A stretch of DNA of 64,000 bases from Perkinsus chesapeaki ATCC PRA-425 (Eukaryota; Protista; Perkinsozoa). The notes below the pieces were generated by a model that was not told the origin of the DNA, ran no database searches, and saw only the letters and a list, made by a program, of their open reading frames with translations. Each line of letters starts with the position of its first letter. Position 1 is the first letter of the stretch. The stretch spans positions 124,001 through 188,000 of the forward strand of contig JAAPAO010000003.1 of assembly GCA_013115145.1 (NCBI GenBank). The letters are read 5' to 3'. The position numbers and the translations under genes were made by a program. Below, piece by piece: positions 1-64,000 of this stretch.

Positions 1-675
1 GCAGTGTAAGGAGATAGCATACCTTCAAGAAACTCAATTATCCGCAGTGCGCGATGGCGTTGGGAAGTCAGAAGAGAGCAAGAGTTACTCCCCCGATGTC
101 GCGTGCGTGCACGATATCTTCACGAAGCTGCTGTTCTGCCTGGGTTTAACTTTCCATATGATGGCATCGTTCGTTTACTGAGCTTTTACCTTAATGGTAT
201 CTAGATGTGTCATCGGGAACTTTACTCAGCTGAGTCAGCCTCTTCAGGTTCTTCGAAGTTCGAAGTCTGAACTTCCGAGTCTCTTTCGGTCATGGACATC
301 ATTCAGCGCCTGAATTTCTGCCGATTGGTTCGCTTTAGTCGAGCGTCAGGATTGGCATTTACCTCATCAGAGTTTGGTGGGTGGTATAGAGTCTAGGCTT
401 CACATTGCAGATACTATGAGTTGTAGGCAGAGTGTAGATTCGAGTCGAGAGTCTCCAACTCCCCCCACTGATGAACTCAGAAGTAAGTGATCATAGACAA
501 CTTTTATTCATGGCAATTAACGATATAAGATCACGCCCGAACTGCTTCCTCTTCCACTAGACAATGTTAGCGAGAGCGTTTGCTGTGCCGTCGTGCCTGA
601 GGAAGACAAGATATAGGAGATTCTGGGATCGCTTCGACAGTGATACGAGCAAGTGATATTTGTAATAAAGGTGAC

Positions 676-1240
676 CTACACTTTATCGTTGGACGTTTCG
701 CTTGTTCCAGCACTCAACTTTCCGACAGTGGCATCGAACGCCGGCTCCGTTCCCTGAAACGGTGACAATAATGGATCTAGGGGCACTAGTACTTACCTCG
801 TGGTTTCTCCTCATTCGTAGTCCTAGGTAAAATTGCACCCAGCTGGATGCGACGAGGATAACCAGTAAAATAATTATAACAACAAGTAGAGGCCCGTGGT
901 CCTCGGGGCTCGGAATTGTTGCTTGTGAGGTTTGGAGCCTGAGAGAGAATCAGGATTTCAGGAAACTAGTCGAAATTTGTTACCTGTCTTCGACTTCCAC
1001 TTGAGTTGTCGGCCCTACTGCCGTACCAAAGACGGGGTCGAGGGTAATCCCTTCAAAAAGACCCGGCCTCCAGGTAGTTCCAGTCTCGACCGGAGAAGCG
1101 GTGCTGGTACTGGTTTCAGACAAGTAGAGGTCGAAGTTGCCCTCTATTTGACTGAAATCAAACAGCTCGCGGTCCTCATGGGCCACAGACGGCAAGCAGA
1201 TCATCATAGTGACGATGTAGATGAAGGTTTGACGCATCAT
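676..1240 (-). CDS. small hypothetical protein with N-terminal signal-peptide-like segment (multi-exon, structure uncertain)
   Basis: ORF 980..1240 begins MMRQTFIYIVTMMICLPSVA (hydrophobic) and ends at a GTAAC donor. Downstream exon frames are ambiguous; one encodes a hydrophobic stretch LYLLLIIILLVILVA. Confidence 0.35.
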
Positions 1241-1600
1241 TTCAGTCGACTGGAGTAATCAACTTCACCTAAGGAGTAAGTGGCACTAGTCAACTTCATT
1301 GGATTAACTCGATTAATGCGGTCGGAGACCGGTCGCGGTAGAGCCGTGCGGTCGCGGGCCTCTACCACGACCGCATGCCTAAATGCACGATTATTCTTTG
1401 CCGAAATGCCTGGTATCTCCTTGTTCAATCATTGGTGGTATATTCAGCGTAAGCGTACCAACATGGGAATCGGAAACCGTCTAATCGATGAGAAGCAGAA
1501 CGGGAGCTTAGCTGAAGGGACTATGGATACATGTCCCAAACCCTTACCGTGAGTATATTGAGGAGGCTCGTTATAGTAATGATTTATAAGTTACCAGTTT

Positions 1601-1647
1601 TCTTACCACTGGTAAGACGGTAAGGTCCTGGCAGGACCTTACCGTCT
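1601..1647. repeat. overlapping perfect palindromes
   Basis: AGACGGTAAGGTCCTG-G-CAGGACCTTACCGTCT (1615-1647, 16-bp arms) overlaps TCTTACCA-C-TGGTAAGA (1601-1617, 8-bp arms). Confidence 0.9.
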
Positions 1648-1795
1648 GCCGTCATGTTTAACGATTCTATTTGTGGCTTTAGCTTGTTTGTCTAAATGGC
1701 CATCCTGACAAAGGTAGCGCGGCCTGCTGTATGTCGGCAAGGGCTTTTAGGCGTTCATGCTGGCTCTTGCCGGACATTTTTCAATTCCAAATGGG

Positions 1796-3240
1796 TTAGA
1801 AGGATTGAAAGGCTGACAGCACCAGCGCGGTGAGAAGTGCCATCTCTCTGATATATAATCCAGAATAATGCAGGCGACCACCACCCCCAGTTATACCAGA
1901 GAAGGAAGTCCCTCCTCCAGTCGATCCATCAGTAGTGCCCGTCAACCCAGTCCTAGGCAGCAAGCGGCCAGGTGATTTATGCGATCGGCCTTATTTATTT
2001 CGCTATATAGCTCGACAATCAGCTTCGATCTCCTTGGGGGTCGCTTCGTGATTATCGCTACCGTCCTTCATCGTTAAGTGACACCCTCAGTTCATCAATA
2101 ACGCATTATCCGCCTCACACTGGGCCAGGATAGGTTTTGTTATTCAGGCATATGCGCGTTTAAGATAGGATGCATGGGCTTGTGGGATGAATGGGGGCAG
2201 AAGCACGCAGTAACGGTCTGTAAGGTAATCCCGGAATCCAAGTTCCGTGAGGCGGCACTGACTGTGGTAGATCCATAACTCTCACGTAATGCGGCAGAAA
2301 ACTATAGCCCGCAATGGCTACGAGGCCCTTCAAGTCGGCACAGGCTGGCGGACATTAGGACTGTAGGGCTTCCCAGCAAAGGGTCTTATAGGCCGCTACC
2401 TCAGGCATGAGCGTCGCCGAATAGGCAGCTGCATTCGTGCTGGTGTTGAGCCCAAACATCACATAGAAGAATTCAGAGTCAGTAGTGACTGCATGCTTCC
2501 CGTGGGCCATGAGTTCTCTGTCCGTCATTTCGTACCGGGCCAACGAGTGTAATAGGGTTACCCTATGGCAGTCTATCCACGGGCGCTCTATTCAGTTTCG
2601 TAAGTGGCTGGAGTCGTGGTAAAGGATGGCAGGGGGTCGTCACGCGTTGGAGATTTGCAGGTTAGAATTGTCTTGAGTTCCGTAATGGGCAGATCGCTAT
2701 TGTTCGTCGCAGGACAGCAAGTTCACAAGGCGACCGGTGGCATGAGAATGCCTGGCTCTATTAGCAGAGGCATGTCGTCGTCCAAGGTTGATAAATATAA
2801 GAAGCAGCCAGGGCATATGGGACCGGATCCGAGGTACTAGGGAGGACGGTGGGAGATAGGATGCCGAGGCTTGCAGGGTAACCAACTGCACGGTATTTCG
2901 AATAGAGTCGGCGAGAAACCTAATCTTCCTCAAAGGAGCTGTGCCGGGTGAGTATCTTATTGCCGTTCAAAGTGCAAGCTTCAACCTAGGATCTGCTGGT
3001 CACCCTATAAAGATCTTCGATGGCCGTGGAATAACATGGTATAGAAATACCTATATTAAAGCACCGTAGGAGGACCCTTTGCATATCCTATCATTGTCAT
3101 CGTCAGTACCCCGACGTTCATCCCTAAGCCCGGTCTAGAGTATCCTGTGACTGTACAGATGCCAACTACCTCCGAGGATCCATTCCTCTATCCCGAGCGT
3201 CCTCGATACGACCCTAGGAAGTGATGATGATGGCTGCATG
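1796..3240 (-). CDS. multi-exon hypothetical protein, putative GPI-anchored surface protein
   Basis: Open exon segments on the minus strand (YLGSGPICPGCFLYLSTLDD, DSEFFYVMFGLNTSTNAAAYSATLMPE). Final exon reads GTTDGSTGGGTSFSGITGGGGR...MALLTALVLSAFQSF*, a G/S/T spacer plus hydrophobic tail. 5' end uncertain. Confidence 0.45.
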
Positions 3241-3457
3241 TTAGTTTCTGAGTGTTTCTGAATGTAGACTGTCTTGTGTTAGTCTCGCTACGTTGAAACG
3301 CAGAGCTCCGATAAGTTTCTAGCCCTCGCTGGGCCTACCTGGTCAGCTACTTTTTCAGGTTCTTGGAGCAGCCTTGGATCATATTTGGGATCCAGGCCAT
3401 CAAGCGATAGATGCTTTAGCAAAGCGTCCTTGATTAGAATTCATTTTTATTTCCATC

Positions 3458-4930
3458 ATGTTTGATATACTACAAGCTATAAAAGATTTCGACAAGGCTA
3501 ATCCGGTCAGTTGCACCTCAGAGAGGGCCTATGAGCTTCTGTCCCAGGACGGGGTCACATTAGGCACTATTGGTAATAGTACAAGGGGGCAGGGCATTCT
3601 AAGCACGGTCATTTCAGGTAGTGCAGTCCTGCAGCCAGGCATCAGCGGTGAGGATGCCAACGCGGTAGTGCATTGCTTGGAGATGCTACTGAGCCATGAT
3701 GATCTGGCCAAGTCTGCCGTAGAGGAGTATCCTCAGCTACTGCAAGTGGCAGCTGATGGAGACCAGCGGTTTAGGGAGCTGGCGGCCTCTTGCTTTGCCA
3801 GAGCCAAGTCTCCTGAGGCCGATCCTAAGGTGCTATTGTCCCTGTTGCAGGACAAGGAGACCAGTGTGGCCGAGAAGGCCGCCAGAGCACTGGAGTGCCT
3901 CGGCCCTCGCGTGAAGGAGGTACTAGATGCTGGGCTGAGGGATCTGTCTGGCCCACCGACGGATGGTGTGGTCCTGCTGAGGGCACAGTCAGTGCTTATT
4001 GAGATGGGAAAGCGCGATGAGGAGGCGTTCGAGGTCATCAACAGTGAGGGGCTCTACAAGAAGCTTTTGGACGCCTTCTTCAGTGACGACCTATTGCTCA
4101 AGCTGGCCTCGGCAGAGGTTATCCAGGACCTGGCTAGCTTCCCTGGAGGCAGGCAGGTGCTAGTGGACTGTGGTACCTTCAAAGACTTCGAGCACGAGCT
4201 TACGAATGCCTTTGATGACAGTGTGGCGATCGCTGTGGTCGCCGCACTTAGCGGTCTATTGCAGCGGGCAGGACCTTCAGATGAGGCCAACTATCTCTTC
4301 CGTAGTGCAGATGCTCCCTATCCCCACACAGTGAAGGAGTTCCTGTGCTCTGAAAACGACACTAAGGTCCTCAATGGCCTGCAGGCTGTCATGCAGACCT
4401 GCCGTCTGAAGGTGGCCCAGGAGACTCTGCTGGGCTCGGCGGATGTCCACGCAGCTCTGATTGCCATCTTGAAGCATTCCGAAGAAAACGAGATTATCAA
4501 GTGTGCATGTGATTGTTGGTCCTCAATTGCCTATCACCACGCCATGGGCTTTATACCGGACAGTGTGTATGAGGCAGCTGTCGCTCAGCTTAAGAGCAGG
4601 GCAGCCTTCCCCGATGCCCGGGCGCATATATGGACCCTTATGGGTAATCTGGCAAAGTTCAGTGGCCAACAGGCCGAGAGGATATTCCTGGCTAAGGACG
4701 GCTATGTGGTCACGACACTACAGAATTTCGCCAGCGAGTTGACCTATGATGCCAGGCTTGGCAAGTTGAGCTTCGTTCGAGCTCTCTTGGATTCGGTTCC
4801 AGGCACTAGCATCGAGGTTGCTGTAGGCGGGCCCTGCTACTACGACATGAAGGAGTTCGCGAATAAGGGCCTTTCCTGGGCACCACTGAAGCAAGACCAG
4901 GTGGCAGTGGGGGACAACTTTGGCCAGTAA
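3458..4930 (+). CDS. PSMD5: 26S proteasome assembly chaperone PSMD5/S5b/Hsm3-like ARM-repeat protein
   Basis: 490-aa single-exon helical-repeat ORF. Segment SEGLYKKLLDAFFSDDLLLKLASAEVIQDLASFPGGRQVL resembles the PSMD5 'DDVL..LN..ELL..LA....G..YL' region. Confidence 0.65.
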   Translation: MFDILQAIKDFDKANPVSCTSERAYELLSQDGVTLGTIGNSTRGQGILSTVISGSAVLQPGISGEDANAVVHCLEMLLSHDDLAKSAVEEYPQLLQVAADGDQRFRELAASCFARAKSPEADPKVLLSLLQDKETSVAEKAARALECLGPRVKEVLDAGLRDLSGPPTDGVVLLRAQSVLIEMGKRDEEAFEVINSEGLYKKLLDAFFSDDLLLKLASAEVIQDLASFPGGRQVLVDCGTFKDFEHELTNAFDDSVAIAVVAALSGLLQRAGPSDEANYLFRSADAPYPHTVKEFLCSENDTKVLNGLQAVMQTCRLKVAQETLLGSADVHAALIAILKHSEENEIIKCACDCWSSIAYHHAMGFIPDSVYEAAVAQLKSRAAFPDARAHIWTLMGNLAKFSGQQAERIFLAKDGYVVTTLQNFASELTYDARLGKLSFVRALLDSVPGTSIEVAVGGPCYYDMKEFANKGLSWAPLKQDQVAVGDNFGQ

Positions 4931-5132
4931 GGCAGGTGCTGTTGTTTCTAAAGATACCATCCTAAGCTTCACGCGTTGTGTTTGAGTCTAAGATACTCTC
5001 TGGGCGATTGTACCGAGAAGTTGGTGGGTCATCGCATATAGCGAAAAGGCGGCGATTGATAGTTTTCCTGTTTTTCTATCAGAAATTGAAGCATCTCCTT
5101 GCTGGAGGCGCAACTCTACGGCCTTTCTTACA

Positions 5133-7567
5133 GTGGTCATCATAGTGGCCCTAGTGTGGCTGCAGTTGGGGTGGTCTTGGTCAGCTCATTGGCCCGGTCT
5201 GTGGGCTAGGATCATACCAGCACCGACGATGCTAGGAGCGCTCAGATTGGACCACACTTCGGAGGGGAACATCGTTGAGGAGCTCCAAGGCGGCCATCTT
5301 TCCTTCGGCTCCGAAATCTTCGAGGGCCTGCCTGACCTTGGCCAAGGCAGGCCTGTGTGCGATTCTATAGAGCTTGCTACTGGTGGCAGATGGCAGCAGC
5401 TTGACTGGGTGCCGTGGGCTTGTGACCTACCTCGAAACCTCGGAGTCTCCGCCAAGTCGGCATCCTCTAGTGTATGGTGTGATAATGCTGTGAGTAGGTG
5501 CTTGAAGGGCAAGAAAGTGGCCGTTATTGGGGACTCGCAGGCAGCCCACTTTGCCAAGCCTTTTATGAAGCACCTTGGCTGCGGGGACGTGAGCTCGGCT
5601 GTTCGTCAAGGACGCTTTTATAACTGCAAAGTCATTAAGAAGGACAAAGACGGTGTAAAGAGAAAGGTCAAAGTTAAGGGTAGTGGGGGATGGGTGAGGG
5701 ATGTCGGAGGAGACTGGTGGCTCAGGGGGGGCTATACCGTACTTCGGCGAGTGGGCCGGTGCCCAGTGGGGCTGCGCTAGATGCGCTGGCTGTGGGCTGG
5801 GGGAACATCGCTGTAGTAATGACATCTTGTTAGAGGTAAGCTAGAGGTGTCAGAAAAGAGGCTGATGCTCGATAGGTGTTGACTGTTGAGTATGTTGATT
5901 GGAAAGCTCTCTATGTACCGCCATGGAGCAACACCACACAGGAGTTCCTCTTTCGCCAGTACTGGAACGACTCAGGTGATAAGGAATCTACAATAAACGC
6001 CGGCCATTGGGCTCGAGTTGGATATGCACCATTAAGCGCCCGAGGATTCTTTCGAGGAGCCCACCGGTTGTCAGGGAAGTCCAGAGCTCCTGGAGCCATG
6101 AAAACCTTCAAGGCAAGAGGACCAAGTTTAGTCTGGGCCAACACAGGTCTTCATGAGCCCAGGGTCCTCACATTTGACAGGAACGCTACGGACGCCTTGG
6201 AGTACATGGCCGGTACTGAGAGGTAGGTAGACGAGGGGAAGGGATGAGGAGGGTGGTATAGGTATATGAGAGAGGCTTTAGCGGGAGACAGGCAGCTTAT
6301 CTGGCCGCTGACCACCGCTGTGAAGAGCGGGGAGCAACCTAAGAACTGGAAGGACGTTACATCATCCTACCGTATATGGCTGCTTAACGAGCATGCTAGG
6401 CGAGCTGCGGAGAAGGTACTAGCATTAGGGCTTGGGAGTAGGAAGACAGAGAAGCCAGCTTTGATGGCGTTACCCCGGAGCAACCTTGTCGTTAGGTCCT
6501 CGAAAGTGTGTCTTACGATAGTAGCATAGCTCTGCTGGATGGGTTTGGAACCTCTAGGGCTCCCCGATACGAGTTCCACAGTGATGGTGTCCATATGGAA
6601 CGGCATGATAACATGTAAGCCATCCGTAGTAGCGTGGCCGCCGGTATAGATTCCGTAGAGTGCCGTCCTTGGACGGCAGATCTTAGTGCAACAGGTACTA
6701 TGACAAGATGGTCACCTTGGCCCTGGGTTTATACTATCATCTGGGATGCAGGGTCAGGATCAAGGAGCGACGGTTGCCTCTATTCGCCAGAGCGCAGCGT
6801 TGGAGCATTGGCCTGCCTTGGTACCCGGACAACAGGACATACTGTAGAAGCATGGAGCCGGCAAGTAGGTCGGCGGTATATGGTGTCGATCAGTAAATGA
6901 GTGAGCTATACTGAGGACCTATGTCATGTTAGTCACATCTGAATGGGTTTCTATTGTCCTACCGAGAATGTTCTTGCTTATCTTCTCAGGTTCAGGTCGT
7001 TGGCTTGATGATGGCAGTTGGGCCCCGTGGGCCTGTAAGCTGTCGGCTGCTGCTGCTGCTGTTGAAGAGTTCAAAGATTACTGTGAAGGCTCGAAGGTTC
7101 GCTTGGTGGGCATGGGTAATCAGGGGGCGTTAGAAGCCCTAAAAAGGGCGGTACCGTCGGCGGTGAACATCTCCTTGGCCGCCGCGGCCATTCAGGAGGC
7201 ACCTGATGTTGTTTTTCTCGGTCCACCGCATCATCGTGGGAAAACGAGTGAACAGTTCCTGACGGCCTTCAAGGAGGGGCTTTCCCGGCTGAGCGGCGTG
7301 AAAATAGTAGTTGGAGACCCTTACCTTGATGGCGAAGCTGCTGGCGTGGCCTGGCTCTTCAACGAGCACCTCAGGGCTGCCTGTCACCATGCAGGAGTAG
7401 GGTTCTTGGACCTCTTTGCCATGGGCTTCGAAGCTAGTCTCCAGTTGGAGCATCACCCGGTGGGACAGGATATGGTATGGAGTGAAGTAGGCAGAGTTGT
7501 TCGAAGTGTAATGCAGCAGAGCGGCTGCCGACCGAAAGTCGGCTGGGTGGATCCATGGCGGTCATGA
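5133..7567 (+). CDS. PC-esterase/TBL/CASD1-type SGNH-like O-acyltransferase/esterase with a second degenerate repeat
   Basis: WVPWACDL...CLKGKKVAVIGDS (GDS motif), WANTGLHE, LLNEHARRAA and FHSDGVH (DxxH motif, ~6570-6600). The last exon repeats WAPWACKL...LFNEHLRAAC without catalytic motifs. Start codon unclear. Confidence 0.6.
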
Positions 7568-7657
7568 CCATCACGTCAGCTTCCAGTAAGCCCTATGTTG
7601 CGTTGATAGGGAGGCCTACTGTAGGGTCAGCTTCGTTTTTGTATTGTTTCATCCCGT

Positions 7658-8530
7658 ATGGAGGGCAAACCATGGCTCGGCCCCAATGAGGAGCAACTCG
7701 GCGTAATAGCGCCCCTCACCTCCAGCACCGGCTACCGTCTAGGCCTCCTCATCTACCCCGACCTCAGTAAGCTTCAGTTCGATCTGTATTTGAATCCAAG
7801 GGTTATCTCGGAAGACTTTCCGGCCTGGACCTCGGACGGCGCTAATCGGGAGGCCATGCTCGAAGAGGGCTACCCGATCACCCAGTGGATACGAGAGCTC
7901 ACCAAGGCCGACGAGAACATAGTCCTTCTCAGCAATTCGGTGCAGTCTAATTTCCAGAACCCTTACGACTGTTTTATTGAAGACGGTGTGCTGCACCGGC
8001 AAGGATATGCAGCGGGTGATGGGAAGTACTCCTTTGGGGGCCCTATTGACATCTTTGTTCTCGATTCGGATACGAGAGAGCGACGGTTGAGGAACTGCAA
8101 GGTGACGGACGAGCGGACAGATAGATTCCCGTGGCGGCGAGCTGTATCTGGGCGGCCATTTGTGATTGATAGAGAACTGCGGAAGATACCCCACTGGGAT
8201 CGGGACAAGGGCGATGACCTTAAATACGGCGAAGTGCCGTGGTTGCCCAATTCGACCGAAGCAGCTTTCTCTGCAGTCTGTGAATCAGTTGATGGCCAGG
8301 TGGTCCTGGCCTATGCGATACAGCCCCTTACTGCCTATGACTTTGGTAGAGTCCTCATCGACCACGGCATAAGCGATGCCATTCTGCTAGGAGGCAGCGG
8401 TGATGTTGGGGTATGGATTGAGGGGAGAGGATTGGAGGCAGCGGCCGCCAGGGAGGGCTCGGCGAGGGGAAGCCAGGCTCCGGGCACTCGGAACCTTAAC
8501 GGTGTTATCACCCTTAAAAAGCTACATTAA
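7658..8530 (+). CDS. phosphodiester glycosidase (NAGPA/EpsL-like) domain protein, divergent, intronless
   Basis: Ordered motifs NPYDCFIEDGVL, AVSGRPFVID, SAVCESVDGQVVL, LTAYDFGRVLIDHGISDAILLGGSGD and TRNLNGVITL parallel the NAGPA family pattern. Confidence 0.6.
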   Translation: MEGKPWLGPNEEQLGVIAPLTSSTGYRLGLLIYPDLSKLQFDLYLNPRVISEDFPAWTSDGANREAMLEEGYPITQWIRELTKADENIVLLSNSVQSNFQNPYDCFIEDGVLHRQGYAAGDGKYSFGGPIDIFVLDSDTRERRLRNCKVTDERTDRFPWRRAVSGRPFVIDRELRKIPHWDRDKGDDLKYGEVPWLPNSTEAAFSAVCESVDGQVVLAYAIQPLTAYDFGRVLIDHGISDAILLGGSGDVGVWIEGRGLEAAAAREGSARGSQAPGTRNLNGVITLKKLH

Positions 8531-8624
8531 TGTGCACAACTTTCTACCGCATTCGTCAGCTTCGTTGAGTTTGTCTTTCTCGTTCTTGGGTCAGTTTTGG
8601 AGTTCCCTCCTCCTGGTGCTGGGC

Positions 8625-11600
8625 ATGAATGCCGCCGGTAAGAAGGCCGTCTACGTCACGCCCGACGTACTGGCTTTGGCCAGGAAGGAACGTGTCGCTA
8701 AGCTGAGGACCAAATTGTCGGATTTGCTGGGTCAAGGTGAGGACTGCAGATCCTGGTTTTCAGCCATGTTGATGTTAGGTGACGGTGCATTCCCTCTAGT
8801 ATCCCAGTTCTTCTACGAGGCCATTTGGGCGGTTCTCCGCGGCAAATCGGGTAGCGCGCTCGAGGAGCAGTCCTGCGTGGAGGTCCTCAAGGACATGGGC
8901 TTCACCAGGGCACATCAAGAGGCTTTGCTGGACCACCTCTTCATAGCCTGCCACTACGAGCCGTGCTCAAAAGCCGCGTTGGGATTGGTCCGGGCACTGC
9001 AGAGGGGCGGTGTGGTCTCATTAGCAACGACGCTGGGGAACATGGAACCTCATATGGGGGTGCCCGCGGATATCGTCTCTCCCGAGGTGTTCCGTCGGAA
9101 GATCATGCAGGCTCGGACAAAACAGCTGTACAGTGTGAAAAAGTATAATACCTTTCGAGAGTGCTCGGAGGGCTACGCTGCCGCGATGGAGGCCATATGG
9201 TCGGTCAGCAGCCGCCAGTCCAAGGAGGAGGCCCTGGATTGCGGGGCGGAGCTGCAAAGAATCACGGCCCACTACCAGCTCTGCCCGACCCGCGTATGCG
9301 CTATGGTCGTGGACACCTTGCAGTGGTGGTTCGCCCAGGCCATGAGAAGGTATTGGTTCGGAAAGAAAAGTGATAGAGCGGCCAAGGGGGAGCCTGAGGT
9401 AGGCCGGAGGCTGCTGTGGCCTGCTGGGGGGAATGCCTCTTGTACAGTTACCCTCTAGAGACCGGTTCGCTGAGGTCCTGGAATGGTACCTGGAGATCCT
9501 CCGGGGCTACCACCACACACAGCTGTTGTCCGTGCTCAAGTTCTACCTCTGCTGCTATAACAAGATACCCTTCCTGGTCCATACCGACAACCCCCCTATA
9601 TCCGTCCTGGACATCGTACCACCTGCTGACCTTCACGCTCCAGCACCCGCTAAAGGTGGTAGTTCCAACCGTAAGTGTACTCAGTGTGTTGCTCACAGAA
9701 AGCGCTTGGCTCAGGTGACAGCACTGGCTCAGATGGCCACCCCGCCAATCCGGCAGACAGCAACTCGGCCTCGGCTATTCGTCTGACTCGGTCGAACGTC
9801 CTGTACGAGTTCGCTGGGGTCCTCATGATACTTCTTCGAGGAGGCCTGGTATCCCCAGCTGAGCTTGGGGAACATCTTTGGGAGTAGGTTCCCTCGGTGA
9901 CTTCCTTACTGACCATTTAGCTGTGTCCAGGTATATGCACCCGTATCCAAGGTCCACGCCCGACCCTATCATATCGAAGCTCGAGTCGGATGCTCTGGAG
10001 CGCTACAAAGCCGTCATTAACGCTCACACCGCTATCATCATCGGGAGCTCGGGTGAGGATGAGGACCAGAAAATGCAAGATGCAATCGACGCGTTGGCGG
10101 AGTACAGAGATGTTCCTACCTGCCTGCTCCAGGCGGCCTTGGACTGCGGTGACATTCCCATGGCCAGGCGCATACTTGGGAGGCTAGAGTTCGCCAGGCC
10201 TGCCCTGCTGTCTACGGTTCGCCAGGGCCTCACTGACGAGCTCGCCTGGCTGCTGTGTACCGATGAGGAGCCGAGGGCTCGTCGACATAAGGCGAGGCTT
10301 GCTCAGCATCCTTTGCGGATTTTCTCCGAGCCTTGCCCGGATGCGGGACGGCTTCTAGAGGAGGGCAGCGATGGCCTGTGGATAATAGAGACGCTCGGCT
10401 CCCAACTGTGTCATGACCCTGTGTGCCTCGCTGTCTGCTGGCAGCGTGCTGGTGCCTCCTTAGCAGCTGGGAAGGGCCGAGGAGGAGGAGCTCGCTTGGA
10501 CTCCCTGGTGGCTAGAGTGCTTCTACCAGCTCTCTCGTGTTCGGCCGGGAGCAACGGGGCGAACCCGTGGCTGGCGACAATCGCCTGGGAGAGCTATCTG
10601 AAGGGGAGGCCAGTGGACGACAGATATCAGATCTACGGGCTTTGGGACCAAATGGGTCGCAGTGAGCCCACCGATCTTACCCAATTCCCCATGCAACTGG
10701 TGCACGCAAAAGTCCGGAAAGAGACCAAGTCGCTGCTGAAGCGGATCGTCAAGGACGCCCAGCAGAGCGAGGACAAGCTGGCCCGATACAGCCCTTACGC
10801 CTGGAGCAAGCTAGCTCTGATGAACCCTCTGCCGTGCGCTGAGTACGTGGTCCACAACCTTACCGAGCGAGCGAACAGCAATCTCATCGGTCCCTATATA
10901 GACGTCACTGGCCGGTCGGGAGACATGACCTGTGATACTGTGGGATATGAGATCCTATGTGAGGCCACCAATCCGAGGCTTACTCAAGCTGTCGGTTTCC
11001 TGAACAAGGAGAGCGCTGTATTGGAGGGATGGATACAGAATCTTAGCGAGTTTGCTGGTAATGACCGCGGCTTTCGAGCTGGTGGAAGATTCCTTCAGGC
11101 CGGTTCTATCGTAAGCATTCTCACATAGACATGGGAGGCCTACTAAAAGTCATCAGAGTGTGCTTGGTGCCACCGAATCCGAAGACCAGCAGTGACGGAG
11201 AGGTATACAGAAAGCGGCAGTTCTTAAAGACGACGGTTATCTTCATCAGATCGTTGGCTTCCTGCTCGGCCAGTCGCTGATGAGACAGCTCCTCCAAGGC
11301 CTCATCTCGTACGTTGGTGGATTCACGGTATGCTTCGCTCCGTCCTTTTGGCGTTGCAGGATTACTATTTTAATCAGGTCATTGCGGAGCTTAATGACGA
11401 GCAAGTTCAATGCCTGTCCGGTGGCCCTGTTCTGTGTGCTTTATCCCAGACCATCAACCCCGAAGCTGGCGGTATCGGCGGTACCGGCGGGAGCACAGGC
11501 GGCCGGTAAGCTCTAAAGTCGGCCAGACAACCGCTTGATTTTCCGCACCTCAGATACAGTGAAAGAGCGAGAGCTGCGTTGAGGTCGGCGATGACCCAAG

Positions 11601-13406
11601 AGGGCCCTACGCTGGTGCAGAGCTTCTGGCACAGCCTCATAGCCCAGCGGGACCTGCTGGTCAGCCACCCTGCTGTCATCAATGGCTTCACCGAGAACAA
11701 AGGAGGTCTCAAGCTACTCGGCTACCTGCTGGATACCTCTCACACCCAGCTCCTACAACTGACTCAGTATCTTGTCCTGGTGGCCTCCCCTGCCCACCCG
11801 TACTCGGAGTTGCTGCCCGATGTGAACCAGCTCTTCCGTCCCAAGGGCCACAGGCTTATGGCTGACCAACTTCCGCTGGCCTTCCACGTCTGCCGTCCGG
11901 GTCTGCCGTCCTATGGAGTGCTCGCTGTCGAGGATGAGAAGGATCGCAACACCACTGTGGCGAAGTTGACCAAGGCGGTGCTGCCATTTTTACCCGGCCA
12001 GAGCGAGGATGCCCTCGATGGCCTATCCCTCGGTTTTTATCTCACCTTTTGGCGCCTGTCTTTGTATGACATATACGTACCGTGCGATAGCTATAAGAAA
12101 CAGATAGCCGCGATGGAGCGGGAGATGGCCGATTTGCACGGCGCCGCTGATGGCCGGGCCACCGCTGCCACGCCCAACCCGACGAAGCAGACCATCAAGC
12201 GAGCCAAGAAGGAGATCCATCGTCTGAAGGAGCACGTAGGACAACAGCGAGACCATAGCGCTTAGTGAATTGATTCAGATTGATAAGCTTCGAGTTGAAG
12301 AAACTCTCCAGCTTGAGAACCACCACAGAGTCCTTGAGCGGCTGCGTAGAGAATGCGGCAGTTGGTGGAAGCAAGAGGTCGGCAATGAGCAGGCGACGGT
12401 GGCCCTAGTGAAGTGGATGCTGGCCCAGCGTGTTATGGTAGGCATCCTAGTCTTAGACCAGTATAAGCGATATCTCTTAGTTGTCGGTTCAAGACGCCCT
12501 CTTCTGTGCTCACTTTGTTAAGCTACTGGTAACTCTCCATCCTCCAGGATTCCAGCTCCTCGACTTCTACAATGTGGCCACTAACCTCCTCATGGTCTTG
12601 GTAAGGCCGTGGAGCTGCCACCGTTACGCATGGTCATTTCTTAGGTCCAGTGCTGTACCGAATCCGAGGCAAGATGGTTTGGTGTCTTCTTGAGAGATAT
12701 GATGCACTACGTTAAAGACTTGAGGTCGATCGGTGACGCTAATAAATTTGCCGAATACGTCATCGGCAACTCGGCCTTCTACCGGCACTACCGCCCCTAC
12801 GGCGAGAAGGACGCGGAGTACCTGAAGCTGTCCGAGCTCAAGAAGGGCCACGCCAAGTGGGAGGGCCGCGTCTGCAAGGCATTGAAACCTGGCCTCGAGA
12901 AGAGCGCAGATTGGTCCGAGAAACGCAACGCCTTGAACGTCCTCATCAGCTGCTACGAATATTGTCCGGCACACTACCGCACGGCCCGAGCTGTAATGCA
13001 TCAGCTGGAGGCTCTATCCAAGGACCAGTCACAGCCGCCTGACATCAAGACCATGGCTGGAGGTCTGCTCAGCAAGATGCGGATCAGAGAGGATACGCTG
13101 CTGGACCGCCCACCGCCCAAACCGGCACACGAACACTCCAAGTCAGTCGAGAGCCACAGCAAGCCTGCTGAGCCTCATGGGAAGTCCAGCGAATCCCACA
13201 GTAAGCCTGCTGATGGCCATTCGAAGAGTGCAAGCTCAGGCCATGCACTCAACGCGCTTTCATCTCCCAGTACGGGCGTGAAGAGGTCAGCAACGGACAG
13301 CCCGAACAGCACAACTACGTCTCCCGAAGGCAAGAAGCTGAGAACTAATGATGAGAGGAGCGAGAGGAGCTCCGCTAGAGAACGTGATCGGCCCCGGCGT
13401 GATTAA
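8625..13406 (+). CDS. THOC2: THO complex subunit 2
   Basis: RTKQLYSVKKYNTFRECSEGYA, KVRKETKSLLKRI, LALMNPL, FYLTFWRLSLYDIYVP, HHRVLERLRRE, SADWSEKRNALNVL; multi-exon; S/R-rich tail ending RDRPRRD*. Confidence 0.9.
13119..13230 (+). repeat. ~42-nt (14-aa) coding tandem repeat in THOC2 tail
   Basis: KPAHEHSKSVESHS / KPAEPHGKSSESHS / KPADGHSKS. Confidence 0.75.
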
Positions 13407-13507
13407 TGAAAGCTATCCCTTGTTTCTATTATCATTACGTTTACTCCTCCGTATGTTTTGTTCGACTATGTCATGCCGGTGCTCTCGATGTAGTTTTTCT
13501 ATGACCA

Positions 13508-14971
13508 ATGCGTTCGTTCTCCGACTATGACGATGGCTACTACCACGAAGGTGGCTCGAGTAGCCACAACCGGCAGCACTATGGTCAGCATGACGATCGG
13601 GTTGCATATGATGGAGGTGCCCAGTATGGCCGAAGCTTTTATGAGGACTCGGCGTGGGATGAAGGACGGTAGGAATTTATTGCCAAAAAAATAGCAGCTC
13701 CTTGTTTCGATCAAGGGACCTTTGGGTTATGAGCCCAACACGCTATCCACTGCGCCAAGCTGCTGATGATTTTTTACTCCTGGAGCTCTTGTCCCTTGAT
13801 CCTCACCTCCCTAAATTGTGCAGCGTCCACGCTATTATATTCTATCCTTTCCGCCCCTTGCAGGTCAACGTTTCGCCGTCGTGGATGGCACAGCAGCAGT
13901 GATGAGTTCCGTCGACCCGGGGACGAATCTGACAGCGATCTCTCTGATGGGAGAGGCAAGGAATGGAGAGAAACAGACAACCCAGAATCGATGACTGTGG
14001 GACAGATGGCTTCCCTTTATCTCATGCGAGAGGCTAAGCGGCGATATGAGCCTATAGAGGTAGGGTGTAACGTACATATTATCCTCCCTTGCATTTTGCT
14101 AAGGTGCTCTTGACCACCCGATCACAGGGCTTGCAATTCCCGACAAGCGATCCTTCTTCTCTTATTCAGCCTTACACCCCTTTGGAGTTCAACCCTCGAT
14201 CAACTCGGCGGCCTCGAAGCTGCAGCCGGAGCCCGTCGCCGTACATGCAGCGGCAGATTGACTCGATGTTTCGGGAGATTGATCGCACACTGGCAGAAAA
14301 GCGCGGGGAGACTTCCTCAGACCGCCGCAGTAGAAGTCGGTCTAGAGAGCGTGATTACGGCCCGACCGAAGCCAAGGGTAAGGGCTACCGGTGCTTCATC
14401 TCACCTCTGCCATCTCCTTACCGACACCGAATGCTCTTCCCACTGGTTGGGCGTATCAGTGCATTATGTTAATTTCGACTTGAATCTCTCCCAGCAGTTT
14501 TCCCGTTGAATAGTCACTACAATCGACGCCATCCAGCCGTTTAGTATTTTAGGCGATAAGGGAGCGCAGGACGATAGTATGCATTGCCCTGCAGAACTGG
14601 GGCACGGTCTCGAAGGCAAGCCTCTGCCGGGGTAAACCTACCCATCACTTGTATGTATTAATTATTCACTTTTCAGCACCATGGAGGAGGCACGATTTCT
14701 CGTGGCTTCAAGTCTGGGGCCCGAGCAAGTCCAGGCTCCTCGTGGACCAGCCACCGCTGACCCCTACGAGACGGTGAGGTGGCCCCGAATGTTCCGTAGT
14801 AAAGCCATCCTTCCTTAGTTTCGTCAGCGTACTGCGACCACGTGGACGACATTTCTCGCAGCTAAGCGGTATGCTCGGCAAGAGCCCGGCGGCGAGGATC
14901 GGCTGCGAGGCCGATGTAACTTGTGTGGTGAACCCGGCCATTACGCCAGGGATTGCCGAAGACGTTTGTAG
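13508..14971 (+). CDS. RS-rich protein with C-terminal CCHC zinc knuckle, CHERP/SUGP-like motifs
   Basis: Exon 1 MRSFSDYDDGYY..., intron 13669-13863, then TVGQMASL...RYEPIE (like CHERP PAGLMAPL...EYKPLD), RSRSRSRE, DPYETFRQR (like CHERP DPYENYRR) and CNLCGEPGHYARDC. Confidence 0.55.
13685..13691 (-). terminator. RNA polymerase III terminator (T7 on minus strand)
   Basis: Seven A on the plus strand directly after the 3' end of the tRNA gene. Confidence 0.8.
13692..13764 (-). tRNA. trnM(i): initiator tRNA-Met (CAT)
   Basis: AGCAGCTTGGCGCAGTGGATAGCGTGTTGGGCTCATAACCCAAAGGTCCCTTGATCGAAACAAGGAGCTGCTA: 73-nt cloverleaf, CAT anticodon, A1:T72, three G:C pairs in the anticodon stem, ATCGAAA T-loop, all eukaryotic initiator hallmarks. 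Confidence 0.97.
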
Positions 14972-15057
14972 CCTTGCATTTACGGAACTGAGTTACTCTT
15001 GGGCAGTGGAAAGCTATGTCCATTTGCAGATTGTAAATTTAAACTCTAGTCACACAA

Positions 15058-17199
15058 ATGTCTCAGCCGAACGGTGATTCTTCCCTACTCACCAAATGCG
15101 CCGTGGCCGCACGTCAAGCAGGAAGGCGTCTTGCCTCGACAAGCATTGTAAGCGTGCTGCGTTACTGTGTCAAGTTTTTACTGAGAGTCACCTTTTGCTG
15201 CTGTGTGCCAGAGCTCTGCGCTGCGATGATGCATCGACATTTGAGTCTCTTCAGGAGGAGCGCAATGCCATGCTGGAGGCGATTCGCTCGAACCTGCTCG
15301 CGAATAAGGACAAGCTGCTTGCTGCTAACCAAACCGACATGGAAGCTGCCCAGAAGGATGTTGGTAAGCTTCCTCCCGCTATCCACCTTGTTGCGCATTA
15401 ATGCGTCCTCAGCGTCCGGCAAGCTCTCCCCGACCCTCTACAAAAGGCTCGATCTGTCGGGCTCTAAATGGAATAGTTTAATCGCCGGCCTCGAAACCGT
15501 AGTGGCACTCAAGGATCCTCTGGGTAGGAACCCCGCGGCGCGGTGACGTGGACATCTGCTCGCTTATCAGGCCGTGTCACCTACAGCCACCAAATGACCG
15601 AGGACGGCCTCAGCCTGTATCGCATCACATGCCCGATCGGTGTTGTACTCGTTATCTTCGAGGCCAGGCCAGAAGCTGCCGTAATTATGGCCATCAATAC
15701 CCCTCTTCGCGAAGTTCCGTACCAGGTCCAAATAGCGTCCCTCTGCATTAAGAGTGGCAATGCTCTGCTGCTGAAGGGCGGCTCGGAGGCCAAGAACTCC
15801 AACGCTGCCATAGTCGATACCATCAGAGATGCTCTCCGTCCCATGGGAATGGAGGATGCCGTACGGCTCGCTTCAACAATGACCGCAGTCTGAGGTGCTC
15901 AGGTTCAATGCATCGATAGCAGGAGTGCTGTGGACGAGCTGCTGAAGATGGACGACTATATCGACGTTGTGGTGCCCCGAGGATCCAATAGCCTTGTCAA
16001 GTGAGTGTCATCAAATTTCATAGAGTGGTGGGTATCCTCGTGTCCGCAGGTACATCAAGAGTCACACTTCTATTCCGGTGCTGGGCCATGCTGATGGTAA
16101 AACCGTAGACGCAGTGGTGTTTGGGGTTCAGCGTTATGCAGGTATTTGTCACACATACATCCATGCTAAGGCCGACCCGGACATGGCCATCAAAGTCACT
16201 GTTGATGCCAAGACTCAGTACCCAGCAGTCTGCAATGCAACAGAGACGGTGGGCTTGTAGTCGAAGCTGCTGCTTTTGATTTGTCTCTTCGGGCAGATTC
16301 TCGTGGACCAAGCCATCGCTGACAGTTTCATCCCTCGCCTATTCTCAAGCCTTCGTGAGAAGGGAGTGGTAAGCTACAAGCTGCTGGTAGGATGCTATCG
16401 CGATCTCTGTTCAGACTGTACACGGTGATCCTACTGTATTGAGCATTCTTGGTGGAGAGAAGGAAGGATTGGTGAAAGCCAGTGGCAATGACTTCGACAC
16501 AGAGTGGTGCTCTCTGGTGAGCATTCATTCGCCTCCTTACCGCAGCTGCTTACCGCACTATAAATGATATTAATGTGTTTGCATCCAAGGCATTAGGCAA
16601 GATGAAGTCATGTACTCATATTAAGTAGTCCTATGTGATATCCATTATAGAAATAATCGCATAATCCATAATATATAATAATCAGTATGGATATGTTAAT
16701 GTTTCTGATGCACTCAGGAGTGCAGCATGCATGTCGTCCCCGACATCGAGGCCGCCGTCGACCACATCAACACCCATGGCTCTCACCACACTGACTGTAG
16801 GTTATTGCTTGTATTCCTTCTGGAGTTTGCCATCCACAGGTATCATAACGTCCGATCCGAAGGTTGCTGATGAGTTCATGAGGAAGGTCGATTCCGCTGG
16901 CGTCTACTGGAATGCCTCCACAAGATTCGCCGATGGCTTCCGTTACGGATTCGGCGCAGAGGTTGGCGTTAGTAAGCACGAGCTGATCGGTTGGCGGCAG
17001 AAAGCACTCCGCTGTAGGTACCAATCGCATCCATGCCCGCGGACCCATGGGCCTCGAAGGGCTCACGATCTGCAAGTACAGGCTCTACGGTAACGGCCAC
17101 ACGGTGACCGAGTACGGTGACAAGCTGCTTCCTCCTTCCGATAAGCCCCTCCCCGGCACAGATGAGAACGAGCTGAGAAAGATATACCATCAGAACTGA
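15058..17199 (+). CDS. proA: gamma-glutamyl phosphate reductase (glutamate-5-semialdehyde dehydrogenase)
   Basis: [77 protein letters not shown]. Confidence 0.95.
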
Positions 17200-17298
17200 A
17201 TCCTGTTACCCAGCAGCAATGTGTAATCTCATAGTTTCTCAAGCAGCATTACGGGCTGAGTTTGAAAGTGGAAGGGAGCAACACGCATTAGTGTCAGC

Positions 17299-18852
17299 AT
17301 GATTCGGATACGAGCCGTTCATCTGGGCGCTGTGGTTCGGCCCGTCCCGTCATCGGTGACTTTTGTATCCTCCTCGGAGCACGCCAGGGCAGTTGCGAAG
17401 ACACTCGGGGAGGAGGAAGTGATCGGAGTTGACTGCGAAGGCGTCATGCTCGGACGGTTCGGGCAGCTCTGTACAATACAGATCGCAACCGAGCTCGGCC
17501 ATGCGTAAGTCCGTTTGACATCTGCATTGAGCTCTACGGCAGGTTCATGTTTGACGCGTGCCGCGATGGTGTTGTCCAATCGCTTGGTCCCTTGCTGTCC
17601 GACTCATCAGTGCTGAAGGTGTTCCACGATTGTCGCGAAGACTCCAGTGCTCTCTACCATCAGCACGACATCGCCTTGGACTGTGTTTTCGATACCCAGG
17701 CAACCATGCTTGTTGGGGACCGCATGGATCATCAGACAGGCTATTGGGAGCTTGTTCGCCAAGTGCTCTTTGATGGCCAGGAAGTGAGTCGTTCTGAGAC
17801 ATGGCCTCGACGCTGCACCGAGTAGCCCATTAGGATGTTTCGCATGAATCTCTCGGAGACGAGCCAAGTATCAAGACGCTGATGGCGGAGGACCCCCAAG
17901 TTTGGCGACGACGTCCGCTTTCGAAGACTCTAGTAGAGTAAGCGGTGGAGCCATTACTTCAAGTGCCAAGCCTCTCCGATTTATCAGATATGCCCTCTCT
18001 GGCTGCCTCCATCTTATACCACTCTACCGGGCGATACAGGAGAAATACTTAACAACGTCAGAGGCCTTGACCGATGCCATCGAGTTCTCCGATCACTGGG
18101 TGAGACGTGGTCTGTATCGGCGATCCTCAAGAATCCCTTCAGGTCTCCTACCGACATCTGAACCCACAGCTCAAGTCGGCAGCCGATGTGATAAAGCCTC
18201 CTGAGGACGGTGTGAACCGACAGTCCTACGGGAGGAAACTTCAGGCAATGCTTGCCTCCCGCACTCCAACAGGTGAGTCCATGGTTATTATAAGCCGTCG
18301 TTTTGCTCCAGGGCGTGTTCAACCTATTTGCCGGCCTTATATCGTAACGGTGTAGGTGAACTATTCTGGAAGTTGAATGCAGCCCCTCGTGTTGGCTTCA
18401 CAACGAATCCTCGCCCTTTGCAGCGGTTCCGTGATGTATCAATTGGTGACATAGTTGACGTTTGCGTGTCCAAGGTCAGCTGGAACGGCAAGTGAGACCA
18501 CCAGTTCACCAACTAATCGACTCATTCTTCCACGCCTCAGATTCTTATATCTCGACCGCTACGACCATGACTTCAACTATTACGATCGCAGCTTGCGGCC
18601 ACGGAACGACAAAATTGGTAGCGCATCCCAAGAGTAAGGTCGACTTGTCCAGTAGTTGCCGTGATGCTGCTCTGTTGTAGGTATGTCCATCAGCCACCGG
18701 CCTACTACGAGGAGTCATCAGACACAGACCCTCTACTGAGGGTGTGCTTGCCAACAGATGGTGACTTTGACTCTGATGGGGATGATGTTGATCATGAACC
18801 GCGTTGTTTCACACGTTTCTGGTTTGCTTTGCTTTTGTTCCGTCACTGGTAG
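17299..18852 (+). CDS. DnaQ-like 3'-5' exonuclease (EXD1/Egalitarian type) with C-terminal S1/OB-like segment
   Basis: VIGVDCEG (ExoI), QIAT, KVFHDCREDSSAL (ExoII), VFDTQ, WRRRPLS, RYA; later FRDVSIGDIVDVCVSKV. Confidence 0.8.
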
Positions 18853-19089
18853 GCAACTCAAGCCCTACAATGTGAAATCAGAAAGGAATCGTAATGGTTA
18901 ATTGTCCCAGTCCGGTGGATCCTTCTCAGTCGTCACCTACACACAGCAAAGCTCACATAATTACGCGTTCCAACTCACAGTGCACTTTCCAATGCAGTCC
19001 TTTGATAAATTAGAGTCACGATTTTACCCGTTGGCGCCTGACAAACCGAGAAAGGTAGCTACGCTGGTGCGATTCGGCACCCACCTTAA

Positions 19090-20067
19090 CTAATAGCATA
19101 TCTGGACATCATAGTCCTCATCTTCGGCAGACACATACACCTTGATCCTCAATCCACATGGACTTAGGAGACACGCGGACGGCCAGCAATCCAGACGAAG
19201 TCTTGACAGCTCCTCAACCCTCGGCTCGCCTTCCATGATCAACCGTAGCAGAGTTAGGTTAGACCGCTGCTTTCCATTGGAACACGGAGCTCTGTCATCC
19301 AGCAGTATAACATCGGGAGTAACAAATTGCACGTCTGCGTACACAGACCACACCGACGGCCAGGTGGGGACGGTCACCCAATCGGACCCTTCGTCCTTGA
19401 CATGGATCTCTGTAACTCCAAAAGGCGAATCGGAGTCGCTGGCATCCTCCTGGTCATCGTGCGCCCTGTAGTAAGGCTCGAAGGGTCGCTTGTTTCGAGT
19501 CATCACACCAATCCTGATACTGCCGTCCGATCTACGAGTGACGCTGAAGCTCCTGGCGAGCCTCTTCAGTGTAGCCAAATCACGAATCTTCAAGTCCACT
19601 CGAGTGAGCTCCTTGAACTCTGTAGTGTTGTCATCAAAATTCGCCAGTCCCACATAGAAGCGGTCGTCCAGCAAGACCAGTTTGTCGACCACGCCCGTGG
19701 CCATATCCTCGTGGCCACCGATGCCCTTCTCAGAGAGGCAGGCTCCAAGCATGACCTCCTCGTCCTCTTCCTCATCATATATTAGCAAGTGGCCGCAGCC
19801 AGACAGCTCGCAGACGTCGAGGTAGTAGTGCAGCTTGGTTAGAGGATCGGCTATGGCAGAAGGGTTCTTCAATGCATTGTCGCGCCACCATGAGTCCTCG
19901 GCACGAGTTGCCTTGCCAGAGGTGGCCAGCCTCAGTGTTCTAGGCTCCCGACGGCCTATATACTGGCTGATCATATATTTGATATCTTTAACCCCTTTCA
20001 GGTTGAGGGGTATGGCGCTGCTTACCGCTGCCAAGTCGATGGTTAAGTTGGAGAGACCACGAGGCAT
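19090..20067 (-). CDS. intronless lineage-specific protein, probable beta-propeller; paralog of 20401-21360
   Basis: Within ORF 19090..20130. Likely start MPRGLSNLTIDL aligns with MPFGAGHLALDL of the neighbour; beta-rich; ends SPCG...ICY*. Confidence 0.6.
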   Translation of the reverse strand: MPRGLSNLTIDLAAVSSAIPLNLKGVKDIKYMISQYIGRREPRTLRLATSGKATRAEDSWWRDNALKNPSAIADPLTKLHYYLDVCELSGCGHLLIYDEEEDEEVMLGACLSEKGIGGHEDMATGVVDKLVLLDDRFYVGLANFDDNTTEFKELTRVDLKIRDLATLKRLARSFSVTRRSDGSIRIGVMTRNKRPFEPYYRAHDDQEDASDSDSPFGVTEIHVKDEGSDWVTVPTWPSVWSVYADVQFVTPDVILLDDRAPCSNGKQRSNLTLLRLIMEGEPRVEELSRLRLDCWPSACLLSPCGLRIKVYVSAEDEDYDVQICY

Positions 20068-20400
20068 TCCAGAGGATCGGCAGCATTCAACTGCGAGTTG
20101 GTTCAATTTCACAGGCTCACATGAGAACACTCCTCTAGGACAAAAAGTGTCCAGAAATGAAACGTTTTCCAGCGGTAAAACACTATCTGAAGAACACCAG
20201 TGAACCCGTCGGAAACAAATAGGCTTCTGTTAGATACCTTCGACAACAGGTAGTCGTGCATTGAGGCATCTACTGTGGTGAACGCAACAGGCAGAAGGAT
20301 ATGTCACTAATCACAAACACCCTACTATCACACTCAGTTGTCAGATAGCCGCTAAATATGCCTTTTAGCCATGTCCCTTCGGTCCAGCTGAGTGAAGTCA

Positions 20401-21360
20401 TCAATACACCACCCGTATGTAGGTACCCGACGAGCCAGCCAGGAACTTACCCGAAGGACTGGCGGTGAAAGTCTCATATGAGAAGGAGGTGGTGAAAGAG
20501 ACAACGCCTGTGACATTGTGTCCCTCGCCTCCATCGACAGCGTTAAGTACTATACAGCGCCTTGAGCGGGTAGGGTCGTCTCGAGGCGCCTGCGACCAGA
20601 AGAGTGATGACGGGCATGTAAACACGGTACCCGGTGAGATAAAGCGGATAGGGTCGCGGTCCATGTCTGGGTTCTCCTGGAGCATGACCGTAGTGGCGGG
20701 GCCAGACCCGTCCATCGGCATGTCCATGACCGACATTCGCTTGTTGTGAGGCGGATACATAATATCCGGGCCACTCCTTGTCACTCGGTGCAATACCGCG
20801 ATCATGACGCGAAGGGTGGAATGGTTCTTCTGGATGACATCGAAATCACAGCCGCCGCCGGTGACAGAACACACCACACTAGGCTCGTAGGAATCCCCTT
20901 CGAGCTTCACCACAGCCGTGTAAGGGTGGTCCATTTGCCTGGTTACAGCAAGATAGACCACGTCGCCTATCGCCACGACATGATCGAGATATCGCTCCGC
21001 AGGTGGCAAGCCCGGGAAGGTCAACGGGAGGGAGATGGAGACCAGAGGACGGCCGTGGAGGCCGTCATGGACCAGGAAGGCACCGCCACCTTTAGCGAGC
21101 TCGTAGATCCGCCCGGTCAGCGGCGATGCTGCGTTGTATGAGCCGCCACCCCAGTGACTGAAGGCATGCTCGGCCCACCACTCGTCCTTAGGGCAACGCC
21201 ACATCGACGGCCGCGGCTCGACCACCAACCCAGTCGGTTCACGGGGACCGATTAAGTCAAAAATCCGGCTCTTGAGGTCGCGCGAGGCCTGGCAGGTGGA
21301 CGGGAATTTATTTTCAAGGGCCTGGAGGTCAAGGGCCAAGTGTCCTGCTCCGAAAGGCAT
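20401..21360 (-). CDS. intronless lineage-specific protein, probable beta-propeller; paralog of 19090-20067
   Basis: Shares IGxREP, DxWW, A(D/S)PLT, EL..G motifs; ends SPSG...VVY*. Confidence 0.6.
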   Translation of the reverse strand: MPFGAGHLALDLQALENKFPSTCQASRDLKSRIFDLIGPREPTGLVVEPRPSMWRCPKDEWWAEHAFSHWGGGSYNAASPLTGRIYELAKGGGAFLVHDGLHGRPLVSISLPLTFPGLPPAERYLDHVVAIGDVVYLAVTRQMDHPYTAVVKLEGDSYEPSVVCSVTGGGCDFDVIQKNHSTLRVMIAVLHRVTRSGPDIMYPPHNKRMSVMDMPMDGSGPATTVMLQENPDMDRDPIRFISPGTVFTCPSSLFWSQAPRDDPTRSRRCIVLNAVDGGEGHNVTGVVSFTTSFSYETFTASPSGKFLAGSSGTYIRVVY

Positions 21361-21449
21361 ATAAAATCTAAGGTCGGATCGTTGAGCGAGGGAACCCAAG
21401 CCACGGGAGGCGAAACAAAAGTTGCAATTAGAACACAGGAGGAGTAGCG

Positions 21450-23637
21450 TCATGCCGCAATGCTCGATTTGACACTCCTCATCGCATCTGAATTTATCAC
21501 TTTAACCTGCCCCTCCATACTGAAAGACGGCACTCTGACCGCCTCCGGTGACTCCTCCGGCGAAGTGGAGTCGGTCTTCTTGGGAGGGTGTTGCCGCTTG
21601 CTTGAGAGCTCGTCCAGCAGGGGGTAGCCCGGCTGCATGAACTCCAGCAGTTTTGCAGCATGCCAATCAGTTGGGGGGCACATCTCAACATCGCTGGCAT
21701 CCTGGGGCACCTCTTCCCCTTCGGTGTCCAAACCCAGCCAGTGTGAGAAGTCCACCTTGGAGCTCTGCTTGTACATGTTTACAGTATGCCGCGCGCTCAT
21801 CGTTGCACGCCGGCCGCTGCTGTCATCCACTTCGTTGAAGTCAAAAGCTTCTTCACTCTCGATCCAATCACAGTTGACTCCTGCAGAGGCACAGTGGACG
21901 ACAGTTAGACCGGAGGTCTCACCTGTGGCGTAGAAGTTCGGGACGAATGCGAACCAGTTGTTCTGCGGCGCCGCCGTCCAGACCAAGACGCAGCCCTCGG
22001 CGAGCAAGCCCAGGAACATGCTCCCTCCTCGGGTCGGAGCCCACTGCGGTGGAAAGGCTACAAGGAGGAGCGTGCTGCAGTTGGACTACTTGGACCCGAA
22101 CGAGCGGCGTGTTGAGCTTGCTGGTATTCCATTTGCATAGGCAATCGTCAGCATTGGCGCAACTCCGTCGTCCAGCCCCGGACGGTTTCATGCCGTTTCG
22201 GAGGAGGTCGATAACCTGAGGGACGCTGTTCGTAGGAAAGGAATTGACAGTCAGGAGTACCTGCAGCGTGCCCTGGCCTCCTCGAGAATGGCCTGCACAC
22301 AGCAAGAGCCATCCTGGCTGACCTGATCAGCTCGGGGATGGTATCGGCATGGCCAAGGGTCCTACCGCTCCCTGATGGCTTCGGCAACGGATCAAAGCTC
22401 GTCCAGCACATCGACTCGAGGGAGTCACGAAGCTCTTGAACCAGTTCTAACTGGAACGCTATGATACCGAGAATGCCGAATCAGTGGGGGGGGCACTTAC
22501 AGTCCATTGGTAGGTGTCCGTGTCCGAACCGTAGTCGGAGGAGGGTGATGCCGGTGACATGCGAGAGGCCACGGGAACCGCCTGGTAGACTGAGATCACC
22601 TCGACCTGCTGGACCAGCACCTGATGGGAGCTGCCGATGCTTCCTATGGACGGACTTACCAGCCAGGCTGACTGTCCATCCGGAGCTTGCGTGCCCAGGC
22701 AGGCCACCCTCTCCACTGGGCCGTAGGCAGGGACCATGTGGGCCTTCGCTAGGATCTCGGTTTTACCGTCAGAGTTGATTCCCAGGGCGAAGAGCCGCAG
22801 CAAGGCTTTCGACGACGTTTTCTGTCCGTACACAGTGGCGCATGCGTGCGTTGGCAGGGCTGCAATGGACTGCACTGCGCAGGAATCTAAGGGTGGTACC
22901 GTCAGTCTCTCTGGCTCCCACAGCCGAGGCCTGCCACTTGCTGCTGCTGCTATCGCCCGGCAGCACTGAGAAGTCTATCCGGGGCCCAGCGAGGGTATCT
23001 TCTGTGACCTCCAGCGGGTCGCTCTCGGCCACTTCGAATCGGAGGATCCGTGGGGCCTGCAAATGAGGGACGTATCCTGGCCAGCGGGGCGCCGGCCGTT
23101 CCCTACGGCCAGCTACCACTAGCACCTCCTTACACTGTTGTCCAGAGGGATCCCCAGCGCTGTGATGGCTTGCTCATGCCTGGCTCCTATGAGCTCCATG
23201 GAGGCCATCGCTTCATAGCGAGCTCCCACGGTGCATTTGCCAGACCTCGGATTGATGGTGACAAGGAACGTGTCCGCCACAGCGATTATGCAGTCGCGGA
23301 GCCACCATACTGCCAGCCAGGTTTGGTCTCGAGCGTTGTGGACCAGCGGTAAGGACCAAACCATTATATTCGAGCGGAGGTCATAAAGGCAGAGGGAACC
23401 ACCGCAACTGATGGCTGCTACAAAGAGGCCACAGGGGTCGGTGGCCAGCACCAGGAACCTGAGCGGGTATATCTGTATTACTGCAGGGACGTCTGTAGGG
23501 TACCATTCGTCCTCGGGCGGAACCAACAGGCCCGTCTGTGCTGTCGGCAGTAGTTTGCGTATTTGGGAAGTGGAGTTGCCGAAGGTGTGGTAGCTCAGGC
23601 TGCTTATCCGAAGCTCTGTATCGAAATCAACGTCCAT
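21450..23637 (-). CDS. RBBP5: WD40 protein, RBBP5/Swd1 (COMPASS)-like, divergent
   Basis: C-terminal EGCVLVWTAAPQNNWFAFVPNF...WIESEEAFDFNE matches RBBP5 SGVVSIW...ENWSAFAPDF...YEERESEFDIE; N-terminal WD-like GGSLCLYDL, HEQAITAL. Confidence 0.6.
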
Positions 23638-23786
23638 TTAGAAGGCTGCACAGGTCGATAGAAACCGCGGAGCTACCAACTCGAAACGGACGTGATGAGT
23701 GGCACGAAATAGAGCATGCACGGAGAAACATCGATGACCGTCAACCTCGAAATGAATACCAGAATTTTAAAACTTAGAGCGGTGAC

Positions 23787-26760
23787 TTAGGGACCAAGGA
23801 GCTGCTTATAAAGGTTGAAGTGCTTCTTCTTTTTAACACTGGACGGCGGCTTCGCAGTGGCGCTCCGCGGGGTGGTGGGCTTCTTGGCGGAGTTGGGCGT
23901 GCTCCAGGCGGACATGGTAGAATCGTTGAGCCCTGGTGTGGTGGAGCATTTCGACGTTGCCGGAGATTTCTTCGTCCGACTTGAGCGAACTGACGTCGCC
24001 GCCCTCCCGGCAAAGTTGAGAGTTGACAAAGTCTCCGACTGATCGCTTAGGTTGGAGGACAGCGTTGAGAACATCAGCACCTTACTGGACCTTCCGCCCA
24101 GGGCGTCTTGGAGGAGGAACGTCAGTTTGCTGCCTCTATACGGTATGTACGGCTGTGGTCCGGCGTCGTCCTCGCAGTCCGAGCTCTCTCGCAGACCGCT
24201 CAGGACATTCCCGAGGCTGGTGAGGCTCTGATTGATGTACGAACTCTCCGATTTGCCGCCGCCGGAGGAGGGGTCCAAGTTGCCCGCGGTCGATGCCCGC
24301 TTCAATGGGCTGCCGCCACTAGCAGCGACCCACTCACCAGAGGTCTTCAGCCGCTCGGAGCCGGCGAGATCGACGAACCACAAGCGGCCGACTATGCGTT
24401 GCGGCGCCGCTACCACCGCTGCTGTTACGACAAGATGAGACCGAGAGGAGCGGGGATTTAGCCTGTTCTGGCCGACAGCACGGGATGCTCGAGCCTTGGA
24501 TAGCAGCTGATGGGCCGACTCAAGTGTGGCAGCGGTGTGCACCTGAAGTGGGGTGCCACCGGCCCTCGATGCCACCTTACCGTAACGCCTGGAAGGTACA
24601 CGGTGTCTCCGAAAAGGCCGGTCTCGAGAAGGCTCCCGCCACGACAGCCGTTGCCGTTGGTCGTGTCACCAGGGGAGGAGAGAGCGATAGGCGAGGTGTC
24701 CGAGTCCGCAGCTCTGGCTTGCTGCGGCCACGATCTTCTGGGGACCAGCTTGACCTGCTCCTTGATTACCCAATCGATAGGCTGCTCGACCCACCTCGAG
24801 CTTGTTGTTGTCCAGAGACCCCTCCGACAGGAGATCTCGGACATTCTCGTTGTAGACTTCCACCACGCATAGGGCAACAGAGAGCTTGCGCCCACCAAAG
24901 GAGGGCTTTTGGGAAGAGTTGAGACGGCCGATCTCAGCGAAGAGAAGCTCAAGGGAGCGAGGCAAGAGACCCTGCTCGTTGGGGTGCTGGCCGCCCTCCA
25001 GCGTGTGGGTCTTTCCTAACAGGCGACCATACCGGCATGACCAAACTGACGGTGAGCGATGTCACCTGTACCGGTCTGGCCATATGCGAAGACGCAGAGA
25101 TTAGTGCAGCCACGAGTCCTTCGTAGCGGAGCAGACAGACCACCGACGGCGGTGGCTAGGTGCGCCTGTATGTTGGAGGAGAGGGCTTCGATCACCGGAG
25201 CCACTTCTGCGAAGATGTCCTCTTGTGTGGAGGTTGACGGGAAAACTGCAGGGAAGTGTTATGAAAAGGTCAGGGTATGCGCTACTAGACGGCCAGCGAA
25301 TGTTTCTGGAGATATAAAGCAAAAAGCCACATCCGGGCAAGATTCGATGTTCACCCAGTCCACATGTAGGGCGCACATCATCTGCAGTTCGGCATCCCCC
25401 TCTACGCATGGCCAGCGCTCAACAAGGGTACCCGGCGAACTTAAGTAGGATCAACAGATTCTGTTACAACGTACCGAAGTCGAAGCTGAACTCGGTCCTT
25501 CTGCTATCCGGCACCACCAGCTTTGTCCCACAACTGCTGACGTCAAGCTCCAGCCTTTAGTAGGGTCAGTCATGTCAGTCTCTCAATATCACCTTACGTT
25601 TCAGCTGGCTCAGAGCCTCCTGCCCGAGGCGGCCGTATCCGACAGAAGACTCTAAGCCCTCCTCGAAGCTCTTGAATCTACCCCATGGATCCGCATGTGA
25701 TACATCTGCACGGCATTTCCTGACCTCATTCCTCAGAGACCTGGTGAGCTCCCGAAGAGAGTCCCTCTCCTCCAGCACTTTCGTTAAACCTTCGCAAACC
25801 TGATCGTTGCACTCGACCGCGTCTCGACAAGCTGCAGCGAGCGAGGCTGCCAGCGACGATACGCTACTGCCGGTTTGACATGCATCTTGACATGCTCTTG
25901 GGATCTGCCAAAACTACTGTCACGCGCCACGAAACCCTTCCGGTCAATACAGTTTTCTGTAAGGTTTGATTGATTTCTTGCATCCGCTGTTCGTCCAATA
26001 AGCACCGTGGGCATGCGTGCTCTACTAAGCTGCTCGATACGGCAGTGGCCACCTCGCCTAGACACAATTTCATACCACATTTCCCACAGAACTTCTACCG
26101 GCAATGCGAAGCTTTTCATCCGAAGCGAGCCAAGTCGCCTTCCTCTCCAGCACCCTATTCCTCTCCTTCAATTGTCGCATCCTCCCCTAACACATGCACA
26201 CTCTCCCCACTCGCCCCTGCAGTGGTGCTGCTGCTGCCTACATAGAGGTCGGTCATTTCAGCGTAGAGCACATCTATCCTTTTGGCATACTCAACCTGAA
26301 GGGGAAGGTATAAAGAAGGGCAGCAGTCCAACAGCAGTGCGCTGCAAGCAGAGATATCTGGATGAAATATGAACAAGTCCCAAGGCTCATTGCGCACAAG
26401 TAACTGGATACTGTAGGCTACAACTACTCTAACTGGGTGGCCTCACCTATAAGTGCTATAGGAGGCCGCCTCCTTAGTGGTACTGGCGATCGGTAACCAT
26501 GGCGCCTCTACTACCGAGATCTCCTGTGATGTTCTAACACATGCCGCCAGGGGCTCATCAAATATGCTCGTGGATACCGACGAGAAGCCCGAGGAGGAGC
26601 AGACGTCAATGGTACCGTACTGCGAGGAGGATGAGGAGGTGCGCGGTGTGGAGAGGTGGGTGGTCTGAGAATAAGACTCTGCGCCGGCAGTGATGCGAGA
26701 TACCTGACTGACGTCCTCATCATCTTCCCAGAGACTGCTGCTACTCCCTGATAGAGCCAT
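23787..26760 (-). CDS. kinesin with C-terminal motor domain (kinesin-14 type)
   Basis: CVFAYGQTGTGKT (spliced), VEVYNENVRDLL, SSRSHLV, FVDLAGSER, INQSLTSLGNVL, PYRGSKLTFLLQDALGG; upstream exons give a S-rich tail and coiled coil (RMRQLKERNRVLER). Confidence 0.9.
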
Positions 26761-27242
26761 GGTGGAGGCAAACTAAGCGGTACACCAGAATTGACTTGGT
26801 AATAACTCAACAGTAGAGGAGGGATTCAAACTCAAAAAATGAAAGTGCCTCATCCTCACTCACACCCCACAGTGGGCGATAATGGCCGGACTAGGCCCGC
26901 CGGTAGCAAGGGCCTCTACGAGCCAAATGACCAACGTCCAGCTTCATCAGATAATACAGCACCGACGCCCAGAGAGGGCTCCTCCCATACAGTTGCTAGG
27001 GGGTGAGGATAAGGGGGCCAACGTCGCTACCGCCGCGCAGACCCAAAATGTTACATTGCGGACACAAAAGACTGCCGCCGCCGCCGTCGCCGACGCGGAT
27101 GCTAATGATGCTAATGATCCGTGCGCCGGTGTAAGAATGAGATGCGTCCTATTGAGAAGACTGAGTTGATGAGAGTGAAAGTGAAATGAGAGGCAAATCC
27201 CTATTAGGATCTCTGTAAAAATAAAGGCCTTCTCTTTACCAA

Positions 27243-28460
27243 CTAATCTTCATAGACCACGCTACTTGAAGCGCGTCTCAGTTTCTCCACAGTGGCATTC
27301 GGATAGAGCGCCTCCCGTAGCTGCAAGGCCCGGCAGTAGTCAGCATAAGACCGTGGGGATGTGGGGTAGCATAACGGTGGAGCACCGGCGCAAATGCTAG
27401 AGGCTGCAGTAGAGGGTTGGGAAGCCAAATGGGCTAATGCAGACGGTGACATGGACTCCGTGGTATCAGAGGCCTCCAGTGAGGGTGAGTTGCCGCAACT
27501 TCTTTTGCCACCATCGCTGGTATCATGAGCTCTATCACCTCCAGTAGCCTCGGCGCTGATGGTGAAGACCGTCTCCCTTGGAGTATCACCACTCAGATTC
27601 GATATGCCAGATCTACCTTCATAAGTAGCAGCAGCAGACACCTCACCGTGGTTGTGGTGAGGTGGGCCATTGCTCCCTCCCTTCCCATTAGCCTTCCAAT
27701 GCCCCTTCGATCCGGACTTCTGATATTGTGGCGCGTGAAGCTGCTGCTGGTGCTGCGGAGCGATCGGCGGGGTCTTCAAGAGCGATGGACCATAAGCACC
27801 TCCCAAGTCCCTCTGGTCCGGCTGCTGTTGCTGCCACTGACTTCCGCTCTCGGCACGCGGTCTCCTGTTGTTGGTGTGGGTGTATGGGCAAGTGTCCCCT
27901 TTGCGGCAGAATCCTCTAGCGTGAAAGACGCATTCGCGGTTCTTACAGAATTCAACAGCCTGCATCACCTCACCGATGCTGTGCCCGAAACGGCACCCGG
28001 AGACATTACACACTCGTCCCTCTGAGACCGACCGGCACAGTATAGTCTTGCTGCCCATACCATTGCCTCTAGCACCACCTTCGTATCCCCCACCGCCCCC
28101 CGCCGCGGCCGCCGATCCACTAGCATTGTAGTTATGGCGATGCTGCTGATGCTGCTGCGGGGGAAAGGAGGTGTTAATGTCGCCACCAGGAATGTGCTGA
28201 AAGTTGCAGCTGTCTCCTTTGACACAACGACCACTAGATTGATAAGCCCAGCACACCCCGCGGGGTCCTCTCATGCTGTTGAAGGAGGACACACGGCGGC
28301 GGTTGGCCACATAGTTGTTTTGAGCCTCCGCCGGTGTTACGGCAGCGGCCGGCCTTGCATCAGGAGGACTATTGACAATCGATTCGCCTCTTCCCACCCC
28401 GCCTGATTGCTGCTGAGCCTCAGAGCGTGTAGCCATTGAGGCGGCCACGTAGTCTGCCAT
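27243..28460 (-). CDS. CCCH zinc-finger RNA-binding protein (3 fingers), intronless
   Basis: CWAYQSSGRCVKGDSCNFQH; CRSVSEGRVCNVSGCRFGH; CVFHARGFCRKGDTCPYTH. Confidence 0.85.
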   Translation of the reverse strand: MADYVAASMATRSEAQQQSGGVGRGESIVNSPPDARPAAAVTPAEAQNNYVANRRRVSSFNSMRGPRGVCWAYQSSGRCVKGDSCNFQHIPGGDINTSFPPQQHQQHRHNYNASGSAAAAGGGGGYEGGARGNGMGSKTILCRSVSEGRVCNVSGCRFGHSIGEVMQAVEFCKNRECVFHARGFCRKGDTCPYTHTNNRRPRAESGSQWQQQQPDQRDLGGAYGPSLLKTPPIAPQHQQQLHAPQYQKSGSKGHWKANGKGGSNGPPHHNHGEVSAAATYEGRSGISNLSGDTPRETVFTISAEATGGDRAHDTSDGGKRSCGNSPSLEASDTTESMSPSALAHLASQPSTAASSICAGAPPLCYPTSPRSYADYCRALQLREALYPNATVEKLRRASSSVVYED

Positions 28461-28580
28461 GGACGGATAATTACAGACAAGACGTCAACCCTATGAAACC
28501 GCCCCATCCCTCTACCGCACTTGACTCGACAAAGTCAAAGTTGGAAACGTATCCGGGGCATTGCAAGTGCCCCTGGCTGC

Positions 28581-30836
28581 TCACAGCCCCACGTAGTAGT
28601 GATTGCCGTTGGTGTTCTGGATAGGGGTCACCACAGGGGAGGTAACACACCACTCATACCACATCTGATAAGAGGAGAAGGTGCGATCGAGGCAACCTTG
28701 AAAGAATCTTACCCGCCTCGAGCTCTGATCTACTCGCCGCCAGATGTTCCATGTGAACACTTGACCTCGCCTAACCGTGATTGGAGTAGAGAGCGGTAGA
28801 AGAATAGGAAACCACGACACCTGCTGAGGGGTACTGCTGCTGAGAGGACTCAGGTAGTAGCCTCATACCATGTCAGTAGTGTGCGTCTTCGGATTGATGG
28901 ACATCATCACCGTGTCGAAAAGGATGCACTCGAAGTAGCCTTGTAGACCGTGGATGACGGCATCGGCTTCAATGGGGAAGGACAAGGATTTGAACCTGCG
29001 CCGGAATCGGGCCCATTCGAAACCCCAGGCCAGATCGCCCGACCTGTCATTCGGGTCGCTATACACCACCGTGCCAGCAGGGCTGCTGCCTCCTTTCTCC
29101 TTGAGTGTGTGGTCGAATGTAAATACCTCCTGGGGGCCCACGCTCGGAGAGGGGTAGAAAAGACGATTTGAAACAACCACGAAGGGCGTCGACAGTCTGA
29201 CAGTCGAGCAACAATGCTGGCCGCTCGAGGAGGACGGCAGCGGAGTACCTCCTATCCGAGTTCGCCAGGCCACCGGCTCCCAACGTACTTGTTGTGTCAG
29301 CGAGGAGACAGCGTATATCAGTCCATAAAGCTGGGCACATTATGGGTTGGCAGAAGGACGTGTAACGTTGAGGGATGCAAACCTAGCAGCGAAGACAGTG
29401 CGGGCAATCAGGGGCCGTCGATAGCGGACTCCATTGGGCTTGAGTATCCTCCGCAGAAATGCATCAGTGAGCAGCTCAGGACTGGCCTCGTTGTCGCCGA
29501 AGCTGCCGAGGAATTCGGAAATAACAACATCAAGGGGACCATCGCTTGGAGACCAATCCCGTAGATCGGAGCAGACGACCTTAACAGCGTGCGCCTAAAG
29601 CAAGCAGCCTGCTGCTGCTGCATCAAGGGTATCTTTAGGTCACCTTCCACTCATCCCTTTTCTGGGCTCGAGCCTTCAGAGTTCTCACAGCATCCTCGTT
29701 CTTCTCCACAGCATAGAAGATAATATCACCGGGATGCAATACGGATGACTTTGCTATTGCCCGCAACGCAGCCTCCACCAGCCCGCCGCGACCTGCACGG
29801 AGACAACAGTGCCAACGGCTCGGCAAGCGGGGGCGTCCTTACCTGCGCCAACCACTGCTATCGACAGCTTAGCGTCTCTTTCTACTGGGCCTCGGTCGGC
29901 CAGAAACTCCCCTACGGCATGCTCGTATAGGAGGTACTTGGTGAAGTCTTCCTCGAAGGTCGCGTAAGTTGTATTATCAAGGTTGTCCTGTAAGGGCCAT
30001 GATGCGGTTAGGCCTGCACGACCACGTGACAAGGCGGCTGTAGGCAACCACTGTCACTGTGAGCCTACCTTTAACGGTTGCAGGGGCTGCTGTAGAATAT
30101 CATAGTAAGGTTCGCAGTATCTATCATATGAGCTCGGAGGAGGCATCCTGTGGTAAAGCCCATCCACAGCCGCCTTCAAGGGAAGCACCAAGTCGTCACT
30201 CGCCGGCTTCAGCAGCACTTGCGCTTTCCGTCGAATCAGCTGCATTAACAGCATCTGATGGGCCGGCGTGCCGATCGTACCGGCGCCAGTGAGCAGGTCC
30301 GACGACACGATGACCACTCTAACAGGTTCCCCCAGCCACCGTTCCGCACACGAACCGATGTCCTGGCTAAGGGTGAGGGCTATCGTGACCGACGATGGAT
30401 GGTTGAGGAGGCCCCTCAAGGTGCTCCACTCCTCCCACATGTCGCTCGGGACCTCCTGCCACTGCTGGGACGGCGTCGATGCGCTGAGCACTTCACGTTT
30501 TAAAACCGCGGCGTAGTTGACAAGATCTGTCTCTCTGTCGAGGGTCGGCAAGCAGATACCGTAGGTTGACAGGTACCGTGCCCAGGAGAGCTGCGGCTTC
30601 AGGTCATCAACAGAAGTCACCCTGCCGACTATTGAGGACTGGCAGATCTTGGCCTCGACGGACAGAATGCCATTGACGACCTCAAAGTCGGCCAACTTCA
30701 AGGGTAAAGAGATATAGTCAAAGCCTTGGCTGCCGGCTACACTGACCGCTGATTGGGGCAGCACTTGACCGTCACCATCAAACCATCGACCAAGATAGAG
30801 TGGTGGGACAGCACCATTAGAGTGAGTTAAAGGCAT
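28581..30836 (-). CDS. PRMT5: protein arginine N-methyltransferase 5
   Basis: LQQPLQPL, DNLDNTTYATFEED, VVGAGRGGLV, YAVEKN, SELLGSFGDNE, GYFECILF, SWFPI, IQNTNG. Confidence 0.95.
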
Positions 30837-31014
30837 ATAATGACAACTACTATCAAATAACAACAGGTGAGGAACGCAAACAAGAGCGAGGAAAGAGTAA
30901 TGTAATAGATGTTGATGATGATGAACGAAAAGTATCATAGAAGTACTAGTAGGCCACAAGACCTACAAGCTTCACCTGGGTAGCTAAAGCTTCCTACATA
31001 CTACCAACCGGCAT

Positions 31015-32163
31015 TCACTGAGACCCGGTTGCGGCCCCAACGCTCTGATTCCCGCTACTGAAAAAAGCCGCACCTGCCGTAGCGGCAGAAACTGTGGTGG
31101 CATAAGACGGGGGCTTGCTGAAGGCCGCGCCGGCGCGGGTGGCAGAAGTGGCCACTGCAGGAGTCTTAGTGTCGGCGGCTGAGTTTAGACCAGCTTGAAT
31201 TAGAATGGCCACGACCTTTCTGTGGGCCTCCTGGACACCATTGAGGCTACCAGTAAGCGTCATTACATAACCTCCGAAACAGGCGAGATCTTTCGGGGAC
31301 GCATCACCATCTAAGCATCCCGCATCACCACCACCGGCCGCGGAGGCGGCTGCGGTGGTATTCGAGCGGGGATGTTTTAATTGGATGAAGGTCTCCGTGT
31401 CATGCGATATCTTTCTCATCGATGACTCCACAGTGACAAGCTCATTGGCTTCGGCCTCCTTCAAAGGCAACGATATTGATATCCTCGGTACTTCAAAGCT
31501 ACTACCCACACCTTCAACTCTAGCTTCACCAGAATGGGCCTCCTGGGGTTGCTGGGCCTCTTGGTGGGTAGTAGCAGGATCCATCGGTAGCATAGGATAC
31601 TCAATTTCGAGAATCTTCATCATGGCAGCCTTGTCCGATTGAACGGCCAAGACAATCTCCTTGCAAAGTATCCCGACCACACTGGGCAAACCCGCACAGG
31701 CCTTGCTCAGGACACAGATGATGCGTTCGTCCAAGTCGTCTTGAGGAGGCAGCATTGAACTCTGGGGAGAGATAGCCGAGCCACCGGCATTCAGGGCCGC
31801 TTCGACCGCCTGGTCGCTACCAAGGCAGATGAATATTCCTCCAGACGACGGGGTCGAATACGCCAGGCCCTCAACCAGTTCTCGGCAGAGGGACCCCAAA
31901 GAGTCCAGGTTCGAGGTTGCGACCATTAGCGCGTGGTAGTTCCTGCCGAGTAGTGAGCGCTTGCCGGCGGAAAAGCCGATAGCGCAGTCCATGTGGGCTT
32001 GCAGAGATGCCTTCTGAGCGGATATCTCCGCCACTTGAGACTCAGTGACAAGAATCTTAAACCAATAGGGTCCTTGACAGAATAGAGGTACTCTCGCGCT
32101 GTCGACGATTGTTGAAGCTGGAAGTTTGAGGAGCTCCACCAGCCCGGTCTTCTCCGCTGACAT
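31015..32163 (-). CDS. three-KH-domain (Nova/PCBP-type) protein with degenerate GxxG loops, intronless
   Basis: YWFKILVTESQV...LQAHMDCAIGFS..., ERIICV, ISISLP...YVMTLTGSLNGVQEAHRKV follow KH topology; no GxxG at expected positions. Confidence 0.6.
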   Translation of the reverse strand: MSAEKTGLVELLKLPASTIVDSARVPLFCQGPYWFKILVTESQVAEISAQKASLQAHMDCAIGFSAGKRSLLGRNYHALMVATSNLDSLGSLCRELVEGLAYSTPSSGGIFICLGSDQAVEAALNAGGSAISPQSSMLPPQDDLDERIICVLSKACAGLPSVVGILCKEIVLAVQSDKAAMMKILEIEYPMLPMDPATTHQEAQQPQEAHSGEARVEGVGSSFEVPRISISLPLKEAEANELVTVESSMRKISHDTETFIQLKHPRSNTTAAASAAGGGDAGCLDGDASPKDLACFGGYVMTLTGSLNGVQEAHRKVVAILIQAGLNSAADTKTPAVATSATRAGAAFSKPPSYATTVSAATAGAAFFSSGNQSVGAATGSQ

Positions 32164-32425
32164 TGCTGAAGGTAACTCCAATGAGACCAACAAGAGGAAT
32201 GCTATTTAGGGCACTCGAACGCAAAAGAGGAAAATGCTTATACTGTAGAGTTGTGTGAGAATAAGAGGTAACAAAGGCCGTGCTGGTATTCTTATGAGAT
32301 ATCCTCGGGCTGATGGGAGCCGAGAAGGCCGCTAAAACCGAAAAGGGGAATGATATCAACAACAACGATGCCAACTTGTGGAGTGATTTACGATACATCC
32401 AGGGTTGTATCTACAAACCTGGATT

Positions 32426-33289
32426 CTAGGAGGCAGCGATACCGGCGCGGATGATCCATTCTATCACGCGACGATGAGTCGTTTGAACTCCCTCCAGGTT
32501 GCCAGTGAGAGTGATGAGGTAACCTGTGGGTGGCTGAGCAGCTGATGCGCCGCCGTCACATGGGAACTGCTTGGCCTGGATGTTAATGCCCACACTTTGG
32601 GTCAGCTGCACCATTTCTAGGGACTTTGTTTGGAGACACTCAAACTCCGCTGGATTCAACAAAAACGAGACCGATATATCTGAAGTCGAGCTGGAGGGAG
32701 ATGCCGCCGCTGCCGCTGAGAAAGCTCTCGTCATAGGTCCCTCGTAGTCTGCCTCTAGAACGGAAACCATAGAAGATACGTCAACCTGGAGGGCTGCCAT
32801 AACCTCACCACAAAGGATTCCTAGGAGGTTACTAAGGCTGCCGCACTCGTCGGCTGATACTCTAACAACAATTTCACCGCTAACCGCAGAGAAGTTCCGA
32901 TCAATCTTAGCCACGGCACCGCCAGCTTCCAGCGCTCTAGCAGCACTTTCCTGGCTTCCTACGCATACCAGGAAGTCATCAATGGTGGATGCCGAGCCAT
33001 CGGACAATATATCGGCGACAAGCATCTCAACAGACCGGCTAAGGGCACGGACGTCACTGCAGGCGATAATTGCTGCTCGGTAGGGAGTACCAGGGAAGAC
33101 GTAGCCGGGTTGGGAGAGGGCCACGATGCAATCACATTGCTGCTCTAGACTTGTCTTTCCGACAGAGACTCTCCTGAGCTGGGCTTCAGTTAGAAGGGTT
33201 TTGCACCAGAACGGACCGAGGCAGAAAGCATCGCGCCGGGAGGGATCCACCGCTATGGCTTGCGGCAAACGTAAAAAGGAGGAATCCAT
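32426..33289 (-). CDS. tandem paralog of the KH protein at 31015-32163, intronless
   Basis: FWCKTLLTEAQL...LEQQCDCIVALSQPGYVFPGTPYRAAII (Nova-like FPGT..R), YLITLTGNLEGVQTTHRRV. Confidence 0.6.
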   Translation of the reverse strand: MDSSFLRLPQAIAVDPSRRDAFCLGPFWCKTLLTEAQLRRVSVGKTSLEQQCDCIVALSQPGYVFPGTPYRAAIIACSDVRALSRSVEMLVADILSDGSASTIDDFLVCVGSQESAARALEAGGAVAKIDRNFSAVSGEIVVRVSADECGSLSNLLGILCGEVMAALQVDVSSMVSVLEADYEGPMTRAFSAAAAASPSSSTSDISVSFLLNPAEFECLQTKSLEMVQLTQSVGINIQAKQFPCDGGASAAQPPTGYLITLTGNLEGVQTTHRRVIEWIIRAGIAAS

Positions 33290-33529
33290 GTGAAAAAGGA
33301 TAAGCTAAAAATATTAGCAAGGATTGCTAGCTGCTGCCAACGCAAGACAAGGCATCTACAAAGGGTACCACCTAACACTCGGCCAAGTGAAGAAATGTCA
33401 TCACCAACTTGCCTCCAGTAGCAATGACACTGGGACACAGCAGAGCAGCAGCAGAGGCCAGACGGTATACGAAGCAATGGTGATAACCATAGAGGGATGT
33501 GGGAAAAGCCGAGCACAGGTTACTGGGCA

Positions 33530-34470
33530 GCAGCAGCAGCGACGACAACATTGCTTTAGGTCCGTGTCGGTAAAGGCCTGGCTTCTTATCCCCAGAAAAA
33601 TTGGTGTCGCGAAGAGGGTGATGATGATGATGACAAGGCTAGCGGCGGGCCACAACCAGCAATGCGCGGTCCACAGCTGTTCAATAGTACAAGCCAAAGG
33701 TAACGACAAACGCATCACCGATCATCATCAGGAACATCGCCAAACAAGCCGGTCAAGTGGTCAATGTTATTGCCGTTCAATCAGCAGGAGCAGGCGGAGG
33801 AGGAGCAGGAAGGGAAGATAAGGACGATGATGATGCTGGTGCTTCACTCAGTTATCGGTATTGCTCCACCACCACCACCACCACAAACATCGTCGGAGAA
33901 GAGCAGCTTCCTTATCAGATACGACTATCAAGACGATACAGCAATAATATAGTCGACATCAGCTAGGACAGATAATAAGAAGCTGAACTAATGAGCGGAA
34001 GGTATTGGCAGCCGCAGCAGCAGCTGCTGTAGTGCCCAAGGGATGGATAATGAGAACTGTTGATGACCATAGTCACACATACACAGCCTCAAATGGTACC
34101 GGAGCACCAAGAGCAGCAGCAATGGCAGTGGTGGGGGAGTCAGCATAGTACAGGAGAGCAGGACCAGGATAAGTGGGCGGTAAAGGAGCAACAACAACAG
34201 CCGTCGTCGTCGTCGTCCCTTTTCCCATAGGATATAGTAAAGATCAAGTTTACAGGGTTTCGCTGGTATATAGCACCAGATACAGGCAGTAGGCAATAAA
34301 ACAAGCCAGTAGATAAAGGTGGTAGCAGGTGCACCTTCTAGTGTTGCTGATTGTTAGGTAGCTGATGTTGACCAGAGGCTGCTGAGGCAGCGGCGGCGGC
34401 CGATGCTGCTGTTAGGAGGTCATCTAGCGATGCCGTAGAGGAAGCCGCCGCCGCCTGCTGTTGCTGCTGT
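33530..34470. repeat. low-complexity trinucleotide tracts (CAG, GAT, ACC, GTC) in the WNK 3' flank and tail
   Basis: Numerous short (CAG)n/(GAT)n/(ACC)n/(GTC)n runs; no coherent ORF 3' of the WNK stop. Confidence 0.6.
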
Positions 34471-37400
34471 CCACCGCCTGGCTCTCCTAGGCCCAGTATT
34501 GATGAGCTGTCGCTGCTAAGCTCATACCCTCCTATCGAATGAGCGTGCTGTTGAACGGGAAGCCCTCCAGCTGCAGAACTCACTGACGGTCGCTGCTGTT
34601 GTGGTGGCATGTTGACCGAAGGCGGTTGGTACGTTGATGATGTCGGCAAGCTAGTGGTGGTGCTATATGAGTCCGGAGCTGAATAGAGGCTCCTCATCTC
34701 GGCCGGTGGGGAGTGACTAACACTAGCGACCCTCGGCGGCTGCGATCCCCCAGTTTCGGACAGCGGTGGGGACACTCTCCGCAAAGACTCGAACACGTCC
34801 ATTAGTTGCTGCGGCGGCTGCACACCGGCCACGTTCGGCAATGAGGAGTTCCGCGAAATCTGCGGGGGAGTGCTAGTGTAGCTCACAGTGCGAGACAGAG
34901 GTGCGCCGCTGGTGACCCACGGAGAGACTGTCGGTGGAACGCTGCCGGACCTCGGCACCTGACTCCCAACAATGCCGCTATCCGTGCCGATGTTGCCTAT
35001 TACCGCCGCCGCGTTCGGTCTGGGAGGCGTACCAGGCAGCACCGATGGCACAGAGGCCTCAATGCTCGGTGATGAGTGTTGGACAGGAGCCTGCTGTGAT
35101 GGAGGCGACGACTGTGATGGCATCACCATACTAGTGGCATGATGAAGTGCTGGAGTGGCCGACCCTGCCGCAGCACCAGCCACACTGCTGCTGCTGGTTG
35201 TGACAGTCGCTGCTGCTGCCGCCAAGGGTGTGGTGGCTGCTGCTGCTGTTTGACCAGCGGCTGCCCCCGATGACAGACTGTAGAGGGTCTTCTCCATCAT
35301 GTCCATCGCCTTCGCTGACTCCGCCTGCCGAACTTGCCGCTTGCGTTCCGCTTCCTAAAACGATCCTCCTCCACCGCAAAAGTCCCCCCCGCGGCCACCT
35401 GCCCTACCTGTTTTGCTTTCAGCTTGGCCTCTGCTCGCTTGGCCTCCCTCTCCTCAATCTTCTGCCTCCTAGACTCCAGCGAGTCCACCAACAGCTGCCA
35501 TGTCCGGTCGTCCATGTTACCGTCAACTGGTAGGCTGTGATACTCCTGGAAGCTCTTAATAACATCGACCGTCGCCGGGCACATGACACCGAGCTTGGGG
35601 TAGGCGCTCAACTTCACACTAGGGACCACCGCAGCCAGGGCTATCTGCACCCAAGCGACGTCCTCCTCTGTCGGGGCGTGACCGTCGTTGAGCGGCGGAG
35701 GTATCTCAGGAAAAATCGGCACCTCAGCCGCCAGAGTAGCACCCGCCTTGCTGCTGCTTGCCGAATCCGCGCCCGACATACCAGAGTCACCGTATTCAGC
35801 GATCATGACTTCCTTGTAGAAGTTCGGTACCACCTGCCGTGCGCCGACACCAGTGACGGTATCATTGGTGAGATGGGCTGTGGACTCCGGGGTGAGATGT
35901 ACGTACTTCGACATGCTAGGCTTCTTCACCAGCTTAGCACCGCCGCTGCTGCTCGCCAGGATATCCACGCCTGTGGGAATGTGCCGTCCGCTGCAGCCAG
36001 CATGAGATATGGATCTCGGTGCTGGAGGTGGCTTGCCTGAGCCCATTAGATGGTTGCTGGGAGATACTACCCCAGTAGCCCCCGAAGGGCTTGAAGATGT
36101 CGCCACCGGCTGCTGCTGCTGAACTATGTCTTGAGAAGGAGGAGGCGTCGTCACCCGTGGGGTGCTGCTGGTAGAGGCTTCCATCTCCTTGACAGCTGGC
36201 ACCACAGGTGTTGTCTGCTCGCCAGCGATACGGGTAGGAGCAGCCTGAGCATTGTTAACCGCTACTGCCGCTCGGAGATTAGTGGCCACGGGAGCCGATG
36301 CTGTTGTGGTTGGTGTCGAAGTCGGCACAGTGGCTGCAACGGCGGCGTAGGTCTGCGGGTTATTCGCCGGTGGTGGCGTTGCCCCCACTGCTGGAGAGGC
36401 GCTGCCGAGCTTGGTGTCATCCAAGGCCTCGACGGCATCTGCCGTAAGCGGTTCACGCTCGCTCGCTTCGTACCGCCGGCCAGCCTCCAAAGCCGCCGCT
36501 GCTGGTGGGGTACTAGCCCTGGCCAGGAACGGCGGAGAGTCTGCCATCTTGTCTTCTCCATTCTCTTCAGCAAGTGATCCTGAGGCAGCAGCTTGCTCCC
36601 CCTGCTTGGTCGCAGTGCCGCCTGCAATAGCGGCCGCTACGGCTGGTGGTAGGGGAACTCCTTCTTCCAAGGCGATCTGCTTCACCCGTACAAAAACGGC
36701 CTGCCGAATCTTCTGGACGAGACGGTCCCTGTTGACCTCCCGCCAGACCAAGTTGTTCTCCAGGAGCTCCTCCGCAATGGAGTCGCACGTGTCCTCATCC
36801 AAGCTGTACTCAAAATTGATGCGCTGAAACCTGACACGACAATCCGACAAAGACGACATCGAAGACTCGGCAACAAATCTCACTTGTCCGTTTCCGTCTC
36901 GATGAGCAAGACCACTTTAGTGACCCTGTCCGAGTGGAGCTGGTTACGGCAAAAGTCTTCAATCTCGTCGGGCAACGGCACAGTACCATCATGATCCACA
37001 ACTGCTGCCATAACCTTCTCGTTCGGTGGCCTCTGGGCCACGTCACGTCTAATGACAGCCTCCCCACCAGTGAGCTTGGGAGAGTTAGCTGCTTCAATGT
37101 GGGTAGTGGCTGATATAAGCTGAGGGGCTTCGCTAGTGTCGCTGCTCTGGTCTAGGATGGCCTTCGAAGGAGGTACTGCTTGCCGAACTGCTGCCGATAG
37201 CAGGGCCATGGGGACCGAGGTGGTACGGTTGCTGAAAGAAAATAAAGTTAACAAAAGCAGCAGCAGCAGCAGGGGGCAATTACTACCTAAGAGTCACCAT
37301 GCCGTCACTCTCCTCAACATCACTTGGCGTCGGCGATACCTGTCCCACTCGAGCTGGAGTGCTCTTGATGCTTTCTGCGTCTCCATTAACATCTGGTGGT

Positions 37401-38779
37401 GCCAGAAACTGGCCGGAGGCATGTCGAGGGCCAGACCGACCCCCTCCGCTCGTGTCACCGAGATTCCGGCCAGCGTCACGCCTGTGAATTACAGTGGAGA
37501 CCTCACTCCGACCAATTTCATCACCGACGCCCCTAGGGGTCGCAGGATTCGACCGACTAATTCCTCGAGGGCTAACCTCTCCTGCTGGGGATGCCGGGGG
37601 AGTGCTAGCGGCACCATCACCATCGACTTGCCCCGACTGGCCACGAGTTTTCCGAGGCCGATGACCCTTCTCCTTAGCAGGGGTCTTCTCAGGCGGGCCC
37701 TCAGTCTCACCCTCCTTGGGCGGTAGGGGCTCCAAAGTGGCCAGCTCGTCACCGTCATCCTTCTGATTCCAGTACGGCATTGCCAGCAGCTCCGCCGCTG
37801 TGGGCCTCTTCGCTGGGTCCTTCTCAATGCATTGCTCTATGATATGCTTTAACTCCTTATTATTTATCCGCTCCAAGCTCTCCGGCATCTCACCGTTAAT
37901 AACCTTCTTGTAGATCTGTCCCGGCGTAGTGCACTCGGCGTAAGGGAATTTCCTAGTGACCATTTCCAGCAGGCACATACCAAAGGCATATATATCAACT
38001 GGAGGACCATACTTCTCCTCGTATAGTTCAGGGGCCATGAATTCAGGTGTCCCCACGATCGAGGTCGCAACAGAAGCATGCTGCAGGGCCGTGGAGAGAC
38101 CAAGGTCACCAATAAGGACTTTACCGTCGCTTCCATTGATGAAAATATTATCACACTTCAGATCCCTGTGGATGACGGGTACCTTAAGCTCGTTGTGAAG
38201 GTAGTTGATACCCTCCAGGATCTGCTTGCACCACATCCTTATCACCTTAACCTTCAGAGGCCCGTCAAGGCGGTTGATGTACTGCCGTAGAGAGCCGCCA
38301 TTTACCCTTTCGGTGATGAAGACCACTTCCTCCTTCTTTTTATTAATCCATGCATTAATAAATGATATTATCCTATCATGGTCCAATGACTTTGCAATTT
38401 TAATCTCGTCATCGATCCGCTTCCGCTCGTGCCTGGAAAGATGCGCGAACGATATAACGTTCCACGCGACCTCCCGGCCAGTATCATTATCAAACGCCAA
38501 GTAGACCGTCTTGTAGCTGCCAGATCCCAATTTCCTGTTAAATCGATGGAACCGCCCCTTAGGGCTCTTCTCCACCACACATTCCTGACCAGATTGGGAC
38601 CGCAACCGACCGCCACCACCCCCCACATGGGGCACCGAATTGCTACTGTCACTGCTCGAGCCCGATGATAATGACGAGGAGGCAGCACCAGACGATGCAT
38701 TCGAGAAATCCTCGTCTCGAGAAAGATTCTTCTCATCTTCAGAAGTTGTCTCGTGCTCCTTTAAAGTAGATGTCGGCAT
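34338..38779 (-). CDS. WNK: WNK-family Ser/Thr kinase with CCT-like domain and peptidoglycan-binding-like (PG_binding_1) domain
   Basis: LGSGSYKTVY (Lys in G-loop), VAWN (no subdomain II Lys), IHRDLKCDNIFING, IGDLGLS, VGTPEFMAPELYEE; later INFEYSLDEDTCDSIAEEL and DVAWVQIAL...FQEYHSLPVDG...TWQLL. Confidence 0.9.
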
Positions 38780-39380
38780 AAGGTTTTGCTGTTGTTCTTG
38801 TTGCTAGTGGTAAAAGATTCTCAAAGGTCAATCTTATGAGCCTTGATATTATTTTCCCGGTCTTATACGGTGAAAATAGTAAATAGTAATCCACGACGAC
38901 AGATGCCGATTAGGTTATGCACAAAAGGGGTGGAAAAGTAGCACGCAACGACAACAATCGACGGAAAGGTAGTCGACGTCGACGTCGCTCAGTTCTGACC
39001 GTTGAGGAAATGCAAGATAGCAAGATATTGTAAGTTTTGCCAAGATTGCAAGATTTCACCGCTTTGGTGCGCATAAGCTCGACTTCAGCGTAATAGGTGC
39101 GCATGTAATTAGCGAAAACTTTTCCCATTTCGAGGATCCTGTATGAGAGTTTAGGTCGACATTGTATCTTGTTGGATATTTTGAGGTTAACTTGATTGAC
39201 CATATATCTGGGATGTTGCTCTGTTAAATTTCTCTTAAGGAAGCCTAAGCGTTCTCACGGCTCGACGCTTAGCGGCTCGTACTGTGGCCACACTAGAGGC
39301 GGTCTTACTAATTTCGTGGCGCATCGCTTATCAGCTGTATAAAAGTGGTTATTAGTTTCAACGCTTGTTTTGTTCCAGTA
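38780..39380. promoter_or_regulatory. divergent strand-switch region, putative bidirectional promoter
   Basis: Lies between the starts of the minus-strand block (WNK) and plus-strand block (V-ATPase H); contains GCGCAT x3, palindrome GTCGACGTCGAC (38972-38983) and inverted repeat CTAAGCGT/ACGCTTAG (39245-39272). Confidence 0.5.
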
Positions 39381-41122
39381 ATGCAAGAATCGCACCAGCG
39401 TCTGCTCGAGCAAGCTAAGGCAGCTCCCGATGATTACTCCCGAGAGGCCGCCATTTTGAGCTCCAAGCCCGACTGGGACTCGTAAGCCTGATAGGTTGCC
39501 GTCCGCAATATTATATCTTATTATTTAGTTTGGAGACATCGGGCCAGATCCCTAAGGGTTCCGCTCAGTGGCTTAACCAGATCCACGGCGCTTCCGGCAG
39601 TGCTGTTGTCACTCTTGCTCAGCGTAACGAAGAGGTAAGAAAAGATTCTAACTAGGTTGATTGGATGCCCGGTGTCTGTTAGGTTATTAGCGGCCTCCTT
39701 TCAGTTGTCAAGAATGTTACCGACATGCATGCCGTCCAGTACGCCCTCACTGTCATCTACGAGGCCACGTAATTTCGCTCATTTTCATTCATTCATTATG
39801 GTTCCTTTTTAGTCGTTATGACTCTTCCTTCTGGAACCTTCTCGTAGACTTCGCCAGGAAGACCGATGTCCTCGCCCCCTTCACCCGCTTCTTGAGCTCC
39901 GACCGTGCCGCGGACGATTCCTACTCGAGCGATAAGGCCGTAGGATACCTCAGCCCTCTGGCCGCCCTTCACTTTGATTTTGTCAGATTTACATCTTAAC
40001 CGATATCATGAGTCATGATGGTGGCAGGAAGTTCAACCCTCAGGAGGTAGGCTAGGCGGCAGGGCGGCGTGAAGTTAAGATTCTGTCAGGCTAAGATGGT
40101 CGCCGACTCCGTCGCTGATGACAAAAACATGAAGTTCAGAGGTGTCACTCATTTGGGTCGCCTCGATGCCTTCTGCAACCTCCTCAAGTTTGACGGTTTC
40201 CGTGAGGTTGTCTGGAGCAACAAGAAGGTCCAGAGATGTATCATGGACGCCATCTCTGGTTCTGAGTCCTCCGACCCTCTGGTCCTCTACCGTGGCGTCT
40301 TCTGCCTGTGGTGTGTCAGCTTCAACGAGCAGATCGTTTCCACCTCCATCGCCGAGAACGGTGACGATATCGTACAGGTAAGCTGCTTCACTTGTTTTTG
40401 CCAATGGCCATCGACGCTCTTCAGGCCCTCCTTTCGGTCGCTGCCAACTGCCGTGTCGAGAAGGTCATCCGTATGGCTCTAGCCGTCTTGAACAACTTCC
40501 TTAAGGATGACAAGATGTGCACTGCCATCGTGGAGAGCGGTATCATCCACTACGTCCAGAACTTGGAGTACGAGAAGTGGCGTGACCAGGAGCTTTATGA
40601 GGACATCCGCAAGGTCGCCGCTATGATCGCTAGCGAGGTAGGCTCCTATAGGATATTTCATTAGGGTTGCGTTACGTTGTCGTTGTTGTGGTTTAGGTGA
40701 ATACTCATACCAACTTTGAGCGTTATGAGAATGAGCTCAAGACTGGCAAGCTGCGTTGGGGCTTCATCCATTCGGAGAAGTTCTGGCTCGAGAACGCCGA
40801 GAAGTTCGAGAAGGACCAGTTTGCCGCTGTGAAGGCTCTCGTTGCCCTCCTTAAGTCGGACTCTGCTGACGACACTACCAAGGCCGTGGCCTGCCACGAC
40901 ATTGGCGAGTTTGCTCGTCTCTATCCCACTGGCAAACAGGTGTTGAACCGCCTGTCCGCCAAGCCGGCCGTCATGGCCCTGATGACCAGCAAGGATCGCG
41001 ATGTAAGTGATATGTTGATCGGTAGCTGTTATGTTGTTGTTTAGGTCGCTCGCGAGGCCCTCCTTGCCACCCAGAAGCTGATGTTAAACAAGTGGCAGGC
41101 ACTTCAGCAGCCCAACTTGTAA
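39381..41122 (+). CDS. ATP6V1H: V-type proton ATPase subunit H
   Basis: EKVIRMALA, LEYEKWRDQEL, LKTGKLRWGFIHSEKFWLENA, AVACHDIGEFARLYP, EALLATQKLM. Confidence 0.95.
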
Positions 41123-41624
41123 AATGTTTAGACGACGGCAGCAGCGGCAATGTGGCTGCAGCAGTACAACAAACTGGTCATCATTATCATCATCATTTCC
41201 GCAGCCTGTCTTTTTAAGTTCACTTGAGAGAGGACGACTGAGACTGAAGTCGAGGCTCACTCAACCTCGAGATAATTCCAAAGACCGTCGCCTTACTAGC
41301 ACTACCTCCCCGTCTGTTGCTCTAGCCAGCGGCGCTTGTGACGGGGCGGTTGATACTGATACTGGCGGTCTTAGATTCATTACAGTATTCTCGATTTAGC
41401 CGCTACGGTGGCGGGATATATCCCCTCCTTTGTGGCTGATGAGTGGTGTCCACTACTTATTGTCTTGGTCCATGGTCGGCAATGCTTCCTCGGCTGTGAG
41501 TGTTGGTACTACTACTACTTCTGCTGCAGCTGCTATTGCTGAATCTCGAGTGACTGAGTTTCTTCTTCGTTGGCTGTTATTGCGTTGGAGTCTGCTGCCA
41601 TAGCGTGGAGGGTTTTGAGCTGCA

Positions 41625-43607
41625 ATGGCCTCGGTGGAGCCTCCGTGGAAGCGGCTGCGATCGACAGCCAAGCCGCCTACTCCGCCTCAACCTCCGCCGG
41701 GCCGGCCTCCTAAGGTGACAATAAAGCCAGTGGTGGATCTGGTCGAGGAAACTGTGATGTGGCCTGAGGAAGGGATTCCGGAGATAACCTTGGATGCTTG
41801 CTGCAAGCACTATCGAGACCTTACTAAAAGCACAGAGAAGGTAGAAGTGAGAGGGTGGCCGCCGATCAGTGCATAAATGGTGCAGGTCAACCTTACGCTG
41901 TCTAGGCGGGGCGCCACGGAAGTGTTGGGTCAGGCCACGGCGGAGTCACCTGCTGAGCCTCCTTCTCGGGATGAAAGTGATGCTAAGGATCCTGATGCTG
42001 TAAGTCGGGGTAGCGTGGCGTATCTTCGGCAGCAGGTGGTGGCCATCGGGTGGCGGTCGTATGGTTATGGCAAAAACTCAAAGATAGAACAATCCAATAT
42101 ATTAGTATTAGTGGAATGCTGTGGAACTGATAATAATATATATACCGGGAAAGCCAACTAGGAAGCCATGATATTTTCGGCAGTCGCTGGGGGGGGGCAA
42201 GTCGGGGAAGTCAATGGTAGGTACCGACGATACTGTGTACGCTGCGAAGAGACAGAGATCCTCGATCGGTTATAACCTCTGAGACCGGCGATCTTGTCGT
42301 AGCCGTTGACCCGCAATATAGTGGATCATACGGCCACTTGAGGGAGAAGCGAGCAAACTCGACGACGACCCTGTCTGGGGAGGGCCAGCCTCAACAAGCC
42401 GATAGCGTGAAGGCTTCAGTGAGCGAGTCTGACTCGGGGCGTGACGCTGTGACGCCGATGGAAAGGAGTGAGGGGGACCAGCGCAGTGTGAGGAGCCCGA
42501 GTCCTGTGAGGAGCCCGAGCCAGGTGGCTAGCTCGCCACCTTGGGTCAGGGCCGCGGCGGCTGCAGCTGCCAGCCTTGCATGGTTTGGCAAGGGGAAGGG
42601 GATGCATCCACCGCCGTTCATGGCGCCAGCATTCGCCAGAATGGCGGCAATGAACCGGATGAGGGCTGCGCAGGGGTACACCGACCAGAGGGGCGAGGGT
42701 CCGCGGCCAGAGCAGATGTCTGAGGGTGTCGAATACAATGGACAACGGCAAGCGAATTTTGCACAAACGGCTGTCCCCATGGATCAGTCGGCCTGTGGGA
42801 TGCCAGGCCAACCTGTGCCGGGCCTTCAGTACCAGCCGCCACGTCCGGCAGCTCAAGGGGGCACGGAGGGCTTCATGCCAGGGCCTTATCAAGGAGGGCC
42901 CTACCAGACAGGAGGAATGCCGCCGGCCGAGCCCTTTCCAAACCACCCGCAGCATATCCCTGGTCTGCCGCCCCAGCAGCCACCGATGCCACCGTGGGCT
43001 GGCAGGGGCCAGTACGGTCCCTCCGGTGGGGGGTATCGGTGAGCTTTGTGCTACCCTGTAGCATTCCTGTACCCTTTTTTGTGATCGTTTCTTTAATCAT
43101 AGTGGGTTGATCTATTGGGACGGTGGCCAGGACGGTACAGGTTTCAGCTTCACAATGCGGACGGCGGAAGCATCGAAGGCCTCCTCTCCGAATGCCTATC
43201 CTCACGTCCAGGAGCCCTCAGCACCTTCCTACGAGGCATATGGCGGGAACGACTCCTGGCAGGACGGATGTGAATCTGAGGGCGCATCTGAGCGGCAAGC
43301 CTTCTACGGCTACCGCCCGACAGCCGATGACTATAATAGTGGATATAGCTGGTCTCAGGTGGGCAGCGAAAGGTGAGGTAGGGTGAGCAAGTCATATCAG
43401 AAGACAGAATCGCCGCGTACAGAGGAGCGGAAACGAGAAAGTGAATCGACCAGTAGTGGTGACCGGAGACCATCGCGGACGGCAGACATCGGCCCGGAGG
43501 AGGCAATGCGAGCTCTGATCTACCACGGTGTGATGTACACTGTACGATGCTTACGGAAGGCTGGGACATGGGTAGGCATTAAAATGTGCAATAAGATCGA
43601 GAGGTGA
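41625..43607 (+). CDS. hypothetical P/G/Q-rich protein, multi-exon (3' end approximate)
   Basis: Chain of ORFs bounded by GT-AG; N-terminal part has a weak dsRBD-like pattern (SYGYGKNSKIEQ followed by a helix). Confidence 0.5.
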
Positions 43608-43904
43608 GTTGATGGTGCCGTGGCTCTCGGTGAAAGGTTGGTCTCAGACAGTTGGTGGCCAAGAGGCAGACCTCGATCAGAGGAGGTGAGCCCACGAGCC
43701 GACTCGCCCTGTATTTCGTTGATGGGGCGCTGCAGCGGACCAGGAGGATTCATGACTGGCTGGCCGTGCAAAATATCTGAAAGGCTTTTAAGATTTGTAT
43801 TCCTTCACCCATACGGTTTTGTTATTCGAGCTGATCGGCGCCGCGTTCGGTCTGGGGGAGATGGGATGCTAGAGGCGTTGTTGCTGTTGTTGATAAGATC
43901 TGAT

Positions 43905-44939
43905 ATGCGCCTGACAGCCGACCTCATCGAGCAGAGTGGGGAGCAGATGATAACCCCGGCGGGCGATAGAGCTCTGGTCCTCCGAGGGTAGGCCCGGGTG
44001 GTGGTGGTGATCTATGATGTCTGTGTTGTGGCTGGCAGGTTGAAGATTCCCGTGATGGAGAATTTGAGCGCTACCAAAGACCACTACGACTGTCTGGACC
44101 TTACTGACAACGATATCGCCAAGATCCCCAACGAGAGCGCGCCTCTTCTGCGGCTGCGAACTCTGGTAGCGGCGGACACGTGCCTTCCGAATAGCTAAGT
44201 TGTTTTGGCCAGATGCTGGCCAACAACCGCATCAGTCGCATAGGATCCTCGTGCTTCGACAACATGCCTAATCTGACCAGCGTCGTTCTCACCAATAACC
44301 GCCTTGAGAAACTGCAGGATCTCTACCCACTGGGTCAATGTAATGGTCTGGTGTGGCGGGGGGATAGTGCTCCTCAGTGCGGCATTTGGAGCGCGTCACA
44401 ATCCTTGACAATGACGTGTGCAACGCCCAGCACTACCGGCTTTTCCTGATCCACATCCTACCCAAGACGGTTAGATTCATCGACTTCTCAAGGGTCAAGG
44501 ACAAGGTAGTATCACAAAGGCCCGGATGGCCTGATGGACGGCGGCGGGTGGTCAGGAACGCGACGCGGCGACCAAGTTATTTGGTGGACCGGAGGGAGAG
44601 AAGTTCCTGTTGAAGATAGCGCCACGATTGAGCCAAGAGGAAGAGGAGAGCGCTAATAAGGCGGAGAGCAAGGAGAACTTGCCGAATGGTAATAGCGGGG
44701 CTTGCTGGCGGTGGATACGGTATGGACTTTAGGAGCTCCGTCGGATAGAGGCCTGCTGTTGGCTCGCATAAAGGAGGCTATCGAGGCAGCCTCTTCAATG
44801 GAGGAGGTTACCAAGCTCGAGAAGGCCCTCAGGACCGGTAGCTACTGCAGCTTTCCGGTAGTACGACTGTCTTGTGGTAGGTGAGATCCCCCCTGAGATA
44901 GAGGCGCGTCTGTCCTCCCCTACAGAAGAAAAGAAGTGA
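43905..44939 (+). CDS. SNRPA1: U2 snRNP protein A'
   Basis: MRLTADLIEQS, LRGLKIPVMENL, DCLDLTDNDI, LRTLMLANNRISRI, LVLTNN-like LTNNRL, YRLFLIHILP..RFIDF. Confidence 0.95.
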
Positions 44940-45071
44940 TATAAACGTTCCAATAATGTTTTATTCCGACATCTGTGGTCTCCTCGGGCTGCCGCCGATG
45001 TGGTCATCTTGGGCTTGCGTTGACTTACGTTCACTGAGGGCTTGTCAGATCTTTTCTAGTATACGGTAGAA

Positions 45072-47043
45072 ATGGCGCCCCTTCCTGGTTGGGATGATCC
45101 CGCAGCAGCCCCAGCAGCGCCACCGCCTCCCGGCCCTCCCGATGAGTACAACGGAGGTCGCTATGAGCGGGGCAGGGACCGTGGCAGACGGCAAAGCGGC
45201 TCTCGTGGAGGGAGCCGGGGTAGAACCTCCACACGCGACAGTCGAAGTCGCAGACGTTCGAGGTAGCCTCCGATTAGGGAAGGGAGGATATGGTGAACGG
45301 TGGCAGGTCCAGAGATCGCGGCAGCCGCCATCAGCAGCAGCGTCGAGGAAGGTCTAGATCCGGCTCGTCGTCGGGGTCCTCATCCAGCTCTCGGAGCTCC
45401 AGGTCTCGATCTCGGTCGAGACGCCGACATGCGAGGAAGAGCGGCTGGGACGATCAGACTGAGCAGCCAGAAGCGAGACACAGCAACTTCAGTAGGCTGG
45501 CGGCTGAGGCGGGGCGGGAAGCTAATGCTGCTGTGGTTTAGGTTCAGCGCCCCCGGATGGATCTGTGGACCAGCAGATACTGCTGCAGCAGGCGATGCTC
45601 GGCGGTGGGGCCGGTGCTAATAAGAAGTCTAAGGAGGTGAGAGATGCTTGAGGAGAATGAAGTCGCATTTTCTTTGGTAGCTGTACGTGGGCAATCTGGC
45701 TCAAGGGCAGGCGAACCAGGCCAACCTAAGGGCTTTCTTCAACAATGCTTTGTCGGCCCTGCCGGAGTATCAGCAGAAGTAAGTTATGCCGAGATCACCG
45801 ATGCCAGGGGGGCATGCTTCGGTTAGGTACGCCGCTTTACTGCCCACTGGTGCCGTCAGAGAGGTGAGGATGTCCGTGGAAGGAATGTACGCATTCGTCG
45901 AGTTCGCCTCGGAGGAAATCGCTGTAACGTGTCTGGAGTTTGATAAGGCTGAGTTCCTCGGTAAGTTGGCAAGCGGACTGGTCGTCTAGTGCTCGCCCGA
46001 ATCAGGCCGACCAATGAAGATCGGACGACCCACTGGCTTGGCTCTACCCGGCCCAGCCCCGCCCCCTATGGACGTCAGTGTCCTGCGCAACCAAGGATTC
46101 CTCCCTGGTAAGCAGCGTCTCGAGTTGGGGCACATGATCATCATCGGACATTCCTCTCAGGCAAGGGCATGCCATCCAACCCCTCACAGAACCGGAAGCA
46201 GCGGGAGCTCTACGTCGGAAATCTGGCTGTAAGACGGTTTGAGATAAGCGTCGTTGGGATGCCTGCTGCTGCAGGTCGGTGTGGTGACCCCACAAGTCCT
46301 ACATGAGCTGTTCGAGCCTGCCTGTAAAGTGCTGCCGGACTATGACCCTACTTTGGGGCCACCGGTGCTGCAGGCCGATATCAGAGGAGATGGAAGGTAG
46401 GTGGCACCTGATGATCGGTTGAGGGAGTCGTAGAGGAAGACCATATGTTCCTAGGGGGAATGCCTTCAGTGTTTTCTTTCATCCTAGGCACCTCTAGGCA
46501 TCGTCTTCGTATTAGGAACAGTTCTCGATCCTCGGGAAACACATGTCTGAGGATAGATGCCGCCCTGCCTGATGGATTCCTCTCCCCTCTTTGCCAGGTT
46601 TGCCTTTGTCGAGTTCCAAAACGACCGGCTAGCAAGCGCGGCTATGAGCATCTTCAACGGGGTAAACCAAAGGGGGGCTGCCTCCACCTGCAACACTGCT
46701 GTTGTTCATTCAGATGGAAGTCCTTGGTCGCCGACTAGTCTGCAGTCGACCCCAAGGCTACGAGCCCCCAGTAGCCGGTAGCCTGCCAGCGCCCGCAGCT
46801 ACTCAACAGTGGAACGCCATGCCGCAGCAAGCCAGTATAGGCTGGGGAATGCAGGGCGGAGGAGGCGGCCAAGGGTGGGGCGGAGAGCAGCAACAACAGC
46901 AAGGATGGGGCCGTGGAGGCTTTGATAACGCCAACAATACACCGTTACAGAATCCGAGGAACTTTGGAGGGCCGGCAGATGGTCAGGACGCGGCAGCGAG
47001 GGCCGGTGCGGAGGCTGCCCAAGCTCTCTTGGGTGGACGCTGA
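45072..47043 (+). CDS. U2AF large-subunit-like splicing factor (RS domain, ULM, two RRM1-type domains, no UHM seen)
   Basis: RS tract, RRRHARKSGWDD, LYVGNL...FAFVEF/YAFVEF...GRPMKIGRP and ...GRRLVCSRP. Confidence 0.8.
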
Positions 47044-47483
47044 GAATGCTCCCGGTGGTGGATGGTCGTCCGAAGGGATAACGTCTATGGGGCCAACTTG
47101 AGAAGCTGCTGCTGCTGCCCCCGCCAACATCACTAAAATCGTTAGCTTCAAACCCTACTGCGATTGTTTGGTTTTGTGACGTGAGGAGGAGCTAGTAGTT
47201 TAATTTTGTGGCGCAGCGGTCATCTTGGGAACTCGCTGTTAATGTGTGTTATTGTTTTATAGGCCCTAGCGCGTTTTTTGCGCATGCGTGCAAGGAGCGT
47301 TTTTGACCGTATTTTTGTCACGCGATGTGGGAACGAGTTACTCTACTTCACTTCCCTTCTCGATCCCGACCACTTCGTGGGTTGATAACCGAACTCTTCT
47401 GAGATACTATATTTTGACGAAGAGTCTTTGCAGCTCCTCTTCCCCTCTTCCCTTCGCCTCCCCCTCCCCCCTCCCCCTTGACA

Positions 47484-50162
47484 ATGTCATCGACCTCCTC
47501 TCCCATCACTGCAATGGACTACATTAAGATCCAGTTAAGAAGCAGTCTGAGAGAGGATAGAGCCAATGAGGTAACCAACACTGCGGTGGTGGTGATGAAG
47601 TATTTAAGGTCACTATTAGATCTTGGCAAATGTCGATGAGGGTATCCTAGAGCAGATATCTTCCTTTTTGAGGGACGCGGAGATTGCTGAAGACAAGTAA
47701 GCTTCGTTGCATGCGCCTTACGTTAGTAGTGGAGCCCAATCGTTTGCATTTCTGCGAGCTTGTCTATAGTAATCGATTGTGCAGTAGAGCAGGGTGAAAT
47801 ATATATTGTAGTGCTACTAGTGGCAAAATAATGACGCCTCTTCCACCACCTATCGACTCAGACATGCGACCCATTGTAATTACGGCAGTGTAGCGGCCTG
47901 GTACAGCAGCACTAACAAGTTCAGATTCCAGCATACTCAGCTACAGCAGCTCTACGAGTAGTACCGCGTCGCCTCTCTCCTCTGTGGCATCAGTTGTGGT
48001 TCAGATACATCGCCATCCTCTATGGCTGGGGCATCCCTATGTTCCTGACCGAGAGGCAGGATGAGAACTTCAATTTGGTGTTGGATATCGACATCAAGCT
48101 GGGGGCGCAGATGACGTGGGAGCATTGCGCTATAGCCGAGAAGGCTATTATCGATAAAGACGGCGGGACTAGATTTTTCGAGTTTATTATGAAGAACCTC
48201 TGCCCAGTACGTACCGGGCTTCGGGGGTCATGGAAAGGCTGATTCGCGATCATCGCTCCAGTTATCGGTGGGAAGTTTCCGTCCCCACTGGCAACCCTTT
48301 TTTGACGTGACCGAACAACGAACGCGTGGGGGGAGGGCTTGGGGATAAAGTGTCACGAAGACAGTAGAAATCTCTAGCCTCCGGACACGTAATCCTCTGG
48401 GATGAAAACGCGTTCCTAATGCGGAGAAGGTACTCTGGAGCTTTTCCTAGAAAATAGGTCCCAAGAGCATGGCCAGGGAACACCAGATTTCCTTCTATGG
48501 CTCCCTGGCTGGAGTCTGGATGGGATTAGGCAATGCCGGCTCGATGCCTGTTCGATGTCACCAGGTATTCCCCGGGGAGAAGCAGAAGCATATCGATGCC
48601 GCCTTGTTCTCGGCCAGCGGATACAGCAGGGACTCGGGATCTCATAAGGTCTCATTGCATGTCGTATTCCCGAACATTATAGTGGACAGGAAGAGGGCTC
48701 CTAAAATACGTACTGATAAAGAGTCATCATCGCGGCGGTATGGCAGGTGGCATCATCATCCTCTGGTGCTAGGTACACATATCGTTCAAAGGTTGTGGTC
48801 AGCGTCTTTGGAGGACGACCAGTCTTACGACCCTTTCATAGCTCAGCTCTCTCACGAGCTGCTCAAATTCTCTCCGGAGAATCGCTTCCGGAACGTCATT
48901 GATGAAACCAGTCTTATCGGCAGGTATGTCCGTCGCTGGGTGGGGAAGCAAAGCTTAGGTTGTTAGATTTGGTAACCGTCTGTGCTTCTGCGACAAGGCA
49001 TCGAGGCCGCCGCTTGTTAAGCCCGAGGGAAGGCCGTTAAAGCCAGTGGGACTGCTTAGATACAGCAGGAATAGGCAGTCTATCAGATGGTTAAGTGTAA
49101 TAGTCGGGAGAAGGATTCGCGTCGCTGGCTCTGGCTGAGTTCTGACGTGTTTAGGGCAAGTTGACTGAAGCTGGCTGGGTGAGGATCTCATCGTGCCGAT
49201 CGATGGACGGGACTTTGCCGAAGCTCACTCCTTGGGACCCTCCGCACGCTACAGCCTCCCGAGTCACCCGAACTGGCCCGGGCGGAAGCTGCGTGGACGT
49301 GAACCCGCAGAATCAGGATGCTTTCAGAAGCAGACGCTCCCACCTGAGAGGGGAGGCTGGGACCGGTTCCACCGCCGCTGCTGGGAGGATGACCGAAAGC
49401 GCGTAGGCCTGGTGGCCAGCTTTGGTGGGAAGAAAGGAATCTTTCAGCCGTTTCGAGCTCGACGATCCCGTATCTGGGGAGCAGTTCAAAGCATGGCTCA
49501 CAGGGTTTGACGGTGGCAAATGGGATGAGCACATCGAGACCAGATCGATATCGTGGAGGCCTTCGAGCAACCAGGGCTTCATCCAGTACTACCCTGAACG
49601 CAGTAAGTGTCGTGGCAGACGAGTGAAGACGACACGTCTGGTATTAGGGGTCATCGATGTGATGGCCGTTGACGACACCTGGCTGGGCCTGCTCACGGAT
49701 TTGGTTGCCGGGTCGACTAGCAAGCTGAAAGCTCGTCGAGTGGAGACTGATGGCAGCAGTAATAATGTCAACCTCACAGTATAGGACTTATGGTCTCTAT
49801 AGATGACCTGCCAGCTGAAGCCACCGCGACTGCTAGTGCTGGAGTACAGGTGGAGGATGATGGAGATGAGGACATGTTAGAAATTAAAGAAGCTTTGGAG
49901 GACTACGCTAAGTCCTCCGATGACGAAGTAGAATAGTCTTTTGTGGAAGGCTGGGAAGATCTTCTGCAGGTCGAGTTGAAGGCAGGCGAGCTGGTGCGAG
50001 TTATGGAGGTGGATCCGTCTGGCTGGACTAAGGCACGCCACCACCAGCGTTTCGCTGTAGGATTTTCATACTTCCGCTCAGGTCCGCAAAGAGGATGGCA
50101 CGTCGGGATGGGTTTCCGCTGAATTCCTCGGCAACCCCGATCCTAACCGTATGCAGCAGTAG
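47484..50162 (+). CDS. archaeo-eukaryotic primase (NCLDV-like AEP) domain protein fused to a C-terminal SH3 domain
   Basis: MFLTERQDENFNLVLDIDIK (motif I DxD), KVSLHVVFPNIIV (motif II SxH), VIDETSL...RLCFCDK...EGRPL (motif III region). Spliced C-terminus ALEDYAKSSDDEVELKAGELVRVMEVDPSGWTKVRKEDGTSGWVSAEFL. Confidence 0.75.
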
Positions 50163-50499
50163 TGGCAATATCTTCTTCTATCGGCTGGTTGCGATGGCCC
50201 GTGCGGGAGTGCGCACAGACCATCGTCTCCTAGACGTTATTATCCCGTCTTCGTTAATTGATGCGGAGTTTCTTTGACTTGGCTGAATCACCCTCTTAAA
50301 AGCACCTATGTGTTGAGTTATCAGTCCAGTGGTGAAATACATTCCAACGAGGAAAAGAATACAGCCCGCATGAGGGGCAACGGCACATAATTTTCATGGT
50401 ATTTCGAAGTCCGTACAATCGCGAGAAGTTGGCTGCAAGAGCATTTCATTTGGGAAACCCACGTCTTTCGGCTCTAGGAGCTCCGCGTAGTTTTTTTCG

Positions 50500-52871
50500 A
50501 TGAGTCGGCCAAATGCTCCCTTTCGATTGAAGTCCCGTCATAAGGCACAGCTGGCTTACGCAGCTGTGATACTAGCGAGCGCTATAGCCTGGGCCTGGCT
50601 ACAATCGGTGGAGAGAGCCCCGTTGCCTGACGTCGACTTGAACGGAGATAGCACTGCACGATGGCCGATTGTTTCGGTAGGGGTTGGTTCCACGTGGTCT
50701 GTCGCGGAGGGTGTTCAGGTGTGCGTGTGCTCGCTGGACGACAGCCTTGCCGAATTCGCTGCACCGCGCTTGGAGGGTCCCTTCGAGGCCACAGTGTCGG
50801 CGGAATGCTTCAGTGGGCGGCATACAACAGCTTTGAAGGCGGCCGGTGCGTCTACCTCTCCCGACTGTGCGGAACACATTCACCGTTTTCAGGCTGCAAC
50901 CGTGACAGTCACTCCAGTAGCTGCTTGGCCGCGTTACGCACTGTCGCTTCTAATTTTTCCGCGAAAAGCAACGTTCTCTCGGACGGCCTCCTATACCACA
51001 TTTTCGCCTACTCTTCGCCATCTGGGCAGCCTCCCAAACGACCGTCGGTGATGGAGAACTTCGCGTAGCATCTCCGAGGTATGTCAGCTCTCACTAGTGC
51101 TCCCTCAGAATCGTTGACGTGCGCGACCACAAGTTCGGTGTTGACTGGGTCTATAACACAGTCTGGTTCCCGAATAGGCCCGCCGGCTTCCATGAGAAAG
51201 TGGCCTCGGCTCTCTCAAACCCGAGGTCCGCTCTCTGTTCTGTCAAGATTCTCAGCTTTGAAATTTCAGGCAGCAACTTTCCTTTCTGCTCGTTAGTGAC
51301 GTACACAACTCAGCAAGGGCTCATTGGGATTTTTTGCACTCTGTTTACGACGCCTACATGCGGCCCCTAATAGAGAGCCGACTAGGCCTGGTACAGAAGC
51401 GGCCTGACTTCGGTTTGTCATGCCTCTATTTAGCTGCTCGATCTTGACGTAGACTCCCAAGTTGTCCATGGCGCTAGGCTGCCTGGTAGAACGCCAAAGA
51501 GCGGTGGTGCCATCCAGGACATACGGTTAAGGAGCACCAAACAGCTGCGGGAGCTGCTCACAGAAGCCAGCCGGTGGGGGAGACCGGAGACCCTCAGACA
51601 TGGGTACAGGAAACTTCCCCATAGCATACAGTAAGATTTGTCGGGACTGCTAGTGATTGCCATCACTTGCCCTTGACGCTCCCCAATACTTTTGTGAATA
51701 TTCATTTACTGGATTGCCCGAAACTAGATTGTCGTTCCAATTCCTTATGTGAATCATAGCTATCTCTTGCCGGGGAGCGGTTCAAGCCAGCGTCGATCTA
51801 GTTTCACTTGGAGAACCCCGTGGAGCTATGTCGCAACGCAGACTCGTTTGTTGACTGTGATTGTGTGCGTGTGCGTTTGTAGTCCAACGCCGAATGTGGC
51901 TTGTTGTCCCATGCTAGGACGCTCAGTGCTCCGATTCGCTGGGCGAGTTACTCACGAATCTTATTCCTTTTCTGCCGGGCATCGGTTCAGGGCGACGCCA
52001 AAGTTTAGTGGTGTATGTGTACTTCGGAACCTAGTGGATCTATGTCGCAACCCAGGTTCGCTAGTTCGCATGTCCCATTGGAAAGACGATATCACTTCTT
52101 TGCTTGAATGTCCCTAATCTCTGTTCCTCGTCAGTCTAGCTGCATACCTCGCCCCCGAGAACACCACTGTTTCCGTTGGTCCCGCAGAGAAGTCCAGCGT
52201 TGCGATCCCCGGCTGGGGAGTTGTCGCCTTCATTCCCACCGCAGATGACTATGGCTTTGCTGCTGGCATGTGGCATGCCCACTTCCGTGCGTGGCTGGGA
52301 CTTGAGCCCACATCGCCTTGTGACGAGTCTTCCGGCTGGCTGTGCTCTGACCCGATCAACGGTGTCACGGTGCCGGAGTTGTTCGAGATCGCTCGGGAAG
52401 CAGTGATATATTTCCGATCAGCGACGCGAAGCTCTTTAAAGCAGTTGAGAGATTTAGTCGACAGTCTCCCTCAAGTAGCGGTGTCCAAGGAGATTGCGGA
52501 GCGGGCCTCCAAAGCTTCAGAGTGGATATCTGTCGACTTGGTACGTCCGTGGCGCGCTCGCTCCTCCCTGCCCGCGAGTTTCAAAGTTGTATCTTTCGTC
52601 ACTGCGCGATGTATGGTTGTCTTAGGTGGAGATTGAGCAAATGGAATCAGCTTTGGCGGTGTCTAGAAGGAGCTACGAGGAGAGTACTGAAGTCCTTTAT
52701 GATGACAGCATATCAGCTCGAAGCTACTTCAGCCAGGAATTCACGCTGGCTGTCTACCTTCCAATTGCGGCACCACTACTGATACCGATCCTCGTCAATT
52801 TCTTCCATGAGCTGCGCCTATGGAGAAAATCCCGAGGCATGGCGGACGCTGGTCACGAGAAGATCGAGTAG
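50500..52871 (+). CDS. PIGS: GPI transamidase subunit PIG-S
   Basis: N-terminal TM followed by SVERAPLP; HWDFL...YMRPL...DSQVV; VAIPGWGVV; YFSQEFTLAVYLPIAAPLLIPIL. Confidence 0.85.
51751..51837. repeat. intronic element copy A (candidate structured ncRNA)
   Basis: TGCCGGGGAGCGGTTCA...GAACCCCGTGGAGCTATGTCGCAAC; related to copy B at 51956-52051. Confidence 0.7.
51956..52051. repeat. intronic element copy B (candidate structured ncRNA)
   Basis: TGCCGGGCATCGGTTCA...GAACCTAGTGGATCTATGTCGCAAC; 15/17 and 22/25 identity to copy A in the two conserved blocks. Confidence 0.7.
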
Positions 52872-53378
52872 ATCCTCGCAGTGTATCATTAATATTAAGT
52901 TTCAAGGTGAACGGTGTTGGAGTTCCGACGTCAGCGTGACAGAGGAACGCTCTTGTCACGAGTGCTAGTCCTGGGGGATTTGCCAGCTTCTAAGGGCGTA
53001 GTGGCGAGCAACGTTATGACCGCATGATTAGCGGCATAGAAGCGCGTGAATATCAGTCGGAACGTGCCTTACCCCGGGTCAATCACCGGTGGGACTCTGC
53101 GCATGCGTGCCACAGGACTGCACGCATGAACTGTGGGTTATTGTCGGCCTTGTTTTAACCCACCAAAAAGCAATGGTTTTCCCGTGAGTTTACTAATCAA
53201 CATTCGACGTCGCCTGGTCAACTAGATACCTTGCCGTGATGGTCATAGTCCTGGCTCGAAACCCGAGACCGGCGTGACTCAGAGGAAAATCGATTCTAAT
53301 GGCGAGCGCTAAGTGCCGTACGCGGCGCTGATCACTCACCGTTTTGAGACCACTCTTTCATTATTATTATTCTAAAAC

Positions 53379-54215
53379 ATGTCCCTTGCGCCCCCCATGT
53401 CTGCTTGTCGCGAAAATGACTATCTCGTGGATGCCTTCTCGTTATCTTCGGGCTCGTCTTCATCTGTCCTCGACGGGGCAGTTGGGTATGGCTCATCATC
53501 AACTCCCTTATCGGCAGCGTCATCCGTTGGTGGTAATTTTGGCAGCCTATCTAACAGACGTATGCGAATGGTATACGATACCAATCTACCTCGAGACCAG
53601 TTGATCGCGATGAAGCGTGCTCGTAAGCGTCAACTGAACAGGGAATCCGCTCAGAGGGTTCGAGAAAAAAGGAAGATGGAGTCCAGTGCCTTTGAGACAC
53701 AATTGAGAGCTACTCGTATGGCCTTAGATGTGGCCAGGAAACAATTGGCCGAAATCTTGGCTGAGAGGAATGAGCTCAGGCGTCGCTTGGCCCGCTATGA
53801 GAACTCGGGGCCTGCGGGACGCGAATTTAATGCAAGTAGCAGTTCTGCAGCAAATAATGATGTGCCTATGAGCTTTGGAACTACTACAACCAACTCTACA
53901 ACAGCTAACGGCCAGTTCAAGCCGTTTGATCTCAATAATATTTTTGGTGGGTCGATATTTTCATCTACATCTGTAACGCCATCATCGGTACCTGACAACA
54001 ATGTAGCAAAACCCTTTCCGCTGACAGCAGATGGATGCGGCCTAGACAATGAACCAAGGATATGCGAAGGTGCTGGTGGCCTGGAAGACCTCAAGGCATC
54101 CGGCGTGCGTGGTGACTCTTTTGCCTCATCATCGGCGTTAACCGGTGTCTCGTACAGCGGCAGCGCTCTCGATGGGTCATTGTCGGCCGCTTGGAACACA
54201 TTCACAGTGGCTTAA
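53379..54215 (+). CDS. bZIP transcription factor, intronless
   Basis: KRARKRQLNRESAQRVREKRK basic region (N-x7-R) followed by a heptad zipper ending LAERNELRRRL. Confidence 0.9.
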   Translation: MSLAPPMSACRENDYLVDAFSLSSGSSSSVLDGAVGYGSSSTPLSAASSVGGNFGSLSNRRMRMVYDTNLPRDQLIAMKRARKRQLNRESAQRVREKRKMESSAFETQLRATRMALDVARKQLAEILAERNELRRRLARYENSGPAGREFNASSSSAANNDVPMSFGTTTTNSTTANGQFKPFDLNNIFGGSIFSSTSVTPSSVPDNNVAKPFPLTADGCGLDNEPRICEGAGGLEDLKASGVRGDSFASSSALTGVSYSGSALDGSLSAAWNTFTVA

Positions 54216-54899
54216 TGGGTTTCGAGAGCGTCATCACAAGTCCCGCGGTTTCGTCGGTTCACGTTTCTGAAGTCGTCATCACCACTTGGTTCGCAACATC
54301 ATTCTTGTTTCATTTTCCGGTATAACTCTTGGTCTCATGCCATGGTTTGTAGTCTGGCTGAGGCCCGCTACAGTACCGCCGCGGCCGCAGTGAAGAATAT
54401 TGTAATTCTTCGTCTCCTATTGTTGTTAAATTATCAGCTTTTACCTCTCGCGATATGTTGGCTCTGTTATAGTCATCGCAGTCTCTCGTAAAATCGTCAT
54501 ATCGATCGCATTTGTTGTAGCATTAGTATATTTTGCCACTAAGGCTTATTGTATGCACCAGAGGTTGTGAGGACGATGACCTTTGCGAGCTCCTCCTTTA
54601 CGCCCCTCTATGAACCATTGTCGCTTTGCCGTTTGGAAATCCAGGCAGTTATAAAAAATATTCAAGTGCTCTGGCGTGCTTTCAACTTCTTGGGTTAGCA
54701 ACCTCCATGTCATTGTTGGTGCGGTCGGGACGGACTGCCTCGATCTTCCGACAGCTCTAAGGCTTACATCACTTTACCATTCGTTGCAATCAAAAAGGTC
54801 GTGTCTGGTATTGTTCAACTGCTGCTTTCATTGATCATCATATCGTTTTCGATGCTAATGAGCGATTTGCGTTGACTAGTTGGCTCTGGGATAGAAGAA

Positions 54900-56029
54900 A
54901 TGCTGTCGAGATGGTTCAGTCGTAAGCCACCGAAGGCGCTGAGTCCGTACGGTAGGGCTTTCAAGCTGACAAATAGAAAGCGTGTAAGTGCTGATACCCA
55001 CATATATCGATTTGGGCTCCAAACGGACGTGAGTAGTTCAGCAGCCAGTTGTGGTAATAAGTATCTGACATCATCATCATCATCAGGAGCATGTTCTCGG
55101 CCTACCAATAGGGCAACATGTGTTGCTAGCTCCACTAGGGACAGCATTGCCTAGCAGACCGTACACGCCAATAACAATCGGTAGGCTGCTGCTGGCAGCA
55201 GGGTCTGCTGATTGGTCTGGTCTCAGACCAGGTCACGAAGGGATATGTTGAGTTCCTCATCAAGACTTATCCAACGGGCCGGCTGACTCCGTGGCTTAGC
55301 CGCCTTGAAATCGGTTGGTTACGCCAGCTGTGGGGTAGCTCAGGTTGCCTCGCTCAGGTGATGAGGCGTTCGTTAGCGGCCCTTTTGGCCCCTTCACGTA
55401 TGAGGGACGAGGGGCTGTTAAGATTCACGACGAGATCACTGGTGTGGTGTAAATCACTGCTGCGCGGAACACGGCTGTTGGGCAGGCGAAAGGCGGCAGT
55501 CCGTGGCGAAGTCTTTAACGATGTTCGCGGGCGGCACTGGCATCACTCCGTTGTACCAGCTTGTACAGGCAATCCAGGCAGATCCGGATGATAAGACGAC
55601 CATCGATTTGTGAGACTCCGCTTCAGTACGGGGGGACCGAGCGCTGCCAGGCACTTTAGTAATCGGAGCGCGGAGGATGTTCTGCTACTTGGGGAGTTGA
55701 CGGAGAGACTGAAGGCATGGGGCGATAGCTTTCGTGCTACCTTTTACGTGGATACGGTGACAAGACTGCCCTCTGCGGTGTGTAGGGTGGAGGTGTCTCA
55801 GGGCCCGGTGCCTGAAGGCATGGTGGGAGGTCAACTAACCCCGGAAGCGGTCGAAAAAATCATATCGGAGAAGCCCCCTACAGACATGGTGAGGGCTGGC
55901 GGGCTTTACCTAATAGGAGGCTCTGCGCAGGTGCTGGGCTGCGGACCACCAGGCATGATTGAGAATTGTGTGCTTCCGGCCATGGAGGCCACGGGAGCTA
56001 CCAAGGAGCAGCGAACGTTCATTTTTTGA
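54900..56029 (+). CDS. NADH-cytochrome b5 reductase
   Basis: DTHIYRFGL, RPYTP, LIKTYPTGRLT, GPFG, MFAGGTGITPLYQ, CGPPGM. Confidence 0.9.
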
Positions 56030-56098
56030 GTGGGCGTTTCCGTACCATGTGTTGCGCTGGATAGTTGGGAACGGACGAGTGGCGCCTTCAGTGATGTG

Positions 56099-57390
56099 AT
56101 GCCCAGCCTCTGGGGGCTACTCGTAGTGGTTTCCGCCGCATTGATTTCACGCACCGATGCCTTCGCACTGGGTGCTGTTGGTGGGCACTACGGGTGCCAG
56201 GACCACTGCAATTCACCCGTCTACAAGGTCATATCTGAAGCCCTGCAATCCCACGGCATAGAGCTCTGGTATATAAACGGTACCAGCGGGTGGTTGACCG
56301 GCCCTGGTCGACGTAAGATGCTGAGGCTCATCTACCTGCTGCCGTGCTTGAGAAGCCATCTTATATACCTCTCTCTGTTCGAGTACCAAGAGACCATACT
56401 GCCGCTCATCGAGGTATCCCCCCATTGGACCATACCGGAAATCTCCTTCCATCCGTTCTGGTACTGGCCTGGCGTCCTGGTTGCCCCGCACTTCCAGCTG
56501 CTCCCTTATGTCTTCCCTCTGTTCATTACCAATGCCCTCTTAGCTGTGGTAATGCTGTACTCGCTGGTCATGGTTGCCGTCCACGATTTCATATGGGTTG
56601 TCAGCCTTATTAGACTCAGAAGCCTAGGGGAGCTCATGCAGGAGGTCGACTGGACTATTCGGGAGTGCGCTGTGCGGTGCGCCATCTTCACCTTCTTGCC
56701 CGACCCACTGCAGGTACCAAACGCCTGCCTATTTTCTATCCGCCGACCTTCTGTTCCTTTTAGGATCTTCTGTTCTACCTTTCGCTAGCTTGGGACGGCC
56801 TCCTCTTGGCCGTGCAGGCTCTGATGCCTGTAGCGGTCACAGTAGGGTACTTCCTGTGGTGGAAGGGCGCCTCTGCCGACGTGCAGGAACGTTACGCAGA
56901 CTGGGGCTACCGGCTCGTGCGCCAGTGGGCGGGCATGAAACCTGGCTACCTCCCCCTAATTCATTGTGACTCTTCTAAGGCGAACGGGCGGCACCGACCG
57001 CAGGCTTCTTGGGAGACGAAATCGAGGCGTATCTTTTACAGCTTGGTACGGAGACCGCTCGCACATGTGCACGGCGGTCGGTTCCTAACTAGCGTACTCG
57101 ATGTGGAAGGATGGAACAATACAACGCTGACAGCAGGAGGCGGAGATGGGCTCGAAGAGCGGCAAACGGCAACCTCTGAGGAGGAGAGCGGGCCAGAGCC
57201 GGCCATGAAGCCCGGGCGTTGTGTCATCTGTCTCCATCGTCGAGCCGAAGTTGTGCTTGTCCCTTGTGGGCATATGATACTGTGTCGGCAGTGCTACAGT
57301 GATGCCCGAGAGGACGCTGCTGACGTCCTTGCCACTTGTCCCCTTTGCAAGACCACCGTGAGAACAGCCTGTCGGGTTTACACCACTTAG
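56099..57390 (+). CDS. signal-peptide/transmembrane protein with C-terminal RING (C3HC4_3) finger, putative E3 ligase
   Basis: Hydrophobic N-terminus and TM segments; CVICLHRRAEVVLVPCGHMILCRQC...CPLCK. Confidence 0.8.
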
Positions 57391-57527
57391 GGGTCTGGAC
57401 TACCGAGCCCACCTGCACCATCGTTACCTTGTTTGTTCTTTCCTCTGGAACTGATTTTTCTCATCACATTGAGCTGCGTTATGGCGTTCCTGGCTACCCC
57501 ACGCGAACGCAGTCTGGAGTTGTACCT

Positions 57528-59713
57528 ATGTCATCGTCACCAGTGGTGCGCAGGCCGTTCGAGGAGGACAAGAAGTTCATCAGCAAAATGGAGTCACCGA
57601 GGTGGCACATCGACAAGGGGTTCGTAGAGAACATGAACGTGCCCGTGAAATTTTATGCCAACGATAAAATCATGCCGGCAGTCATGGACGAGCTACAGTA
57701 ATGGGAAAGCGATCCCCCCGCTGAATCGAGCGCGACAATCTTAGGCGTTACTCGGTTCGCCCGGCTGGCGAGGCCGGCTTCCTGCCCGCACTGAAGCAGC
57801 TAGGAAACGTCGCCTCCCTACCAGGTAGGCCTGAGCTGTCCTCCACCGTCCTTCACTGAGCTCGCTTCAGGAATAGTCGGCAACGCTATCGGTCTGCCGG
57901 ACATTCATAGTGGCTACGGCTTTGCAGTGGGATCAGTCGCGGCGTGTAAGTTTCTGCGGCGCGGAGCGGCTGTTTGCGGGCGAATCTTGCCTCAGTCGAT
58001 GCTTCTGATCCGCGCGCGGTGGTCTCCCCAGGCGGAGTAGGATTCGATATCAACTGCGGGGTGAGGCTTCTAAGGTAGCATCATCATTACGCTTGCACGG
58101 CGAGGGTCTACTTCGGTGGGCATCAGGACGAATCTTACATTGGAGGATGTGGAGCCTGTGAAGGAACAGCTTGTCCAAGCGCTGTATGATTGCATACCTG
58201 TTGGTGTGGGCTCTGAAGGCGTTGTCCCGGTTAACCAGGATACACTTCGCGAAGCATTGGTGAGCTTACAGTTGGTACCCTCGAATTCACGGAAACATTT
58301 CAGCAATACGGTATGGACTGGTCTGTCCGGGAGGGCTACAGCTGGGTGGAGGATAAGTACCATTGTGAAGAGCAAGGCCGGTTGCTGAACGCCGATGCTT
58401 CTGAGGTGGGACAGTCTGCCTTGTGTGCCCAGGTAAGCGTTTTCTCAGGTTTCAAGACGTGCCATGATCCGGGGAGTACCGCAGCTGGGAACTCTAGGAG
58501 CCGGCAATCACTATGCTGAAGTCCAGGTAGACACTCCCTGCAGATGCCGACCTACTTCGGATTCTACTGAACAGGTCGTCGATGAAATATATGACAAGTA
58601 CGCCGCCAAGCAGCTCGGGTTGGATCACCCCGGCCAGGTCAGTCTACCAGTGTATTCCCCTTCCCGACTACCCCACATAGGTATGTCTAATGATGCACAG
58701 TGGCAGTCGAGGTCTAGGCCACCAGGTGGCAACAGACGCTCTGCAGCTGATGTGCAAGGCGGCTATGACTCGGAAGGTAGGACAGCCGTCCGGCTTATCG
58801 TCGATGCTACTTCGGTCCGCCTCAGAATCCTATTCATCTGAATGATCCCCAACTTTCCTGCGCGCCCATTAATTCTGACGAGGGCCAGCTGTATTTGAGG
58901 GCCATGGCAGCAGCTGCTAACTTCGCCTGGGTCAATCGCAGTACCATCACCTTCATGGCCAGACAGGCGTTCAGCAAGGTGCCGCCGCCCCCCTCTCCGG
59001 AACCTATTGCTGTTTTGCAGGTATTCCACCAAGATGCCGATGATCTTGACATGCATGTTGTTTACGACATTTCCCATAATACCGCCAAACTCGAAGAGCA
59101 CGTAAGAGGCATTGTGTGGCTATGCGTTCACCGTGGTGCAGTTGGTGAACGGCGAAGTTAAACAGCTGCTAGTCCATCGTAAAGGAGCAACGCGAGCTTT
59201 CCCGCCGAATCATCCCCTTGTTGCAAGCGACTACCAGGTAAGTGAGGGATACCCCTGTTGGCTACTGTACCGCCTTTGACAGAGCATCGGAGAGCCTGTA
59301 CTGATCGGAGGCTCAATGGGAACTTGCTCCTATGTTCTAGTAGGCACCCACACAGGCGAGGTAAGTGCTGCAAACGTTTGAAGAAACATCAACGCCGTTC
59401 CTCAGAAAGAGACTTTCTCGAGTACATGTCACGGTGCTGGAAGAGTCCTCAGTCGCAGTGGCAGCCGTCGTAAGCTAGACTACGACCATGTCACATCGGA
59501 GCTGGCGGACAGGGTAGGTCAGCCTCTACCGTGTCGGGTGGGACTGTGCTTTTGATTCAGGGCGTAAGCATGCGCGTAGCCTCCCCGAAGCTCATAGTGG
59601 AGGAGGCCCCGGAGTCTTACAAAGACGTCACCGCTGTGGTGAACACCTGCCATCAAGCTGGCATCTCGCGGAAGGTCGTCAAGATGCGCCCTATCGCTGT
59701 GGTTAAGGGCTGA
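57528..59713 (+). CDS. RTCB: RNA-splicing ligase RtcB, eukaryotic/archaeal (HSPC117) type
   Basis: [77 protein letters not shown]. Confidence 0.97.
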
Positions 59714-60001
59714 TTACTAAATTGTGTTGAAGAATACTTCACCGTTATAGATTACTATCTTGATTTATCATCTCACTGAGTGACTCGTTTTTTCTTGGAA
59801 GGATTTGTTCTGAGTTGCTTAGTTACAGTACCCGCCATCTAAAGAGTGTTCTGCGATCGGCAGGGCTTAGGGGCTCTTTAGATTTAGGGACTGTACCTTG
59901 TCCTGGCGCGCGGGGAGGCGCGGTCTTCAAACGCGAAAAGTTACCTGAGCGCATGCTCTGCGATGTATGGGCCGGTCAGAGCTTTGGCAGTCGGGCAAGC
60001 A

Positions 60002-61173
60002 ATGTCCTCCACGACAGGCCAGGGAGGCTTTCCTCTCTTGCTCACCGCGGGTGGCAAGTCCCTCGAACCAGTGTCGCAAGCGGCACTGTCGAAAGCAGCT
60101 CGCATGCTGGGCCAAGATGCTGTGGCGGTACCACCTGTGAAAGCTGCCAATGTGAGCTTCCCTTCCGCAACTGTATCTTATAGCGACACTTTCCTTCTCA
60201 GAAAAGGCCGACGAGGGAGAGTCTTCTCACCTTCGAAGCGCCTCTGCTCCGGCCACACGCTCCTCTGGAAGCCACTGGGGTGGCCCTGAAAAGTGACGAG
60301 ACTGAAGATACTACCTTGGGTATGATCGACCACCAGCACATAGAGATGCTTCCGAGGCCACTTTGTAAAAAGCGAAAAGCAGACTTCTTTGAGCAGCTCC
60401 AGCATGAAGAAGCCACGAAGGGCTCATCTTGCGGCGTAGATCCAGACGAGGTCACTGCCAGCGACCTGGATGCGCTAGAGGCCAGCCTTCCCTTTGGTCC
60501 CGACCAACTGCAAGAGTTCATAATCACGCGGAGGTTCCCTCTGTTGTACGTTGGTGTTGACAGCGCTGGTCTCAACGCGCCTGGGGTGTGCAGTACAGCA
60601 GCTGAGGATCTTATTGCCAACGATGGCATCGTATCGGTGAGGGTGCAGGCGAGAGCCGTAGTTGAGACGAGGGACACCGCGGGAGCACAGGCGAGGGGAG
60701 GACTCTTAGTGGTCGATCAGGACCAGCTCCCGGGATCGAGAAGGGAGTTCGGATTGCCCACAGGGCCTGAGCTGTGCTGGCGGGCCCTTGCGCCCGGCCA
60801 AAGGTTTCATCGCAGCGGTGATGCCGAGGCGCCAGTGGTCCTACCGGGAGGATGGAAATTTCCGAGTAGGCTGTTGAAGGTCGACCGAGAGTGGGTGGAC
60901 ATGCGGGGTAGGGTGGCCTCCTGTGTGCTCGGTGATGGCTTGTGGATCGGCTTCGAGAAGGGCGACAGCGTTCTTGTCTCGGGAGAGAAGGGCCAACTCA
61001 GCCGTCTACTGGAAAGGGTACAGTCCGGAGCAGTCGTGGAGGTGCGGAACTGCTGGGCTTTGCCGGATTGGCTTGTTACCAGTGGCTCACGTGAACTGAG
61101 AGGAGACAGCACCAGCGTGGAGATCCTCCGCATTACTGAGAAGTCTGCCATGTCCCCGAAGTGCCTCGCATGA
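60002..61173 (+). CDS. miniature BRCA2-like protein (one BRC repeat, degenerate helical/OB segment)
   Basis: LLTAGGKSLEPVSQAALSKAARMLG fits the BRC repeat (F.TASGK.V.VS..SL.KA..L). GPELCWRAL...SRLLKVDREWV parallels BRCA2 GKEEFYRAL...PKLISRIWV. VLGDG...LSRLLERVQSGAVVEV is OB1-like. One intron 60152-60201. Alternative start 59963. Confidence 0.55.
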
Positions 61174-61396
61174 CATTAGTGTCATTACCCCTCGGCAAGT
61201 GTTATCTTTTGTTCTAGTTCTAGCTCTACAACTGGGGTCTTTGCCTGTCCCGTCGTGGTGTGCGAAATACTGTAGGTATCTGTTGGACATTCTAGCGCGC
61301 CGTGAGCGACGCTCCTAGAAAGGGACCTCAACCTCCCTTCGGTCGTCCTTATGAGCCCCGTACGATGCTGCTCTGACAGCAGCCTTATGTGGTAGA

Positions 61397-63442
61397 ATGC
61401 TAGTGCGGCATCGCCTTCCCCTTGGCGCAGCGCGCACAACACGGTTTCCAGAGATCATTAGACCATCTGGAGGAACGCCCATCCATCTATACACCGACGA
61501 TGTGGACCAGCACACTATGCAGCAGCTGTGAGGGGCGGGGTCGCGCTATTGGCAATCTACAGCCAAGGCTCAGTGACGGACTTGTGTGGTCAGGGTCAAC
61601 CTTGCTCGGTCGCCGATGGTCGTGGGCTACGTTGCGGCCATGGCTGATGTTCACCTAGGCAAAGTTATGCAGCCGGATGGAGAACGCTCACTGTTCCATA
61701 GTTTTTTCGCAGGTGCTACGATCGGCAGTGTTTTTGCATCGCGGGATTTCGTTTGCCCCAATGCGGTGGGCGTGGACATAGGCTGTGGCATGTGCGCAGT
61801 GAAGGTAGGTCACCTCGTTTCTCGAGGTGTCTAACGTAGGGTCCGTACGGCGTGTCGCTGTCAGTGTAAAGATCCACACCATGCCAAGGGAGATGTTTCA
61901 TTGGAAAATATTCAACATTGAGGAGTGTATTTTCTGTGGTGGTTTGGGAAGGAAGGCCATCAGTCTGATAGCTCGATCGGATGATGGCACCAATTCCGAA
62001 CATTATCGCTTCGCGGCTCTTCGACCATAGTAGCCGTGGCGAGAGTGGCGGCCTTCGTAGAATTGCAGCAATAACGCTTCCGAAATAGGGTTTTGCAGTG
62101 GACGATCTATACGTAGGTTCCAGAGCTATCGAAACATGCTCTGTCGGAACGGTTCTTGACAAGGCTGCATCGTCAGTTGGTGGAGCGAATCCCGACGGGT
62201 ATATGCCAACTGAGAGACGGTTCATGGCATTGCCTACACGTTAGGCTTCAACAGCCACGAAAAAGCATCTTCTGAGATGCGAAAGGCGATGAAGCAATTG
62301 ATAGAGAAACACAACCCTACTGCGCACACTAGGCGGGTGAGCGAATAGCGTATACGATTCGAGCAGCTGACCTGTAGCCAGGTCATCGGCGATCGGCATG
62401 TGAGACAGATCGGCACTCTTGGAGGCGGCAATCATTTCATCGAGCTTCTCTACGATGAGGAGGACGGCATCTGGCTCATGCTGCATTCCGGGAGTCGAAA
62501 TATCGGCAACATTACTGCTCAGCATTACGATGAGTAAATGCGGCGACACAATTTGGTGTCCCCGACTATTAAGGGATATCTGTGAGTCGAGAGGGGTATT
62601 GGACGGTCTCAGGTTGGCAGCGAAGCAGAACGGAACGTCGAAGGAGAACCTTGCGCATCTTGCGATCGCCAGCGAGGCCGGGCAGGACTATTTGCGGGAC
62701 ATGCACTTCTGCCAGGCCTATGCGATGGAGAATCGGAGGTTCATGATGGATTCATTCGTCAGTAGCTACTATCTCCGCCGTCTTGCATCAGTCAGCGTAT
62801 TAGGCGCTGTTAGAGATCTCAGCGGGAGAGCGCCGGATTGGGACACACTCGTGAACATCCATCACAATTACTGTGAGTGTGAGGACTGTGTTTATCGGGA
62901 TCCAGAATCGGGCAAGATAATACGGGATAAGCTGTGGATCACCAGGAAAGGAGCAACTTCGGTACAAACTGGTTCACGCTGTCAAATGATCAGTCTGATT
63001 CTAGGCTCGTAAAGGCCAGCTTGGCATAATACCGGGCAGCATGGGAACCGGGAGCTACATCACTCGAGGGAAGGGCGAGAGCATGGCTTGGAGTTCATGT
63101 TCGTTTCTTCCGCCTTATCGATTCGAGCGTAATCGGTCTCGAACTGTCAACCGTGGCTTTTAGGCTCTCATGGTGCTGGCCGACGGCTGAGCCGGAACGC
63201 CGCTAAGCGGGTGGTCGGAGTTGCCGAATTGAATGAAATGATGGAAGGTATCGTTTGGGACAGCGATGCCGCTAAGTTGGTAGGATCGACTTGCCGGTAT
63301 GAGGATATTCTTATCATCGCTGCAGGTCCGTGATGAAGCACCCGTCGCCTACAAAGATCTCAAAGAAGTGATGGTGAACCAGGAGGACCTGGTCGAGGTC
63401 GTGCATAAGTTACTGCCGTTGATGAACATGAAGGGATATTAG
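61397..63442 (+). CDS. rtcB: RtcB RNA ligase, bacterial (E. coli RtcB-like) type, with N-terminal extension
   Basis: MADVHLG, GATIGSV, PNAVGVDIGCGM, IGTLGGGNHFIE, IWLMLHSGSRNIG, NIHHNY, WITRKGAT, GIIPGSMG, SHGAGRRLSR, DEAPVAYK; multi-exon. Confidence 0.93.
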
Positions 63443-63586
63443 TGTCACCGCACCGTATCGCGTACCGTTGGTTTCGAGTTTCCGTATTGCGGTGCGGTCT
63501 CACTGCTATCCGTAAACACGGTTTTTCCGACTTTCCTAGGATGTGTTGTTCAAGGGAGGGGGAGCGTTCACACCGCAGGGTTTCCC

Positions 63587-64000
63587 ATGAAGAGTGTTTT
63601 CCTCCGAGCGAGCGAGATCTCAGAGGCGGCATGTGGCCTGAGGCGTTTCCTCAATAACGATGTGAATCGACGGCACTTCCTGTCAGAAGGGGTGTCATTC
63701 AAAAAGTACCCTTGGGATTTCAAGGTTGACGAAATCCCAGACGATTCCGCCAGTGCGGCATCCGAGCACTTCATCAATTTCACTTTATGGAAGAAAGATT
63801 TGACAACTCGCGAAGCGCTCGTGGACATTTCCAAGAAGACAGGTATCAGCATGAAGGCTTGGTCCGTTGCTGGATGGAAAGATAGGAAAGCAATAACAAC
63901 TCAGAGGGTATCTATCCAAGCCGATCTGAAAGAGAAGCTTATGCAGTATCTGAGCAACGATTCAGTACGATTGTCCGACTTCACTCCTGGGAACCAGCTC
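63587..64000 (+). CDS. tRNA pseudouridine synthase TruD/Pus7 family (runs off window end)
   Basis: KKYPWDFKVDEI, FTLWKKDLTTREAL, AGWKDRKAITTQRVS (GxKDxxAxTxQ catalytic motif). Confidence 0.9.
   Translation, partial: MKSVFLRASEISEAACGLRRFLNNDVNRRHFLSEGVSFKKYPWDFKVDEIPDDSASAASEHFINFTLWKKDLTTREALVDISKKTGISMKAWSVAGWKDRKAITTQRVSIQADLKEKLMQYLSNDSVRLSDFTPGNQL

What the first reader, a model, noticed from the sequence alone, without database searches (positions are those of the whole stretch)
47484..50162. Intron-rich NCLDV-like AEP primase fused to an SH3 domain
Seen: intact AEP motifs (hhhDhD, SxH, and a D/R-K motif III region) preceded by a Y...G.PMFLTE segment like giant-virus D5/C962R-type primases. 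They join in frame, via short introns including 49766-49802-region GT-AG and GC-AG 50033-50081, to a textbook SH3 (ALEDY...ELKAGE...SGW...GWV). No helicase or PriCT module was seen. Established: SH3 binds proline-rich peptides in signalling and cytoskeleton; it is not a standard partner of AEPs. Inference: a domesticated viral primase-polymerase recruited to a protein complex or membrane via SH3, a previously unrecognised architecture as far as I can recall.
Basis: partly seen in the sequence, partly recalled or inferred. Interest (0 to 1): 0.75.

Follow-up and report, generated by a model that had tools for sequence, protein, structure and literature searches.

The report
Alveolate prim-pol fused to SH3
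This Perkinsus (shellfish parasite) gene encodes a primase-polymerase-type domain with intact catalytic residues joined to an SH3 domain, a fusion shared with dozens of related proteins that have mostly lost those residues, and it likely extends existing nucleic-acid ends for a docked partner rather than priming DNA replication.

Summary
The fusion is real. Thirteen exons (47484-50162) give a 556-aa protein without internal stops, 73.8% identical to P. marinus PMAR003674. The window matches P. chesapeaki FOL47_005396. The AEP fold is confirmed (Z 18.9 to ASFV C962R, 14.0 to human PrimPol), with DxD, SxH, hhD and R..K intact. There is no helicase, PriCT or Zn finger.

The fusion is not unique to Perkinsus. 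An SH3-free profile listed 150 relatives; 41 carry SH3, including a transcript-derived protein. Of 33 SH3-fused relatives with a scorable AEP domain, 32 have Arg/Lys instead of the motif II His; only Perkinsus is intact. Unfused paralogs are mostly intact (65 of 85), and some carry RNA-related domains.

Recent viral capture is unsupported: 12 introns, housekeeping neighbours, and viral AEPs ranking last of 139. An AU test did not reject it (p 0.129). Best reading: a primer-dependent, probably RNA-acting, nucleotide-adding enzyme docked by SH3 (0.4). Activity and substrate are untested. Ten literature searches found no description, but the key prim-pol paper was unreadable.

The parts
47484..50162 (+). 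13-exon gene, 556 aa: N-terminal helices + AEP + linker + TBP-like domain + linker + SH3. Exons 47484-47570, 47620-47696, 47862-47957, 48005-48206, 48565-48709, 48773-48923, 48967-49096, 49155-49402, 49448-49602, 49648-49758, 49803-49927, 49970-50032, 50082-50162. Start codon not verified (the NCBI model starts 10 codons later).
47638..49244 (+). AEP (prim-pol) domain, aa 36-326, spread over exons 2-8
   Evidence: Pfam AEP_C962R/PPL4; ortholog model Z 18.9, rmsd 3.2, 236 aligned to ASFV C962R and Z 14.0, rmsd 4.4, 223 aligned to human PrimPol; 79.9% identical to P. marinus
48075..48098 (+). Motif I hhhDhD (D114, D116)
48649..48669 (+). Motif II SxH (S184, H186); Arg/Lys in 32 of 33 listed SH3-fused family members
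48892..48912 (+). Motif III hhD (D246)
48977..48997 (+). Conserved R257...K263; triphosphate-binding role inferred from recalled PrimPol R291/K297
49269..49289 (+). Conserved Gly/Ser linker motif in a low-confidence segment; a loose GGS-type pattern in 26 of 34 full-length SH3 members
49398..49745 (+). Small alpha/beta domain, aa 377-463, TBP-like arrangement (PGM domain 4, KA1, adaptin platform, TBP among matches); no specific family
   Evidence: pLDDT 90.9; best Z 8.8, rmsd 2.9, 86 aligned; no Foldseek match at E<=0.001
49874..50138 (+). SH3 domain, aa 492-549, split by introns 11 and 12
   Evidence: (Z 11.2, rmsd 0.8, 56 aligned to Nck SH3)
50033..50081 (+). GC-AG intron (49 nt) inside the SH3; retention shifts the frame

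Best explanation
The gene encodes an AEP-fold protein with all catalytic residues, a TBP-like domain and an SH3, and it likely works as a soluble, primer-dependent nucleotide-adding enzyme, probably acting on RNA ends, that its SH3 would dock on a partner protein, not as a replicative primase. Shown: gene model by homology, domain order, fold, motifs, family breadth. Inferred: two-metal catalysis by D114/D116/D246 with H186, R257 and K263 holding the triphosphate; extension of existing 3' ends because the modules that usually support priming are absent; an RNA substrate because paralogs carry RNA-related domains; docking through SH3. In most other SH3- and WW-fused members the active site has eroded, so these are likely nucleotide- or RNA-binding scaffolds or altered enzymes.
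For: Intact DxD/H/D/R..K in 3 of 3 Perkinsus sequences; AEP 79.9% and SH3 77.6% identical between P. chesapeaki and P. marinus against 37% in the adjacent linker. [quoted passage not shown] None of the 150 listed relatives showed a helicase, PriCT or UL52-Zn Pfam hit (best 5 families shown per protein in 31 and 32). Paralog fusions: RNase III (P0106 25.1 bits, P0116 17.4; both under cut-off 27), CCCH + LOTUS (P0115; 23.1 over 20.5, 17.3 under 23.8), RanBP zinc finger (P0099; 28 over 27), DCD (P0104; 104 bits). The RNase III-fused paralogs also hit a profile of the middle domain. A sister group carries WW, another proline-peptide binder, in the same C-terminal position (5 of 150). No signal or membrane segment in the window model.
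Against: No activity, substrate, location or partner was tested. The RNA link rests on 5 paralogs of 150 with mostly weak hits, none in the SH3 branch. C962R and human PrimPol prefer dNTPs. The sugar-selector position is ambiguous: Phe if counted 14 residues before the motif I Asp, as for PrimPol Y100 and C962R Y83, but Thr if anchored on the conserved Glu. The Perkinsus SH3 lacks the family's Pro. His is nested among Arg-bearing relatives (9 of 12 rows of the smallest supported clade), so 'intact' may be a reversion of uncertain function.
Confidence: 0.4

Rival explanations
1. It is a nuclear or organellar DNA repair / gap-filling polymerase, like C962R's AEP or PrimPol's polymerase mode, brought to a repair complex by the SH3.
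For: Closest solved folds are dNTP-preferring DNA enzymes; Phe lies 14 residues before the motif I Asp, the spacing of PrimPol Y100 and C962R Y83; TBP and CENP-N, DNA binders, are among the weak matches of the middle domain.
Against: No DNA-replication or repair domain among listed relatives; middle-domain matches are at background level (best Z 8.8); no obvious organellar leader (4 basic and 4 acidic residues in the first 30).
Confidence: 0.27
2. It is a pseudo-enzyme in Perkinsus too: a nucleotide- or nucleic-acid-binding scaffold whose main output is protein binding through SH3 and the TBP-like domain.
For: 32 of 33 SH3-fused and 5 of 5 WW-fused members lack the motif II His; only 6 of 33 keep three acidic residues, while R252/D257/R270/P274 stay nearly invariant and the SH3 Trp, Glu and Gly are kept.
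Against: All three Perkinsus species keep every catalytic residue. Arg or Lys at motif II defines the DR0530-like AEP family (PMC5862659 passage), so His-to-Arg alone does not show inactivity.
Confidence: 0.23
3. It is a recently domesticated giant-virus primase that still starts primers de novo.
For: Best profile and fold matches outside the family are NCLDV proteins (at 0.80, a lead only, 49, 50). The AU test did not reject Perkinsus + viral rows as one clade (p 0.129).
Against: 12 introns; only housekeeping eukaryote genes among the Pfam hits of 40 window ORFs scanned; 8 viral AEPs score 3-15 bits against the window domain versus 110-154 for the nearest non-Perkinsus family members; the ML tree nests Perkinsus among non-viral rows (95/87); 4 viral-contig scans with A2, P0005, P0065 and P0139 found nothing and one with P0059 only 26-28% matches; no priming-support domain.
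Confidence: 0.07
4. The fusion is a gene-prediction artefact: AEP and SH3 exons are separate genes.
For: No RNA from this species covers the locus; the NCBI model of this locus is itself mis-joined to the next gene.
Against: Same domain order in P. marinus and P. olseni, in an MMETSP transcript with both domains over Pfam cut-off (P0012) and in 41 of 150 relatives found with an SH3-free profile.
Confidence: 0.03

Closest known systems
ASFV C962R AEP domain (Pfam AEP_C962R, PF23162; PDB 8IQB/9IWA)
   Same: Fold (Z 18.7-18.9), Pfam over cut-off, DxD/H/D active site (PMC10516667).
   Different: 15% identity; no PriCT2, D5_N or SF3 helicase; TBP-like domain and SH3 instead; intron-rich host gene.
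Human PrimPol (PDB 5L2X/7JL8)
   Same: AEP fold (Z 13.5-14.0), motif I/II/III order.
   Different: No C-terminal UL52-type Zn finger (one Cys after aa 330; its role in priming is recalled); no Tyr just before the conserved Glu; SH3 present.
Pfam PPL4 'Prim-pol 4' (PF18188); eukaryotic prim-pols of Burroughs and Aravind 2016
   Same: P. marinus ortholog passes the PPL4 cut-off (29.9 vs 25); paralogs with RNase III-like fusions fit my recollection that this paper links prim-pols to RNA repair and Dicer-like proteins.
   Different: The window's NCBI model scores 24.2, just under. The paper was not held (seen only as a reference line), so I cannot say whether it already shows the SH3 architecture.
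Prasinovirus/phycodnavirus-type AEP with UL52 Zn finger (loci L001-L016)
   Same: Hit by the family profile at 33-71 bits; same spacing of the Glu before motif I.
   Different: Family members score 144-402 bits on their own profile; viral rows form their own clade (100/99); L001's protein has a weak UL52 Zn-finger hit.
DR0530-like AEP family
   Same: Arg/Lys replaces the motif II His (PMC5862659 passage), as in most SH3-fused relatives.
   Different: Bacterial Prim-Pol clade; no homology test was made; Perkinsus itself has His.

Membership tests
AEP superfamily | Palm-type AEP fold | tested here: met
   Ortholog model pLDDT 85.2; Z 18.9 / rmsd 3.2 / 236 aligned to C962R
AEP superfamily | Motifs I (DxD), II (sxH), III (hD) | tested here: met
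   D114/D116, S184/H186, D246; placed by alignment, not by structural superposition
AEP superfamily | Nucleotidyl-transfer activity | not testable with these tools
   needs biochemistry
C962R / D5-type primase-helicase | AEP_C962R profile over cut-off | tested here: met
   42.5 and 48.8 bits vs 23
C962R / D5-type primase-helicase | PriCT2, D5_N and SF3 helicase after the AEP | tested here: not met
   No Pfam hit, no Walker A; the remaining residues are accounted for by the TBP-like domain, linkers and SH3
C962R / D5-type primase-helicase | Viral genomic context | tested here: not met
   12 introns; housekeeping neighbours
PrimPol (CCDC111) | C-terminal UL52 Zn finger | tested here: not met
   One Cys after aa 330; no Herpes_UL52 hit
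PPL4 prim-pols | PF18188 over cut-off | tested here: inconclusive
   P0002 29.9, P0001 24.2, cut-off 25; viral L001 protein also 22.4
PPL4 prim-pols | Clade and architectures as defined in the source paper | not testable with these tools
   paper not held
SH3 domain | Profile and fold | tested here: met
   SH3_1 26.2 and 33.4 bits vs 22.9; Z 11.2, rmsd 0.8 to Nck SH3
SH3 domain | Canonical PxxP-binding surface (recalled consensus) | tested here: inconclusive
   Trp, RT-loop Glu and Gly kept; first Tyr is Glu and Pro is Ser in Perkinsus
KH domain (middle domain, from one faint Pfam hit in P0045) | KH fold | tested here: inconclusive
   Top 50 structural matches were TBP-like, CYTH, PGM, KA1 and adaptin-type folds, best Z 8.8

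The most novel reading that the evidence does not exclude
Perkinsus and dinoflagellate-like alveolates hold an undescribed radiation of prim-pol proteins that left DNA replication: intact paralogs with RNA-handling domains, and SH3- or WW-tethered branches that turned into nucleotide/RNA-binding pseudo-enzymes of cytoplasmic signalling, with Perkinsus keeping or regaining the only catalytically complete SH3 form, an RNA-end-extending enzyme placed by a signalling adaptor.
Probability: 0.25. Interest if true: 0.72.

Novelty: new variant of a known kind. Interest (0 to 1): 0.5.

Why it matters
AEPs are known as replication, repair and CRISPR-linked enzymes, with helicase, PriCT or Zn-finger partners. 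An old, conserved fusion to SH3, and a parallel one to WW, would tie this fold to proline-peptide adaptor networks. The family offers a natural series from intact (Perkinsus) through His-to-Arg with three acids kept to fully eroded active sites, so the birth of a pseudo-polymerase can be tested directly. The limits: both domains are already auto-annotated on the public P. marinus protein, function is untested, and a 2016 paper that I could not read may already list the architecture.

Tried and rejected
No whole genome is held for the window. No RNA holder listed; two guessed-RNA runs laid 0 contigs, which says nothing on expression. Word-seeded protein searches found only 2, 2 and 4 proteins, so they gave no wider taxonomy. 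Metagenome contig scans found no locus, so the DNA of the environmental orthologs was not seen and their lack of introns is only inferred. Two pattern scans with deep alignments could not run; prokaryote genomes were therefore not scanned. No match in GenBank phages, none in PDB sequences for the SH3-free profile, no NCBIfam hit over cut-off. The Atlas gave leads of 0.80 to NCLDV AEP clusters and nothing for the middle region. KH identity of the middle domain was considered; no KH entry was among the 50 rows shown. Sugar-selector inference was inconclusive. No Rfam family (only one tRNA in the window) and no notable repeats at the locus. Earlier findings: nothing in 3 look-ups. No complex prediction was run. 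Literature: 10 searches, seen as listings; none listed a paper on an AEP-SH3 fusion. Burroughs and Aravind 2016 and Iyer 2005 were not held; their figures and supplements may bear on novelty.

Full report
Identity. One exon-rich ORF searched against longer proteins gave two hits: P0001, Perkinsus chesapeaki FOL47_005396, and P0002, P. marinus PMAR003674. P0001 matches the window's exons essentially letter for letter (97.9% over aa 11-532 of my model), so the window is P. chesapeaki or very close to it. No whole genome was held.

Gene model. A spliced alignment of P0002 to the window gave 12 introns, 11 GT-AG and one GC-AG. With acceptor 49802 for intron 10, as in P0001, the CDS runs 47484-50162: 556 aa, no internal stop, 73.8% identical to P0002 over 554 aa. 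Retaining an intron breaks the frame or adds a stop in 10 of 12 cases; introns 5 and 9 are in frame without stops and rest on homology alone. P. olseni has the same gene (P0183, P0068). No RNA of this species could be laid on the locus.

Domains. Pfam passes AEP_C962R and SH3_1 on both P0001 and P0002, and PPL4 on P0002 only. An AlphaFold model of P0002 from a 49-row alignment has mean pLDDT 85.2. Residues 33-321 match ASFV C962R (Z 18.9, rmsd 3.2, 236 aligned), human PrimPol (14.0), herpes primase (12.0) and poxvirus D5/E5 (11.3); residues 488-548 match SH3 domains (Z about 11). Foldseek against viral models lists NCLDV primases at 8-16% identity. Folded alone (pLDDT 90.9), it has a TBP-like alpha/beta arrangement with best Z 8.8, which is near background, and no Foldseek match at E<=0.001. 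There is no helicase, PriCT or Zn finger and no signal or membrane segment.

Family. A two-sequence profile without the SH3 found 190 proteins among 1.84 billion representatives; 150 were listed and 40 not seen. Pfam found SH3 in 41 of the 150 and WW in 5; by my count from those tables, 11 pass the curated cut-off for both AEP_C962R and an SH3 model. I looked up 23 clusters. Named ones are the three Perkinsus species, Amphidinium massartii (P0015, transcript), another MMETSP transcript (P0012, both domains over cut-off) and Symbiodinium (cluster of the unfused P0055); one cluster also held a 32-aa Staphylococcus fragment that I take for a clustering artefact. The rest are unnamed JGI, ENA or Logan proteins. 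'Alveolate' and 'dinoflagellate' are therefore inferred from few names.

Active site. I aligned 131 of 152 sequences (150 listed plus the window model and P0183; 21 dropped for AEP stretches under 180 aa). All 3 Perkinsus sequences have DxD, His, Asp and Arg..Lys. Among the 33 listed SH3-fused members with a scorable domain, 1 (P0002) is intact, 32 have Arg or Lys at motif II, and 6 keep three acids. WW-fused: 0 of 5 intact. Others: 65 of 85 fully covered are intact. His-to-Arg does not prove loss of activity, since DR0530-like AEPs have Arg/Lys there (PMC5862659, passages). Loss of the motif III Asp and parts of motif I in the large dinoflagellate-like clade argues more strongly for pseudo-enzymes. 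The SH3 keeps Glu (41 of 42), Trp (40 of 41) and Gly (41 of 42); Pro is kept in 37 of 42 but is Ser in Perkinsus.

Origin. Neighbouring ORFs with Pfam hits are housekeeping eukaryote genes: THOC2, kinesin, PRMT5, a kinase, V-ATPase H, PIG-S, bZIP, RING, RtcB (40 window ORFs scanned). Viral-contig scans gave only distant phycodnavirus-like AEPs. Eight of these rank 132-139 of 139 against the window's AEP domain. In a 66-row IQ-TREE tree (58 of 131 family rows picked by hand, plus 8 viral; LG+G4, 300 columns) the viral rows form one clade (100/99). Perkinsus lies in a 12-row clade (95/87) whose 9 other rows have Arg at motif II. SH3-fused proteins fall in two clades whose union is unresolved. 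Against my reading: the AU test did not reject Perkinsus + viral as one clade (19 log-likelihood units worse, p 0.129), and the viral sample is narrow. A recent capture is unlikely; an old viral origin of the whole family is open.

Mechanism. The C962R AEP alone extends primers, prefers dNTPs, and showed no clear terminal transferase activity (PMC10516667, passages). With the same catalytic set and no priming-support module, the Perkinsus protein most likely extends existing ends (inferred). Substrate is the weak step. Five intact paralogs carry RNA-related domains (RNA binding of these domain types is recalled), and I recall the 2016 Burroughs and Aravind paper linking eukaryotic prim-pols to RNA repair, but I could not read it. 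The sugar selector is Tyr100 in human PrimPol (PMC6362072, passages); the equivalent here is Phe or Thr depending on the register, so it does not decide. I put RNA-end extension at 0.40, DNA gap filling at 0.27, pseudo-enzyme at 0.23, recent viral primase at 0.07 and artefact at 0.03.

Novelty. The AEP type and SH3 are known, and both are auto-annotated on the public P. marinus record. Ten full-text searches, seen as listings, showed no paper on the fusion; the library lacks most subscription papers and the two most relevant AEP surveys. Three look-ups of earlier scan findings gave nothing. Verdict: a real, conserved new architectural variant of a known enzyme kind, more interesting as a family with graded active-site decay than as a viral capture. 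Interest 0.5.

Noticed in passing
window 50033-52871: NCBI model FOL47_005396 (P0001, 1020 aa) skips the last SH3 exon and runs on into the next gene, PIG-S (Pfam 91.7 bits). P. marinus and P. olseni orthologs end right after the SH3, so the model is likely two genes merged.
   Followed up: partly
window ~61500-63443 (+): Intron-containing RtcB RNA ligase gene (Pfam 52.9 bits on one exon; sequence read), about 12 kb downstream of the AEP-SH3 gene. Probably chance neighbourhood in a eukaryote.
   Followed up: no
proteins P0109, P0134, P0137, P0138, P0151: AEP-WW fusions, all with Arg at motif II and an eroded motif I; a second proline-peptide-binding partner for the same fold.
   Followed up: partly
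proteins P0106, P0116, P0115, P0099, P0104, P0078, P0097: Catalytically intact paralogs fused to RNase III-like, CCCH/LOTUS, RanBP zinc finger, DCD, LRR or beta-helix domains; hosts mostly unnamed.
   Followed up: partly
proteins P0065, P0066, P0069, P0076, P0083, P0084, P0087: A tight clade of ~860-1160-aa intact AEP proteins; the P0065 cluster lies on 20-40 kb environmental contigs and was not found in viral contigs. Host unknown.
   Followed up: partly
window 35300-38803 (-): Protein kinase ORF next to an ORF with a peptidoglycan-binding domain (38.3 bits) and a weak OSR1_C hit; looks like a WNK/OSR1-type kinase with an unusual bacterial-type domain.
   Followed up: no
window 43992-47046 (+): Upstream genes: an LRR_9 protein (U2A'-like, recalled) and an RS-rich, RRM-like gene with GC donors possible; both splicing-related by appearance.
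   Followed up: no
window 13692-13764 (-): tRNA gene, the only Rfam match in the window.
   Followed up: no
window 48207-48564 and 47697-47861: Two introns (358 and 165 nt) are much longer than the other ten (42-63 nt); no Rfam match or notable repeat in them.
   Followed up: partly

Follow-up and report, generated by a model that had tools for sequence, protein, structure and literature searches.

Genes at the locus

We analysed a 64,000-nucleotide stretch (the window) of the genome of Perkinsus chesapeaki, which parasitises oysters and clams; in it, a eukaryote-type RTCB, a bacterial-type RtcB (RtcB2) and a TruD gene all lie on the + strand. The 41.7 Mb genome contains only two RtcB loci (PF01139), both of them in the window, and 10/10 RtcB matches fell at this one locus. 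A sequence-only reading had recognised two intact RtcB ligases here, one eukaryote-type and one bacterial-type, on the same strand, and this was confirmed by their motifs and by PF01139, whose cut-off (Pfam gathering score, 27 bits) several exons of each gene exceed singly. In the spliced models, both products keep the D-x-x-C, G-N-H, H-S-G-S, H-N and H-G-A-G-R motifs and the C-terminal E-A-P-x-x-Y-K. The metal-binding Asp/Cys and three His residues and the guanylylated His in H-G-A-G-R are aligned in both models; we take these residues to have the roles assigned in published Pyrococcus RtcB work. By profile and motifs, both products are predicted members of the PF01139 family (3'-phosphate/5'-hydroxyl nucleic acid ligase), and they would accordingly be expected to seal 3'-P or 2',3'>P ends to 5'-OH ends with GTP and Mn.

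Gene 1, RTCB (57528-59713, + strand), encodes a predicted HSPC117-type 3'-phosphate/5'-hydroxyl RNA ligase of 514 aa on 15 exons, with PF01139 matches on the exons; its 14 introns, 40-52 nt long in the spliced model, are all GT-AG. One 69-aa exon (58895-59101) matched human-type RTCB structures at E values of 1e-14 to 2e-13 and archaeal RtcB (Pyrococcus) at 1e-7, and gene 1, judged on this one exon, appears to stand nearer to human-type RTCB than to the RtcB of archaea or bacteria. Its product resembles human RTCB/HSPC117, the catalytic subunit of the tRNA ligase complex (7P3B, 8ODO), in length class (514 versus 505-519 aa), in having the same catalytic motifs and in the very high similarity of the exon tested, whereas the Perkinsus gene is split by very short introns. 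Archease, the RTCB cofactor, is also encoded in the P. chesapeaki genome, on another contig (C1511). Gene 1 is probably an ordinary nuclear/cytoplasmic tRNA-splicing and RNA-repair ligase, which would join RNA ends bearing a 2',3'-cyclic phosphate or a 3'-phosphate to those bearing a 5'-OH, via a His-GMP intermediate.

Gene 2, RtcB2 (61397-63442, + strand), has 11 exons, PF01139 matches and a 417-aa product; nine of its ten introns are canonical, and intron 2 apart, its reading frame has no defect. The two ligases are 29% identical and fall in different deep clades, which rules out a tandem duplication of RtcB, as the earlier reading had judged from their divergence. RtcB2 has the short bacterial architecture (about 400 aa) of Escherichia coli-type RtcB, the enzyme of the RtcBA RNA repair operon; among full-length NCBIfam models it matches NF007153 best, and the prokaryotic proteins nearest to it are RtcB of proteobacteria. 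Unlike E. coli-type RtcB, however, it lies far under the equivalog cut-off (137 bits for public model P0085 against 407; dinoflagellate and diatom orthologues, 159-166), carries introns, falls in a clade of its own made up of eukaryotes only and lies beside neither RtcA nor RtcR. It is bacterial-type by ancestry and not an NF007153 equivalog. A longer RtcB2 N-terminus, as in P. olseni model P0084, was rejected; P. chesapeaki does not conserve that start, which seems to be an artefact of annotation.

The ligases had been placed 1.7 kb apart, which agrees with the 1683 nt from the RTCB stop to the RtcB2 start, but this gap holds an orphan gene that had been missed (FOL47_005398; 60002-61173, + strand; 373 aa; intron at about 60152-60201; no Pfam family). 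Its relatives are four Perkinsus proteins only, and its syntenic orthologue sits between both RtcB genes of P. olseni. The N-terminus is weakly BRC-repeat-like, and Pfam up to E 10 gave just a BRC-repeat match, at E 0.23, in the P. olseni orthologue. The ESM Atlas yielded no lead on the orphan, a profile search of PDB sequences returned noise only, and an AlphaFold2 model from four sequences was unusable (pLDDT 32). The orphan appears to carry no RNA-related signature, and a functional relatedness of all cluster members is not indicated at the sequence level.

TruD had been reported just after RtcB2, and the gene does start 144 nt past the RtcB2 stop; its intronless run past the window had been overlooked (63587-64000, continuing to about 64900; L009:587-1900; + strand; 437 aa). 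The ORF matched PF01142 at E 2.6e-49 and scored 142 bits against TIGR00094, under the 172-bit cut-off, and it contains G-W-K-D-R-K-A-I-T-T-Q with the catalytic Asp. Profile and G-x-K-D Asp place it, as a predicted pseudouridine synthase, in the TruD family. Family, K-D catalytic motif and length are like those of bacterial TruD (tRNA pseudouridine-13 synthase), whereas the best bacterial matches reach only about 25-35% identity and the TIGR00094 cut-off is missed; compared with eukaryotic Pus7, the Perkinsus protein is much shorter. It is probably a divergent bacterial-like tRNA pseudouridine-13-type synthase. Further TruD-family loci occur elsewhere in the P. chesapeaki genome.

Upstream of RTCB lies the last exon of a RING-finger gene (56806-57390, + strand; PF13920, E 1.5e-12), which is syntenic in P. 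olseni. Two public P. chesapeaki proteins, P0085 and P0233, gave 100% matches to the window, and corrected models of three P. chesapeaki genes are one useful product of this analysis. An Rfam search over 55000-64000, including a 312-nt intron, returned no RNA family at E up to 0.1.

Ancestry and possible role of RtcB2

IQ-TREE separated eukaryotic RtcB2 from bacterial RtcB with support of 100/99 and united Perkinsus with dinoflagellates at 98/95, the bacterial sampling being the 80 nearest loci. A quick tree with RTCB as outgroup also put gene 2 in a eukaryotic clade beside bacterial RtcB. The different clades to which the sequence-only reading had assigned the two ligases were upheld as separate and deep. 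The best non-Perkinsus matches of RtcB2 were dinoflagellates and chromerids (53-57% identity); the best bacterial matches among the 80 nearest loci, mostly Gamma- and Betaproteobacteria, reached 38-44%. These results point to RtcB2 as a monophyletic eukaryotic clade of Perkinsus, dinoflagellates, chromerids, green algae and diatoms, with a placement that follows the species tree. Because gene 2 lies in a well-supported eukaryotic clade, with Perkinsus sister to dinoflagellates, the bacterial-type RtcB of Perkinsus is, on this phylogeny, not a recent insertion but vertically common to dinoflagellates and chromerids. The earlier suggestion that an acquired RtcB was placed next to the native one therefore stands as to bacterial ancestry and fails as to recent insertion. 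Gene 2 probably goes back to one ancient acquisition of a bacterial RtcB, whether from an endosymbiont that gave rise to an organelle or from another bacterium, common to all five groups.

Most members of the RtcB2 clade carry N-terminal targeting-like extensions: ochrophytes and Chromera have plastid-type bipartite leaders, and dinoflagellates and some diatoms have basic presequences. Since these extensions occur in most RtcB2 lineages, the likeliest role of gene 2 is that of a stand-alone ligase for RNA end-joining or repair, probably directed to an organelle. In Perkinsus the extension shrinks to about 12 residues, so RtcB2 may or may not enter an organelle there.

A further-reaching reading would make RtcB2 a widespread RNA ligase family, so far undescribed, that is directed to organelles in algae and myzozoans, mitochondrial in Perkinsus and dinoflagellates, with the RTCB-orphan-RtcB2 block co-regulated; as a whole we hold this to be doubtful. 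On that reading, mitochondrial RtcB2 would act on organellar RNAs, which in Perkinsus and dinoflagellates are typically fragmented or cleaved, a role akin to that proposed for the diplonemid mitochondrial ligase. Diplonema papillatum has three RTCBs and trypanosomes have a mitochondrial RtcB, and some of the bacterial-derived copies in these groups are predicted or shown to be mitochondrial (PMC12699882, PMC13247085). Perkinsus thus resembles diplonemids and trypanosomes in keeping a bacterial-derived RtcB alongside an archaeal/eukaryote-type tRNA-splicing ligase in one organism (PMC12699882, PMC13247085). Neither paper treats Perkinsus, dinoflagellates or chromerids or reports adjacency of the two RtcB types, and our literature search returned no paper pairing RtcB with Perkinsus or dinoflagellates. 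The RtcB2 clade is coherent and apparently unstudied; judging by its leaders, algae and alveolates may ligate RNA in their organelles, and it bears on RNA processing and repair in organelles with fragmented transcripts.

Gene order and linkage

Two P. olseni assemblies keep the order RING-RTCB-orphan-RtcB2, and with it the AEP-primase, FAD/NAD-binding and UFD1 genes on its flanks; the linkage of RTCB, orphan and RtcB2 in P. olseni is thus part of a wholly collinear block that includes unrelated genes. Across genes, pN between P. chesapeaki and P. olseni was 0.03-0.26 (RTCB, 0.028; RtcB2, 0.086) against a saturated pS of about 0.75, indicating purifying selection. Neither RTCB nor TruD was found near RtcB2 in Vitrella and Effrenium. 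Linkage is not conserved beyond general collinearity in the related lineages compared.

TruD adjoins RtcB in P. chesapeaki only. The P. marinus and P. olseni orthologues, 70% identical and also intronless, lie in a different neighbourhood, next to GGACT genes, and share nothing but the ORF itself with P. chesapeaki; among the 80 closest bacterial RtcB loci, none had TruD within 3 kb. TruD, one intronless gene, may have moved here in the P. chesapeaki lineage, or else the other lineages may have lost it from this site. Synteny, which the sequence-only reading had named among the checks on its proposal, divides it: the TruD linkage is absent from sister species, an outcome that counts against TruD by that reading's own refuting condition, and RTCB-orphan-RtcB2 is present in P. 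olseni, within the collinear block.

The CDS-to-CDS gaps are 137 nt (RING-RTCB), 288 nt (RTCB-orphan), 223 nt (orphan-RtcB2) and 144 nt (RtcB2-TruD), so that an unrelated gene, RING, is as tightly spaced as the genes of the supposed cluster (144-288 nt). An RNA-repair operon is not supported, because an orphan is interposed, the RING gap is equally tight, the TruD linkage is species-specific and RtcB2, no recent insertion, is unlinked to RTCB in Vitrella and Effrenium. The co-transcribed repair unit of two ligases and TruD that had been proposed thus finds no support, with an orphan between the ligases and the TruD adjacency absent in P. olseni and P. marinus, and the locus should not be carried forward as a eukaryotic RNA-repair operon. 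We think it probable that the genes function independently and merely adjoin one another, as ordinary gene order in a tightly packed run on one strand. What the sequences establish is gene identity, intact catalytic motifs, phylogeny and synteny; how the ligases act biochemically, that RtcB2 goes to an organelle and that the genes are not functionally coupled is what we infer.

The alternative that RTCB, orphan and RtcB2 are kept together by co-regulation, forming an RNA repair module of two ligases plus a lineage-specific partner, the orphan, strikes us as unlikely. The genome's only two RtcB genes do lie two genes apart, and their linkage, order and strand survive in P. olseni despite saturated synonymous divergence, but the whole block, unrelated genes included, is collinear in both species, so this conservation is not specific to the trio. 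The intergenic gaps of 223-288 nt are short, yet the RING gene is closer still; the RtcB2 orthologues of Vitrella and Effrenium unlinked to RTCB, the absence of an RNA-related signature in the orphan and the species-specific TruD linkage also speak against co-regulation. By a rough estimate, the chance of the RtcB pair lying two genes apart is about 2e-4 (only two RtcB among roughly 20,000 genes); such a figure might point to selection for linkage, but we discounted it because a genome scan could flag many gene-family pairs. Perkinsus uses spliced-leader trans-splicing, and polycistronic transcription of the gene run is therefore possible; a co-regulated trio could, for example, be one polycistronic precursor resolved by trans-splicing.

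Intron 2 of RtcB2 and the integrity of the gene

Intron 2 of RtcB2 (61665-61712, + strand; 48 nt), located by alignment with P. olseni, has a TT...AG boundary in P. chesapeaki, and the P. olseni donor is GT. If retained, the intron is read through in frame without a stop and lengthens the product by 16 aa after H-L-G-K; public model P0085 keeps it in the coding sequence. No canonical GT-AG pair that restores the frame was found at this intron. The TT donor makes a normal gene 2 protein in P. chesapeaki uncertain.

We consider it improbable that gene 2 is decaying or altered in P. chesapeaki, in which case the two-ligase state would be nominal there and the lost donor would lead to a frameshift via a GT one base upstream or to a 16-residue insertion beside H-L-G-K-G. 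The TT donor where P. olseni has GT, the lack of a frame-restoring canonical pair and the intron retained in the public annotation all fit such decay, but a single-base assembly error or non-canonical splicing explains the TT donor equally well. Moreover, the nine other introns are canonical, the frame is otherwise sound, the catalytic motifs are all intact, and, with a pN of 0.086 against P. olseni, the gene has long been under constraint. The TT donor had gone unnoticed in the earlier reading.

The bacterial-type affinities of gene 2 and TruD and the lack of introns in TruD might suggest that one or the other entered the assembly from contaminating bacteria or by very recent horizontal transfer, but this is hardly credible: no near-identical bacterial donor was found for either, TruD has 70% identical intronless counterparts in P. 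marinus and P. olseni against bacterial matches of only about 25-35%, and gene 2 groups with dinoflagellates and has ten spliceosomal-type introns and syntenic P. olseni orthologues, introns and synteny that refute contamination.

Gene models and identity of the ligases and TruD

The window sequence is eukaryotic and intron-rich. Mechanical ORFs were broken up, and their + strand pieces matched PF01139 (RtcB) at both ligase sites. We used local scripts to build splice models from the window sequence. Gene 1, RTCB (57528-59713, + strand), was modelled with 15 exons and 14 GT-AG introns of 40-52 nt, encoding 514 aa, and gene 2, RtcB2 (61397-63442, + strand), with 11 exons encoding 417 aa. Single exons or public proteins were used for database searches, and joined translations for pairwise BLAST, trees and pN/pS. 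The public P. chesapeaki proteins FOL47_005399 (RtcB2) and FOL47_005398 (the gene between the ligases) matched the window at 100%. A six-frame scan of the assembly (41.7 Mb, 3544 contigs) returned 10 RtcB matches, all inside genes 1 and 2. The two proteins share 29% identity, and both carry D-x-x-C, G-N-H, H-S-G-S, H-N, H-G-A-G-R and the C-terminal E-A-P-x-x-Y-K. A single exon of gene 1 matched human-type RTCB structures at E 1e-14 to 2e-13, versus 1e-7 for archaeal RtcB. For gene 2, searched through its public model, the best full-length NCBIfam match was the E. coli-like NF007153 (137/407 bits, far under the cut-off).

TruD starts 144 nt past the gene 2 stop as a single uninterrupted + strand ORF of 437 aa (63587-64000 in the window, on to ~64900 in the contig; L009:587-1900), with a PF01142 match at E 2.6e-49 and the K-D catalytic motif. 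Domain matches, splice models and intact motifs thus bear out the sequence-only reading that two RtcB genes of different types and TruD lie together on this strand; all three belong to known families as new members. The P. chesapeaki-P. olseni comparison gave a pS of ~0.75, indicating saturated synonymous sites; pN was 0.028 for RTCB, 0.086 for RtcB2, 0.26 for the intervening gene and 0.19 for TruD. With pN this low against a saturated pS, the four are genuine genes and evolve under purifying selection.

In gene 2, the 48-nt intron 2 (61665-61712, + strand) opens with TT, whereas its P. olseni counterpart opens with GT, and no canonical GT-AG pair puts the frame right. If kept, as in the public model, the intron preserves the reading frame, contains no stop and inserts 16 residues after H-L-G-K. 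An assembly error, non-canonical splicing or a genuine change could each account for the TT donor; gene 2 is otherwise intact. Intron 3 (61805-62116) measures 312 nt and had no match in Rfam; the other 23 introns of both ligases measure 40-79 nt. Three public models appear to be wrong: P0085 (RtcB2) is missing exon 1 and retains intron 2, P0201 (TruD) has ~15 residues with the conserved C-terminal L-P-x-x-x-F-A-T-S motif spliced out, and P0084 (P. olseni RtcB2) begins with 55 extra residues that are not conserved.

Origin and N-termini of the bacterial-type ligase

We searched the full library by phmmer with the longest gene 2 exon and obtained only 81 matches, led by P. olseni, Chromera, a green alga, a diatom and a choanoflagellate. 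With full-length P. olseni RtcB2 as query, the best 120 matches were nearly all eukaryotic or eukaryote-like transcript contigs, including the dinoflagellates Prorocentrum, Effrenium and Durusdinium (56-57% identity), the chromerids Vitrella and Chromera, many green algae, diatoms and the ciliate Halteria. The closest prokaryotic genes, taken as one genome per species, showed 38-44% identity and came mostly from Gamma- and Betaproteobacteria, with some from Bacteroidota, Desulfobulbia and others. Two trees, a quick one with gene 1 as root and a careful IQ-TREE run from which long branches were left out, agreed in placing the eukaryotic sequences in one clade (100/99). Perkinsus was sister to dinoflagellates (98/95), matching the species tree. 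On this evidence gene 2 is bacterial in ancestry yet long established in eukaryotes, with vertical inheritance at least across Myzozoa. The proposal of a horizontally or organelle-derived RtcB beside the native ligase therefore holds for bacterial ancestry, which the trees support, and fails for recent insertion.

We measured N-terminal extensions from the start to the conserved D-V-H-L-G-K segment, relative to the bacterial median. Almost every complete eukaryotic RtcB2 protein has 20-215 extra residues, basic with few acidic ones. Several ochrophyte proteins begin with a signal-peptide-like hydrophobic stretch and then an A-F junction, a combination typical of plastid import in diatoms. Chromera copy a also starts with a signal peptide, and the N-termini of dinoflagellate and some diatom copies resemble mitochondrial presequences. 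These leader-like extensions across the clade make organelle targeting a reasonable prediction for the family, Perkinsus left aside: in both Perkinsus proteins the extension is down to 11-12 residues, which lends a mitochondrial presequence there little support. One P. olseni model starts further upstream, but the added stretch is unconserved and was rejected as an extension. Ochrophyte RtcB2 occurs in two forms, one (P0161, P0131, P0191, P0154) with the plastid-type leader and the other (P0018, P0163) with a basic presequence without signal peptide, which suggests separate plastid and mitochondrial paralogues.

Diplonemids and trypanosomes have more than one RtcB, with bacterial-derived and mitochondrial copies (PMC12699882; review PMC13247085); Perkinsus resembles them in having more than one, including a bacterial-derived one. 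Entamoeba is reported to have two RtcBs of archaeal/mammalian type (PMC8718801). Among the papers searched, none joined RtcB with Perkinsus or dinoflagellates, and the RtcB2 clade with targeting-like leaders seems unstudied.

Gene order around the ligases

The sequence-only reading had proposed that RTCB, RtcB2 and TruD form an operon-like RNA repair/modification locus, with the two ligases as a co-transcribed repair unit. TruD is missing at the P. olseni site (0.8 kb there vs 2.2 kb in P. chesapeaki). Its orthologues in P. marinus (70% identity) and P. olseni, single-copy and intronless, lie on other contigs beside GGACT genes. Because only the ORF itself is common to these loci and that of P. 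chesapeaki, TruD next to RtcB2 probably reflects P. chesapeaki-specific relocation of one gene. Linkage in sister species was the check that the sequence-only reading itself had named, and for TruD it went against the proposal. Among the 80 nearest bacterial RtcB loci, none had TruD within 3 kb.

TruD lacks introns in all three Perkinsus species (L020 and L021 loci included), and neighbouring genes are intron-dense. Its closest non-Perkinsus relatives are bacterial TruD proteins (25-35% identity). P. olseni L021 holds additional TruD fragments (13998-14177, 14781-14873). The P. chesapeaki genome has many more family matches (C3127:8632-9837, C2782:16692-17837, C36, C619, C2849 and others); two are long stop-free frames of 505 and 529 aa, ~25% identical to TruD at 63587.

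The RTCB-RtcB2 linkage does persist in P. olseni, where RING (the gene upstream of RTCB), RTCB, the intervening gene and RtcB2 keep the same order on one strand in two assemblies. Since the AEP-primase and FAD/NAD-binding genes upstream and the UFD1 region downstream are conserved equally, the whole block is just collinear. Neither RTCB nor TruD was found near the RtcB2 orthologues of Vitrella and Effrenium, and archease, the RTCB cofactor, is on a different contig. From RING to TruD, CDS-to-CDS gaps are 137, 288, 223 and 144 nt; with 137 nt between RING and RTCB, an unrelated gene is packed as tightly as the supposed operon members. In the P. olseni region, 9 of 11 gene pairs are same-strand neighbours. 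Perkinsus mRNAs are trans-spliced, so same-strand runs may generally be transcribed together; shared transcription of that kind would not amount to a dedicated repair unit here. With TruD species-specific, another gene between the ligases, the block collinear and RING equally close, the operon reading is not supported, and the proximity is best read as ordinary gene adjacency.

We estimated the chance that this pair falls two genes apart among ~20,000 at ~2e-4. A scan flagging any two family members that lie side by side would have thousands of opportunities to do so, and one case per genome is therefore unremarkable. Selection for co-regulation could have kept the ligases together, as their persistence in P. 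olseni would allow, but equally conserved flanking genes make this unlikely; the two genes came to be linked in the perkinsid lineage and later travelled as part of the collinear block.

The P. olseni AEP-primase gene (L012:1-2122; PF23162 AEP_C962R) is syntenic with window ~47484-50162, upstream of the ligases, and this syntenic copy argues for a conserved resident of the genus rather than a recent viral insertion.

The gene between the ligases

The gene filling the 1.7 kb gap between the ligases, FOL47_005398 (60002-61173, + strand), has two exons encoding 373 aa, and its P. olseni orthologue also sits between both RtcB genes. Among 5.8 billion clusters its only relatives were Perkinsus proteins, and no Pfam family was assigned. 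The N-terminus resembles a BRCA2 BRC repeat (T-A-G-G-K...V-S...A-L-S-K-A), with a PF00634 match no better than E 0.23, in the P. olseni orthologue; a six-frame genome scan gave 0 matches to the BRCA2 OB1 domain. The protein could be a candidate minimal RAD51-binding protein.

Follow-up and report, generated by a model that had tools for sequence, protein, structure and literature searches.

A bacterial-type RtcB gene and its neighbor

The window analyzed here, a 64,000-nucleotide stretch of Perkinsus chesapeaki DNA, contains a bacterial-type RtcB gene at 61397-63442 on the forward strand, comprising 11 exons and 10 introns and encoding a protein of 417 aa. The exon model was built with E. coli RtcB as a guide and from a reading of the splice junctions. 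The reading frame from the ATG at 61397 begins MLVRHRLPLGAARTTRFPEIIRPSGGTPIHLYTDD..., and the translation of 61397-61450 is MLVRHRLPLGAARTTRFP. Exon 1 (61397-61527) holds codons 1-43 plus two nucleotides and ends at a canonical GT donor at 61528; exon 2 (61594-61664) encodes VNLARSPMVVGYVAAMADVHLGK plus a G and is followed by a 48-nt intron 2 (61665-61712), whose donor is mutated (TT for GT) when compared with that of P. olseni. Exon 3 (61713-61804) runs from GATIGSV to GVDIGCGMCAVK and carries Asp89 and Cys92. Exon 4 (62117-62198) opens at the acceptor tAG|GTT and reads VPELSKHAL..., in agreement with GenBank (model P0086) and with the protein of P. olseni; this intron 3 acceptor, at 62115-62116, is canonical, contributes Val-Pro, and is the same in the GenBank and P. 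olseni models. Exon 5 (62245-62336) leads to exon 6 (62382-62533; GTLGGGNHFIE...MLHSGSR), which holds Asn173, His174, His191 and Arg195 and matches the Pfam RtcB family at E=3.9e-14. Exon 7 (62613-62761), exon 8 (62804-62961; NIHHNY, with His277), exon 9 (63005-63098; GIIPGSMG), exon 10 (63164-63279; SCSHGAGR, with Arg347 and with His343, the GMP-attachment histidine by alignment) and exon 11 (63326-63442, with a TAG stop at 63440-63442) complete the gene, all on the forward strand.

The GenBank model of this gene, FOL47_005399 (P0086), begins at Met52 and is consequently without exon 1 and the N-terminal extension described below. From residue 52 on our 417-aa model is identical to it, except for a 16-aa stretch where GenBank retained intron 2. 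The public gene model is thus corrected on two counts: its protein begins 51 residues late, and it reads an intron as coding.

Exon pieces 2-11 all match Pfam RtcB (PF01139), jointly covering profile positions 25-426 of 426, and the same family is precomputed for P0086 and its orthologues. Identity to bacterial RtcBs is 38-44% over ~400 aa, nearly the full length, across 80 bacterial loci; E. coli RtcB is 41% identical (156/380 aligned positions) and co-linear from residue 19 to the C-terminus. The E. coli positions D75, C78, N167, H168, H185, R189, H281, H337 and R341 are all kept (9/9), as D89, C92, N173, H174, H191, R195, H277, H343 and R347 in P. chesapeaki. We take these nine, from E. coli mutational work, to be the metal-binding Asp, Cys and His residues and the GMP-accepting His. 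By sequence comparison, the protein is a bacterial-type RtcB that lies closer to bacterial RtcBs than to the HSPC117-type enzymes, which agrees with the sequence-only reading of the locus, and it is encoded by an intron-rich eukaryotic gene. A search of the PDB with the exon 2-3 piece returned no match. Contamination or recent bacterial transfer is ruled out by the ten introns and by the lack of any bacterial match above 45%.

An archaeal/eukaryote-type RtcB gene lies at 57513-59713 (+), 1.7 kb upstream and in the same orientation, with a Pfam RtcB match in its C-terminal exon (E=2.9e-12); we considered it as context only. The order eukaryote-type RtcB, unknown ORF, bacterial-type RtcB is also kept in P. 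olseni. The N-terminus of the upstream eukaryote-type RtcB contains acidic residues.

The start codon lies upstream of the RtcB fold

Several features identify the ATG at 61397 as the true start of the bacterial-type gene. An in-frame TGA lies 15 codons 5' of it; the next in-frame ATG is Met41, which falls within the conserved TMQQL helix of the fold; and an ATG is found at the homologous place in three P. olseni assemblies, although the DNA upstream of it is unalignable. The onset of the fold at about residue 18 leads to the same conclusion: in the AlphaFold model of the P. olseni orthologue (mean pLDDT 84) the confident fold begins at residue 18, strands spanning residues 18-20 and 28-30 and a helix spanning 37-48, and residues 1-10 have a mean pLDDT of 51. 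The truncated GenBank protein, for its part, is modeled poorly over its first 36 residues. A start further downstream, which would have deprived the protein of its extension, is therefore not what we find.

Three out-of-frame ATGs precede the start, at 61351, 61365 and 61387. An AG at 61394-61395 (+), one base 5' of the ATG (tggtAG|A ATG), is a possible acceptor site for a spliced leader or an intron; splicing there would remove all three upstream ATGs. The equivalent position in P. olseni reads gtcAG|T ATG and is preceded by a T-rich tract. The locus was covered in neither of the two public runs labelled P. chesapeaki, both of which are tiny.

A short, basic and acid-free N-terminal extension

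When the protein was aligned using MAFFT with E. coli RtcB and 18 bacterial RtcBs drawn from the 80 fetched loci, the bacterial initiator Met fell at Phe17/Pro18, so that the extension comprises 16-17 residues, MLVRHRLPLGAARTTR; a BLASTP search of exon 1 against the N-terminus of E. coli RtcB gave no match. An anchor applied equally to 106 homologues (see below) sets its length at 16 residues, that is codons 1-16 at 61397-61444 (+), which by translation and alignment form a candidate matrix-targeting presequence. The first 18 residues contain four Arg and one His but neither Asp nor Glu. The Arg-rich, acid-free character of the N-terminus and its position upstream of where bacterial RtcBs begin, both proposed from the letters alone, thus hold up in the alignment. 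Judged against the amino-acid frequencies of the mature domain, the probability of finding no Asp or Glu in 17 residues is ~0.11 and that of finding four or more Arg is ~0.03; by itself, the composition of the extension is unusual but not overwhelming.

The two Perkinsus species were also compared (ATGCTGGTA in one and ATGCTAGTG in the other). The P. olseni extension, MLVCSRAILASAPPK, is 15 aa long, basic and free of Asp and Glu, and is followed by FPRVIRPSGG. Identity between P. chesapeaki and P. olseni is 47% in the extension and 78% in the mature part, and pN is 0.36 and 0.14, respectively, against a pS of ~0.80; these values permit a comparison of pN with pS only and no proper dN/dS, as synonymous sites are saturated and the tblastn matches cross introns. 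Fast divergence, with length and basic, acid-free character kept, is what a targeting peptide would be expected to show.

Other properties of the leader count against a mitochondrial reading: it is very short, its helical hydrophobic moment does not stand out from that of shuffled versions (fraction 0.38), and in the AlphaFold model of the P. olseni orthologue it is a coil. Pro8 and Gly10 lie within this stretch. The sequence R16-F17|P18 fits an R-2 cleavage pattern at the domain boundary, although such patterns are frequent in Arg-rich text.

The lost splice donor of intron 2

The intron at this position in P. olseni is canonical (G|GTGAG...CAG|GT), whereas the P. chesapeaki donor reads G|TT. 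The P. chesapeaki intron is in frame and stop-free, and its retention would place 16 additional residues, VMQPDGERSLFHSFFA, within the conserved HLGK|GATIGSV motif, a position at which none of the homologues carries an insert. A GT one base upstream of the lost donor would remove 49 nt instead, producing a frameshift and a stop after 22 codons. When the truncated, insert-bearing GenBank protein was modeled, pLDDT was below 50 over its first 36 residues. The mutated donor casts doubt on whether P. chesapeaki makes a normal protein, and both the forced choice between insert and frameshift and the poor modeling of the insert-bearing protein would be expected if the gene were undergoing inactivation in this species, a scenario compatible with all other readings discussed here. 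We nevertheless regard inactivation as improbable. All other exons are open and the catalytic residues are intact, the length of intron 2 is a multiple of three with no stop, and a pN of 0.14 against P. olseni is far below the pS of 0.80; outside intron 2, purifying selection appears to act on the gene. A single-base assembly error at 61665 is a further possibility: the window is GCA_013115145.1 itself (JAAPAO010000003.1, identical over 7,385 nt), so that this base rests on one assembly and has no independent confirmation.

An old eukaryotic family with organelle-type leaders

Relatives were collected by an exhaustive search with a variable, stop-free piece of 116 aa and then by a word search that used the P. 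olseni orthologue as query. Identity is 74-85% within Perkinsus, 55-57% to the dinoflagellates Prorocentrum, Effrenium and Durusdinium, 53% and 61% over the aligned part to the chromerids Vitrella and Chromera, respectively, and 43-50% to green algae, diatoms and the ciliate Halteria; a rotifer copy was found by searching with a haemosporidian protein. In phylogenetic trees, a eukaryote-rich clade is split from the bacteria sampled, E. coli included, with 100/99 support, and the dinoflagellate copies form the sister group of Perkinsus (UFBoot 97 / SH-aLRT 91; FastTree 97), which means that the gene follows the organismal tree within Dinozoa. On this topology the second Perkinsus RtcB is part of an old eukaryotic family and not a recent bacterial transfer, and it would have been inherited vertically within Myzozoa.

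Extensions are a general feature of this family. Counted ahead of the conserved start (L/F)P-x-I/V-I-x-T-x-G-V, an extension of more than 6 aa is present in 95 of the 106 homologues with complete N-termini, with a family median of 54 aa. Only 8 of these 95 are, like the 16 residues of P. chesapeaki, 20 aa or shorter. A signal-peptide-like hydrophobic core occurs in 10 of the 95 and is absent from the other 85, among which 63 have a net charge of at least +2 in their first 20 residues. The dinoflagellate orthologues nearest to Perkinsus begin MRALGLRLARRG.., MRRFAWRLGARRG.. and MRCSSLLRQARRG.. and Chromera copy a begins MWRLRSSFVGPHSLRCRF..; all are Arg-rich and without a signal peptide, and short Arg-rich leaders are also found in the relatives P0137, P0151, P0172 and P0034.

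These data bear on whether the Perkinsus enzyme enters an organelle at all. It could instead be a cytosolic or nuclear protein that backs up RNA repair beside the eukaryote-type RtcB, its 16-residue tail being either neutral or the worn-down remnant of an organelle leader. The extension is indeed among the shortest of the family and gives no clear sign of an amphipathic helix, and 11 of the 106 N-terminally complete homologues lack an extension. Yet the start, the length and the acid-free, basic make-up have been kept between the Perkinsus species despite saturated synonymous sites (pS ~0.8), several relatives have similarly short Arg-rich leaders, and the sister clade bears leaders, all of which make a cytosolic or nuclear enzyme, the main rival reading, unlikely, if still one to be taken seriously.

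A second type of leader in the family points to plastids. Chromera copy b combines a signal peptide with a 230-aa leader; in several diatom copies an AxA|F motif comes after the signal peptide, and signal-peptide-free copies fall in the same clade; and a second dinoflagellate group (P0130) shows a run of Arg behind a hydrophobic stretch. The apicomplexan members found are haemosporidian only (Plasmodium and Hepatocystis) and mostly have a signal peptide, with two annotated models lacking one (P. vivax and Hepatocystis). Bipartite leaders of this kind in related lineages raise the possibility that the Perkinsus protein, like the plastid-type paralogues of Plasmodium, Chromera, diatoms and dinoflagellates, is directed to a plastid, here the relict one, which has no genome. 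The plastid-type leaders of Plasmodium, Chromera copy b and the dinoflagellate P0130 group, however, sit on branches other than that of Perkinsus, which groups with the signal-peptide-free, Arg-rich class and, among the dinoflagellates, with copies free of signal peptides. The maximum hydropathy over 10 residues of the N-terminus is 0.35 in P. chesapeaki, with no signal-peptide-like core; the P. olseni value of 1.90 is borderline and falls just below the weakest of the signal-peptide copies (1.96-3.5). A longer P. olseni N-terminus in one GenBank model (P0085), in which a hydrophobic upstream exon might have served as a signal peptide, was rejected: in two other P. olseni assemblies the exon contains a frameshift, and P. 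chesapeaki has nothing corresponding to it. Plastid targeting is accordingly very improbable.

Where the enzyme may act

We consider mitochondrial targeting to be the best single reading of the leader, with an organellar location, most likely mitochondrial, standing at about an even chance. What makes it plausible is the leaders of the dinoflagellate and chromerid relatives, together with the extensions found across the family. Weighing against it, the main text of a P. marinus mitochondrial complexome report makes no mention of RtcB or a ligase (PMC13623125).

Under the mitochondrial reading, the bacterial-lineage RtcB would be a catalytically competent 3'-phosphate/5'-hydroxyl RNA ligase, judging by its conserved residues. 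The basic, acid-free leader of ~16 residues would act as a matrix presequence, probably cut near Arg16-Phe17|Pro18. Once in the organelle, the enzyme would seal 2',3'-cyclic-phosphate or 3'-phosphate ends to 5'-OH ends, using GTP, Mn2+ and a His343-GMP intermediate. Its substrates may be mitochondrial RNAs such as imported tRNAs, rRNA pieces and mRNAs, in a role of general repair and end-healing that would call for no dedicated trans-splicing or rRNA-joining machine. By analogy with bacterial RtcB, general healing of organellar RNA ends is the economical mechanism and, in our view, the better guess.

The sequence-only reading had gone further and envisaged an organellar ligase that repairs or joins mitochondrial RNA fragments. 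Part of this is supported: the extension is genuine, and the orthologues it looked to in dinoflagellates that trans-splice cox3 are present and have Arg-rich, signal-peptide-free leaders. The fragment-joining role itself is not. In its strongest form it would make the enzyme a mitochondrial ligase dedicated to joining fragmented rRNAs or trans-splicing mRNAs, a myzozoan adaptation, and in its favor are the presequence-like leaders in orthologues of the very dinoflagellates that trans-splice cox3, as well as the proposal that a mitochondrial RtcB joins transcript modules in diplonemids (PMC12699882). However, trans-splicing of cox3 and RNA editing are confined to dinoflagellates and do not occur in Perkinsus (PMC9550989), and in T. 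gondii more than 50 short rRNA molecules make up the mitoribosome (PMC11742926). The clade also extends beyond Myzozoa to green algae, diatoms, a ciliate and a rotifer, and no leader-type apicomplexan copy was present among the best 120 hits, the haemosporidian copies being mostly equipped with apicoplast-type signal peptides. These observations leave the link to fragment joining weak, and we think it quite improbable that the enzyme is dedicated to such a task.

A broader proposal, which we advance tentatively and hold to be somewhat short of an even chance, is that a single old, eukaryote-wide family of bacterial-type RtcBs is organellar: mitochondrial in Perkinsus, dinoflagellates, chromerids, some diatoms and a rotifer, and plastid- or apicoplast-directed in Plasmodium, Chromera, diatoms and dinoflagellates. 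The Perkinsus copy would then be a mitochondrial form with a minimal leader. If this is correct, organelles contain a conserved and so far undescribed pathway of 3'-phosphate RNA ligation and repair. Should the localization hold, a 3'-phosphate RNA ligase would be placed in dinozoan mitochondria, and in plastids or apicoplasts elsewhere, where ligation-based RNA repair and processing would become testable. Perkinsus is transfectable, and Plasmodium has a candidate apicoplast copy for such tests. Among searchable papers, we found none linking RtcB with dinoflagellate mitochondria or chloroplast transit peptides, or in a relevant way with the apicoplast, and the family-level leader pattern appears to be undescribed in that literature.

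Comparison with known RtcB systems

Compared with E. coli RtcB, the Perkinsus protein belongs to the same Pfam family and shares 41% identity and the catalytic residues that were checked; it differs in being encoded by a nuclear gene with 10 introns, in its 16-aa extension, and in having no RtcA/RtcR operon context. With the archaeal and eukaryotic RTCB (HSPC117), the tRNA-splicing ligase, it shares superfamily and chemistry, but it falls in another clade, and human-type RTCB structures match its exon-6 piece only weakly (E ~4e-3). The Plasmodium proteins annotated as 'tRNA-splicing ligase RtcB, putative' (P. vivax, P. ovale, P. malariae and others) belong to the same eukaryote-rich, bacterial-type clade; unlike in the Perkinsus protein, in most of them a classical signal peptide precedes a basic stretch of ~70 aa, the two making up a bipartite, apicoplast-type leader.

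The nearest published case is the mitochondrial RtcB of diplonemids and kinetoplastids. Bacterial-clade RtcBs are predicted to be mitochondrial in diplonemids, Naegleria and kinetoplastids, and that of Trypanosoma has been reported in the matrix (PMC12699882). These enzymes and the Perkinsus RtcB are alike in being of bacterial lineage and in occurring in protists with a separate tRNA-splicing ligase, the Perkinsus leader being a candidate presequence only. The RTCB1 'clade 1' is described as holding E. coli RtcB1, M. xanthus RtcB1 and only a few eukaryotes (PMC12699882), whereas Perkinsus falls in a large algal, dinoflagellate and chromerid clade that excludes E. coli. Judged from this description of clade 1 and from our trees, which covered E. 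coli and the other bacteria sampled, the Perkinsus family is probably separate in origin from RTCB1 clade 1 and a case of its own.

Gene neighbourhood and model of the bacterial-type RtcB

The bacterial-type RtcB gene (window 61397-63442, forward strand) lies in a one-strand, head-to-tail series, in which it is preceded by a eukaryote-type RtcB (57513-59713) and an ORF without a Pfam match (60002-61173) and followed by a TruD pseudouridine synthase (63587-64000). The order RtcB, unknown ORF, RtcB is kept in P. olseni, where TruD does not adjoin the group, unlike in P. chesapeaki. Upstream of the locus (L085:1-3098, a genomic sequence), a single 1226-aa GenBank P. chesapeaki model joins an FAD/NAD-binding reductase to the eukaryote-type RtcB; we consider this fusion to be probably a merged gene call.

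Three upstream ATGs, at 61351, 61365 and 61387, are out of frame and lie no more than 46 nt from the start codon of the bacterial-type RtcB, and these would impede scanning unless the AG at 61394-61395 sets the 5' end. The P. olseni GenBank model of the orthologue (P0085) has an annotated, hydrophobic upstream exon of 55 aa (L082:6001-6209). We rejected its reading as a signal peptide; it is an annotation artefact, since two other P. olseni assemblies carry a frameshift in it and P. chesapeaki has no counterpart.

Intron 2 (61665-61712) has a TT donor in P. chesapeaki versus GT in P. olseni. It is 48 nt long, in frame and without a stop, and GenBank treats it as coding, giving a 16-aa insert within the HLGK|GATIGSV motif. 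The TT donor may mean that the intron is retained or is spliced non-canonically, or it may reflect a recent inactivating mutation or an error in the assembly.

Other members of the eukaryote-rich clade

Spirochaete RtcBs (P0220, P0234, P0157 and P0168, from a Leptospira MAG and Rectinemataceae) show a bacterial-type start, and in some of them the C-terminus is extended by a tail of ~100 aa. In the trees they are nested within the eukaryote-rich clade, and are therefore either the donor lineage or recipients by transfer.

The clade also includes an RtcB with a presequence-like leader from the bdelloid rotifer Adineta steineri (P0229); apart from this protein, its members come from protists and algae. 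The protein from Pelagophyceae sp. CCMP2097 (P0034) has a presequence-like leader and degenerate catalytic motifs (MPCTEQGKG, GSGGHF and MPTGSGR), and is probably an inactive paralogue.

In the literature searched, we found no relevant link between RtcB and the apicoplast, the sole co-mention being an unrelated Entamoeba DNA-ligase study. Most of the haemosporidian copies in the clade (Plasmodium and Hepatocystis; P0203-P0213 and P0018) begin with a classical signal peptide followed by a basic stretch of ~70 aa. This arrangement is a bipartite, apicoplast-type leader; in the P. vivax and Hepatocystis models it is lacking.
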